From Obrimoposthia wandeli (taxonomy: Eukaryota): a DNA stretch of 64,000 nt. A program made the translations under genes and the position numbers. The stretch spans positions 806,001 through 870,000 of the forward strand of contig CDROCS010001044.1 of NCBI GenBank assembly GCA_977020255.1. The letters run 5' to 3'. Positions 1 to 64,000 of this stretch are shown in pieces (within the stretch, counting starts at the first letter, position 1; each line of letters opens with the position of its first letter). The notes below the pieces were generated by a model. It was not told where the DNA came from. It saw only the letters and a list, made by a program, of their open reading frames with translations, and made no database searches.

Positions 1-3000
1 TGTAATTTTGATATTATTGTAACATATGGTAAAATATTATAAATTCTACTTATAAGGAATGTTAATTAAGGTGGAATTCAGATTTTTATAATATGTAAAA
101 ATTTAATTATTTATCCTAAAACAATTTTTCTATAATTTTAAATATATCTATATATTTGTTTGTTTATCTTTGTATTGTATTTTTTTGGTAATTATGTTAA
201 AGCCCTTGGTATTTTTTGAAGATATAAACATATTTTCAACTTTACTTAAATATCAAAATGACTTCATTAAGTAATTATATTTCATTTTAACATTGTTTTT
301 AAATTCATAAATTTATGAAACCTTTTAACAATACTAATGTGTACAAATTAAATAATTTTATTTATTTATATTTTCGATAATGTTTTTGAAAAGCTAATAT
401 TTTAATATTGTTCTTGACAATTATTTTAGAGAATATTTTAGAAAGAAGAAGATTTGTGATTTTCCCTTCGATAATTTTCATTATTTGTTTTATTGTAATT
501 AACATTTAATAATGAATAAACTATAAAAAAAGATTCTTTATTTTTTATAGTTTGACATTTTTAGAACCATAAACTGTAAGATTAACTGCATTTTTCTTCT
601 TTTATTCAGTTTTAAAACTCTAGTTCTAATGTTGAAACTTTACAAAAATCTAATATCTATTTTCTTAGAGGACTGATAATTCGTTTTTTCATGTTTATAA
701 ATTTTCTTCCCTTTTCTCTGTGTACATGCAGTGAGAAAATATGGTTATTTGGTTAGCAGGCAGTGTATGAATGTCTCGAAACAATATTTTACTTTGCTCA
801 GTCTCTCTTTGAGAAGCTGGTGAAATCGTGGACAAAACGAAGTGTAATATATGTTGAAGTATTTTCTCCTGCTTTTTTTGCAAGTAGCCAATAATGCTTT
901 ATCTATACTAGACATAAATTTCAATAAAACAAATAAAAACCATATAACTTTGTACACAACTCATGGCTATGGGAACGAATTTCAAATTGAATTTTTAATA
1001 TGCCATCCAATTTTAGAATTCAATATAATATAACACCATTGTAAATAAAACTGAAACTCTAATAAAAATTGTCACATTTCTGAAAATGTTTAGGATTAAT
1101 ATTTTCCAATTTAAGTCAACCCTTCGACATACGATAGCTGCAAATTGGCAATTACTTAGATCTATCATGAACCTGTCAGTCATTGAATTAATACTGCTAT
1201 GTCCTCTTCAGTTTGACAGCTGAGAAGAACAATTTCAGCAGTTTTGTCACAAAATATTCTTTGTTCATCGCCGACCTTCACTCGTACATACATCCATACT
1301 GCCCTTAGTACAAAGTGATATTTTTATTATCAACCAATTGAGATTCCACTTATCAGAACTTTGATAGACATTATATTTGATTGTTGGACTGTTCGCTTCT
1401 ATGACAATTTCAATATAATCTCCTTGCTGTGTGCAGTATATGCTTTTCACAGGGACTCATTAGGACGTTCACTCCATTTATGACGATCATGGATTTAAAA
1501 ATATTTATATCATGTGGAGGATGTTGAGAACGGCAGCAAATTATGAATATATAATTATTTAATAAAATAATGTTCAATTCTAAATCATAAAATGTTAATG
1601 TTTCGCGAAATAATTCAATCAAATTGCTTTAAAATTTATGATAAAATAATGTTCAAATAAATCTAAAAGCCCTTTTAGTAATATTTCCCATTTATCATAG
1701 ATGTTACTTTAACTTTTCATTATCTTCTGTATAATAATATTAATTTTTTTATTTTTTATCGATAAATGTTTAAATTCTGAAATAAACAATTCTTGGAATC
1801 TATTTCCACATAATATTAAATCTAAAATTCTAACCTTTTTAAAATGTAAATAAAGAATATTTTTTTGAACCTAACAGTTTTGTTGATGACTAATTTCTGA
1901 TTAAAATCCAATTGGAGACTAAAATTTGTGCACCATTGGGTGCATTGTGTGTGTGGATGTGGGTGTGGATGTAGGAAGTTGAGATTATAAATTTGCCAGA
2001 GTCGTATGATGTTAGTGAGGAGTGTTGATGAAAATAGTTGTCGATATCGTCGATGTTGGGATTTTGTTAAGAACAAAAAAGTCATGAATTAATATGATTT
2101 CTGCGTTACAAGTTTACTTTTTCAGATATTCATCTATGAATGCTCCTAATAGGCAAACGTCTTCAAGAGATATTTGTAAAAATGTTTTAACTTTTGTTTC
2201 AAACCTGTTAATTTTTTGAAATTAGGTCTTTAAAGTATTTCTGGAACATTTTTCTTTTATATATATTTATCGATAATATATTACCTGCATGGTTTTTTAT
2301 CTAACTAATTAATCCACTTTGTTATCGTTTACAATTTTGAAAATATTTTGAAGATACAATTAAATAAAATTCTTCGTATTTCAAAAATGACATCAGCATG
2401 TGCTAAAATTAGAAATATTTTAAAGGTACAATAATTATGAAGGTAGATTCAATAATTAGTCAACTTCTAAAAGTTTCAATAACAAATATTTTATTTGTAT
2501 TTAAGGATATTGTGTCAATGGATATTCTAATAAACAACATTCCTAAAATTTGCGCTTTCTATCTAGAAGAAGTCATAAATTCATAGATACATAAATTGAA
2601 AAATTCTAGCACATGCAATTATGTAAAGCTTGAAATTTAATTTACCAAATTTGTACTATTATCAATACAATCGAGAATTCACTTCAGAATATTATTGCTA
2701 ATTCACAATGTATTGTTTATGGTAAGGTATACTGCATCAAAGGTATAGATTATCAATTTAACTCTAAATAAAGTGTGAAATTGTACCACGAATTGCCGTC
2801 AAGCACAAAAACTCCAGAAATATCGACACATTGAAACCGAATTTGAAAAAAATATATTTTCAATAAGTTTGCTAAATCTTAGAAATTCATTCAGCGCTTT
2901 CGAATAGCCACTGGGACTAGATACTGGTAAATTATTACATGTTTTGTTAATATTTTTTAAAACGTCCTAACGTTCAGTGAATTTCTTGACACATTAATTT

Positions 3001-3709
3001 GGTCCCTTTGAGTAAAATTATGGGACGGATGAATGTACGGACATTTGATGACATATTCATGATTGAATGCAAAGTTCTACTTTTCCTAACAAAAGTGTAT
3101 CCAATCTAACCCGTTTTTTACTATATTTTTAGAAATTTTAGAAACAATTTTTGATGGTAAACAAACTTGAAATGAAAAACAGGCCCCCACTTCTATATCC
3201 ACATATTAACCTCTTGCTTAGCTGAACCCCTTATTTAGTTGCTTGGAGCTCTTGATAACTTCCTTACGCGCATCAATGGGTGATTTAAGGATGATGATAG
3301 ATGTTGATCAATAGTTTTGTGAAGGTGAATCGAAGATGTCTTGAGCTGGAAATTAAAGATACGAACTAGCCAATTTGTTTAATACCTGATTATTTATCGA
3401 TGTCATGTTAAATTATTTTATAAGTTTGTATACAAATAAAGAAATAGCTACAATTATAATTAACTGCATTTATGAGTTTTTTTACTCTATACTATTTTTA
3501 ATGGCGCTCTTTTCCGAGATTTAAAAACGCTATTTCAATATTACTATATGTTCACATGGTATCCTTCTTCTAACATGTGTTATTTATTGAAATTCGCTGT
3601 TGCGCTGAGGTCAATTTCTGTTTGAATTAATATACGAGTTTAAATAATCGCACATGTAGAGCTACATTTTCTCTGTAGTTTCATTTGCAGTATCTGAAAT
3701 ATCACTTTT

Positions 3710-3818
3710 ATGAGCATTCGATTTCTCGTTGCGGAGTATCGATTTCAATTCATGACCCACATACGGATGCATGAAGCTGGATCAGGCTACATGATGCAGT
3801 GTGTGTGTGTGGATGAAG
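3710..3818 (+). CDS. Candidate upstream/first coding exon of the PDE9-like gene
   Basis: ATG at 3710 is open to GAT GAA G|gtgaga (donor 3819). Phase 1 matches the next exon (G+AC = Asp). There is no clear homology, so support is only phase and donor. Confidence 0.3.
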
Positions 3819-5197
3819 GTGAGATAATGCAGTTCTGTGCCGGGTTCCGGGAGGTGGTCGATACTGATGGAGACTGCACCAATAGCGGAAGAGTTGCATA
3901 GCAACCGTTTCGTGGCGACTCTAGTTTGTCTGTATCCGCCTACGACTCAGTCTGATTTGCTACTTCTGAGTGAAGATACTCGTGAATCTCCGCTGTGACA
4001 GCTTGGCAAATGTTTGCTAATTTGTTTCTAGACAATAAAGCTCCCCTCAAAACAGTCAAACTCTTCAGATAACACGTCCTACGGTTCTTGAAACCATTAG
4101 ATAAAATAAGATAGGATGTGGAATTTATTGATAGTATGATGATTTTATGTACAATCAAATCTCCCCTAACCGGATCCAGTTTATTTTTCATACACGAAAT
4201 AATTTTCCTATTTTGAATGTAATTTGAAATCCGTTTAATAAGATGAACATAGTTTAAATTGAAAGATTGTAAAAAATATTCAATTAAATATTTGAGAGTC
4301 ATGCGATTTAAAAGAAATGTAATCGGTTAAGGTTAGAAATATTTTTTACAGGATAAATTCCATATAGATGAATTAATTGACATTTTATATGCTCCAAAGT
4401 CCTAGCTATCGAGAGGTCCGATGTCTCATCAAATACTGACATAGCAAAATAACCTTTCAATTATCGCGACACCGCTACTACAACTGTAAATGAAGATACT
4501 GATGCCAAATGACTCTACACAACTCGTTTGTTCCAAGTCAAAGGATTACTTAATATTTGTCAAAAGGCTCCAGATTTGTGGTCTGATTTGGGTAACGACA
4601 AGGATGATCGAGATCTACAGATTCGATAGAATGTCTCTGGAAATAGAAGATATCGTCCAAAGAAGACTCCAAGGGAAAATGTCAGATTACTGACTCTTTC
4701 ACTTATCATATGTATCGTGTTTATGTAGTTGTATTGATTTTCACTGTTTCTCTATCATTTGTAACATTCGATATTTCTTTTGTTTCTCATTTAAATTATA
4801 ATAAATATTTTACTAGCAAAAAATATAGAGTTAACCGTAATATTTCTGATTGGATTATTGTAATATATCTAATACAGTACTAATGGAAAATAAAGGTGTA
4901 TATTTTGTTATTTAAAACTATTTTACTGTACACAGTTACCATTTCCAGTTAAACCGGGCTTCTTCGTAAATTGAGGTGATCCGATTTAAGAGGATTTGAC
5001 TGTATGTTATTCTTCAACATACCTTTTTAGGAAAATTCATATGGTATGAAATAATATAAGGATTCAGTTTATAAAATGATTTGTACATTTCTCTAAAATA
5101 TGTCTATAAATTAATACTCATGTTCAACATATTTTATCAAATATCGCATACAATACATATTTTATATTTTAGACAGTACAATGGGTACTCAGTAATA

Positions 5198-5465
5198 ATT
5201 GCACAGGTAAAAAGGGCACAGGTAAAAATAGCACGGTAAAAATGGTATAAGTGAAAAAATAGGGGAAATATGCACATTTTATCTATTAAATAAATCCCTA
5301 ACAAAATAAATATCAAACCATTTACTCTTATCAGAGGAAAGTTGACTCCTGCTTTAGTTGTCATTTGTTCAGTTGGGAAATTCTGGTTGTGTTATAATTG
5401 GTTCAGTTTTTTTCCTTGTGCCATTTTTTCTAATTTTTCAATTTATGCCATTATCACCTAAATTC
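5198..5465. mobile_element. Foldback/MITE-like element with ~15-bp subterminal repeats, copy 1
   Basis: (gcacaggtaaaaa..)x3 at the left, the inverse tgtgccatttttt at the right; ends acctaaattc like copy 2. Confidence 0.55.
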
Positions 5466-5980
5466 AGTACAATGATATCATTATATACATGTTTTTAACG
5501 CATTTTCATATATAAAGCCAGTTCTTTGTCATGATAAATACAAAATTCTTTCAAAAACTATAAATATATTTATATAATTTTTTTATTATTAAAATTGTTT
5601 TTTCATAATAGCTGTAAAATTAAAATTATATCCTGGTTTAAAATGATTTGTTTATTTGATTATTATTATTTTAAAAAAATGAGTGGTTAATAATGATTGA
5701 AGCAGTTAAACTTATGTTTCACGAGTCACTGATGATCCTAATATATAAAATAAATTTCACCCAATTTTGCTAAGGTTGATTTGATACTTTTGTAGTTCTA
5801 AGAATAAAAGAAAGCCATATCTGACTTCTCTCCATGTCTGACTTTACCTCAATCTACCTTACACATCATATTTTATTGGCGTAATGAAACCGAGTGAAAT
5901 ATCATTCTAATACGCCCCTTGTCCAAAAAATTATTTGATGAAAGTTAGACAGTTAAATAGACAGTGATGTGTTCTTTCAG

Positions 5981-6136
5981 ACGTGCTGCGATCGATCTGC
6001 GGTGCTGGGAAGAGAGACATGCTCCGGCTGATGCGGCATACGGGAGCTGTACTACCAGTGACATTGGCCAGTCTGGAACCTAATAGACTGGAAGAGGCTT
6101 ACCGGATTGAGCTCATCAGTTGTTGTCCCCAGCTAT
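5981..6136 (+). CDS. PDE9: PDE9-like exon, N-terminal region (DVLRSICGAGKRDMLRL...EAYRIELISCCPQL)
   Basis: ttctttcag acceptor, gtgagt donor, GC-rich open frame, phase 1 to 1; resembles the PDE9A N-terminus (DLFCIATG...PYKV). Confidence 0.8.
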
Positions 6137-6151
6137 GTGAGTGAGAGCCGC

Positions 6152-6282
6152 GATATGACACAGCTGCAACATATCACAACCTCGATATGACATAACTTTG
6201 ATATGACACAACCTCGATAAAACACAACCTTCATATGGGTACCGCCTCAATATGACCTAACCTCGAAGTGTCATAAACTTCA
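6152..6282. repeat. Degenerate 16-bp minisatellite x~8
   Basis: Unit close to gatatgacacaacctc, starting 15 nt after the exon donor. Confidence 0.8.
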
Positions 6283-9200
6283 TTGAACCGACCTTTTTTC
6301 TGTTATACATAGTGAGTAAATAACTGTTAAAACTTCAATTTATAGTAATTCACGACTTAGAGTTTTATACAAACTCTATTTCGTGATTTACTAGAAATTG
6401 GAGTTGTAACAAGTGCTTTGAATAATTCTGTATATAATAAACACTCATAATTAGAAATTCTTGAAATAATTTTTGATTATTAAGATTTTCTTTTTCATGT
6501 TTGACAATTTATTGATTAAGTTTTTGACAAGAGCATTTTGAATCATAATGAATTATTTATGTAGATCCACAATCTAAGTAATCTGATACATCATAAGTAA
6601 ATTAACTTAGATCAATTTGTTAACAACTGTTTATTAACGTGAATTTCTTTTAAAGGAGAAATATTCTCAATATTATATTAGTCAAATATTAAAGTATACA
6701 TTTTAAAATCGATTTTGGTTGGGGTTGTGGCTATTAATATTTTGTTGATCTAACTGCTGATGGTTGCTTTAATCGGTGTATAAATGTACTCCAAACCAAA
6801 ATTGAAAGCAGTCAGAAGGCTGCCTTTATCCGAAAGATGTAAAATATCCAGTACTATTTTGAAAGTACGGTGTCAAATAATACAACACTGTTTGGCTAAA
6901 ATAAATGAGAATTCCAAGCAACGGCTTTCGACTGGTTTAAAAATTCATTTTCATCTTACATATGTCTAAGTTATTGAGTGTGTAAAACTCCAATGTAGAG
7001 AAGTATTCACTAGTGTCGAAATCAATGAAAAAATATTTTACTATATGACTGAATTTGAGATTTTCTTAACTTTCTTCACCAGACATGAAATCACTTCCAC
7101 TTAATGTTAGACACTTAAATTCTAGAATACATTTTCCCAAATCAATTTGTGGCAGCCTTTAGCGTTTAGAAAAAATAGCGATATTTTAGTTGCGACATTT
7201 TTGCTGAATTTATTTTCATTTAAATTCCCTGCAATAAATTTTATAGTATTTTCTGTGGTATAAAAATGAATAATTTATTAGAATTGAATTTTCATTCTTT
7301 TTAAAACTAAAATACTAAAGAAGTACCTATTAAATTTATGGCAGTCAATTTAAATAGAAGGCAAATTTCCAAATGTTTATCCAATATTTTATCTATCACA
7401 TGACAGAATTGATGGCTAACAAACTCAATTTAGAGGTCATTTTATCTCAATGGTTTTGAAGTACTAATTATGGGCTTACAGTGGCCTCAACTATGGTAAC
7501 ACAGCAATTTGATCGATGATTATTTATCATTATTTGAGATAAATCCTATCGGTAATTGCTGTCCACAATCCTGATGTTTTGTTGCTGTCATTGCAACAGA
7601 TAATGTTTTCTTTGAGTCTCATATAATATTACACTTAATAGTTCATAGGTTTTTTAATAAAATTCACACTTGATGGGTGATGCGTAAGTACAATTTTGAG
7701 GATCTGTAAAGCATCGATACCATTTTGAGTAAATCCAAATCAGCGTTTTTGTCTTCATCATTTTAATGTAGCTTCTTCGGCATAATGTTTAATTCTTTAT
7801 TATCGATAGCAGATTTAATAAAGATTTTAAAATAAGTAACTAATTTTGGAAATAAAAGTATTTGCTTTAAAATTTTGGGATTTTGAATATGAGCCAAAAT
7901 ATTTGAAAATGTTAAATATCTATTTTAAACAAAAATATTAGTAAGTAAATATAATTAATTTTATCTTATATTATAAATAAAATATTTGAATTATAATTTT
8001 TTATGCAAAATTACTCATGTCAAATTAAAAGTTCGTAATCCCCATTCAGAAATTCTTAGTTCAGATATAGGTCCTCTTACGAGTCGTAATAGTTCAGTGG
8101 TGGGATGTGCGACTTTCAAGCGGTAACTAATTTTTCCCGAAACCTCACAAAATATTACTCTTTCTTTTGTAAATCTTCTATTTTGAATTAAATACGATTT
8201 TTAATATTTTAGATACAGTCAAACCCCTCAGAAACTTTACCCACAATTACACATTTCAGTGCTTTTTCAGAATCAAACCACCCAACAAAAAAATTAAATG
8301 ATATGATCTTAATAATAAAACCTAAAATCCAGGTGTGATTTCTTTTTATATTTTTATGTTCCATAACAAATTATTGTAGTATATACAATAGTTTTTTTTA
8401 TTTTGGTTGCAATTTAATTATATTCTTTGCATAAGCATAATTGTTTTCAAAGATACTGCTTTTAACTTATTATTTCATGATTACAATTTTATAATTTTTT
8501 TACAATATTTTCATATGTATTTATTTTTATTTATTTCATCTACATCCTTGAATGCACAAAGTCCAACCCGTTAGCCAATTCGGCCTTTTCACCAAATCAA
8601 TCCGCTCCACACAAAAGTCTGTAGTTTGAAGAAAAAATAACAAGGATATTTTTAATTTAAATCGAATAATTTCTGCGGCTAATGGAATTCCGCATTTTTA
8701 AATAGATAATAATCAAAAGATATAATAATATAATTTAATTCAGAAACACAAGCCAACTTTTAATAAAATCTACACTTTCGGAATGAATTGTTTATATTAT
8801 ACATTTTCTGTAATCAATTTAATTTAGTTAGCATTACTGTTTTGTCAATATTCATAACAAAACCTGATAAGAATGAGCTTTTAAATCAAGCCAATCCTCC
8901 GGCCACGCCCACCTCCTAATTAACAAACCCAAATGGTTATAAACTAGTTGATTAAATGCATTTTTTAGTGCTAAAACTTGTTCCGTTAATAGGTCCCATG
9001 TTTTTTAGCTAGGATTAATTTCATCTTTATAAGTTTATAATTTTACTAATCTATTTTACTTTTTTTCATTATTTAAAAATATTTCGAAATTTATATAAAA
9101 TATAAGAAATTTTTTAAAATTTACTGTGTATATTTTTAAAATATATAATTCTGTTTACATTAAACTAAATAAAATATATTTTCATTCCTTCGCGAAACTT

Positions 9201-9892
9201 AACCCGCACGTTTAATTTTATTGATTGGATCACTAGCACAAGAGGTTGTACACCCAAATTTGTTTTTCGTAAAAAAAATTCTTAAAACCTTTATTATTTT
9301 CCTACTGAAGATAAACTTAGTTATTTCTTTTAACTTTTAGTTAAGGTAACATACAGTTTGGTTTGGTAAAATAAAGACTCTAAAAATTCGCTACAATTTC
9401 TATTTTTAAAGAATTCATAAGACGTTTTTTATCAATAGTATACTTACAAATGACTACTTTATGTATAGTAATTAAATCTATATAGAATAAATGAGGCAAT
9501 TAAATTAATGTTGCTTAGTAATTTGTTTAATTAAAATTTTATTTATTTGACTTTTAAACAAAAATGTAACCTAAATATTTTTAACGTTTACAGGGGCAAA
9601 TTATAGAATATTTTTCGATCAGTGTTTACACTCTTATATTTATCAACAGTGAGTATTGTTATTGTGTAAAAATCCTAAAAATTAGAACTTGTCCTTTCTT
9701 CTATCGAATGATTTGTAGGAATCAATTTTTAGCACATTTCCATTGATTTATCCTTCTAAAATGGCATGTTTTCTAGGATATCACACGTCACAGCACTTTT
9801 AAAAACAAATTGCATTCTCAAATGTAACATATATTCGGGGATTTGAAATTTCTACCATAAACAATAATGTAATGAAACAAATCATTAAGAAA

Positions 9893-10008
9893 CTGCGTTT
9901 ATTTGGGAATCTAGAAAGCGTGGATGAAGAGAATCTGTTTGGAAAGTGGTAGCTGAATTGGAATACTAAGCTGCTAATAGAAATATTATTTTGTTTCTCG
10001 ATAAGGCC
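9893..10008 (+). mobile_element. Tigger/pogo DDE_1 remnant
   Basis: W...KAWM..LFGKW.LNWN..L..NRNIILFLD across frameshifts. Confidence 0.55.
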
Positions 10009-12884
10009 ATTAATATATCAAGCGTGGAATGGAATTTCTAATAATACAATTAACAAATGTTGGGTATGAAAGAAGATGTGTTTTCAATTTAAATTCATAC
10101 GATCATACCTCGAGAAGAATATGAAGATGATCTCGGATATTTGACTCCATTTATCAACACATCAACAGAATGCGACCTAACGCCAATTAATATTACCGCT
10201 ACTGAATTCATTTCTATCAATGTATATGTCCTAAACAAAGCTACTCCTACAGTGTGATCGCCAGTTTTCCAAGGACAAAGGAAACACGCGATGAATTGGG
10301 ATTTGGTATACCCATGATTTGACGATAGTCAAACAATCATTGCTGACACTGTTACTTTGGTTTAGTGAGAATCTCAGTATATAACAATGAAAATTAATTT
10401 AAAATTGGATATTCTTATCTATAATTAGCTATGTGCCCAGTGCCTCATATAAATAAAATCTTAGTGCCAGTTTTTGTTCAACTACCTTCTTTCGAAATTG
10501 AAGATGACTTAGTTCAGTAGGGATTCGATCTGATTAATATGCAGGATTTGACATGCGATTTGGATTTAACTAGAACGCTTTCTTATCATGCACACACTTT
10601 GTTAAGGACTTTCTTAGAAATACATAATCAAAAAATTACATTGAACTTGTCCAGAATTGGAAAGCTACAGAACGCTTGGTTGCAGCATGACCATACAGTT
10701 TTACTTTTGTATATCCATCTTGCTAACTAGTTAGAAAGCTTGGTGGTGACAGTGATTAGCAGGTTGAAAAATTCCACCAAAATTGAAGGTTATGGAGAAA
10801 CGATATCAGAGTAGATGGGATGTATATATGATGATTGACAATTGTTGGTGTATTACAGTTTTAACACTCCAGGAAAAGCTATATGCCTCAATGATTACCT
10901 TCTCTACTTGTTTAAAACTTGACTAACACTGACAATATCCTTTATATGAATAAAATAACTTCAAACAAACATTACAGCAAAGCAATACAATGAGTCATTC
11001 TATAAAATAAGCGGTATATTTTATGGTATCTGAGAGAAATTGAGTTAACGTGATAGATACAAACTGGGGTAATTTTTAGACTTAGAGATCTTAATTTAGT
11101 TAAAAGGAAGTTTCAGATTTGACTCATGAAAATTGTGTTCTCCTTTGCTATTTTCACACACAAATCAAACGTATCTTGGTATGTTATTGGAAAATTACTT
11201 GATCAATCTGGATTCTTCATTATTTAAATACTTTAAAATTACAAGCAATAAAAAAATTTGTCTATATAATTTATATTCATACAATGGAATTATTTAAAAT
11301 CTATAAAAAGCTTTTTTATAATTTGGATTATCAAACGGTTTTAAGTTAATAACCATTATAACCATTTTTATTTATTTGTTTGAACATTTTAAAATTACAA
11401 ATATTCTTAAATAAGAATTCGAAAAAAAATTATAGAAATATCAATTTTAAAAATTGACTTTATATATGTTTAATTAAATAATTTTATAATTATTTTCCTA
11501 GAAATACGTATCAAAACAGAATATAATTTTTAATAATTATTGTTGATTTTTAGTTTTTATAATTTTATTATATGAATATAAAATTAAATGATAATTTCGA
11601 GTCTAAAACGTTCCCTTCTAAGCTGGGGCACATTCAGGGGCAGCCCTTGATCCCCCTAAATTAGGATGGTGCATGTTTTGCTATTTGACACATCATATTA
11701 TGTAATGTCATGACTATCTAAAAGTTCCACGCTGACTATGGTATTAAATTTTGGAAACGTCAGTATTACTATGCGTCAAAGAAAATACACAACACGGTTA
11801 GCAGTAACCACACTAAAGCTAACAATCAGTTTCCCTAATCACCTACAGCATACACATCAACACGAATAGACAACGAGTCAGCCAGAAAGCCGTTAAAAGT
11901 ACTATAATACTAAGAGACAAATAGGTAGACAGGCAGCAAGCCAGAACAACTAGACGTGGTACAAGAAATATACAGATAGAGACAGTTAAGGAATTATACA
12001 AGTTTGTTAGAATGGAGCATAAAGTAAGTTCAATACTTTTTAAAACTACCTACATTTGAATATGAAATTATTAACATCTATATCACTCATTGTTAATACG
12101 AAATTATTTTGTCATTGTTTTAGAACATACATACCTCTTTTTCTGTGTTTTATGAAATAAAATAATGTTGTAATTATCAATGCATTCTATACAGGTAACA
12201 ATTATTTATTAAAATCAAATGTTGCCCAGTTAGGCGTCTATCTTATAATTTACGCTCCCTAACTGAAAATCCTGTATCCGCTCCTGGTATGCAACATTCA
12301 TTTAATCTGATATATATAACAACTTATATAATTTTTTATGTAAGAGCTTTTCTTCTCAAAATACAAAAAAATGAAATCAATTTTGTCTTTACTTGGTTAA
12401 TCCTTTTTAGTTAATTCAAAAGCTACTGGAATTCAATCTATTTGCCAATTTTAACATATTGGTTTTAACTAATTAACGGTTTTATAGCTAGATGGGATTG
12501 GAAAACCGTATATAGGGAATTATTTTTTTAATATTTGCAATTAACTTTTAAACTTATCTAATTATAAAGTAAAATGCTATAGGATAGACGGGCAACAAAT
12601 TAAGAACAATAGCAAAACCATGATGTTTCAAAATTTGAAGATATTATTATCCCTAAACACTCACCATAGTCATCTGGATATGCCCTGGTGAATTAAAGTA
12701 AATATATTTAATGAGTTAAAGTACAGATAAAAATAATTGCAAAACGTGCATTTGCCAACATTTCTCACATTGAAAATTTACTATATTGTGATCGCAAATA
12801 ACACATTTCTATTCAATTTCATTCCTTCTCAATATAGGGATTGTTGGTGTGAAGATTAAATTGAATATGTACTTTTTCTCGCAG

Positions 12885-12939
12885 ACACCACAATGATCAG
12901 TGATGGCTCAAGAAAATCGCTACAAGACCTCGATAACAG
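12885..12939 (+). CDS. PDE9: PDE9-like 55-nt exon (TTMISDGSRKSLQDLDN)
   Basis: tttttctcgcag acceptor and AG|gtggat donor; phase 1 in and phase 2 out bridges the flanking exons exactly. Confidence 0.72.
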
Positions 12940-13035
12940 GTGGATGTTTTTCTATTTTTCGTATACTTCAAATATTAAAATATTTCAAATTATGTGTTAC
13001 GAACTAAAATATACATGTAATTAACAATAATGGTG

Positions 13036-13370
13036 TACAGTAAAAATGGCTCAAGTGGAAAAATAGAAAAAAATACACAAATTTTTGTAATGACTACACA
13101 GAAGGAAGGAAAAACCTGGATCAGGTGTTACGTGAACCTTGTCACAACCTAAGATTCTAGTTTAAAAATTCTACTTTTAAAGGTTGATATACGTTTTTTA
13201 ATTTAACAAACCTTTATAATATTTTCCTTTATTAGTATAATCTAAATTTCAATAAACGTATTGTGAAATTTTCATCCATTTTTCCCATTGTTTCTTACTT
13301 TTTATTTGTGCCATTTTTACCTGTCCCATTTTTACCTGTCCCATTTTTACCCGTGTCATTACCTAAATTC
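13036..13370. mobile_element. Foldback/MITE-like element with ~15-bp subterminal repeats, copy 2
   Basis: acagtaaaaatggc at the left, (ccatttttacctgt)x3 at the right; ends acctaaattc. Confidence 0.55.
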
Positions 13371-14500
13371 AATAATAACATACCAATAACAATAAAAGTA
13401 TATTTAATTCAGCACTAATATCTAATACACCTAAGATTTATTTCTCAAAAGCGCTTCCTGCTTTTCATTATTCTTCATAACATTTTCTGAATATTAAAGT
13501 CTTCAGCTACTTTTCGATTTTTCAACATTGTTACAATTTATTATATTCATCGATAAATTGCTCTAAAGATTCAGTCCATACATTTTAATATTCCATCACT
13601 ATGTTTGTTATGTGAAAATTTATTGATCAATCTTCTGTCATCATCGTTGCTTGAATGCTGCAAATACATGTTCACTGCCCCATGTCAGAGAAGACCCTAT
13701 ACATATTTTGGCTTTTGTGAGAGAATAACATTTTTGATAATATGTAGGATTTTGAATTCAATTCTTGGTGTAATAATCGCATGCGTTGGAATTGTATTTA
13801 TCTCAGTAGTAAATATTTTATTATATGAATCTTTTATATGTTCGTATCGCTTTATTAATTTGACAATGCATTGTAATATTTTCATTGACATAATCAATGT
13901 TCCTTATTTTACTTTTTAAATGAATTATATTTTCTCCGACATTCATGAAACGCTTTTTCTCTCTCGCTAATGCAGTTTCTGTTATTCTTATATCCATATT
14001 ATATAGTCTTAATTTTATTTTCATTCTTCTTCAATTTCCTTGATTTCATCCATATAGCTATTTTATTAAAACTTTTATTAAGAATCAAAATCTAGATACA
14101 TTTGTGTACCATCAACATAAAGACAGAAATGAAATTTATATTACTTAATAATCGCGACATTGATGAAGTTCGAATCGATAATGAGATTGGATCAAGAATC
14201 GAAATCGAGGAACACTGAATTCTAAGTATTTAAGATCTGAACCGGTTATTAATTATAACAAATTGTTTGTACATATGTAAATAATTTTAAAACCAATTCC
14301 GCTCCTTTTATTGCTTCGAATATATTTCAATTTTTTAATAATATTTCATGATTAACAGTGTCAAATGATGCACATTGATCTTTAAGTATTATAGTACACA
14401 TTTTTCATTATTTATATATTTAAATACAAAAATACTATAAGCAATGCCGTTTCAGTTAAATGGTCATTTATATAAGCTGATTGGTATTTTTGAATATCTG

Positions 14501-15819
14501 CAGGGTGTCCCATAATGACTTACCCATGTTTTTTTTAAAATTATTCAATGTTAACTTAAGATAGAATAATAAAACTCGGACCATACGTTTACATATATTT
14601 TACCAATATATTAAAATAGTCAAATCTCAAAATGGCCGCCTTTTGCTTTCACCATAGCCTGTAAACGAGTGGTCACTGATTGACAAGATCGCCGCACCAC
14701 CTCCTCATCAAACTTGCACCATGTGTTAAGAAGGGCTTCTTTTAGAGCAGCTACATTTGAGTATGATTTAGAGGAAACATTGCTCTCTAAGATAGACCAA
14801 ATAGAAAAGTCCATTGGGTTAATGTCTGGACTTGAGAGTTAATGTCTGGACTTGAGAGAGGCCATACGTTCTTGTCCCAGAATTCAGAAAAATGATCTTT
14901 ACACCATTTTTGAGTCAAATTAGACGTGTGAGCCGATGCACCATCTTGAGTAAATACATAATGCTCTCCAAATGTGCTAGTGATCCAGGGTAACACGTTT
15001 TCATTCAAAATTTTGATGTATACATTAGTGTTCACCTTAACACCTTCATCGACGAATATCAGAGGGGACTTAGACCCATCAGAAGCAACTGCAGCCCACA
15101 CCATGACTCCAGTTGGTTTCTGTCGCTTGAAATGTCTTCTGCTACCTTCGGGAAGATCTGTAGAATGACGTGCGTAAATTCTATCATTTTGCTTATTAGC
15201 AACTGCCTCCACGGTAAGGATCTTCTCATCAGACCAGATAAATTTTTTTTCGCCGGCGCGCTTCATTTCTGCTAACATAATTCTGCCCCTGTTGAGTCGT
15301 TTCTTCTTGGAAGCACCTGAAATTAACTGCCTAGATTGCTTTTTGTATGCAGTCATCAGTAAATATTTTTTAAATATCCTATGCATTGAGGATTTTGAGA
15401 TATTCATAGCTTTTGCAGTTTTTCTCATGCTCCTATGGGGATCCCTCTTGATTCGTTTCATCACAGCTTCAGCAACTCGTTTTGTACGGATTGACCTTTT
15501 TCGTCCTAGATTAGGTTTCTCGAATGTTGTAGCCTCCTCATATGTCGTTTCCAGACGTTGAAAACCGTTTTGCAACACACACCCGGCTGCTTTACTATAT
15601 CACTGTTAGAAATTCCAGCATTTTTTAATGCAACAATTTGGGCACGTTTTGTTTCTGGCGCCATATCTTATTGATAAAATTAATATAGTAAAACGAAACA
15701 ATAAGGATGTGTAGCAAATATATACTCCATGCAAAGTTAAAAATCTTGAAGATTTTGATCGAATTTATAATCGTTTTATAATATTTTTTAACATGGGTAA
15801 TTCGTTATGGAACACCCTG
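14501..15819 (-). mobile_element. Full-length IS630-Tc1-mariner element, DD37D (maT) family
   Basis: 30-bp TIRs CAGGGTGTCCCATAATGACTTACCCATGTT and CAGGGTGTTCCATAACGAATTACCCATGTT (3 mismatches); TA on the right, TG on the left; 1319 bp; WSDEK...QDGA-x-SPDINPMDF with 37 residues between the last two Asp. Confidence 0.93.
14620..15664 (-). pseudogene. DD37D transposase, two frameshifts
   Basis: ATG at 15664 (MAPETKRAQIVALKNAG, HTH-like), a frameshift near 15550, a 20-bp tandem duplication at 14818-14857, and a GGHFEI* end at 14620. Confidence 0.92.
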
Positions 15820-16134
15820 TACATAACTATTTCGAAACCAATTCTTCAGAACTTTTAATAGAAATAAAAGGATTGAAATAGGTATAAATTTCGATGGATT
15901 TGTTTTATCTCCATTCACTTTAATGGAATTCAACCGTAATTATTGACATGTTTACTATCTTAACAGCAACTGCTAATATAATTTCAAGATTTTCCTCATA
16001 TTTAAGTAGACATTTGATCATTTTTGGTTAAACAACATTTTTGGATTTCGAAGATTTCATCTGATTTGTTATAGTTATTTTTCAACTTAAACTGTATTGA
16101 TTAGGGTTATATTTTGTATTAAAATATTGAAATA

Positions 16135-16450
16135 ATGGCAAATGTGTACTTTTCATACTTCTAGATCTATCTGCAGAATTTGACACTGTTAATTATGAAA
16201 TATTATTATTATATTGGAATAAATGGAAATTAGCTGAATTGGTTTAAAATATATTTACTCGTGCGCACACAATCTGTTATAATTGGTGACAAGGTTTCAG
16301 ATTTTTAATCCTTTAAAAGTAGTGTTCCTCGGGTTTCGATTCTTGGTCCTTCCTATTTTCTATTTATACTTCGCCTATTGTAACGATTATTAAAAGCAAT
16401 CTTTATTTACACATGTAAGCTGATGACAAACAAGTTTATATTGATTTTTG
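16135..16450 (+). mobile_element. Decayed CR1/L2-type LINE reverse transcriptase fragment
   Basis: LLDLSAEFDTV, LNWFKIYL..RTQSV, VPRVSILGP and HM*ADD match the RT motifs LDLSAAFDT, GVPQGSILGP and YADD, with stops and frameshifts. Confidence 0.85.
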
Positions 16451-18109
16451 ATTCTAATGGACATGAAATCACATTTCCTGAAAATAAATCTGAGGCTATA
16501 TTACTTGAATATAAGAATAGTATAAAATGTATTAAAAAAGATTAAATTTTCAAATATGTCGATGAAAATAATTTTTAATTTAAAAAGTAAATTAAAGAAC
16601 TGGGGTTAGTTTCGATGAAAATATTACAGTTTGCTTAGTTTTGTTGTTTCGATTTACACGTAAAAGAGTATTGTATAGTAGCGGAAAAGTAGGTAGTTAG
16701 ATTGTGAACTTATGTAAGTAAATACCTGCTAAAACCGTATGCATTACTAGGTAGCAAGCAGTTAATAAAATACGCTATTATTAATAATGGATAAATTCAC
16801 CATTGCATTACATCACATTATAATTTGCCACTGTCTGACTGCATCTCCATTCGAGTTTATTTTTTCACGAAGTAATGAGAATTTTTGTTAAAATTGTCTG
16901 AGAGTGGATTTGAGGATGGTTTAATAATAGCTACAATTAATTTTCTCATTAAGTAATCTACAGATATAAAAAGGTATATTTAGAAAAAGAGTTTCAGTGG
17001 AACTCCCTAAAACCGTTTACCTAAGCAGATGCTCATCCTGTTAAACAAAAAGAAAGCGGACATTTTCATGCAGCATTGCGCTGCTGTCAACAAATTCCGA
17101 TTTAATTGTTTTGAACGTAAGGTCAACACTCTAAGCCTTAAAATAGATTTGTTATAAATGGATTTCTGGTGAAATCAGTTCACTGAAAACAACTTCTTCA
17201 ACCTTCCATAATTAAACGAACACGATTCATATGGTAAATTAACAATGGCGTGTGTAACTGCTTGAATCTCTCCACATATTCAGAGCGAGTTCTTGCGTTA
17301 TTTTCTCGAAATTGATGCATTTCAAACTCGATTCATTAAAAATGCTTTGAGTGCTAAGGGGGTTTCAAGAAGAATGACTAAATTTGAAATATGATTATAG
17401 ATCTCATGATTTGTTTGGGGGTAGTCAAAACAACTTTTGAGTGTCCATGAAATGTTTGCAGTACTCTTCTGAATAACTATGTATTTTCAATATGCTTGGT
17501 ATATTTTTATAATTACTATTAATTTTTAAATTGTGATATTGGTTTTCTTTTGTTTATGTTAGTCTTAGTAGTGTTTGTGTAATAATTACTTAATATAATA
17601 AATTAGAATGCTGGGAACCACCGCTCTTCTGCAAGCCTAACTGACATATTCGCACCGCAAACACCAGAGCCAGACAAGTTACCACACGCCTTACAAAATG
17701 CAATTACACCCGAACCACTAATATCAGAGTGAAATAACAACATAGCAGAAAATATATTGCAATTTATGGCAGCTTACAAATTAAGCGTGAATGGACAGAT
17801 GCAGAGAAAATATAAATTTTATGCGCTTATTTAAAAGTTCCTACCATCACAAAATAAAGGACTAAATTACCAACAAAAAGACAAACGGGATAATTTGGTT
17901 TAACACTTTCAAAATATGATATTAGAAGCACAATCAGAACAAAATTACCTTTACAATTTTCGATAAACAGATAATTAATAGCTGAACCAACTAATATATT
18001 TACGGTTGAATTAAGATAACCAATTTTAAAACCTTTTCCCGAAATTGCGGAAGCCCCACGAGAACGACTCCTGCTTTCTAGTATTGACATCATATTTGCT
18101 AGGATCTAT

Positions 18110-18470
18110 CTGAAGCTGTCATCCAGTTACGCGCCAAGGAAGCAGCGGAATGATATTGTGTACCTTCATTAAAGCGTTCAGCTCGAAAGCTAAGTCAGTT
18201 TTGCTCGACATCTATAACATATCCTTCAAATACGGAAATTGCGATCAGTCATGGACAAATGAGACTATCGTTCCATTACTTCAGTGAAGAAAACCGGCAA
18301 GCCAGCTCTCATCCTTCTGCCATGTCAGTCTTTCATCTGTTATAGTGAAAATGCTGGAGAGTGATCGCTTACAGACTACTATCTAGCTATGATCAGGCCA
18401 GTTTCAGCATACTAAGGAGTTAAGAAGACAATGCTCTCTGCCTTGTTTATAACATCAACGACGAAACATT
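18110..18470 (+). mobile_element. Decayed non-LTR retrotransposon fragment (RT N-terminal part)
   Basis: SVLLDIYNISF..W....IVPL..KPASS...SL.SVIVKMLE...QASF...S.ED resembles LLxIYNxS..W..IIPI.KP..S..YRPISL.S...K.LE..Q.GFR. Confidence 0.6.
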
Positions 18471-19394
18471 TTAAATCTTGGTAGTTATTATTGACAAAGA
18501 AATATTTACTTTTATATTTGAATTTAATTATTTAATTATGCGCATCATTTAGCTTAGAACGTTTTCCTGTAACCACTCTAGTTCTCCCATAAATGAATTA
18601 TAAGAATGATTTTTAATTTATGTTTTCTTCTCTTATACAAATATCTACAAAATAATAATCTAAAAATAAGGATTCGTTTGAGAATTATTAATGTCTGACT
18701 AAATGGTTTTACACAATGGGTTTAAAGTTTAATATCTAAATTTAGAAATTATTTTATTTAGCTATTTTAATAAATATTGAAGATGATTGTAAAATTTAAC
18801 AAAAAAACAGTATAAGAAAATTTTGGAATTTTACCTATTTTGTTTATCTGTATCAAACATATATAAAACAAAAGTATTTTTTAAAAGTTACCTTGATATT
18901 TATTTTCAGTTATAGAAATAAATGAAAGGATATTTAGTTATTTGCAGAGGTCATCTGATGGTATTTATTCTTTATAAATATTGCAGCAGAATACCAACCT
19001 TAATTATGTTCTGCATTTGGTGAAAGTCGTAACTCACAAACAGTAAGTAATTGGTTCAAAAAGTCTAAGTTTGGATATTGGAGCATTTATGATAAACCTT
19101 GACTAGGTCAGCTAGTGTTCTGAACTATTAATCCCTATGGAAAGCAGTCGAAACCAATACTAGATTAACCACGCATGAGTTAGGACAAATATTTGAGGTA
19201 CACAAATGAACAGTAATGCGACACTTAACTGATATAAGAAAAGTCTCTAAATTAGGAGAGTGGGTATATCATAATCTCAAAATATGATAAATTAATATGA
19301 CTATATATTTGCACATATTTTTATCTTATAAGCGTAGAAATGATTGTTTGCATATCATACTGGAGATGAAAAATGGGTTTTGTATGCTAACATT

Positions 19395-19902
19395 AAATGG
19401 AGACGTCAGTGGATTGATCGTCGACAGCTTAGGTTAAACCAAAACAACCATTGCCCCAGATGAAGATGATGTCAAATGTCTGATGGAACGTACAAGGTAT
19501 AATCTAGTGGAAATTGTTTGAGAATAATAAAACTATCAATTCATACATATTGTAACCAGGTGAAAAAAATTGTATGATAAATTAAAATTCAAACGACCAG
19601 GAATTAAAAAAAGTTTGATTTCTGCATGACTACAAGTCGCGAAAAATCCACTGGAAAATTTTAGGGTTATACTGGGAATTACTACCGCATCCACTATATA
19701 TTCTGTCATCGGATTACCATACTTTCCGATCATTGTAACATTATCTTAATGGTAAGGCATTTGATGACAAGGAAAAATCGGAATGGAACTTTTTTAATTC
19801 TTCGAATCACTGCCAGTACAATTTTACAGATATGAGATTCATCAGCTCCCAAATCGACGGCAACAAGTCATTAATACAGATGGATATTATGTATACAAAT
19901 GA
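19395..19902 (+). mobile_element. Decayed mariner (DD34D) transposase, C-terminal two thirds
   Basis: RRQW...WNVQGII.WKL...KTINS..YC.Q...KRPG...LPHP..SDYH.FRSL.HYLNGK.FDD...LP.R.Q.VI..DG.Y. Confidence 0.85.
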
Positions 19903-20555
19903 AATATTTTAATTTTTGTAATAAATTTTTTTACCAACCCAATATATATTTCGTAGTAGTTATTACTAATCATTTTAGTCATTTCTAATATTTCTTGTTT
20001 TAATGATATTGTACCCTACATACAGAAACATGTACCAGAAGAGAAGGAGTGATATAGGGGGTGTTGATGACATGCGGATTAACATTATCCTTGGCTAGCC
20101 AATTAGCATGACAAAACAGCGTTTTATTAGTCTGTTCAGTTTGCAGGGGAACAAAGAGAGACAGCTGATTTCTATGCAAGATAATACACAAAGACTTATA
20201 AATGGTAATATGCGGGAAATCTTTGGTCGATTTTTGATATTATGTATATATTATTAAGGTGTACTCATTTAGTTTGGATATACTGCCACTATAATGCGTT
20301 ATGTATGTGTTAGTTTTATTTTTATCAAATATTCGAACTAATTCGAGTTTCTCAGCATCTCATCTAAATTGACGGCTTGTTGTACTACTCGTAGTGTTGC
20401 TGTGACTGCTTTGGTGATTTTGTATAAACGTATATTCTTATCCTTTTACAGTTTCTGTAAAATTTTGCTTCTCTTTAATTACACTAATATGCCTATTTTA
20501 TAAAATAACAATGTAGAATTCCCTGATATCAATATTTGACTGTTTGTCTAACTAG

Positions 20556-20760
20556 AGATTGTGATCAAATGTTGTATGAATTAGATTCGACAATCCCACC
20601 GAACAGGATCAGAAACCTCGAGGTGGCAGTCGACAATATTATTCGAGTCCGCAGTGGCAGTGCCATTGATTCGACTCAAAACTCGGTTCTCTGTCGCCAG
20701 GTTTCCGAGCTGGAAGATAGAGTCAGTCGGTTGCAACACCACGTTATCAAAACAAACACT
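20556..20760 (+). CDS. PDE9: PDE9-like exon, coiled-coil-like segment (RQVSELEDRVSRLQHHV)
   Basis: ctaactag acceptor, gttagt donor, phase 2 to 0; part of ORF 20536..20808; similar to PDE9A LAVLEKRVEL. Confidence 0.75.
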
Positions 20761-23700
20761 GTTAGTTGTAATATGGTTGATTTCAGAATTGAACTATTAT
20801 TTAACTGATGATGTTTTTAAAAACTTCTTCATTAACTTTGAATTCAAAATAACATGCATTGCTACCAAAATTGATTTGGCATCGAAAGTTTCAAAACCAA
20901 CATCCTCTCCCTCACTAACGTATTCAAATCGTTCTTCACCGGAATTATTACATTGTTTGTCACAATACATATACCAACTTTACTTCATCAATTTATATTT
21001 TACCTTGCCATATTAATCCGGCAGTGCCCCATATTGCTTGTGAGCGATATGACAATTATATAATTTGGAGGTGGTTTTATATATAATCGAAAAAAAAAAT
21101 TAACAATGTGACGTTCTTATATAATGTTTAAAGAAAATATAAAAATGTAATTTGTTTTAATTTATTACTTTTGTATTTTTCCATTGTTCAACATAAATTT
21201 AATCATATTTTAAACTTATAACACGTGTTAAATTTCATTTTATATATCATTTTATGTAACATGAATGGTAAACTACACAGAACTGCTTAAAAAAAGTTGC
21301 AAATGTTTTGCTAAATATTGTTGAGTCAGTACAGCAAAAATTATGATATTGATGAGAACAGTAATGATTCAAATAGTGGATATGATAAAGATATGGTACA
21401 AGTTGATAAGAACATACGTGAATGAAAAGATGGAAATATCGACGTAATAAAGTCACAGTTCAAGGGATATTTTACTCTCTATTTACGATGCACAGTCGAC
21501 TGATATATGGATTTCATCAATGGAACAACTGTTAAATATGTGCAGTGTAACCACTATTACTTGTAACCAATCGGAATGGTTTTTATGATTTCCATAATTA
21601 ATTTTGTAAAAATAATCTTTGTTTGAAGTCTTGTTTAAAACGCCTAAAGTTGATTGAGAGCAAGGCTGATAAAGTTTTAAACGTACAAAATATATTTATT
21701 ATGTCATAATAACAATGAAATCATAGAAAAGTAATACAAGCAGTATATCAATAAGTGTATGTTTTTGGGTTAAGTAAACAATGTATTAATATTTGTCTGG
21801 CCATTATGTAGCCAAACACAGTTACACACAACGATGTGCACTTGATCAAACAGTAACACACACACACTGAATTCAATGGACCCAAATTTCCATTAAAGTG
21901 TTAAACTGACATCCTAATATCCAAATTCACTACCAAGGCGTCCTAAAGCATAAATATGGTCCAAATACTTTTTTCAAATTAGTTCAAGAAGCTTCATTGA
22001 CTATCAAAATTATGAAATCTCTTTTGTTCGGATATCTATATTTTCTTAAGGGTTTCAAAATCAGAGGGCAGTCCATGAGTCTAGCCTTGGTCGTGGGATT
22101 CGCTTGGGTGTTATAAAGTTTTTTTTACAGTTATATTAGACCTGACTGTTAAAATTAAGAAAATGAGAACGGAAATAAAATAAATGATATTGAAGAAGTG
22201 TTCAGAAGACAAATTTGCCTAGCGAATACATAAAAACAACGTCAGAAATCTTATTTCAAATAAATGTTTATATTTACACTGTTTTACTAAAAATTCAGTC
22301 ATATTTATAAATTTATTTTCGTTTCTATATTAAATATTTCAAAGATATATATACTACTCGCGGTTTTCCACAAAGTGGAACAAATTTAATGTATACACAA
22401 ATTCAAGCTTTATTAAAATCTAATGAACTTTCATTAACCGATCTAGTACTTGAACAATTGTGTAACAATTGGCGATACAGAATATTATGTAGATCTGCTT
22501 ACATACTATCTGAATATCACGGTATTCACTTTAACAGTATCGCAAAACGGCAGTACCTTTAGACCTAATTATTTGGGGTAATTAGTGCCAAGTTTGGACT
22601 TTGGGTGTTTGTCTTCAGGAAACATACCAAAATCGGGGTTGTATGTATGCGCATTTGTTAGTAAGGTAACTTATTGCGTACCTAAATATTTTAACTCAAA
22701 GATCCTGAGGGCAGGCTTGAAAAATTAAAAATTCAACGATTAGTGAAATTTCATTCTTTAAAATGATACTTAGTTTACAAAGATCTGATGCTCCATTCAA
22801 TAGTTATAAACTTTTAAAGATTTGAAATTTCATGTTTTAATTAACAAATAAACCTTTTTCTGAATAACATTGTATTCGTTGATCCAAAAGAATTGAACCA
22901 TACTCGATATTAAGCAATATTATTATACGTTTATTTGGAGGGTTCGGATTATCGGTTCATCCATTAAAGAGTAATTCTTAGAATATTTTTTTCGAAAAAA
23001 GTTTATTAACTCATTAAAGTAATCAGTGTTTCTATCGGGGCTCAAAATACTGTTTGGGAAAATAACATACATGAAAATAATTGATAATTTAGTGGCTTTC
23101 ATTTGTACACATTTCATTTTGTTCAGTAGTTTAAAATTTTGTAATTTTATTTAAGTTTTAAGCATACTTTTTCGTTGGAATTTTATCTAGTTAACTGAAA
23201 TGCTTTTATAATATTCGTGTAAATTTTATAAAATCTTTTTTCCCTAAATCAATGTTTAATTTAGCCTCTAAATCAAATTCTCAAAAACTAAATGATTATC
23301 ACTAATGTTAAATGTCTCTATTGGTGACTATTCTTTTTTTGGTGCAATGTTGGTTTCTTGTGCAATTATTCTATAAACATAAGAAGCAGGAAAATTTTGA
23401 AATCCACCTTGTTGGCTCTAGAAAACTGACAACATCTCCACAATTATACCATTCATGTTTGTTATATCAATGTTTTTTCCAATGTGTGTTTCATAGTCTA
23501 GTATGTTTCCTTAATATTTACGAAATAACAAATTGGAATTAATGATAATTTGTTTCCGCTATGAAGCAATTCAAAATTCAAACTATATTTTGATCTGTCT
23601 ATGAAAAGTTTCCAATCCTTGACTACGTATTTTGATCTCATAGATTCTCCCACATATCTAACATTACAACATACAAATCCTTAATATTTTTCAAAATAAG

Positions 23701-24427
23701 TTCAATTCTATTTGAGGTGCGAATAATTTTCTTTTCTTTAATTTTGAAGCTAATATTTCTACAGAAATCTCGAACAAATTCGAATCTCGAATCAAATCAT
23801 TCAATTCAGACTGCTGAAATTTCTATATTTTTGTAAAGAACTCTAAATTTAAATAATATGTTGGTATTTGTTGTGTTAGGCGAGTACCTGCTGATTTATT
23901 GTATTTTATTAGTTTAATTAAATATACTTATCGATTCATAAAAGCAAGCAATCTCATAATTTTTAATCAAAAGAAATTAATCGCACAACTCGCAACCAAA
24001 AAATCCATCGTTTCAACTACCAACGATCCACCTATCTGCATCAATCTTAACAACACTATTTCAGATCGCCGTATCATTATTAATTCACGTTCTTTTATTT
24101 TAATAAAAATTAACCTTTGAATAGTTTTTTTTATTGAAATCTGCCTTCCTTTAGCTAATGCACAGTATTATATAAATATGCTTTACTAATAATTGTTTGA
24201 TTATAATCTAAATGATCTCTTGATTAAATATGTTTATAATCCTTTTAAAAATTATATAATTTATTATTTCGAAATTTTTGAAGAAAAAAAAATAAAAAGT
24301 CATTGCATTTTTGCATTTAATTCAAAACAGATGAGATTTTTAAATCAGAGTAACGGCTGTCAGATAGTGTTACCTAATAAATATTTTTGACAATTATTTC
24401 ATCCTCAGTAAGTTTTAAGAGCTCATA

Positions 24428-24591
24428 CAGTAATTATTCACCTGTAAGGGTATTCATTAAAACATGTTTTTGAGAGAGACCGACTCCGAATCACTTATAG
24501 ATGTCACCGGGTACCCTTATAGGTGAAGCGTGAAATTTTCGGTGACCGGACACCCTTATAGGTGGGACCCCTTATAGGTGAGTAATTACTG
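24428..24591. mobile_element. 164-bp MITE with TA target duplication
   Basis: TIR CAGTAATTA(T/C)TCACCT(G/A)TAAGGG, 23 bp with 2 mismatches; TA on both sides; three internal cccttataggtg copies. Confidence 0.88.
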
Positions 24592-26727
24592 TATATCTCG
24601 ACTTCATTTAATAATAAATTGTCTACATTGAGTAAATTTATTTGCATTTAAAAAATAAGTTTTAACTACATTCATTTAGGAAATCTTAACTAACAAAACA
24701 TTTAAACAATAAAAAAATGTATAGAATTAAATTTTTGTTGTTGTATGCATACAAACTGTATCTAGGGAATTACTAGGATTTGGAATTGTAACAGTTGCTT
24801 TGAATGACCCTCATGTGTTTCATAATACAATTGTACTTTATTCCACATAATTATGTTAAAAATCTCACTAAACAGACAAACTACATTTAAATGTCAGTTT
24901 TGATTTTTTAAATATTAATAATATGTGAGCCCGTGGATGTAATTTCATCGAATGTAGCGAACGGTTAAATTAATTATTTTTTTTATTATTTCACTTTGGG
25001 GAATGCCCAGTCGACAATTCGGGATGTAAATGAGCCGCAATCCACATCGAATACTCATTTCCGCCTGGAACGTCTTTGGCCGTAATTCCAGCCATTTAGC
25101 GCATCAGTTTCTCGGTCTCAGATCCACTCGTTATTTCTCGGCGATTGCGACGCCGACTAGTTCACAAGCTTATTAACGATCTGTCACAAGACCCGACATT
25201 TCCGACAAACCACCAGTTTCCATTGAGTGATTAAAATTATAAAAGTTACATTTAATTTCCATTTCAAATTGTACAATTTATTCTTAATACTTTAACTGGA
25301 TGGAGGAGCAATTTCTGTGTTTCTCAAATTTTGTCAGATCGTAATTCCTTATTCTTACCGGACTCACTTAAGCTTAGTTCCAGCTTTCTCACCGCGCTAA
25401 TTTTCAATTGATTCACTTCACCGATCTTGTGGAGATTTAGCTTTTGATTTTAGCTTTATTGAAACATCCCAGGGTCTTCTGGCTCCCTCTACACATATTG
25501 GGAATTAAGTGAGCCAGAAGACCCACTGCCTCCTACTGACGTATTCACTGTCTAGTGGCCTGTAATAGGTTAAAATTGTATCTTCATCGAGTATTCTTAA
25601 ATAAGTCATTAAGTATGGAACCAGCTACATATGCATAATATTTTGATAAATGTAGAGTTTTTATAAACTTATCTAATTAATTATGGTTTATCTCTTTCAA
25701 TATTTTATCATTCATCGTGATGTTTTGTCCTCTTCGAAATTATTATCATCATCAGAAGTTCCCAGCTAAAAGTATTAGCAGGGAAAAGAAGTGTATCAAC
25801 TGTTTCATAGGGTTGTGGCATCATTGTCGACATAGAATTAGGATACTCAATATGTTTAGAAGCTTTCTTGTTGTAGTTCTTAGTGTTTGTCAAACAGAAA
25901 TAACAGTCTGTAAGATGGTCTTTCTGCTCTCGTCAGGTCATATGAGTAGAAGATGGCAATTTTTAAGTTTCCCTGCTGTCACATTGATAATCCGGTTGAG
26001 CATTTTGTTGCATTGGGTATGAGGAGCAAATGATTTATTTTGCTTTCCTAATTTCATCTTAAGATATGCATAAAACTGTGATTTTATGACAGTGGTGATA
26101 GGTACTCTATTTCCTTTAAATTTTGATAATTAAAAATTTTTTAAATTAAAAAAATTATTTCACAATATATTTTTAGAAAAAATTACACTCTCATTTAAAT
26201 TTAATCATATTTAAACATATTGCGTAATTTATTATTTAAACAAACGAACTAATTCCTTTATATCAAAGGAAACCTGATTTCTTCAACTTTATGACAAAGA
26301 GTTCCGTAATTTCCGAAGCTACTGTGGGAATGAATTTCATATATCCGTCCATCAGATTGAAACAATGTATTGGGCAAATCAAAAGTCTATAGAGATGGTT
26401 TTAACTATTATGCCTGTAAATTGATAAATGGTAGAAAATCTCTTAGGTTGTTAGAATTCCCTAAAGTAGACAAAATTTTGTATCTGATAACAGTTGACCC
26501 AACTAACTTTTAATATAGCTCCCAGATTAATTAACTGTAGATGAAATGACTTAAGAAAACGTTTAAAGCTATGGGAATTATTCCAAAACAGAGAAATTGG
26601 ATACCACATAATTTCAAAGAAAGATGTGTTGGAATGTGTTTATGCACCTGTGAATTTTGTACCAAATTATTACTGATAGGGAAAAATGGATTTATTATGA
26701 TAATCCCAAAAAGAAAATCATTCAATT

Positions 26728-27110
26728 AAGGTTATATTGTGTATTTGGTGGGATCAGAAGGCGTTTTGTATTATGAGCTGGGGGAACCGTGATCGCTACC
26801 GAAAACAATTATTGAATTTGACTCAAGAACTTAAGGAAATTCGTCAAAAAATACGCCAAAAGATATGACCAATTTATCTTTCAACATGCTAGAAAGAAAC
26901 ATTAGAACGGTTTCGATGGGATGCATTACTGTACGCGTCGTATTTAACAGACATTACTCCATCATATTTATGTTTATTTAAATCGATGTACTTAAATTCT
27001 TATGAAGATATCAAAATTTGGTTTAATGACTGAATCGCTTCAAAAGAACCAGATTTTTTATTATGTGAAATCCATTTATTACCTGAAAAGTTGGGAATTT
27101 TTTGTAAAAA
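26728..27110 (+). mobile_element. Decayed mariner transposase fragment
   Basis: KVILCIWWDQKGVLYYEL...DRYRKQL.NL...; W.AL.YA.Y..DI.PS..LFKSM; SYEDIK.W..D.IASKEPDFF. Confidence 0.85.
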
Positions 27111-28280
27111 TATTGTTCTTTTATTTTAATATTATTAATGTTATAGCTTATTTTAAAAAAGGCCAAAACTTATTCAAGTAGTTCGACTTCATACTGATTT
27201 TGCTCATGGTTAGTCTAATGATCTAATCTAATCCCCATAAATTCCCTGCGGAATTATTTTGATCGAAATCTATTCGAAACAAGTTGAATTAGTTGTCAAA
27301 ATTAGGCACAAGCTGCTGACAATTAGAATTTTCTGCTTATGAAATAATCAGAAATTTAAAAAATATAACAACATTTTTAATAGTAAAAAAAATTATATTC
27401 AGATTTTTTTATATAAAAATATTAATTTTTTAAAGTATACTCAATTTATAAGTTTTTATAATGCATATAAATAGCTTTCTGTTTTTTTAACATATTATAT
27501 TTTGCTGTTATTTTTAAAAAATTAATGTCATATCTAAATAAAGAAAGTATTTTGTTCTATTTAAATCAAAATGTGATTACATTTTAATGTTCGGCGTCGA
27601 TAGCCGTAATATTTTTTTAAATTTATGGATTTTTTCTACCAAAGTTAAATTTAAAAAAAAAATCACCATCCGTCTATCAAATATGTTTCAATAGTCAATC
27701 CTATTAAATCTCATTTAATTTTTTTAAAATTTGTTTAAAGATATTAAAATAAGATTTTCGTAAAATTACTAAAAGAAATCAATTCAATTTATTACAATCA
27801 ATTTTCTTCACGAAATCATATTTTCGTACAACATGCATTGACAGGCATCAAGTATTTGGTAGTCAATATTATTTGTAGTAATTTGAAATTCTTTTAAAAT
27901 TTATAATTTTTCAATTATTCATTTTATAATTAATATATTTATAAAGTAAGATTTATTATAATTAAGATTTTCCATTTGTGTTTATTCTTTTGAAAGTATT
28001 TAATTAATAAAACCATAAATAACACTGCGTAACAAATAATAACATTTCCCCCTTTAATTACGAATCATGTAACTAGTCTAAACGCATATACGAAATAGAA
28101 TATTTACTTATAACAATTAATTATTGGGTGTTATCTTTTACAAAAAAATGAAAAACTTGTACTGGTTTCTAATAGAACTATTTCAGTTAGCTATTTAGGA
28201 AGATACAAATAACTTACGAAGTCATTTAACTGAAAGATAGTCTAAAGTTTAGAATAATAATTTTAAATAATTATGTAATA

Positions 28281-28388
28281 TTAAATAATATTTCAAATTG
28301 AATTAAGAAACAATAATTAAATAATATTTCAAATTGAATTAAGAAACAATAATTAAATAATATTTCAAATTGAATTAAGAAACAATAA
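28281..28388. repeat. 36-bp perfect tandem repeat x3
   Basis: ttaaataatatttcaaattgaattaagaaacaataa at 28281, 28317 and 28353. Confidence 0.97.
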
Positions 28389-28671
28389 TTAATTAATAAT
28401 TAATAATTAAGTAATTAAATAACTATTTCATTTATAAATTAATTAATCATATTAAACTACGAATAGCAAACGTTGTCAAAATGAAATACGCATAAAGAAT
28501 TATATTTACTATAGATCTCCAAATAAACGGAAGTTGTTTAAAAAAACGAAATGAAGGCAGTTTTTTGAATCTTAAATAAATCTTAGTTTCGTAAATTATT
28601 ATTTCACTAACACTATTAATCAATAATTTATGTTTTCAGATTAAATAAATATATTAGTTAAACAACCCATC

Positions 28672-30488
28672 ATGGCTAAACAATTAAAAAGAACGCTGCA
28701 AGAAGAAAACAGAGTGTTTAATGACAAATGGGAACTACAGTATTTTGTAGTGTTTAATAATGATAAAATGACTTGCTTGTTATGTGATACCGTAATTTCA
28801 ACATTAAAGAAATGCAATGCACACAAGCACTATGTTGCTCATAAGGACAATAACTATGCCAAATTAGAGGGGGAGGCTCGTAAAATTGCATTGAATAAAT
28901 TAAAAGATGGAAAGCTAAAGCAAAGACAAATATTCAATTCATTGTTAGGCCTACATCAAGGAAATGCTACGACCGAGGCAAGTTATAAAGTGGCATATTT
29001 GCTTGGGAAAAAGGTAAGCCATTTAGCGATGCAGAACTTATAAAGGAATGTATCGTTGAAGTAGTAAGATGCTTAGATCCAGATAAAGTTAAAAAATATG
29101 AAGACGTACCTCTTTCAAGAAGAACTAATACAGATCGGCAGCATGAGTTAGCTCGAAATGTAACTGAGCAACTTCAAAAAATAATGCAAAAGGAAAATGT
29201 ATATTACTCAATAGCTTTGGATGAGTCAACAGATTCACCTGATTCTGCACAAGTATTGTATTTTGTTCGTGCTGTAACTGAAGATTTTCATATATATGAA
29301 GAATTGCTCGCTTTAGGCACCCTTAAGGGAAGGTCGCGAGGAATTGATATTTTCAACAACTTTAAAGATAAATGTTCTGAAGCTGAACTAAATTTTACTG
29401 ACTTGGTGAGTGTGTGTACAGATGGCGCTCCATCTATGACTGGGAAGAACGAAGGCTTTATTGCCCATCTTAAAAGAGAACTCTCAGATCCAAATGCACT
29501 GATTTCTTTTCATTGCATTTTGCATCAGCAAAATCTCTGTGCCAAATATGTCATTTTAAATGACATTTTGCAAAAAGTTATAGGTATTGTGAACTATATT
29601 CGAGCAAATGCTACGAGACATCGCCAGTTTCGAAATATGCTCCTGATGAATGATGAGATAATCAGTGTAGATTTACCCTATCATTCAAAGGTGCGCTGGT
29701 TATCACAAGGACAAGTATTGGTCAAAATTTTATCTTTGCGAGCGCAAATAATTGAATTTTTTCAAGGGAACAATCAACATTGTGAATTATCAGATGCAAA
29801 TTTTCACCGAGATGTAGCGTTTCTATGTGATCTAATGTCAAAGCAAAATGAGTTAAATATTTCGCTGCAAGGCAAAACTAAATCAATATATGATATGTGG
29901 CAACGAGTCATGGCATTTAGAAAGAAGTTGTCATTTTTCAAATCTCTTCTCGCTCAGTCGAAACTTACAGAAGAACACTTTCCCCAGTTGACAAAAATAA
30001 ATAATGAATATGAAGAGTATAACTGTGAATCTTTCGAATCATACGAATCTGTTTTAGACTCATTAATCAAAGAATACAATGAAAGATTCATTGATTTTGA
30101 AAAGCATGATATCACCCTGAAACTAGCTTTTCAACCTCACTTAGTTGATGTATCAAGGGCACCAGAATATTTACAAATGGAGCTTATTGAGTTATCTGAA
30201 GATAATATTCTGAAATCTCTGTTTCTTAGTAAGGAAGATCCCGTTGAAATTTGGAAAAAAGCGGTAGAATACCCTCGCCTTCGCGAACATGCTCGTCGAT
30301 TGATTTCGTGCTTTTCTACGACATACTGTTGTGAATCCACATTCTCACATTTAACAAATATCAAAGATTCGTTGAGAACACAGATGACAGATGAGCATCT
30401 GGAAGACCAATTAAAACTTAAAACCTCCATGTTAGAACCCGACATCAAAATGTTGTCTCACAAAAAGCAATCTCAAAGAAGTCATTAA
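28672..30488 (+). pseudogene. hAT transposase, Buster/SPIN (GTF2IRD2/EPM2AIP1-like) type, one frameshift
   Basis: BED-like CLLC..H..H, ALDES, CTDGA, HCILH, VRWLS and YCCESTFS are all intact. The two ORFs join as a 605-aa protein if one A is added to the A5 run at 29008-29012. Confidence 0.93.
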
Positions 30489-32119
30489 ATTATTAAAAAG
30501 GTAAGTGAATAAATATAATTTTTTGTCTTAAAATACATGTTTACTTCGTGCAGTTATTAATTTAAATAATATTAATAAAAGGTAAAAAATTACAGTAAAA
30601 AATAGTTACACTTATTGACTGCGGCCTCATTGGGGGCGGCAAATTTATGTGTGGCCTCCACACATGAAAAGGTTCCCCACCCCTGGTCTAAACATTGATA
30701 TTTCTTAATTTGTATCCATAATATTATTTTCCACAATTATCTCTTAATACTTCCAATAGAAAATTTTCACAAATTACAGTTAATATTATTAAATAGGAAT
30801 AAATTTTTTTTAAACATTTAGACTAATAATATTCTATAACTTTATTTGTTTGTGCTGGATTTTAACAATAATATATTTAATATAGCGCCAATAACTAATA
30901 AATTTAAAATTTGTTACTTAAAAGTGCTTTCTGATCATCATTATTTTTAGAATATTAATGTCTTCAGCTGTTTCTGGAATTTTTGAACATTGCTACAGTA
31001 TTTTAATATTAATCAGTAAATTGTTGTAAAAATTAGGTGCATAAATTTCAAATTTATCATCACTCTGTTTGTTATTTGATATTTTTGACCAGTCATAATC
31101 GTTATTCCTAAGATGTATATACATTCTTGCTGCATCAGGCTCGAGAAAACATATAAATATTTGTTAGAGAATACATCTATGATATTATTAGCTTTTTGAA
31201 TTCAATTCTGACATTGACCAGTAGCCACTAAAGCTTAATTTTTCATTAATTTGAATATAATTTTGACGACTTTGTTTTACATTTTTGTATGCGGTAAAAT
31301 TGATAGGCAAGATTGATCTAAATGATGCAGGATCTAAAATACTTTAAATTTCTTCCACTTTTTTGCTTCATTACATAAATTTTAGCCCTTTTCTCAATAT
31401 TTCATTTTTTAATAAAATAATAAATTCCAATAATACGATTTTCTACCTAATACTCAAAATTTCAAAAAAATTGTTTATGTTATTTTAACAAGTATAAAAA
31501 AGTTATTAAAATTATTTTATTATTGATCATTTCCTTGGAAACCTTCTCATCGGATAATCACAGATTGATTGGAATCGTATAATATATATAGTTCTTATTG
31601 GTACGCGTACATTTTCAAAAAAGTTAGTTTAAATTATTTTCACTAATTTTGTTTGATTATTTCAATTAAATTGAATATGTTTTTATAGCTTCTACCTTGA
31701 AATACCAGATTTAACTGTGAAAACAAACTAAATTTATAATTTATATATATTAATTTATGTATTTTTATTGTAATATATGTATACAAACCTGAATAAATTT
31801 AATATTAATTCAATGTAAACTTTTTTAGATTTAATTGAAAAAGTTTTTCATAATTTTCTAAAATTATTAGCCATCAAAATATTTGAAAGATTATTTTAAT
31901 CAGTTGCTTAATTTATTTTTAATAAGTTAAGACTCTAAGTCATTTATTACTTAATTTAAACAACGTACGACCTGACAATAATTTAAAAGGATTTTTTAAT
32001 TTCACGTTTACCGATAAAAGTCATATAAATCGTCTTTCGAAATTTAAGTATTTTGGCATTCATTTCTAATTAAGTTGAGAAGGCTCCATTGTAAGATGTT
32101 TTCTCACATATATAATTAG

Positions 32120-32412
32120 TCTGAGAGTGAGCATAACTCAGTGTACCCCCAGATTGCTGTGTCTCCCACACGGAGTCCGGTGCCAGCGTCACAACAGCAC
32201 CAGCGTCTGCTCACACGACCGCGGGACTCCAGCGAGCCGACAAACACACGGTGCGGTCAGTGTCCGTACTTCAGCAACCTGTGCAGCACCTCTCGCCAGT
32301 CCGTGCACCTGATCGACCAATCCGCAATGATAGCTCTACAGGATTGGTCGCGCCGAGTGCTCAAGACTCACAAACAAGTGCACTCGGTCTGGACCCAATT
32401 CCAGGCTCTCAA
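32120..32412 (+). CDS. PDE9: PDE9-like linker exon (...RCGQCPYFSNL...WTQFQALK)
   Basis: Frame of ORF 32141..32416; donor AA|gtaaga is phase 2 and fits the next exon. The acceptor is at 32119 (attag) or 32152 (cccag), both phase 0. CGQCPYFS recalls PDE9A NCPCKYSF. Confidence 0.75.
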
Positions 32413-32450
32413 GTAAGACTTACAGTGGCAAAATATAAAGCAGCATGGAA

Positions 32451-32853
32451 CATGACAGCACATACATTTGGTCAGATATTACCGTATCGATCTGTACTGC
32501 TGATGGACGACAGGGGCATGACAGCACATACTGTTGTCAGATATTACCGTATCGATCTGTACTGCTGATGGACGACAGGGGCATGACAGCACATACATTT
32601 GGTCAGATATTACCGTGTCTATCTGTACTGCTGATGGACGACAGGGGCATGACAGCACATACATTTGGTCAGATATTACCGTGTCGATCTGTACTGCTGA
32701 TGGACGACAGGGGCATGACAGCACATACATTTGGTCAGATATTACCGTGTCGATCTGTACTGCTGATGGACGACAGGGGCATGACTGCACATACATTTGG
32801 TCAGATATTACCGTGTCGATCTGTACTGCTGATGGGGCATAACTGCACATACT
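32451..32853. repeat. 66-bp minisatellite, 6 copies plus a partial, filling a 504-bp intron
   Basis: Units start at 32451, 32517, 32582, 32648, 32714 and 32780; unit 2 is 65 bp. Confidence 0.98.
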
Positions 32854-32916
32854 GTAGGCAAACGTAGAAAATCTTAATCTGTGTATGGATTTTTGCTTTT
32901 AGTTCCGCCATTACAG

Positions 32917-33154
32917 ATCCAACCAATTGACCCGAGCCATGAAACTGAGTCTGCAACAGCCAAGCTTCAACATGTGGGGTCTCTCCGATGCTGAGCTGCT
33001 CGGATTGACTGCTCACATGTTCCACAGTCTTGGGCTCGTCACAACCTTCACGATCCCCCCTGTGGCTTTGGATCGATGGCTTCTGGCGGTCTACCAGAGT
33101 TACAACTGTGTACCCTTCCACAACTTCACCCACGCATTCTCCGTCCTTCAGATG
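32917..33154 (+). CDS. PDE9: PDE9-like catalytic domain exon (PSFNMW...PFHNFTHAFSVLQM)
   Basis: ttacag acceptor, gtatgt donor; FHN..H metal-binding motif. Confidence 0.95.
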
Positions 33155-36011
33155 GTATGTACTCCACTAGTTGCGTTTCTGTACAAACATTTGATTAATT
33201 TTTTACTATTTTACATTGCAATTACTTTTCTTGTTCAAATTATGTTTGTAATACAGAAAATTATTTTGTCTGTAAAGGGGTACAATCATTGGCTTTCTTA
33301 ATTGTAATAATATGATTTAATACGAATAACTAGTGGGAAATTTTTGGTAAGCATATCTGGCACGTTTTGCTTTTGATTATTAACTTTTTGAACTCTTAGT
33401 CTTTGTTTTTAACTAAAATAAGATAAATTAATATTATATAGTAAATTATTAAACATAAATTACATACTGTTCTGACGTAGTAAAAATAATTTTGTAATTT
33501 GTAGTAAATTTGTAATTGTAATAAAATAATTTAATTAATTAAGTTAGATAATTTGTTGTCAACATAGTTTATGCGTTTTGAAAATAGGCAAAGTAAAAAA
33601 AGTTGTATTTGTTTGAATATTGCCACGTAGGCAGCGGTGATTTTGAAGATAAAAAAGTTTGAATGTTTTTGAATAAAATAGTTGGACTATGTTGAATATG
33701 ACTTTTGAAATGCGAAAATCCGGCCCGCTAAAACACAGACTATATCCAACAGTAGAATTAGTTTTTGGCACGAGGTCGAAGCCCAAGTTGCAAAATAGTG
33801 TTCGAGGGGTGTTTGCATGTCATTTAGCTTTGAATCAATATTTTATAATTTTGGGAACTCGCGAAACAAATCGAAGATAAGACATTATTTCTGTTTGAGA
33901 GAGTGCACTAGTGGCGTAAAAACCCATTAATATATATATATATAAAATATTACATGTCAATAATTATTGATAATTTTCATTGGCAGTGGCTAACGATGAT
34001 ATTTCAGCGGCGTTAAGTTGCAAAATAAAGCCTGTTAATGATCGTTTGTTGGTGTGCTACAATGAATTCAAAGTCTTGCAAAATAGAGACGACGACATAC
34101 ACTGATTTCATTCATATGCTGTCGGTTACAATGAAGGTCAATGACAGCTTCCTTTGTGAATAAGTGGATCAAATTAAATAAGGACACAGGCCAAATTTCC
34201 AAATGAAACAACAAGCCACTAACTATCTCCCAAAGAAGTCGGCAGTTATGATATGACAGAGTTTAATAAATATCTGACTGTGTCTCCAAAAGCGAAGGAC
34301 ATACCGAGAAGAAAGATAATTATCGAAGGGTGTATCACAGTTTTGAATAAACACAAATAAATGATGAACTTACAGACAATGCAAGTAGTAAAATTTTAAT
34401 TTAAGGCAGTTTAGATTTTTAGAACAGCACACTAGTCGAGACAGTTTCTCTTTAATCTGTGCATTGGATAATGGTCGTTAGTTGTCAATAAAAGGAACCA
34501 ACTGTGTTCCTAGCACTGATTTGGTTAGCACACATAAAATATGAGATAGGGAGCGAAGCACAATTAATATTTTTAATTTTATATATATTAGATGTATCTA
34601 TTCAAAAATGAAACAAACTAAGAAATAAGAACGTTTGCAAAACAATTAAAAAAGACAGGAAAACATAATACATAGAGAGTTTTGCTTAAAACGTTTACTA
34701 CTGTAGAATAAATTATATCCTAGAATGTGTAGGAAAAAACTTATTTTAAATATTCTATGTCTCTTAATCATGGTTCGATCTTGGTTCACTTCTATTTTCA
34801 ATTTATACTTTATCAATCAGCGATTTTAAAGAAATAAAATATTCATTTCCATCTTTATGTCGATAGCACACAACTTTATATTGATTTGGATTCTAATGAC
34901 TATGAAAACATATTTTCAAAAATGGAAATAGACGAAATGTGGACGATTAATGATGAATTGAGGTTAAATTAATAAAGTGATATGAACATGCAACAGTCAT
35001 ATCAAAGAGACTTCTCTAACAACAAACCACTTTATTATTGAGACGGTAACGCATTGAAGTGGTAACGCATTAGATTAGCTCATCAAGGCTTGATTTTTAA
35101 AATTGTTTAGGTTAATATTTAAACTTATCAATTTAATCATATACAGATTTTTTTTAACAAAGGTGTTAGAATTATGTTCAGATTAAAGAAAAGTACTAGT
35201 ACATGTGAACTCCACAAGAAGCTTCATTGGCTACAGATCAATGCCCGAATTGAATTGAAGATTCTAGTTAATATCAAAAAATATTATCTCACAAAAGCCC
35301 AAATATTTAGGAGCAACGATGATGACAGCAAATAGATTAAAAATAAATAAAATGAAATTGTAATAATGTTTAAAAATTCAAGCAGCTGATGGAAAGTATT
35401 GGAAAACGGGAAGAGCCTTTGAGTAATAAATATCGATTAAATATATTTTATTATTGTTAATAGTCTTAATTTTATTTAAATTACGTATTTTTGTTTTTTA
35501 ATTTTATTTCATAGTGTAGATAATCTGCAGCTTAGTTAATCTTCAACTATGCAACGGTCAGCAATTTTATATTACTATTTTTTAAGAGGAAGCAGTAATA
35601 TTTGAAATTGCATATTTGTACTTATTTTAGAGCTCAAATCTGTACATGTATCGGAATGAGAAGATAACTTTAATGCAGTCTGTTAGAAGCAGCTGCTACT
35701 CAAGCAGACTATTTCTCTTATGTCGCAGAGGTTGACGATTTTGTCGAACATAAGCACTGTCGAAGACGACATTAACTTGTACTTTTATGTCTACCAATGT
35801 TTGAGCTACAAATTACTACGGATTTCCTGGAATTTCAGTTCACAGTTTGCAGTTGTTTTCGTGATATTTTTTCTGAATTTTACTCAAATTAATTTCATTA
35901 TAATGTGTCCTCAATTACTTTTCATTTTCCATTAGTTTCATTTCATTTTGGTTGTAAATTATTTTCGTAAATCATATTTCTTGATTTCTGACACATGCTG
36001 GAAGTTGATTG

Positions 36012-36501
36012 TGAAAAGCACCACGGTTCTTGTGGTTACCGGATCGCTCTCGATGACCTTTGAAATCTGAGTTAACAGTAATACATCTCGTGTCGATCGT
36101 ACCGATATCTGCATTCAGTGATGTCTCCTGGGTGAGCAGCCTATAGTCTTAGGACAATGTAGGTAAGGAAAGTCAGCGAATTATATTTGTATCTTGGCCT
36201 TTAATGAATTGCCATAATGGACTGGTGCAAGAAGTTGCTGGCTTTGAAATTGCTGTCGGTGGAAAGTTGGCTTTCGGGTTCGGTGATGGGTGGTGCTATG
36301 GTTAATCTTAGGGTCAGCCATCATCATTGTGTAACCAACAATCAACCTAGAACTGGCATGGTCTAGACTAATCTGACTGTCTAATTAAAAAAAAGCATTG
36401 CGAGGTCTGGTAACCGGCTTTGACACAATGTAATTTCTATCCAGTGCCATAAATGTCCAGGTAAAAATTCAATTAGGCGCTGTTACACGCGGGTGCAACT
36501 A
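36012..36501 (+). pseudogene. Decayed 28S rRNA fragment (D7-D8 region and the following core)
   Basis: cgtaccgatatctgca..gtctcc..ggtgagcagcct..acaatgtaggtaagg.aagtc and tagaactggcatgg..aatctgactgtctaattaaaa..aagcattgcga..ttgacacaatgtaatttct..ccagtgc..aatgtc match conserved eukaryotic LSU sequence with many substitutions. Confidence 0.88.
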
Positions 36502-36977
36502 GGCAAGGAGTTAACTGCAAGTTTATCGACCTGTTCTCATCAAATATAAACAAGTATTCTTGACTGAGTTGTAAATTGATTTAATTATATTCCATTTAGA
36601 AATGATTGGTAGTTGATTTCACTTTTTTAATATTTTTTTAATACAAATATTAAACATTCCTGGTTAACTTTATTAATTTTTTTATTATTCTTTTAAATTT
36701 TCTTGTAATTTCCACTTTGTAAGCAAAGACTAAAACATGATATTTCATCTGTATATAGAGGAAATACATAGTTATATTTATGAAATATATTTTCAATCCT
36801 AGAATGGAACCTAGAATATACGTGAGTACCCACAAACCAAACATTCTTCACCTGATTATTTAAGTTCTCCGCAGATAAAAGTGAAGTATTTCAATTGGAG
36901 TTTGATGTATTTAAAGTTAATGAAACAAATGATACAAAATATTTATTTGGAAGATAGCACTTTACCGATAATTGTAG

Positions 36978-37230
36978 AGAAGCTGTAGGATTAGTTAAAG
37001 CAGCTTATGGATACTCAATTTACAGGACGTCACTTCCATCACTGATAAGCAAATTCCAACAGACTGAGAGTAAAGAGAGATAAGGTCAAGCATGAAAAAA
37101 ACTGAATAGAAAGTTCGTAATGAAACATGTTACTGTTTTGTTGAAGCAGTGGAAGATAATATTTCACTACGAAATGCTGCTACCATTTTGGGCATGTTCA
37201 AGTCCCCTGTCCATCGCATATGTGGAGATA
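36978..37230 (+). mobile_element. Tc1/mariner-like N-terminal HTH remnant
   Basis: SLISKFQQTES...KVRNE...SLRNAATILGMFKSPVHRI. Confidence 0.55.
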
Positions 37231-37486
37231 TGATGGCCGCATCGAAAATAAACTGAAAATTATTATTTGGTAGTACAACTTTTTATATCTTACTATTTTA
37301 GTATGAATTTCGGAGTTAGTGTGATTTGTTATGGGACACTGGGTATAATTCCGGGTTTCTATTTTGTTTTACCCGTATTTCCATTTGGTTAAATTGCACT
37401 CAAAGGGTTAATTGAATTATTTTTAAATCTAGTTTATTAATAATTCAAAACTAGTTTTCATTTTTGATCTCCCTTTCCTTTTTCAG

Positions 37487-37609
37487 CTTTACTCGATAAT
37501 CCACATGACAAAGCTACAAGAAATTCTTCCCGACCTCGACATTCTTTGTTTGATGTTCTCAGCCATATCACATGACCTTGACCATCCTGGCCTCAATAAC
37601 TCCTTTCAA
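37487..37609 (+). CDS. PDE9: PDE9-like catalytic exon (LYSIIH...SHDLDHPGLNNSFQ)
   Basis: Long pyrimidine tract plus cag, gtgagt donor, 41 codons; HDxxHxGxxN PDE signature. Confidence 0.97.
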
Positions 37610-39430
37610 GTGAGTTCAAGATGTTATTCATTTTATTAACGAAAAAAAACAGTCATGATTATGGACTATTTGCAAAGGTTACTTTTAATATCGTTTTAAA
37701 GAAACTCAATTTTTCCCTTTTTTAATTGTTTTGAACTTTCAAATATATATTTTTTACTCTTTTTATAAAAGTATTCAACAAAATAAACGGAAAATGTTAA
37801 GTTTACAATATTGTTAGAATACCGCCTCACACAGTAATCACTGCCTAATGTGCCCAAAATCTTTGTATGCCCATGTTTTCGATGGCTTCTATGAATAATC
37901 TATCTTATACAGTGACCACCTGTACAATCAAAAAATTGACTATCTTTTTAGAAAAAAATTACTGATTTATGATCAAAAAACCGTCATAAAGTAATTATTG
38001 GGCTGTTTAAAAAATTATCCTGCTTTTGAATTTTTAAAAAAATTAAAATAAAAAAGAGTATTCTTTATATTTTTATTTGTATTTTGTTGGATAATTTGTA
38101 TTAACTTAGTGGTTGGTAATTTACTATTATTATTATTATTACCCCCTCATAGCCAGAATGCACTATTGAGTCATTTATTAAGTACTCTTATTTATTCGTT
38201 CGCAATTGCACTGGCGTCTTGATGTGATATTTAGATTATTTTTATGTGTTCGATTTTTTTCTTGGCGTAGAATGTTTCATATAGCATTTTAGGAATGAAA
38301 AACAAGGAGGTATACAAAAGATTGAACTTGAAGAATAAAATGACCGGTTAATTTATTCCGAAATCATAGTGAACTGAAGAATTTGATGAGAGTAAAACTG
38401 CAGTAAATAAACTGAAGAAAAAGAAACTTGAATATTTGAAAAGATTTGAAAATTAAAATATTCAGTTTAGTAGAAAAAGGAAGATGACAAAAATGGATAA
38501 GATGAAGGGTGTTAATGCTAAGCTAACAAAGTTATTACGATTATAGATGAAATGTCATTCGTCAAATATTTGATAACCAAGCTGAAAATATTTGCCTGGA
38601 ATTACTTCAGCATCTTTCAATGTCATTGATGATATTATCTTTAAGATTCATCAACCCAAAATAGAATAGTTACTAAATTCTATGTAAACAAATTTATTAA
38701 ATATTATTTAGTTTACTTTTTTGATAAATATTTTTTACGTAATTGAAAATTTCTATTTAGCGATCGCCTTTTAAAAGTGACCAATTTTAAGAAACTTTTA
38801 TTGGTCAGATACAGAGTTGATTTGTACTTCAAGTGTAATTAAAATCAAATAACTCACATTTGAATTATCAGCTGGAAAATATATTGGAAAGGTAAGTTTT
38901 TCTAACTTTAATGCACAAAATAATCGATTAACCTTTCATCGACAACACATATATTTTAATTAATGCTGTCAATTATATCTGATTATAATTTTTGTTTTAA
39001 TAATCAAAGTAGCCTCAGGGTCGTTCCTTATAAAATGAATTTTTCGATTCAATAAGTAGATATTTTTCTAACAACGTACCTTCCGTGAACACATTTAATT
39101 TAATTGCAGTTAGAATATATAGAACATTTTATTCACAAGGTAATAATGTATTTTCTCCTGATGTGTTGGATAAAACAGAAAACTTGTATAAAAATTCAAT
39201 AATAGTTTGTTTTAAATGCAAATTTCCTTCAAGATTAAATTTACATGTAGGATTTTTTTTCTCATTTAATTAATTGAACTTTTATATTCCGTTTAAGTTT
39301 TCAATCACAGTATACCTTAAAGATCCAAAACATGTGATAAATAATAAATAAAATGAATTAATTCCAATTCTGAATTAATTATACATTTTAAATAATTATT
39401 TTTTAAAACCAAAAAATGAAACCTTTTCTT

Positions 39431-39692
39431 CTAAATTTCTACATTATTAGTCTGACTTAGCATCTAAATTTCTTCATTAATAGTCTGACTTAGCATCTAA
39501 ATTTCTACATTAATAGTCTGTCTTAGCATCTAAATTTCTACATTAATAGTCAGACTTAGCATCTAAATTTCTACATTATTGGTCTGACTTAGCATCTAAA
39601 TTTTTACATTATTGGTCTGACTTAGCATCTAAATTTCTACATTTAGTCTGACTTAGCATCTAAATTTCTTCATTAATAGCCTGACTTAGCAT
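39431..39692. repeat. 33-bp minisatellite x8
   Basis: Unit ctaaatttctacattaatagtctgacttagcat; copy 7 is 31 bp. Confidence 0.97.
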
Positions 39693-40765
39693 CAAAATTA
39701 TAGTTGAACGTTGGGTTATTCTCTAATTCTAGAGTTGCGTACGGTAAAACTACTTTACACCAATTTCGGTTTATCTTACTCCTATATTTCTACTCTTAAC
39801 AATAACTATACTTAAAAACCAAATGCTTTGTTACATAAATATCAAATACGTACGGTTCAAAATAAAATATAATTGTGTTGTCTTTTTTTACACAACAATG
39901 GTAAGTGATTATACGTACTTTGTCCAATGGTTATCAGAGGTATTGTGCTGTTTGTATTTGTCTGATACTCAGCTTTTATGGATTCTATTTTCTTTCCACA
40001 CAGTCACAGAGTCAGGCCAATAGGATTGATTTCTTCTTCAATTTCTACAATACTCACCTCGTATTGCTTGTCTGTAAATCCACTTGGATTTTTTGTTGGC
40101 GTTGTGTCCCAGGTGACTTTTATTTATGCTGAGTCAGAAGTCACCTGTGATTAATTAAACCTCCATTTTGCTATGGAGTTTAATTAATTCGTTAATTTGT
40201 CCCCTTTAATTTATTTTTATTTAATTTTTAAACTTTCAGGGTCATAAAATGTCCTTGGCCAAAACTATAAATATAGCCAATTATTTTAATTATTTCCCTT
40301 TAACTCGTCCGATTCTGGATTTCAACCCGAGGAACCTCAGGCTTTGCTAAGTACTTAACTATTTATGTTTTACTTACTATTGAATGTCCCAATTTATGCT
40401 AACTTATAACTTCCCTACGTTGTTCCCCATTAAGAAGCTTTGTGTTGGCTTTCATACAGAATTAAGTCAATGTTATTGAATTTAAGTTTATAATATGAAT
40501 AAGTTAGTCAATATATAGAGACACTTAACTTTCTTTTTTAAGTAAAGTTGTTTTAATACTGATAAAAGAGCAATGATAAAGTGTCTAAATTTTTAGTGAA
40601 CATCCGTAAATTATTTAATTGCTATTGTTGATAAATGTCCCTTAAGATATCTTACGTAATGGAAATTCGTAAAATGCCTGAGTTTTTTAAAGTTTATTTC
40701 AATTATACCCGCCTAACATATGTATTACTTATGTCTATAAACAGTTGACGATTATAATGTTGCAG

Positions 40766-40929
40766 GTGAACGCAAAGACGTGTCTGGCCAGAAGATACAA
40801 CGACCAATCACCGCTGGAGAATCACCATTGTGCTATGGCTTTCCGAATCGTGGAGGAAGAGAGTGCTAACAACATTCTTAAGAACCTTTCAGAGAAACAG
40901 TACAAGCGACTCCGAGAAATGACCATAAA
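40766..40929 (+). CDS. PDE9: PDE9-like catalytic exon ([22 protein letters not shown]...)
   Basis: tgcag acceptor, AA|gtaaga donor; YNDxSPLENHH motif. Confidence 0.97.
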
Positions 40930-42256
40930 GTAAGATAATCTCCCACTCCATTTCACCAATCACTTCCGTTTAAAACAGTTGTCCCAGATTCAAATCATGC
41001 ACGTGCATAATCTGAAAGCAGCTTTTACTTTTAGCATTAAAGACATCTTAAATATATCATCAACTAACTACCTGACACTATTATAATAAATCTAACTTAT
41101 CTTCTTTGATGTAGTGCAACCAATTTGCATGGATTTAGATTTTGCTGAGGAATAAATTTTATTACTTTATTTACTGTCCCCATAACCTTTTCCACCTTTA
41201 ATTTGTAGCAAAGATAGTGACATATTATCTGCGAATTATGCAAAACTTTCATTGCTCTACCTGCTGATTTTATTCCAATCTACATCTTTATAATCAATGA
41301 CCGCCAATATTTCTTTATTAACCATATACAATTTTCTTAATCTTTTATTAAATTTAAAATCTCTGTTTCACACTCTGGGTACTGAAAATCTAAAACAGTT
41401 TTAAAAATAACTCCAATACTATTGTCAATATGGGTTACATAATATCCACAGTTAGATTCACAGAAATAATTTCTTTCTGCAATTTCGGTCGGTGTACTGC
41501 AGTTTTATCTGCTGAACCAATATTTATTGATATCTAAGTTTATTTACTAAAGTGTGTTTACATTCATTATAATCACAATCGAAAAGATTAGTATTAGTTG
41601 ATTTCGTGGTGGCCTTTTCGGGATCTAGCTCGAAGCGGAGATCAAAATTTAATTTGTCTTTCATTTGCAACATTAATCTAGTAGGAGAGCGGCTGCTCCT
41701 CCCGCTCCAGTCACGACACAATTTAAAAAAACGAGTTATGTAATTGCAAAAATCGTTACAAATACTTTAATTTTTTGTATTGCTTAATACTAATACTTTA
41801 GATACTGTGAAATTGGTATTAACACCATGATTACAGCTAGGAAGAAAGCCTCTAGTAGTAGAAAGAAAAGTGAACAGGAGACAAAAGTTGCAGCTTCAAA
41901 ATGTCAGTAACCGTAATTGTTTTTCAAAAAAGCGGTTATAAATGAAACAAAAATAACGTTTTTAAGATTGTATAGAAATTACAAAAATCAGTTACCCAAA
42001 AAGAAAATAAGGTTAACTGAGTAAATGCAATTTATATAGGCCAAAGTTTGTTAACAAGTGCTTCTTGGAAAACGCTTGTAAATAATCTATAAAAAACATT
42101 TACAAAAAAACATTTTTCTTTTTTATTTTACTTACTAATAGAAAATTACAATAATAAATTTACTTCAATACGTATTTACATATTTTTTTAGTTGTAAAAT
42201 TTACAAAGAAAGCATTGAGTAAGAAATTAAAATATTATAAAAAAGAAATTCAATTG

Positions 42257-42458
42257 GGATGGTTGGCTGGATGGATTAATGTATAATCTATGAATTAATA
42301 GATGGTGGCATGTACAAATGGATGAGTACACTTATGGATAAAATATGTCTGGATGGATGATGAATAGATTGGTGGAGTATTGTTTAATGGTTGAAGGGAT
42401 AGATGGCGGTATGTACGAATGGATGAGTACACTTATGGATAAAAGGTTGGGCGGATGA
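42257..42458. repeat. GGAT-rich low-complexity tract containing a 45-bp duplication
   Basis: tagatgg.gg.atgtac.aatggatgagtacacttatggataaaa at ~42299 and ~42401. Confidence 0.8.
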
Positions 42459-42523
42459 ATACGCAAATCTACCAATTAAGCATCTGGATTTGTGTATCCC
42501 TTACGAATATATCTGGCGTGTAG

Positions 42524-42662
42524 GTGTATCCTGGGAACTGACATGGTGCGACATGGAGAAGTTCTGACTGAGTTCAAGACGCAGATACCGCGGCTGCAGT
42601 CTCTTTTGAAGCAGAAGCAGCAACAGCCGAGATCTCGAAAGCAGTCGTATGGCGAGGATCCG
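42524..42662 (+). CDS. PDE9: PDE9-like catalytic exon (CILGTDMVRHGE...RKQSYGEDP)
   Basis: gtgtag acceptor in phase 2, TDM..H motif; donor gtgggt at 42663 (an alternative phase-0 donor gtaatt lies at 42672). Confidence 0.92.
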
Positions 42663-43764
42663 GTGGGTAGAGTAATTTCCGAGATCTTTTTATATTGGGT
42701 GATTTTTATTAAGCCTAAGTTATAGAGATGGTCACTCAAAATAGTTTTTGTTAAGTGACACTTTTCAATAAATTAATATGGTTATTTTAATACAACCTTT
42801 AATATGTTCTTGTCGTGTTTAGTTTTCAGATGTTTATTATTTTTGTCCTTTTTAAGTAAATATGGGATCATTCGAATAATATTTATAACAAGGCAAGAAT
42901 AACCCTGTTTTTAGTAAAGTTACATTGGTTGCATATGAAGGCGAGTATTAAATAATAACATTTTAATTCTATTTCACAAATTCTTAATTTTTCTAAGCCG
43001 TCCTATTTAGACGAAATGCTTCAGGTTGAACAACTGAATAATTCAACATATCTCGATTGATGATTTAAGTTTGACAAAAATTCAAGTCAACCGCCTTTTC
43101 AAGATAGTTCCAAACTGAAAGATCCAGTGAAATCATGAAATGTTAAAATTTACAAAAATATTACAAAAGCTGAAAACAATGAATTTCCCTTTTTGGGCGT
43201 ATCTGAGTAGCGATGATCTCTAGATTTAGGTATTATTAGGTATTTACGGTATTATTGATTTTTGGTGTTTGAAATGGATCCAACCAAATAAGGGTTTACG
43301 TACGATTATATAATATTGTTGGAAAAGAAACGCGATTGAAACTCATATCAAAGTTAATCTAAAGATATACAGCATGAGCCTTAATAAATGCAGAAAATGG
43401 TTTTAACAATTCGTACAAGGCGATGTTGAAGTATGTAACAAGGAAAGATTCAAGCGACCCAATATGAACATAGAAAACCGCATCCAGTGCTAGATTGACA
43501 AAGATAAGCAGGTCACTATAAGACAGATCGCTGACGAAACAGTCATCAAACAACACTGTCTGGAGACGCTGATTGTCATTATTGTTATTTTGAAACGTGC
43601 AAAAAAATATAAAGCACAACAACGTCAGCTTATTAAGTTGAAGAGCTGTTTTAAAACATTTTTCAATGTAAAATAATATAAAAAATTGCCCGTATGTTAT
43701 TTGAGCTTGATACTACTATCATAGAACATTGAAGTGCCCTCGTGACGATGACTGTATAATGCAG

Positions 43765-43923
43765 AGTCAACCACCACAGTCGTTGCAAGTAGAGCTGGAC
43801 ACCAGTCAGAGGGCCCTCATCATGCTGGTCATCATCAAGGCATGTGACATATCCAATGAAGCTCGACCCGCTCATGTCTCAGACCCCTGGCTGGACTGTC
43901 TACTGGAGGAGTTCTTTCAGCAG
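43765..43923 (+). CDS. PDE9: PDE9-like catalytic exon ([13 protein letters not shown]...[12 protein letters not shown])
   Basis: aatgcag acceptor; DISN motif; weak donor CAG|gttcca in phase 0 at the protein position where I recall a PDE9A intron. Confidence 0.93.
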
Positions 43924-46349
43924 GTTCCAAACCCTATCTTCTCCCCGGGAATTAGTCACATATTGAAAACTTGATTGGAAATAGAATAAGAATTCTTCAC
44001 CTCCAAATGATCTTAATGAATGAATTAATTTATGATATTACAGATATGTAGTTTGTGAATTTATGTTAACACGAACAATCACAAAGCATTTTAAAAGTTC
44101 CAGACATTGAAGTAAATAGTTAATAATAGCAAATATAGAATGAAGTATAATTATTCTTTTAATAAACTAACATAATAAAATAAATAAGATCATTTGGGTG
44201 TTAATTACATTTTGAATATTTTATTTCAAATAGACTAAATTTAAAAATTTCTATCTATTTTATCAATAAATCAACAACAAATATGCAAGGAAATTCTTAG
44301 CTTAGTTATTTGAGATCGGGAGAATAATGTCAAGGTCAACAGGTGTCAAAAATAGGTTTATATTACCAAGAATTCAAATAATTGTCGAAATATAGGTCCC
44401 CAAAAATATTGTTTCAGAAGATGTAACTCATAGTGTATTATCGACATAAATATATTTTTTACAAAAATTTGAATTAAAATAAATAATATGCACTCATTTT
44501 TGGTTTTTTAATAAATGTATATCCTTCATATTTTTTTTAATCTGACAAATTCGTGCTTTACAAGTGGTAAGTGATGCCTTTATATTATTATACTCGGTAG
44601 GTTTATGGATACGTAGCTCAATGTCAGTACTAGCTCGAAGTTAGGCTATTAAATAGGAGAATCGTGGAGGTCATGTAGAATGGGTAATCACATATTTTGT
44701 AATTAGTAATAATTGTATTTGCCTATTTGATAAAGACTATGCAGTAGCTTAATATTGAGCACTACAAACCTCAGGCTCTTCAATATGACTATTACTTAAG
44801 AGAATCCAGGATAAAGAAGTTGGAATCTTTGAGATGTCAGCGTGTACAAAACAAACAAGCTTCTCCAAATTGACAAAGCACCACAATAGATTTTGTTGCT
44901 GGCTCAAATGAATATGAAGAGCGTTTCAGCAAGCTGGTTCACATTATCAAACAAGTATCGCAACAGTATATGAACATGTCAATCAGATTTTTCGTGTTTC
45001 GTTTTCCTAAATGACTCTTCTCTTTGACAAACTAACTGAGAGTCAAAAGCAACGACAGCCTTAAATTATTGTACTGATTTACATAGTTGGATTTGACCGA
45101 TAATCGAAAATTAAATGAAAAAGGTTAATGGTTAGAATATGGTTAAAATAATTGTGTACTACGTATTTTTCTCAGAAGAATGTGATTAGAACAAGTTTTA
45201 CAAATTGTTGAATGTCTGAACATAAATGTTCTCAAAGATCATTGGGTGGTTATGGCAAAAAACAAAAACTGTTTCTACAAGGTTTGATTTTGCATAGTTG
45301 AAATAGTTATCTTTCTCATTAAAGGCTTTAATATAAATGTTTTCGAGAGTTCAAATAAAAGTAAAATTCGTCAAGTAAAGTTGTATTGCTCATTTTAAAG
45401 TGCTCCTATATTAACGAAATGTTTGTCGAAACTTTCCAGGGATATCTATAGATCCTGATAGGACGTAGATTCGATTTACCGAGAGGTAAAGTCACATGAT
45501 ATATAAACGTTACCGATTTTAATATTTTTATTTTAATTGTAATTATTTTTGAATATCATTAACCTTCCAATATGATGTGACCTTTCTTGTCAGTGAAGCG
45601 CAATTGCGACACCAAAGGTTCTAACTTTTATAACATTAGATGAAGTCGATGAATACAATTAGTCAGTATGAATACCATATTCTATTGCTAATAAATTTGT
45701 GATTTGGTGTTCTAGTGCATTAACAAACTCGATTTTGAATCTATTTTCCAAATTCAATGAATGTTGAAAATTGAGAATTCCGTAGATGAATTCAATATGG
45801 AATTTGCACTTAACATTTGAATTTTATTTGACTTATGACATATATTTCAGTCTCAAGTGCAAATTCGTGTTCTTTTCAGTTTGCAATTTTGATCCCTTCA
45901 ATTACATTTAAAAATTATTAACAATTGAGTTGTTTTCAACCTATACTAAATAAACCACATGATTAGTATTTAAAGCAAATATTGATATGATTGATACCCA
46001 TGTTTACTTGAAAAACAATTTAAAATAAATCGGTTACCATAAAATGAATAATAACCAATCAAAAAGTCACTGAAATTTCAGTCAATATTAAGACAGTCAG
46101 TTTCAGTCAAGGATGCATTTATTATGAAAAATGTGACTGTGTACCCATGCCACTAAAAGAAAATAAGTTCAGTGAATTACAGTCCATTTTAACAATGTTT
46201 TACATATTATATGTATCTGATGTCTCAGACATGAAATGTGGATTTAGATAAAGAAAATTAATTAAATTTTTTTTTTAAAATTATCATATATTTTAAATTA
46301 TTTTTAATATATGTTTTTAAAATGAGTCACTTTTTACTCACATTTTCTG

Positions 46350-46475
46350 ATAAAAGGTATAAACCCTAATAAACATTGACTAAATAATTATAAAAATACG
46401 TATTAAATAATTAAAATTTTCGTAAGAATATTAATTTTAAACATATTTAAAATGTGTATTTAAACATGAATATAT
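46350..46475 (+). repeat. Left copy of a ~126-bp direct repeat bracketing the nested gene
   Basis: About 90% identical by eye to 48855-48981 (~11 substitutions, 1 indel). Confidence 0.9.
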
Positions 46476-47302
46476 GAATATCTTTTCCAATAACGAATAA
46501 GGGATTTAAACATTTTGCTAATCAAATTGTTTATTGATCATTTGAAAAAAATTTAAATATATTATTTTCATCTTCGATAACTTCCTCTGAGATATCTGTT
46601 AAATACATACTTTTTTTATTTCATCAATTATATTTTTCGTTGCAATGAAATTCTCCAAATATGAGTTTGAATTACATGCTTACATGTTTTCATAACTTTA
46701 ATAATATTCTATCGTAGGCATAATTCAAGACCTCGATTTCACAACACAATTTATATTCTGATTATTAAATATCAGTTCTTAAACAAATTAATGAAAGTAA
46801 GATAATTCTGGTTTCTGATTACATAACTTTCTTCATCGAATTTGTATACATAAAGGAGAAAGTAGATCGGTAGATGAGTTCATTCACTTCTTCAACTTTA
46901 TTGTTTACTGATAGTACATTTTGAGAGGAAATCTAATATAATCCAACCCATTCATATGTTCTTAGATTGAGAATGCAATTTATTTATTTATTGAACGTCA
47001 TTCATTTTTCTATCACACTTAATTTATTAAAAACAGACGTATTTGATTATACATTTAATTGATTCATTTCACATTTTGAAATTCGTTTTAAGTAAATAAT
47101 CTCTTTTTGATACATGATAACCTAATTTGGATATCCATTGAAATAATTTGAAATAAGTTTTCACACATCTTAACTGTCTGTTTTTTGAATCTAATTTCAT
47201 TTCTCAAAAATAATTAAAATAATCATTTAGTTACACTGAATTCTCGATAGTGGCTAGACAAAAGACTGTTCTAAAACTACAGAATTATTTATATAATAAT
47301 TT

Positions 47303-47397
47303 GGCCAATAGAATATTTAGTAATGAAATATTTTACGATATCCGAATTATTCGTCATCATCGGGTATAAATTTAACACATCTTAAAAATTGTTCAAA
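47303..47397 (+). promoter_or_regulatory. Putative Pol II core promoter of the nested gene
   Basis: CCAAT at 47305-47309, TATAAA at 47365-47370 and an Inr-like TTCA with its A at 47395, 30 nt from the TATA start and 90 nt from CCAAT. Confidence 0.5.
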
Positions 47398-48726
47398 ATG
47401 TTTCAACAGAAAGACAATTTTGAAAATCCTCAAAGTGAAATCAAGATGGAAAAGAAATTAGAGAGCAATAATTTACAGCAGAATGCAAGCAGTTCTGTTA
47501 AAAAGGAATTGAATCTATTAAATGGAAATTCTACCAATAAGGAAAGTGACCAAGATGGAGACAAAATGGAAATCGATGAGTTAACCGGAAACTGTGAATC
47601 TCCGTCAGAGAGCAATAAAGTTGTATTTAATTCGTTGAAAAGGCGCATATTTATGCGAGTAAATGAATTGTGGGAGGTGATAAAGTCGACGAAAATAGAG
47701 GATATTCATGAGAAGATACCAAATGGCGTGAAAGAATTTGTATTTTTTGTTATAAAAAATGACGTGAAAGGTCCATTTTTGACGTCAGGACAAACTTGCA
47801 ATTTCCCGGATGATTGTGGAACTTGGGACCGCAGAAAGACAATGAAGTATCAATATATCATAGACAAGAAAAATCGTATCCAAAGCGTGGATCTGATTAA
47901 CGGTGTCTATGGAATCAATAAAATACAAGACAAAGTTCACAGCTTCATTCCTGTTGAAGAACAATTGACAGAAATTATCCAACTGTTTCGGACCTATTAC
48001 AAGCTGGAGAAAGTACCGGAATTCTGCAAGAGAGTGACTCATCTGGAGATGGCTCCAACCTCTTTTCAGCTACCAATTCCGAACATTGCCGTTGTGGAGT
48101 ATATCGGGAGAATACCAAAGAACACAGTGACGGAACAAGATATTGCGATGACTTCTGATGAAGAGAATCGCTGCTTAAAGAAGTCATCGAGAAAAGCAAG
48201 GAAAAAGCACGAACAAAGATTTTTAAATGTGGGGTTCATTGTGAAACTTCTCTGGGACATGTCCAACGGAAGATTGGTTGCTTTATCACAAATTCCATCA
48301 GGAATACAAGAAAACTGTTTCCATGTCGTCAAAGACACTGATGACCAAAGTATTAACAATAAAAACAAGTGGCACAAATTCAAGGACGAATGTGGCTACT
48401 GGGCCATGGAAGAGTCTTCCTCAGTGAGGGCCTACTACGACATGACTAATATGAGCTGCAGTCGCAACATACAGCGCCGGGGTGGTAAATTTGGGGCTCT
48501 CAAGAAGGGTACACACATATTCGAGCCATTCCAGATTCAGCCTCGTGAAGTGCTGACATTGCAGCGTACCTACTACAACCTCCGTGGGGACGACTCCGGC
48601 TACCAGAAGAGAGTCACGAGATTCTTGGGGGTCCCCAAGTCAATGGGAATGCCGCATAGTCCAGCAATCGCTTTAGTGGAGTATGTAGGTTGCCACCCCA
48701 ATCCTATGGGACACTATTTATATTAG
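47389..48726 (+). CDS. Intronless nested gene; protein of unknown function with two tandem ~160-aa homologous domains
   Basis: Uninterrupted 445-codon ORF in AT-rich DNA (first ATG 47398; better-context ATG 47446). The internal repeat aa ~87-243 versus ~277-437 shares IPxGxxE, FxD(D/E)CGxW, LxRTYYxL, KRVT and IA(V/L)VEYxG. Confidence 0.9.
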   Translation: MFKMFQQKDNFENPQSEIKMEKKLESNNLQQNASSSVKKELNLLNGNSTNKESDQDGDKMEIDELTGNCESPSESNKVVFNSLKRRIFMRVNELWEVIKSTKIEDIHEKIPNGVKEFVFFVIKNDVKGPFLTSGQTCNFPDDCGTWDRRKTMKYQYIIDKKNRIQSVDLINGVYGINKIQDKVHSFIPVEEQLTEIIQLFRTYYKLEKVPEFCKRVTHLEMAPTSFQLPIPNIAVVEYIGRIPKNTVTEQDIAMTSDEENRCLKKSSRKARKKHEQRFLNVGFIVKLLWDMSNGRLVALSQIPSGIQENCFHVVKDTDDQSINNKNKWHKFKDECGYWAMEESSSVRAYYDMTNMSCSRNIQRRGGKFGALKKGTHIFEPFQIQPREVLTLQRTYYNLRGDDSGYQKRVTRFLGVPKSMGMPHSPAIALVEYVGCHPNPMGHYLY

Positions 48727-48753
48727 CACCCTAAAAATATTATCATAAATGTA

Positions 48754-48759
48754 AATAAA
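48754..48759 (+). terminator. Putative polyadenylation signal of the nested gene
   Basis: AATAAA 28 nt after the TAG; the motif is common in AT-rich DNA, so support is positional. Confidence 0.45.
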
Positions 48760-48854
48760 TCAAATTTTAAAATTTATGCTTAATAATATTATGTTTCTAA
48801 GGGTTTCACAAATTTAAGTATTTCAAACAATATTAACAAAAACTATTTAATGAA

Positions 48855-48981
48855 ATAAAAGGTAAAAACCCTAATAAACATTGGCTAAATAATTATACAA
48901 CTACTTATTAAATAATTAAAATTTTCATAATAGTATTAATTTTAAACTATATTTACAATGTTAATTTAAACATGAATATAT
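48855..48981 (+). repeat. Right copy of the ~126-bp direct repeat
   Basis: Begins ataaaaggta.aaaccctaataaacattg and ends taaacatgaatatat, like the left copy. Confidence 0.9.
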
Positions 48982-49691
48982 TTCCACAGCATAATAATCA
49001 CATGTAAAAAAATTTCAAATGATGTTTCAACAATATACAGAAATTAACAAAAAGAAACAACATTTACATTAATAAATAATAGTTTTAATATTAAATAGTG
49101 TCAGTTTTATTTCTAAGATTAATGTCAAATGTATTACAAACTCAATTTTATAACTGTGAAGTAAAATTTTATTCCTATAAAAGCTTGTTTAAAAACCAAA
49201 AATAAGGCTTATATGTCGTTTGATATAATAAATATTAAATTCCACAGAACTTATTTGTTAATTGAAAACTATTATGAAATTTATTATATTTCCTTATTGA
49301 TTAAGTTACACAATTTCCTGACAAACATGATTTTGTTTCTAAATATATAGTGAAAATATAGTATTTAAAAATGTCTAAATTCAGAAAAACTATCAAGACT
49401 TTCTTCCGAAATTTGTTTACAACTAATAAGTACAACAGATTGGACGAAGACCAAACTGTAGTAGCGGAATATAACTCTCGTGATTCCTTTGAATACATAA
49501 TAAGGCAGCATGAAGAGCTTGGATAGAATAAATTTCGATTTCCCTAAAATATAATTCGACCATTTTGTTGATTTATTAATCTTGAACCGAAGAATATATT
49601 ATCTTGCTTTTCTTATAATGAATAGTTTACAAATTTGGTTAAACGTTTTTTAAGAAACTTATTATCTTTGATCATTTCTATTTTCACTTAT

Positions 49692-50181
49692 AAATTTAAT
49701 ATTTCATTTTGTTGTTTTGTCTATTTAATTCTTAAAAATTGCGTTTTAAAGAATTATGCTGGATTTTTATTTTTTTTTCTAACAAAATTTTAAATTACTT
49801 TATATAAACCTTATGGACTTCAATACAATGATTAAGATAAATTCACTTCACAATTTAAGATAATTCATTTCACTTCACAATTAAAGATAACTTCTGGAAC
49901 AAAGATGAGGACCAAATGTCTTTGTTCTACTTTTTAGGTGACTCATCGATGACTCATCGAACAAAGACATGACTCGTAGATGACTCATATCCTTTGTTCT
50001 TTTAAAGTACATATGACTCATCACATGACATCATGAGGTCACATGAGGTCAAGGTCATTTGATGTCAAATTTCTCCCGAAATTTAATATTTCATTTTGTT
50101 GTTTTGTCTATTTAATTTTTAAAAATTGCGTTTTAAAGAATTATGTTGGATTTTGATTTCTTTTCTAACAAAATTCTAAAT
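49692..50181 (+). repeat. ~100-bp direct repeat pair (49692-49795, 50079-50181)
   Basis: aaatttaatatttcattttgttgttttgtctatttaatt..taaaaattgcgttttaaagaattatg occurs twice. Confidence 0.93.
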
Positions 50182-50701
50182 GACATTTTCTATCCCTCTT
50201 TGATACGCACATTGTTTAAAGTAAAACTTGATATTATTCTGCTTGAATATAATTAACATATACATTGAAATCAATGTTACAGTCAGTCATATTATTTTCA
50301 AGTGTATCATAAATTCGTACTTTATCAGAAAAATTTAAAAGCTTCTTGAGCATTAGAATTTGTTTTTGAAAATATTCCACAATTTTAATTGTTTAAATTA
50401 TAGGGGTTTTTATTTAAATAAATGTAAACAATTATCTTTTGGCCCTTTCTAAATGTCATAGGCAATTCCATCAAATAATCAAATATTATCTGAAATATAT
50501 AATTAACGTTTTTAGCGTTTCTTTTGTATAATTACAGAATTATTTTGAGCTCGTCCCAAAAGTCTTGTGTGAGTATTGTATCTGACCCTTTATATATCTA
50601 TATGCAAAATTCAATTCTACTATGAGCGTCGCATTATGTGAATAGTCATTTACATTAATTGAAACAAATATGGATTTTCCATTATTCTTAATAGCGCTGA
50701 G

Positions 50702-50902
50702 GATTGTGAAGGAAACATTACTGGTTATTATAGAGGAAGAATATAAAAAGCTTTCAGATGTCTGAGGAAATAAAATAAAAGTTAGCCAGTTACACAACAA
50801 TGACGCATAATGCTGTTGAACGAGGTCCATGTTCTCCGAACTGTACCAATTATGTTACAAAATGAAAGATGTAAGCCGGAAGGGAATGCCTTGCCTGATA
50901 AT
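50702..50902 (+). repeat. 201-bp dispersed direct repeat, copy 1
   Basis: 11 substitutions and no indels versus 56117-56317. Confidence 0.95.
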
Positions 50903-51403
50903 GTGAGTTCTTTAGCAATTGGGCTTACAGATGGATGTGGCCTATTTTGGGTTTGTTTTACTTAACTTAGTCTCTAATCTGAAGTTTTTTTTACTATTGT
51001 GATGCGAGGTGTGTAAAGAGTTGTGTTCACAAATATAACTAATGTGGTTCCCACTAATTTGTGTGATGTGTAACGTGGTTGATAGTGCTCTACAGCTATA
51101 TGTGTGTACCTGAAAAAGGAAAGAACTATATTATTACACCAACTAAAAATGTTTTAACAATTTGACAAGTAGGTTGTCTAACAACAATTATTTCAAACAC
51201 ACCGTAACAAAGAGATGACACCCTATTAGTTTACACTTCAACAATCTTCCTAGTAACTTAAAGATTATGTGGTTCGATCTCCGGTTTACAAGTCTTCACT
51301 AATATAATTCAAATTTACTTTATATAAACCTTATGGACTTCAATACAACAATTAAGATAAATTCAATTTCAATATAACTTGATAGACTTCAATATAAAGA
51401 TTT

Positions 51404-51571
51404 AGATAATTCACTTCACAATTTAAGATAATTCACTTCACAATTTAAGACAATTTACTTCACAATTTAAGATAATTCACTTCACAATTTAAGATAATTT
51501 ACTTCACAATTTAAGATAATTCACTTCACAATTTAAGATAATTCACTTCACAATTTAAAATAATTTACTTC
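51404..51571. repeat. 22-bp minisatellite x~7.5
   Basis: Unit agataattcacttcacaattta. Confidence 0.96.
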
Positions 51572-54528
51572 TCACCAAAATCTGTTTGATCTGTTCCGAG
51601 CTGTCCCGAGTTGTTCTGTTTATTCAATTCCTTCTGCTTGGAGTTCGATTAATTCTGCCTCTCACTTTTAATCTTATTTCTCTCTATTTCAACTCTCTGA
51701 GCAAATCCGCCTATGTATCAAGTTCTGTCTCTTAAGTGGCTGATTCGTTTTAAATAGAAAATTTCCGTCTTCGTACTTCTCTGTTCTGCGAATGAAAATT
51801 AGATTTACAAATCACTTAGCAGGTGCACTTACTTATGTTGCTCCAAGTGTCGACGGCTGGAGTTTCTCACGCGTCGATTAATTCCGCATCTGAATTCTTC
51901 ACTAAATAATAGCTGCTGGAGTTTCTCACGTGTTGATTAATTCCGCGTCTGATGATTCTCAACTAAGTAATATCAGCTGGGTTTTTTTCTCACTCGTTAT
52001 TAATTTATTTCTTCAAAAATGTGGTATTATCTTTTTCTGGGACTAGTTAATCAAATTCATTCCCCTACATTCTTGCACACTCCACACGACCTCTTCAACG
52101 TCCTTAATTATTTCATTTTTATTCCCTTATTTTAACAATTTCTCATTTTTATTTCGACCTTTGATTTTAAGGTTAGCATTTTAGTATATAATTATCATCA
52201 TTTGATTTATTTTTCACTTTCCTAATTTTAATAAATATAATTGTTGAATGAACAATTCACTACACGTTTCTGTTGCGAATTTACATTCCACCTAATCATC
52301 GTTGCCACTTCTAACTTCACAACCTTGTTATTTTTTGCATATCCTTCGCGATTGTATTGTTTTTTTCCAACGTGCTAGTCGTTTCAATTGTATATGATTG
52401 GCACCACCATCCACCAGCAGGTATAGACAAAAATTATGTCCACTGGAATTTCCAATCAATCTAAAAAAATTGCAACTTTTATTTAATCCAATTAGCTGAT
52501 TTGTGAATTTTCTGTTTGAGCTGATTTTGCGAAACAGTCGGCCTGTTTTATTAACACATAGATCAATGTAATATGGTATGTTTGCACACGAACAAATATC
52601 AGCTGTAGATGATAGGGGATATAAAACTCGTGTCTCCTACCAGTTCGGTAGGTTTTTGATTGTCCGATTATTACTATGTAAATTGTTCCATCCTTAAGAA
52701 TATCTTCAAAATTTAAATATGTTATTTCTGAAGCTTAGTGCACCAAGCGTAAATCTAAAACCATTGCGAGCTTTATAGGCAGATTTTCATTAGTTTTTAT
52801 GGATTCACACAAATACTAGTTTATGTATTCCATAGTTAATTTTTATGATTTTACTAAACAGCTTCTTCATATAGATTTTAATGATAGGATAGGAGATATA
52901 ATCTATACTTTCTTCAATTTGTAAATATTCATTTATACAGGATGACGTATGCCATTTTTTCGACGCTTTTAATGTCTGAAACATACAAAATAGATTTTAA
53001 AAATGTTCTAGAAACACTTCATAATTTTAAAAGCATTGTATCTTTTATACTATCACTGATAAATTATGGTTCTTTTACAGCTCATAATATCTGCCTTGTA
53101 ACCAGTTGATAATTCATTCGTCATTTAATATATATTATTATTTAATCAATACAATTATAATAAATATCAAGACACTATTACTTTACTACGATAATATTAG
53201 TCGAAATACTTCATATTTGAGTTTATTATAGTTGGACAAAGTACATATTCAGACTCAAATGGTTACACTACGACACTCAAACTCTTTTTTGTACAATCGG
53301 GCTGCGCCCTCATTCCAAAATGACGTTCTCGTGTTTAATTTCTACGCCGCTATCGTTGAAAAATATTTTATCAATAGAAAACGTGTAATAATAGACTGTC
53401 TGTGACTCACGTCTGATGTAGTTAACAATTATGATTTGAACGTTGACTTGGCCTATCAGGTCCCGCAATGCGGTAAAGTGCATTTCATGTTTTATTAAAG
53501 ATTATATGCGCATGTTGTTTGGCCAGAGGGCGATTGTGGTTTGTAACTGTATACGTGTGGTGAGCCAGTCTGGGCTATATAATATCCATATGATTGCTGT
53601 AATCGTTTTTTTGAATATGATGAGGAAAATGCGAATCGATGTAATAAAAAGTATTGATAATGTATGTCGATAAACGACTGAGTGGGCTGTGACGAACAAA
53701 GAAATGAATTGGAATTTGAAATTCTTGATGTGTTGACAGACGATGCCTAGCTCAGTTTTAGTAGCAATGAACCTAGTGTTGTGTGTTGTGTTTAATAAAG
53801 AAAATATGAAGAAGTTGGGATATTTCCAGCACAATTGAATTCGAAATTCTTCTAATTAATCAGAAAAATGTAGCATATGAGAGACTAAGTTGTTTGGAGA
53901 ATTTATTAATATCCAATAGAAAATCTTATTACATTATTCCGTGAAATGCAAACTTCCAACAATTATCAATGAACGCTTCTGACTCATTCTGTAATTGAGA
54001 TTTTGTCAGCAATTGTCTCAATTTAGGTGACAATGAAATCGTTCATCTCATTTGGTATCTGAAGTTTTCTACCTTAATTAAGAAAATAAAAAAGAACTAT
54101 TCTGCTAAAAATTATGTAAAGTCAGCTTGCTGATTTGTAATCTTTTATTTAATATTTGAATATTCATGTAATTGGTATCTTTGATGTGATGTAAATACAT
54201 TTTTGATGTACAAAACTTACGCCTGACTAATTTTAACTACGAATGTAACTTAAACACCGCTGTTGTTGGTAGTAGGAGCTTCTAGGAACTCGTCATTTGA
54301 GCTGCATAGGCCACTAATAAAACTGTAGATTGTAAAGAGTTACAAATAATATAGATTTGAGTTACAGTTTATGCATATACATGATAAACTCTTCATTCGT
54401 TAGAATCTTTATTTTCTCTTCTACTTTGAAAATTGTATTAAAAAAATAAAAATATACGTTAATCCTATTTTAGAATGCCACATAGCTTTTACTGTGAGTT
54501 ATGTCCTCCCTCGTATACACAAATGCAG

Positions 54529-54675
54529 AGTGACCTTGAAAAGCAACACGGGCTACCTTGGGCTCCCTTTATGGATCGGGAAAGAGCGACAAAGTGTAAC
54601 AGTCAATGCGGCTTCATCAAGTTCGTGATCCTGCCACTGTTCGAGCTACTGGCAGAAATTTTCCCGCCGCTGAAA
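54529..54675 (+). CDS. PDE9: PDE9-like catalytic exon with the invariant Gln (SDLEK...APFMDR...SQCGFIKFV)
   Basis: aatgcag acceptor, gtgagt donor, 49 codons, phase 0 to 0. Confidence 0.97.
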
Positions 54676-55350
54676 GTGAGTTAACTTGTGTCCAATGGAA
54701 TAAGGATAATGATCAGCAATTCAAAACTAGTCAAAAGTCAAAACTGGAATCCGAAATACTTATTTACGCAAATTTGCAAATCCCAACTGCTGTTTGGCTA
54801 TTTTATATCGCATTCTCGAATGTCTGTGTGCGCTCAATTACAATGCCAATAATTGCATTGGGTATTTTAGAACTAAACACACATAATTACACTACCACTA
54901 ATTTAGAACATTTAAATATTAAGCTTAGTTAGAAAAATGTAGATTTAGCCAAGAGCTTTCACTATGTTGTCGAAGCCAAAGTATCAATTAATGTTACAAA
55001 ATCTTCTGATCAAGGTTTGTCTACAATAAGCTAAAAAGGCCTAGAAAGGCGAGCAAAACTTTTAAAACCCTAATTAGCAAATTTATTTTGTTTTTCAATT
55101 TTGTGAACTAATTAGATTCAAACACAAATTCGATTAAATAATGAACCACATAAATTTTAATTTGAAAAAGAATAATTAGGTTGTTGCATTATTAATGTCG
55201 GTTTTAAATGTAAGAATTTCAATTCATCTTATATGTGTTTTAATGAATCATATTTTGTACTTGCATTATTTATTTATTGCGTATTTATTAAAGTTATACA
55301 GTATGTAAAAAATTATATATTTTAAAATAGAAAATAACTCAAAATTTGGT

Positions 55351-56080
55351 ATGAATCGGAGCCGAAAATGGATTATTCTTTTTTATGAATATAAAATAGA
55401 ACACAACGTAGCGAACGCATTCAGAAATAAATGTATAACGTTTGGTGAAGGTTTTTCTAATGAAAAACAATTAAAGGATGGCTTGAAAAGTTGTGACTTA
55501 GAAATCAAGTACATCGTGGAACTTCTTTTACCATAGATAAAGACAATCTGAAGCAAGTTGTTAAATTAAATTAAAATAGTACCTATCGGGAACTCGCGAT
55601 TCTGTTTCAGTTTCTCTACTCAACCATTTCCAGGCATTTGCTTAGGGGAAAGTTTAACAAATGAGTACCTCATGAATTACAAGAAATTAAAAAAATCAAA
55701 AGATTTATGTTTTGTTCGTCACTTTTCTTTAGACAACTGAATGTAATTTTTGGAACGTTTCATAACTTGTGATGGAAGGTGCATAATCTGTAACAATATG
55801 GGACGTTCATTTCAATGGTGTGAACTGGATAATGCACCTCAGTTAATACCGAAACCAGCATTCCACCAAAATTATGATAACTGATTGATAACTTCGACCT
55901 AGCTCCAACCGATTTTTATCTCGGCAAGTATTTATCGTCAATTTTGTATGAAAGAAATTTGATAATATAGGAAGTTTAAAGAGTTTTACAACTCTTTCGA
56001 GTCAAGAAATCAATCAGGTTTCGAATCTTTTACAAAACGTTGGAGAAATATATAGAAACAGAATGGTCTTATTATGATTA
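55351..56080 (+). mobile_element. Decayed, internally deleted mariner element
   Basis: LFYEYK..HNVANA.RN....FGE, STYRELA, (W)VPHEL, ERFITCD, QW......PKP, then a jump to DLAPTDF and KRWR....SYYD*. Confidence 0.85.
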
Positions 56081-56116
56081 ATTATTGTTTTAATATATGT
56101 AAATAGATTGCCGACA

Positions 56117-56317
56117 GATTGTGAAGGAAACATCACTGGTTATTATAGAGGAAGAATTTAAAAAGCGTTCAGATGTCAGAGGAAATAAAATAAAAGGCAG
56201 CCAGTTACACAACAATGACGCATAATGCTGTTGAACGAGGTCAATGTTCTTTGAACTGTGCCAATTATGCTACAAAATGAAAGATGTAAGCCGGAAGGGA
56301 ATGCCTTGCCTGATAAT
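56117..56317 (+). repeat. 201-bp dispersed direct repeat, copy 2
   Basis: About 94% identical to 50702-50902. Confidence 0.95.
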
Positions 56318-57913
56318 GCAAGTACACTCCGTTATACAAGAGAGGGAAGAGGTGCTACAGGAACGACACAGTGGATTTCGGAGGGTGTTATTGGAGAGAG
56401 GAGCAAATGGATGTCACAATGCCATTGTCGATGTGAATGTGCTGTTGTAAGATAGAATAAGAATTTATGGTGTCGTCAGTTACTAGAAATTTACAATTGG
56501 TCACTTGGGGAAACGAAGGCTTAAGGTGGCATCATCTGAGTTCAAAAATATTCTCCAGTTGAGGTTTAGAAGGTGCACGGAGCTGCTCAAATCTGCAGTT
56601 GAAATTGCAGACGACACCCAATGAATTTTGTTTATATTACCTGCCACCTGTATCACCGAATCACGTCCAATATAAAATTTTAAGATTGAAGTTTCACATA
56701 ACGATCTTTTGAAGCCTTCTAATCTTTTCAGACCATTTCCCATTTTGCCTACTGAAGCCAATCCTGGGCTACTTTAATTTATTATGCAAAATGTTATGTA
56801 ATCTAATCACCGAATAATGTCGTAATTATCTTGTAGTTTACATATTTAAACATTTAAAAAGATCTGAATCATTAAGAATTATTAAAAGCACTTTACAAAT
56901 CAGCAACTCTGACGTTTTGATTTGTCTTCTGAATTATTTAATATTACGCTTTTTTACTGCTAATGGAGAACTATTATAAAGATTACATGGCTGAAAAATA
57001 CAGTATTATGTCTTCAATTTAAATCTAAATTTGCAATTCTTCTGTTATCGTCATTTTTCACAAATATATTGAATGTGGAATTTTATTTCCTAAAATTCTC
57101 CCAGCCTTGTTTATTGGTCTATATAAATAGAATCTGTTTATATAAATTGTGATAGATGAGTTGTGGAAGTCTCTAAATTTCATAATAGTATGAAAAAAAT
57201 GTTGTAAAGTAACTTCATTTTTATTCATAAACTTTATGATTTGTTAATGTATTTTAAACAAGAATTTAATATCAATTTTCCTCTATTTTAAATTTCAAAA
57301 TTTCAAAATTTTATGGTTTATTTGATGATATTGTTCAATTATTTCTGAAAGATAAAATAACCGAGAAAATTAATCTTTTATCTAATCCCGAAATTCTGGG
57401 AAATAATTCCAAACAGATGTCTTTTTCATCCTCTTTTCCTATTATAACTTGTTCAAATGTGTAAATTTATTTTATAGCTTATTTATTGTGTCATTTAGTT
57501 TGTTAAACAACAGTTACTTTTAAATGGAGTTCAAAAATAGTTAAGGTTTAGTTTTTCTGATTAAATGATTTTTGTTAGAAACTTTAAAGTACTTAAACTA
57601 CTATAATTATAACATATTAAATGTTACGTTGAGTTTCGATCTTAAAATACAAACTATAATTTCACACATTATCTATCCTATTTCTTTAGATTTATGGATA
57701 TTTTAAATTTAATGAAGTTGAACCAAAAAACCATTTATAGCTAAAAAGTACAATATTGGAAAATTCAAATTTTCTTATTTAAAAGAACCTAAAACAACTT
57801 CATTGTGCAGGGAACTATATATAAAACTAATTATAAGGCACACATACACAGGTATTTAATAATATATTTATACATACGTAATGAGAAATACCTATGGAAA
57901 ATTATCGACTGGA

Positions 57914-58176
57914 CCCCAGCATGGGAAAGTACAGGGACCTGATACTGGGGACAAGCTGAGTATTATTACTTTGACCTTGTAAAATACCCGTATACACAGT
58001 AAAAACCTTACTTCATTACAAGTGTGATACTAAATCCCCAGCATGGGTAAATATAGTGCCCTGATACTGGGGAATAACTTAGCATTATTACTTTGGCCCT
58101 GTAAAATACCCTTGCATGGTAAAACTCAGTTAAAACCTGTTTCACCCCAGATTTAGTACTAAACACCTAGCTGGGG
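57914..58176. repeat. ~122-bp tandem duplication with CCCCAG...CTGGGG inverted hexamers
   Basis: Units at 57914 and 58036, with a third ccccag..ctgggg at 58145-58176. Confidence 0.85.
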
Positions 58177-58679
58177 CCCATAATTATTTTTATATAATTT
58201 TATCTTTTACACAAATAAACAAGTATTTGACACATAAATTCTAACAAATTATAAGTGCTGTTAAATTTTTTGTTAAAATTTTATTAGTAACTTATAAGGA
58301 ATTCTTTGTTTTATTTTTATAATATTTCCTAATCTTCCTCTTTAGTATAAGGAGACATGGTAAAATTGAGCTGTGTCGATTGTTGACAGTGGAATTGATA
58401 GTGCATAATTAAAAATGAGTTTAATTTCATCATAGAAACGAGTTACAGGATCCTTTAAATAGTCTTGCATTTAAAATGTTGTGCTACATTATTGTCAGTA
58501 ATTTTTTTTTCAAATATTAATTTATTATGATTTATTTGAAAAAAAATAAGGCCAGAAAACTCAAATTTGCATCGAAACATTTGAGATTGGAACCTGATGG
58601 CACGTGTTTTATTAAAACTGTAATTAGATGCCACACGAACCATTCACAAGCTGACATATCTCTTCATTATGGCTGTCAG

Positions 58680-58964
58680 GAAAGTCTGCTGAACACGGTG
58701 CTGAGTCAACTGGACTACTACACCCGCCTCCAGGATCAGCCAGAGCCGAGCCAGCTAGTGGGAGCCGTCCCTAGGCGCCCCTCTTTTGCCTCCCTTACAC
58801 CCGCGTCCACGTCAGTGGCAGTGGTAGCCCCTCAGAGGAAGTACAGTGCCGGTACAAACACTGGCTGCCAGTCTGCGCTTACCGGCATCGCTCGCAAGAC
58901 GTCCACTGGGTCTCTACCGTCCCGCAAGTCGAGCACTGGCTCTATGGTGTTAGCTCAAAGTTAA
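58680..58964 (+). CDS. PDE9: PDE9-like terminal coding exon (last helix plus Ser/Thr-rich tail)
   Basis: tgtcag acceptor in phase 0, GC-rich frame to TAA at 58962-58964. Confidence 0.88.
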   Translation, partial: ESLLNTVLSQLDYYTRLQDQPEPSQLVGAVPRRPSFASLTPASTSVAVVAPQRKYSAGTNTGCQSALTGIARKTSTGSLPSRKSSTGSMVLAQS

Positions 58965-61189
58965 CCGCACCTTCCCCACACACACTCGCAGACAGGCTGC
59001 TCTAATAGACACAGATCAGGAGCACGAGAAAAAACCCGAAAATGTATCTTAAAATATTCCCCCCACTCAAAAATGAGCATAAATGCTATACATTTGTCGT
59101 ATTATCAGTTAGAGATTTATTTTCAAAAACATTTCTATAATTATGCTGTCTCTCTCTCTCTCTCTGTTGTTTGAACTTCGATAAGCTTGTTTGTGCAGTC
59201 TACTTTGTCACGATAGTATTTCCATTGGTGAAGTGTTCTCTGGACATTTCTGAATATAATAAATATGATTTCTGGAATCAAAGGAGCATTTAAGCAAATT
59301 AGTTCACTTTTTATCTAGATTGCTTGATGAAAAATTCTTCACTAACTTGAACTCACATTACCGTTCCAAAGGGATCAAAGAGTCATTATAATTCAACTTA
59401 ATAACAAAACAGAATATGTTCGTATATTTGTCATTTTCTTTCTTCTTCCGTTCTCCGAAAACTTCTTCAGACAATTATTCGTATTTAGTATGATGTATCT
59501 ATGAACATTTCTTGCATATCTTATCGGTATACCTATATATATATATATATCCTAGTCTCAGAAAGCGCTCATTTCAAAAACAGATCTTATATTTCTTCTT
59601 AATCAAAGTCCGCTGTAGACAGGTTTCCGCAATTAGAAATTCACTATAATAAGAATGCTTGTTCTACCATAGTTTTTAAAACGTCCTTACTGTTCTACTC
59701 CAGACAAAATATATCACCATCCGTCATTTATAATTTATATTAATAATAAATTAACATTTATATATCTGGATATGGTTGGCTAGGATGTACAGGTCAATCA
59801 CGATATTATTGCAAATATATACACAGCTGTGTACCACATCATTTTCATCGACATTACCCACACACAATCAAAGAACAGTAATAATGGAAAGGGAACTTTG
59901 TCTTTAAGGAAGAAGACCACATATGTTAAACATGTTATTTTTATATGATAAATAAGCAAAATAAATATTGAACGTCAAACCTCAAAGTATCTTCCTTCGA
60001 CATCTCTGTACTTTTTTATAACGTACATCGTCAGTTATTAGTACTAACCTTTCCATCGTATTCATTGAGAAAGTCAAGCTTAATCAAAATGGGGCTCTTG
60101 ATCATCAGAAACATCTTACCATACTGCAAATTTAAAACACTGAAGAACCGTAATTTGTATGTCCATATCTAAAAATAGAATAATGACTAATGCACATTGA
60201 CTGAAATATATACGATTTTATCATATTTGTGTCTGTTTCCTATTTAATTGAATCATCCTGTAGTTTGCTAGGTTTTCATATATAATTAATTTGATTATGG
60301 TTGGATAATGTCTATGAATAAAATTTATCGCAGAACTGTTTAAACGTTTACAATGTCATTTACGGCCATTTTAACTATATATATTATGGTAGAAGATCGA
60401 ATTATAATCAATGGTGTTGATTGACTGTAGAACAGAGATATGTTTGAAACTATAAAATTGGGATAGCACAAGCATTTGAGTAGATTTTATAATGGGTTTC
60501 TAACTGTAGCGACCTTGGAGACTGCTCATTGTGAAATTAATCAACCGCAACAGCAGCAGGCAATATATTTGTGTTTATGTGTGTCAGTGTACAAATTCGC
60601 AGACATTTACCCGAGAAATCACGGTCGTGTGTGGAAGATATCAGAATGACCTCACCCCTCCTCACGATGCACTCCACATATTTCTGGTCTGCTTATGTCG
60701 CGGGGGCCAGTTGAGCAGTAATTATTTTGTGATTATTGATACATCTTTATGAGGATATTTTGTCAAATTGATCTTATTAATCGTTTTATAATGCACTTTC
60801 AACGTATACGAAAATAAATGATTTACTTCAATTTTGATACTGCTGCCTTACATTTACACCCACTCTTTTTCATTTTTTTTCTTTACCAAACTGCGTGTTA
60901 ATAAACGTACAGGGAAAAAATGACTCACCAACTAAATCTCAGACAATGGGAGACAAGTAAATATCCACTGTAGTCTGGTTAGAAGGTTCCTTGCTAAAAT
61001 GTCTTCTATTTTACGAAATATTTTACAAAATCATAAAACAGCACTTGATTATTAAACAAATTTTAACAAAAAAAATTTAACAAAGTGTTCTAAAATTTAT
61101 TGCGTAATGAAAACTAATATATAATTAAATCTAAAATTGAATTTCATCATCTGAAATTGTCAAACAATGCAAAGGCTATCAAAGTCATC

Positions 61190-61375
61190 TTCTTACTACA
61201 ACCATGTGATAAGGTTATCATACAAAATATCAAAGTTCATTGCAGGAAGAAACTCCTACAAACAACAGTTTTGAATTTAATATAGAAATCAACCTACGTA
61301 GTTGGCTTCTGCATTGACGAATGTAGTCAATCCAACAATCATTCTTAACTGCTTCAAAAAAGCAAGCTTCATCAA
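61190..61375 (+). mobile_element. Tigger/pogo DDE_1 C-terminal remnant
   Basis: LQPCDKVIIQNIKVHCRKKLL...V.PT.I.NCFKKASF matches LQPLDQGII..FK..YR..LL...TI.NCFKKAGF. Confidence 0.75.
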
Positions 61376-63084
61376 ACAGGTTTTAAAGCAATAGGATATC
61401 CCCATCACATATGCATTTAATAAACTAGAATAAATTTTTGAGCGTTTGGTGAGCGACTAACTATTTTGAAAGGAAAATATTCCCTAAGTTGATGACTATA
61501 TTAGTTTGGTTTCCAATAAAAAAGTCTGTCCCATTCAATCAATTTCCAATAATATATCTTAGATAACAATCGTAAAAAACACTAAAGGTGTTGAGGTTTT
61601 CTATTGAAACTTGTAATCTTCGTATGGAGGCTTCCAACGTGAGTTCTGTAGCAATAGGACTTACATATTGATGTGGCTTACCTGTTCTAATATGCGAAGA
61701 TTTGTTGTGATGTATGAAGAGTCTGTGTTCAGGATAACACGAAAGTCCTTAAAACTATTGTTGTGTTATGTAGGAATAAGCCGGTTAGGCCGAATTGGAT
61801 TATTATTTCAAAAAGTGTCTGACCGAACCAAGACCATAAATCGGCGAAAACTAAGCTGGACTCAATCGGTGTCGACGATAACCCTCTGACTGTATCATGG
61901 ATTAGGTTAGCGTCTCACTGGTTAGTTCTCGGTTGATATATCTCCTAGTTGCTCTAAATCGGTGCTTGGAAGGGATGGTCAATTCCAGATTTTAATTCAC
62001 GCTATTTAATAAAAATATATACATAAAATACCTTACACAAACTATGATGCTAGCTAAACTTCTTACTAGTTTTCCTTTTCCCAAACTTAAATTCATCTTT
62101 CAATTTAACAATTAAACTTTCGATTCAAATACTTTAACAATATATAAACTTCAATTTATCAATTCGACTCTCACCAATAAGAAATCTGGTCTCTCTGTAG
62201 TCCTTGAAAATCAACTGCTTGTGATTCGGAATCCTCCACACTATTCGGTCAATTCTTGCTTTCTAGGAAACCTTGTTTCCTTTAATCTGTCGTAATTGAT
62301 TTGTTATGCTCAGTCCTTAAATGCAATGACTTGATTCTTCGTCGAATAAAATTCAAAATTCTGAGAATACAATTAATTTTCTGCTACTTATATACTATCT
62401 TACCCACTAGAACTGAAGACCTGTATGTAGGTGAACGTTAACAACGAGTGATATACAGTGATTCACACTGAAATACCTGCTTAATCAGAATGCTGCGAAT
62501 TCCGTTCTGAATTTATCTACTTCACGTTTTTCTTGTAAAATCTTCTTTTTCTCTCAATCATCTTCTGTCTTGTTACACATTTTTTGTTTCCTTAAATATA
62601 CATACATATGATCTTTAAGGTCTCAATTAATATGTTTTTTTGTTTTTTTTTAAACTAATTTTAATCTTTGAATCTATCGAAGGTTAACTATTCACTATAA
62701 ATAATCATAATTATTTATTTCAGTTAAATCTTTCTTAATCTAACATACATCCGGGGTTTTAAGAAAGTTTCGTTACCTGAATTTTTTAGTGTCCAAATTT
62801 AGTGTACAAATTTTATAGTGTCACTAAATTCAAGCAAACACGCTACCTAATCTACGTTACAGTTGTAGATATATATAAAATAGTTATACAAACACGGGAT
62901 CTGTCCCAAGTGTAAGTGGTGCAAGCAGTTTTGGGGAACTACTGTTTATCGCCGGAGGCGTTTGAGGTAGATGGGGCAGGACATTCTGCGTGATGTTATT
63001 CGTCGGTTAGGGTCTTAATTTTCGTGAGACTATTATTTTAAGATTTTATGATGAAAATAATACTTTACTTAACATTTCCAATCC

Positions 63085-63181
63085 GAATTTTATTCATGTT
63101 TGAATAGTGTTTTTCACAGTTGTGAGAGTATAAAAATTGTCTTTTATAGAGATATTGTCAGATAGGGCATTCTTCAGGCAT
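63085..63181 (-). pseudogene. Second, more decayed RING-finger copy
   Basis: ATG CCT GAA GAA TGC CCT ATC TGA (MPEECPI*), paralogous to the start of 63365-63496. Confidence 0.6.
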
Positions 63182-63364
63182 TGCTGTGGATGAAGTGGTA
63201 TTGAGTGCGGACTCGGTCAAAGGTTGGTTATTGTGTGATGTTTATACAAAGGTGACTGGGTCTTCTTCCAACAAAATTTCACTTTTACTTCTATGTCTCC
63301 TTTGGGTGATTCGATTTCGATATATTTGGTAAATTGTTTTATGCATACCGGCAACGAGGGTATG

Positions 63365-63496
63365 TCAGAGTGGGTAGATCACCGTAGTTTTTATACATTG
63401 CGAAAGACATTCCTCGGGGTATAGGTGATCGCAAGTAATGGGTTTTGCTCTTCGTACATACATATCTTGTAAACATATTGGGCATTCCTCAGGCAT
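63365..63496 (-). pseudogene. Decayed RING-finger ORF
   Basis: MPEECPICLQDMYVRRAKPITCDHLYPEECLSQCIKTTVIYPL* follows C-x2-C...CxH..(H)xxC..(W)....(C)PL(C) spacing with several ligands lost. Confidence 0.75.
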
Positions 63497-63652
63497 TCTA
63501 AATACATGACTACAAATGAATTTCTACATTATTTTCTAGATTCAATTCTTTATACACTAATTAATCTACAACCTCCGGTTTGACGTACGTCAGGCTATTG
63601 TAGGAGGCGGAGGTAAGGGTCGCAAATTCACTTCATCCAGCATATGCGTGTT

Positions 63653-64000
63653 TCAGCCTTGTGTTTCTCTACATCGTCGTATTCTCGGACATACTTGACT
63701 ACATTTTACGCACATTATCGTTAGTAAAATTACTGTAATAGACACTGCTGATATTGTAATTAAAGCTTTTACTCGCGTATTTTCAATGTATGTGATATGA
63801 TATTCGTGTTCTTTCTTGTTTTCAACTGTTCCATACGTTAGTTGTGATTGTTTGATTACTTGGAGTTTCTGTTCTTTGGGTACTCGTCCAAGTTTTATCA
63901 TTAAACGGGATTTGGTATCCAGTAGAATTGTTCCTTTTACTCTTTTCCTCTCAATGATTATAATTATGTTCATTTGAACAGGTTTTCTAGATTGGACAGG
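63653..64000 (-). CDS. C-terminal part of a putative single-pass membrane protein (frame open to the window edge)
   Basis: ORF 63653..63973 stays open upstream (PVQSRKPVQ). A hydrophobic stretch ALITISAVSITVILLTIMCV is followed by a Cys/Arg-rich tail. Confidence 0.5.
   Translation of the reverse strand, partial: PVQSRKPVQMNIIIIIERKRVKGTILLDTKSRLMIKLGRVPKEQKLQVIKQSQLTYGTVENKKEHEYHITYIENTRVKALITISAVSITVILLTIMCVKCSQVCPRIRRCRETQG

Follow-up and report, generated by a model that had tools for sequence, protein, structure and literature searches.

A single-exon gene with two tandem CG-1-like modules, probably derived from a Mutator-like transposase, in Obrimoposthia wandeli

CG-1 is the domain with which the CAMTA factors, conserved proteins of calcium signalling, bind DNA and, to our knowledge, no experimental structure of a CG-1 domain exists. 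Transposase DNA-binding domains are known to be reused as transcription factors, WRKY-GCM1, FAR1/FHY3, BED and THAP being examples. DNA-binding parts that lack the catalytic part can also block transposition by site occupancy, as illustrated by the KP protein of the Drosophila P element. Our literature search found no published link between CG-1 and Mutator-like elements (MULEs) or transposons. A CG-1/WOPR/NAC/SSR4 subgroup has been defined within the WRKY-GCM1 clan, and a loop-stabilizing DxxxW motif was described in the same work (PMC9252788).

Here we describe an intact single-exon gene in a 64,000-nt stretch of the O. wandeli genome (the window; contig CDROCS010001044.1, positions 806,001 to 870,000). 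We consider it reasonably probable that the gene is a catalytic-less derivative of a metazoan MULE transposase, built from two diverged tandem modules with an acidic tail and a linker resembling a nuclear localization signal, and that it forms part of a small family. The gene is probably a transposon-derived DNA-binding regulator, and its status as a host gene is not yet proven. The features of the locus, in window coordinates, are as follows.

46350..46475, + strand: left direct repeat (126/127 nt), with sharp ends, 90.6% identical to the right copy
47365..47371, + strand: TATAAAT, 27 nt 5' of the first ATG, a weak signal in AT-rich DNA
47389..48726, + strand: intact single-exon ORF, 445 codons counting the TTG at 47389
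47389..47628, + strand: acidic N-terminal, N/S/Q-rich low-complexity region, aa 1-80, pI 4.6
47641..48123, + strand: domain 1, ~aa 85-245, predicted CG-1-like domain of the WRKY-GCM1 clan (AF2 model, fold matches and conservation)
48178..48210, + strand: basic linker KKSSRKARKKH, aa 264-274, pI 11.8
48211..48714, + strand: domain 2, ~aa 275-442, diverged second copy of domain 1, GC3 0.55
48724-48726, + strand: stop codon of the ORF, TAG
48754..48759, + strand: AATAAA, a possible poly(A) signal 28 nt past the stop, likewise weak in AT-rich DNA
48855..48981, + strand: right direct repeat, starting 129 nt past the stop

The ORF is the longest in the 64-kb window, and chance alone would produce ~3e-11 ORFs as long as this one (six frames, window base composition). 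At this composition the stop probability per codon is 7.8%, and 445 open codons are not a chance expectation. The first start-like codon is the TTG at 47389; the first ATG, at 47398, gives a protein of 442 aa, and further in-frame ATGs are found at aa 20 and aa 60. A preliminary description of this DNA, made from the letters alone, had reported an intact reading frame with an acidic N-terminus, two domains and a basic linker, and the computed pI values bear this layout out, both domains having a pI of ~9.2. The N-terminal 80 residues have no homologues, alignment coverage by relatives beginning at ~aa 85, and may serve as an activation or interaction tail. Domain 1 retains P111, G113, K115, D141-D142-C-G-x-W146, Q192, R201, Y203, R215, E237-Y238 and G240. 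Domain 2 ends at H442, the H of a family HGN motif, three codons ahead of the stop. An exact-sequence look-up of the ORF product returned no matching record.

The two domains are copies of each other. BLASTP of one half of the ORF against the other aligned aa 108-243 with aa 300-437 at 30% identity over 138 aa (E 8e-17), confirming the two-copy structure that had been proposed. All six motifs listed in its support, namely IPxGxxExxFxVxK, FxD(D/E)CGxW, GxxGxxK, FxPxxxQxxExxxLxRTYYxL, (F/Y)xKRVT and PxIA(V/L)VEYxGxxP, were found in both copies. Phylogenetically, the copies are best placed as mutual sisters: a tree constrained to join them was 50.75 log-likelihood units better (p-AU 0.886) than a quick free-search tree, which had missed this grouping. 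The quick tree had instead placed copy 2 with three MULE proteins (SH-aLRT 95), a placement rejected on the same comparison. Long-branch attraction could also favour the grouping of copies 1 and 2.

Homologues of the protein are remote. An exhaustive phmmer search of 1.84 billion cluster representatives gave 259 matches at E<=1e-3 and 31 at E<=1e-10, with no relative above ~30% identity, and no close orthologue of the ORF was found in the protein collections searched. A word-indexed homologue search with the whole protein gave zero matches, and with the family profile only six short family members and zero CAMTA proteins. Sequence searches of the PDB with the protein and then with the profile returned chance matches only, and protein-language-model look-alikes were uninformative (scores <=0.48).

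The relatives place the domain in a transposase context. Among 63 long single-domain relatives, Pfam identified the MULE domain PF10551 in 33, Transposase_mut (PF00872) in 12, OTU in 25 and PHD in 7, and in the MULE-type relatives the domain lies directly upstream of the catalytic region. This region is present in 75 of 150 among the representatives listed, and the alignment consensus runs from the domain through HGN..Y.RT to the MULE DDE motifs. The preliminary description had named this context, and both the consensus and the Pfam counts agree with it; it was also correct that both window copies stop ahead of the HGN/catalytic region, copy 2 keeping only H442 of HGN. Pfam found no catalytic DDE domain (PF10551 or PF00872) in the ORF, and tblastn of 150 relatives against the window gave no match outside the ORF, and hence no MULE or OTU remnant elsewhere in it. 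In sequence the module is a homologue of the N-terminal one in bona fide MULE transposases, which supports its reading as a putative DNA-binding-type module that adjoins the catalytic region of Mutator-like transposases.

The best sequence matches (E 2e-43 to 5e-23, 27-31% identity) are proteins of prawns and mussels, all annotated as uncharacterized, which like the window protein consist of repeats of the domain alone, without the catalytic region:

XP_064102293.1, Macrobrachium nipponense (LOC135212631): 4 copies
XP_066938829.1, M. rosenbergii: 3 copies, with a longer isoform of 1264 aa
XP_076102019.1, Mytilus galloprovincialis (LOC143071537): 3 copies

The prawn gene is single-exon, as is the window ORF. 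These arrays differ in having three to five copies of the domain, compared to two in the window protein. The Mytilus gene adjoins SRP72, is common to M. edulis and M. galloprovincialis, and must contain introns since it spans 13 kb for 865 aa. Repeats cluster within each array protein in the tree, indicating that the arrays arose separately in prawns, mussels and the window organism.

No Pfam model is dedicated to the domain, yet it appears to be a distant relative of CG-1. The window protein gave zero Pfam matches even at E<=10, and domain 1 alone did not match CG-1. CG-1 is the commonest weak Pfam match among domain instances (7 of 128), and one relative, P0003, scores 27.4 bits on PF03859 against a cut-off of 23.5 bits, its residues 388-420 aligning to profile positions 81-113; a faint precomputed CG-1 match adds a further sequence link. 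The window protein itself falls below the PF03859 gathering threshold, and the link is borderline and runs through relatives.

Structural comparison was based on a model of copy 1 alone, because hardly any of copy 2 was covered in the two-domain alignment (A2). AF2 with the family alignment (A3) reached a pLDDT of 89.7 and a pTM of 0.84; a single-sequence AlphaFold model was useless (pLDDT 31). Foldseek against Swiss-Prot models retrieved CG-1 regions of worm, rice, Arabidopsis CAMTA1-5, mouse and human CAMTA proteins (probability 0.95-1.0), followed by NAC; the TM-scores to the CAMTA models were 0.33-0.49, which makes this a distant match. Foldseek against AFDB clusters retrieved OTU-, SWIM- and CG-1-domain proteins, the best being from Lingula (TM 0.75), and in a shape search of the ESM Atlas the first row was a CAMTA cluster (108 residues at 3.1 Å). 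Foldseek found nothing in the PDB at E<=0.001. A Foldseek-independent search of 48,161 PDB chains gave seven matches at Z>=5, including NAC (7xlj, 6.5), GCM (1odh, 6.5), SSR4 (7k7v, 6.3), WOPR (4qtj, 6.0; 4m8b, 5.3) and WRKY33 (8k31, 5.3), all within the range (Z<=6.5) where the tool warns of a common arrangement; WRKY Z-scores in this search were 5.3, 4.2 and 3.8. These values are individually modest, and their weight lies in the consistency of the list.

The modelled domain has the CG-1 fold, a helix with a multi-stranded antiparallel sheet, when compared to modelled CAMTAs. The D-x-x-x-W motif is found as D142-C-G-T-W146 in copy 1 and, with E in first position, as E334-C-G-Y-W338 in copy 2, in columns that are 94-98% conserved in the family. 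The four zinc-chelating Cys/His ligands of classic CL0274 members are absent: the family has three partly conserved C/H columns (87%, 66% and 86%) and one more at 34%, of which copy 1 keeps one (C143) and copy 2 keeps two (C335 and H442). As part of our preferred explanation, and with about the same moderate confidence, the module would be a zinc-less alpha + beta-sheet domain of the CG-1/WOPR/NAC/SSR4 subgroup, closest to CAMTA CG-1. The window domains retain 30 and 29 of 45 consensus positions (family median 37, 5th percentile 29) and sit on the longest branches of the family tree, so that their function may have shifted or be decaying.

The gene is not unique in its genome. Sequence reads from four runs of one sample, which behave like DNA since they cover the flanks as well, contain variant copies ~92% identical to the ORF at ~3x single-copy depth, some minor ones being frameshifted, and the gene thus belongs to a small multi-copy family. 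The main variant contigs (394-415 nt, plus 356 nt aligned of a 569-nt contig) differ from the ORF by 28-31 substitutions per ~360-415 nt with zero gaps, unlike the gap-rich variants of the non-coding flanks. A rough pN/pS against the main variant was 0.44 (binomial p 0.023); this ratio and the copy number rest on assembler contigs of the one sample and an incomplete list of differences. Nonsynonymous changes in this list include the motif residues F200C, W289C and Y337D. GC3 of the ORF is 0.44-0.55, compared to a GC content of 0.17-0.28 in the flanks.

The neighbourhood is rich in repeats. Very high-copy repeats lie 500 bp upstream and 1.1 kb downstream of the ORF, a broken (split) hAT element is nearby, and no host exons were found between which the gene would be nested; a brief Pfam check of the window's remaining ORFs gave only the split hAT remnant. 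MULE terminal inverted repeats with an 8-10-bp target duplication were not seen, and the ORF is instead flanked by the 127-nt direct repeat, which has just two copies in the window, 2505 nt apart from start to start. No significant inverted repeat was detected at 38-58 kb (+/-10 kb), only weak AT-rich arms of 73% complementarity. Since some MULE groups are without terminal repeats (PMC6446971), their absence here is compatible with mobility. Rfam identified no hammerhead or other RNA on the cassette. Its sole match, elsewhere in the window, was to a fragment of LSU rRNA. For the 127-nt repeats, an LTR-like or retrozyme origin was considered and found no support: there was no RNA motif and no further window copy, and the depth of the repeats does not track that of the ORF family. 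Read joints that skip the cassette were rejected as evidence for an empty site, as their sides measured 20-24 nt and they joined non-equivalent repeat positions.

Other explanations were weighed against the same data. The gene might be a truly domesticated host transcription factor, captured long ago, tandem-duplicated and kept by the host, perhaps in the manner of the MULE-derived FHY3/FAR1, with its extra copies being recent duplicates. An intact ORF with its own start that ends right after domain 2, the lack of flanking inverted repeats and of a catalytic remnant, core motifs retained by copies only 30% identical, variant copies without indels at a pN/pS of 0.44, and the gene models of domain-only arrays in other animals, including the intron-bearing one of Mytilus, would all fit. 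We nonetheless regard it as unlikely: no orthologue and no relative beyond ~30% identity was found in the protein collections, about three further copies exist at ~92% identity, some minor ones frameshifted, both window domains fall in the bottom ~5% for consensus retention, and the grouping of repeats by protein points to independent origins and not to an old shared domestication. The preliminary description had proposed a domesticated, tandemized transposase DNA-binding module; the MULE-linked, tandemized and catalytic-less parts of this proposal stand, as does, on the predicted model, a fold of a DNA-binding clan, but the word domesticated is weakened by the variant copies at ~3x depth, the pN/pS, the longest branches and the remoteness of all relatives. 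Its claim of long purifying selection on the fold is reasonable, with the reservation that this selection may date largely from the domain's time within a transposon.

The frameshifted sister copies, the altered motif residues, the long branches and the surroundings of high-copy repeats and broken hAT would also suit a non-functional or decaying relic, i.e. a truncated and duplicated MULE piece or a non-autonomous accessory ORF that is open only through youth. This seems to us slightly less likely still, as a frame of 445 codons is not to be expected by chance at a per-codon stop probability of 7.8%, nonsynonymous differences are significantly below the neutral expectation, and the main variant contigs are gapless while neighbouring non-coding variants carry many gaps. 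Further, GC3 has not decayed to the local GC of 24-28%, no terminal inverted repeats lie within +/-10 kb, and copies down to 30% identity have kept the fold-defining residues. Lastly, the fold may have been kept and the DNA-binding role lost, the tandem domains then serving in protein-protein contacts or within a chromatin complex, a role proposed for SSR4 and At3g16750, which belong to the same structural subgroup and share the fold without signs of DNA binding (PMC9252788). In the window protein, K127 and D319 replace a near-invariant family N, P-Q-P of the family is E191-Q192-L193 in copy 1, K115 corresponds to Q307 in copy 2, and the acidic tail recalls the negatively charged tail of At3g16750 (PMC9252788). 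With both domains at pI 9.2, a strongly basic linker, the D-x-x-x-W loop motif in both copies, and a parent context in which the expected job of the module is to recognize element ends, such a loss appears very improbable.

On our preferred reading, of a transposon-derived DNA-binding regulator, each basic domain would read DNA through the face of its beta-sheet and the loop held by D-x-x-x-W. The two domains, tethered by a flexible basic linker that may also direct the protein to the nucleus, could engage a pair of neighbouring sites at high avidity. Lacking a DDE domain, the protein could occupy such sites and not cut them. It might then repress or compete by occupying sites at the ends of the parent MULE family, or act as a lineage-specific transcription factor using its acidic tail, and we rate the two possibilities as about equally plausible.

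This locus and its relatives suggest that a CG-1-like module resides inside Mutator-like transposases and has been released more than once as domain-only arrays. A broader proposal, which we advance tentatively and hold to be rather less probable than the reading of the gene itself, is that, in a widespread MULE family of invertebrates (PHD-OTU-domain-DDE), the CG-1-like fold natively serves to recognize the element ends, and that it was repeatedly freed and tandemized into arrays of two to five or more domains that act as repressors or new transcription factors. If true, CAMTA CG-1 would join the transcription-factor domains that have common ancestry with a transposase module. If upheld, the proposal would suggest concretely how CG-1 originated or was exchanged, supply natural multi-domain variants in which DNA reading by the CG-1-like fold can be studied, and yield candidate transposon-encoded or host-recruited repressors in invertebrate genomes.

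Compared to known systems, the logic of the proposed repressor role matches that of KP, in which the DNA-binding part is kept and the catalytic part lost. The DNA-binding fold of KP is THAP and thus unrelated, and KP is an internal deletion that stays inside terminal repeats, whereas no terminal repeats were found for the window gene and its module is duplicated. Like the WRKY-GCM1-type domains of MULE transposases and their derivatives FAR1/FHY3 and FLYWCH (PMC1702500), the family's domain lies N-terminal to the MULE DDE region, and the same theme recurs, a transposase DNA-binding domain finding new use in the absence of the catalytic part. Babu et al. 2006 (PMC1702500) also described MULE transposases fused to OTU protease and PHD domains. 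The clan appears to be shared, judging from the matches to GCM (Z 6.5) and WRKY (Z 5.3, 4.2 and 3.8), but classic WRKY-GCM1-type domains chelate zinc by C/H ligands, compared to the three partly conserved columns of the present family, and the larger alpha + beta core points to the CG-1/WOPR/NAC/SSR4 subgroup (PMC9252788). The closest likeness is to CAMTA CG-1 (PF03859): the fold match of the modelled domain spans the whole CG-1 domain of worm, plant and mammalian proteins, the two have in common the F.(D/K)D...W loop motif and, C-terminally, the strand pattern R..Y / (K/R)R / (V/L)V(E/H)Y, along with a basic character and the lack of a conserved zinc site. They differ in size, ~160 aa compared to ~120 aa for CG-1, and in company: CAMTA proteins carry TIG, ankyrin and IQ parts, of which Pfam found none in the window protein, which ends three residues past domain 2. 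While CAMTA CG-1 forms the N-terminus of a calmodulin-regulated activator, the domain described here is found in transposases and tandem arrays.

The gene under study is a forward-strand ORF, and the features of its immediate surroundings are as follows.

47389-48726, forward strand: ORF of 445 open codons
47641-48123: domain copy 1
48211-48714: domain copy 2
47365-47371: TATAAAT, upstream of the ORF
48754-48759: AATAAA, downstream of the ORF
46350-46475: left direct repeat, 126 nt
48855-48981: right direct repeat, 127 nt

No ORF in the 64-kb window is longer, and at the window's composition (30% G+C, a 7.8% stop chance per random codon) ORFs of this length are expected ∼3e-11 times over six frames. 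The earliest start-like codon is TTG (47389); the earliest ATG is at 47398. TATAAAT and AATAAA count as weak evidence because the local DNA is so A+T-rich. GC content is 29–51% within the ORF and 17–28% in its immediate flanks, and GC3 is 0.44 in copy 1 versus 0.55 in copy 2 (Fisher p 0.04), in both cases far above the local GC of 24–28%. Codon selection, recent arrival, or a chimeric origin of the gene's halves may explain this pattern. The intact, duplicated ORF reported in the preliminary description was confirmed by the length of the reading frame and by the alignment of its halves (30% identity over 138 residues, E 8e-17); the motifs listed there are all present in both copies. Its layout also holds: residues 1–80 are acidic and N/S/Q-rich (pI 4.6), the two domains are both basic (pI 9.2 each), and residues 264–274 form a very basic linker, KKSSRKARKKH. 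A second copy of the ORF was not found within the window.

The window protein had no match in Pfam, even at E≤10, in a PDB sequence search, or in a word-indexed homologue search. When 1.84 billion cluster representatives were searched exhaustively with phmmer, 259 relatives emerged at E≤1e-3, the top one at E 2e-43 and 30% identity, and none of these representatives was close enough for an orthologue. An alignment of 63 long relatives, each with a single domain copy, gave the domain consensus IP.G.KENVYF ... F.DDCG.W ... PQP ... R.Y..LK....YKRR.TW ... A.VEY.G..P, which leads directly to HGN.......Y.RT and then to D..TFN / GSD.E.A / C..HL..N of the Mutator-like catalytic core.

Pfam domains in the 63 long relatives (number of proteins)
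MULE: 33 of 63
OTU protease: 25 of 63
Transposase_mut: 12 of 63
PHD: 7 of 63

Of the 150 representatives listed, 75 matched the catalytic part when searched with a profile of the downstream region. The context described earlier, with the domain N-terminal to HGN...Y.RT and a Mutator-like catalytic region, is therefore right, because catalytic blocks and domains follow the module in its relatives. Judged by sequence, the module is the putative DNA-binding-type domain of invertebrate PHD-OTU-(domain)-DDE transposases of the Mutator-like (MULE) family.

Because the motif pattern recalls the CG-1 DNA-binding domain of CAMTA transcription factors, the two were compared. One phmmer relative, P0003, scored 27.4 bits against Pfam CG-1 (threshold 23.5), and CG-1 was the most frequent of the weak Pfam matches among 128 domain instances (7/128, best E 0.0013). 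An AlphaFold2 model of copy 1, built from a 128-sequence alignment, reached pLDDT 89.7 and pTM 0.84. Its first match among Swiss-Prot models was one uncharacterised worm protein, followed by CAMTA CG-1 regions (C. elegans, rice, Arabidopsis CAMTA1-5, mouse, and human; probability 0.95–1.0) and then by NAC domains. AFDB clusters ranked family members (Lingula, TM 0.75), OTU-/SWIM-domain proteins, and CG-1 proteins in that order, and the first row of an ESM Atlas shape search was a CAMTA cluster (108 residues, 3.1 A). Foldseek gave no significant match to this model in the PDB. A Foldseek-independent PDB search returned, at modest Z values, NAC (6.5), DNA-bound GCM (6.5), SSR4 (6.3), DNA-bound WOPR (6.0 and 5.3), and WRKY33 (5.3). 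In composition this list agrees with a subgroup of the WRKY-GCM1 clan (Holm 2022) comprising CG-1, Gti1/Pac2 (WOPR), NAM (NAC), SSR4, and At3g16750, in which a D-x-x-x-W motif holds the recognition loop (PMC9252788). DDCG.W, the most conserved motif of the family, fits that pattern (D142..W146 in copy 1, E334..W338 in copy 2). In the present family, conservation does not extend to the classic zinc ligands of WRKY-GCM1 fingers. We class the domain as CG-1-like by predicted fold and borderline by sequence, and it lies outside Pfam CG-1 membership. MULE transposases employ WRKY-GCM1-fold DNA-binding domains from which transcription factors descend, and OTU and PHD fusions are also recorded (Babu et al. 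2006, PMC1702500). Our literature search found no paper tying CG-1 to Mutator-like elements, and a MULE survey does not mention such a CG-1-like domain (PMC6446971).

The top sequence matches of the window protein consist solely of repeats of the domain.

Domain copies in array proteins
Macrobrachium nipponense: 4
M. rosenbergii: 3 (a 1264-aa isoform exists)
Mytilus galloprovincialis and M. edulis: 3
ENA protein: 5

A single exon of 2448 nt makes up the M. nipponense gene. The Mytilus gene, which must have introns since it spans 13 kb, adjoins SRP72 (L001:8001-21157, a locus of M. galloprovincialis OZ263148.1; protein XP_076102019.1), and its M. edulis counterpart is >90% identical; this mussel gene makes a stronger candidate for the module's true domestication than the gene in the window. 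Two further relatives, P0019 (1741 aa) and P0006 (481 aa), contain two or three domain copies and also match the MULE catalytic region, so tandem duplication of the module also occurs inside transposases. In a maximum-likelihood tree of the 128 instances, the repeats of any one array protein group together, and the starred branches require arrays to have arisen separately at least three times. Terminal branches are longest for the window copies (1.6 and 1.75; median 0.63). A quick tree placed them apart; a tree joining them was better by 50.75 log-likelihood units (p-AU 0.886), so the duplication in the window gene is probably lineage-specific too, although long-branch attraction would also favour the joined tree.

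The sequence was present in four sequencing runs only, all from one sample, and these behave like DNA because the flanks are covered as well.

Word depth in three of the four runs (flank contigs that are unique; contig with the exact ORF; contigs with ORF variants)
X1: 8.5–11.3; 12.4; 35–48
X3: about 6; 6.6; 18
X4: 4–6; 7.3; 13–15

The variant contigs carry the same ORF segments at ∼92–93% identity, and their depth is consistently two to three times the single-copy value, which points to some three additional near-identical copies, ∼7.5% diverged from the window ORF. On the upstream side the similarity goes as far as 47207 or beyond; downstream it ends near the stop codon. The main variant contigs show 28–31 substitutions and no gaps, and allelic variants of non-coding flank show 5–7 gaps per 8 substitutions. 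There are minor variants as well, and some of these have 1-nt indels (47730 and 48202). In all, 12 synonymous and 21 nonsynonymous changes make up the 33 differences listed for the covered range and give a pN/pS of 0.44 (p 0.023 for nonsynonymous changes rarer than neutral), a rough value because the difference list is incomplete and contig-based. The window domains keep 30/45 and 29/45 family-consensus positions (median 37, 5th percentile 29).

Up to 10 kb on either side, the ORF lacks flanking inverted repeats, and the window contains no MULE or OTU remnant. The two direct repeats, the only copies in the window, are 90.6% identical with sharp ends, lie 2505 nt apart, and enclose the gene together with 0.9 kb upstream of it. 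A search for RNA motifs in them was negative, and their depth departs from that of the ORF family, showing no co-amplification. They could stem from a local partial tandem duplication or from an insertion that landed between two short-repeat copies. Other features of the window are listed below.

46707-46830 and 49840-50067 (approximate): repeats of very high copy number, the first 0.5 kb before the ORF and the second 1.1 kb past it; X1 word depth ∼39,700 and ∼12,600 against ∼10 in the flanks (thousands-fold); no kinship between the two by repeat searches
51376-51595: array of ∼nine tandem 22-nt units with a consensus of about AATTTAAGATAATTCACTTCAC
49786-49890: short block related to this array, 1.5 kb upstream of it
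28672-30488, forward strand: hAT-type transposase broken into two ORFs, with a Spin-doc-type C2H2 zinc finger at 28672-29043 (PF18658, E 9e-7) and a hAT dimerisation region in the 434-aa ORF (PF05699, E 7e-7)
36161-36565, forward strand: lone eukaryotic large-subunit rRNA fragment (Rfam RF02543, 65.7 bits, model positions 1902–2350), distant from any complete rDNA unit within the window
14787-15578, reverse strand: 263-aa ORF whose sole match, below threshold, is an ISL3 transposase helix-turn-helix (PF13542, 17.3 bits, cut-off 27.4)

These data describe a small family of transposase-derived genes that are coding, fast-evolving, and moderately constrained. The window gene is no dead relic, nor is its domestication proven. 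We favour, with some reserve, a transposase-derived DNA-binding regulator whose allegiance is to either the host or a mobile element. The preliminary description had proposed a domesticated module; this is supported in part, in that its transposase-derived, tandem, DNA-binding-type character stands; with the variant copies and their excess depth, domestication is a candidate reading only. The same copies tell against a true host transcription factor, which we consider unlikely; the coding constraint speaks for it. A decaying relic is improbable: the indels of minor variants and the reduced consensus match stand beside gap-free main variants and a deficit of nonsynonymous changes. Retention of the fold for non-DNA functions, with the D-x-x-x-W pattern kept in both copies, seems very improbable.

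For the favoured DNA-binding regulator, the anatomy suggests that the DNA contacts of each basic domain would be made by its open sheet face and the loop supported by D-x-x-x-W, as WOPR does and as modelled for CG-1 (PMC9252788). The pair on its basic linker may read two adjacent sites, and the linker could double as a nuclear localisation signal. Since the DDE domain is missing, the protein can merely occupy sites. By the logic of the KP repressor, a precedent for competing with transposase at element ends, it might compete there with its parent transposase; alternatively, it may be a lineage-specific transcription factor whose acidic tail would recruit partners. The link between CG-1 and MULE transposases at the family level and the repeated tandemisation merit more attention than this single locus. 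Transposase-derived proteins made of DNA-binding domains only are a known kind, and what is new here is a CG-1-like, zinc-less module in tandem.
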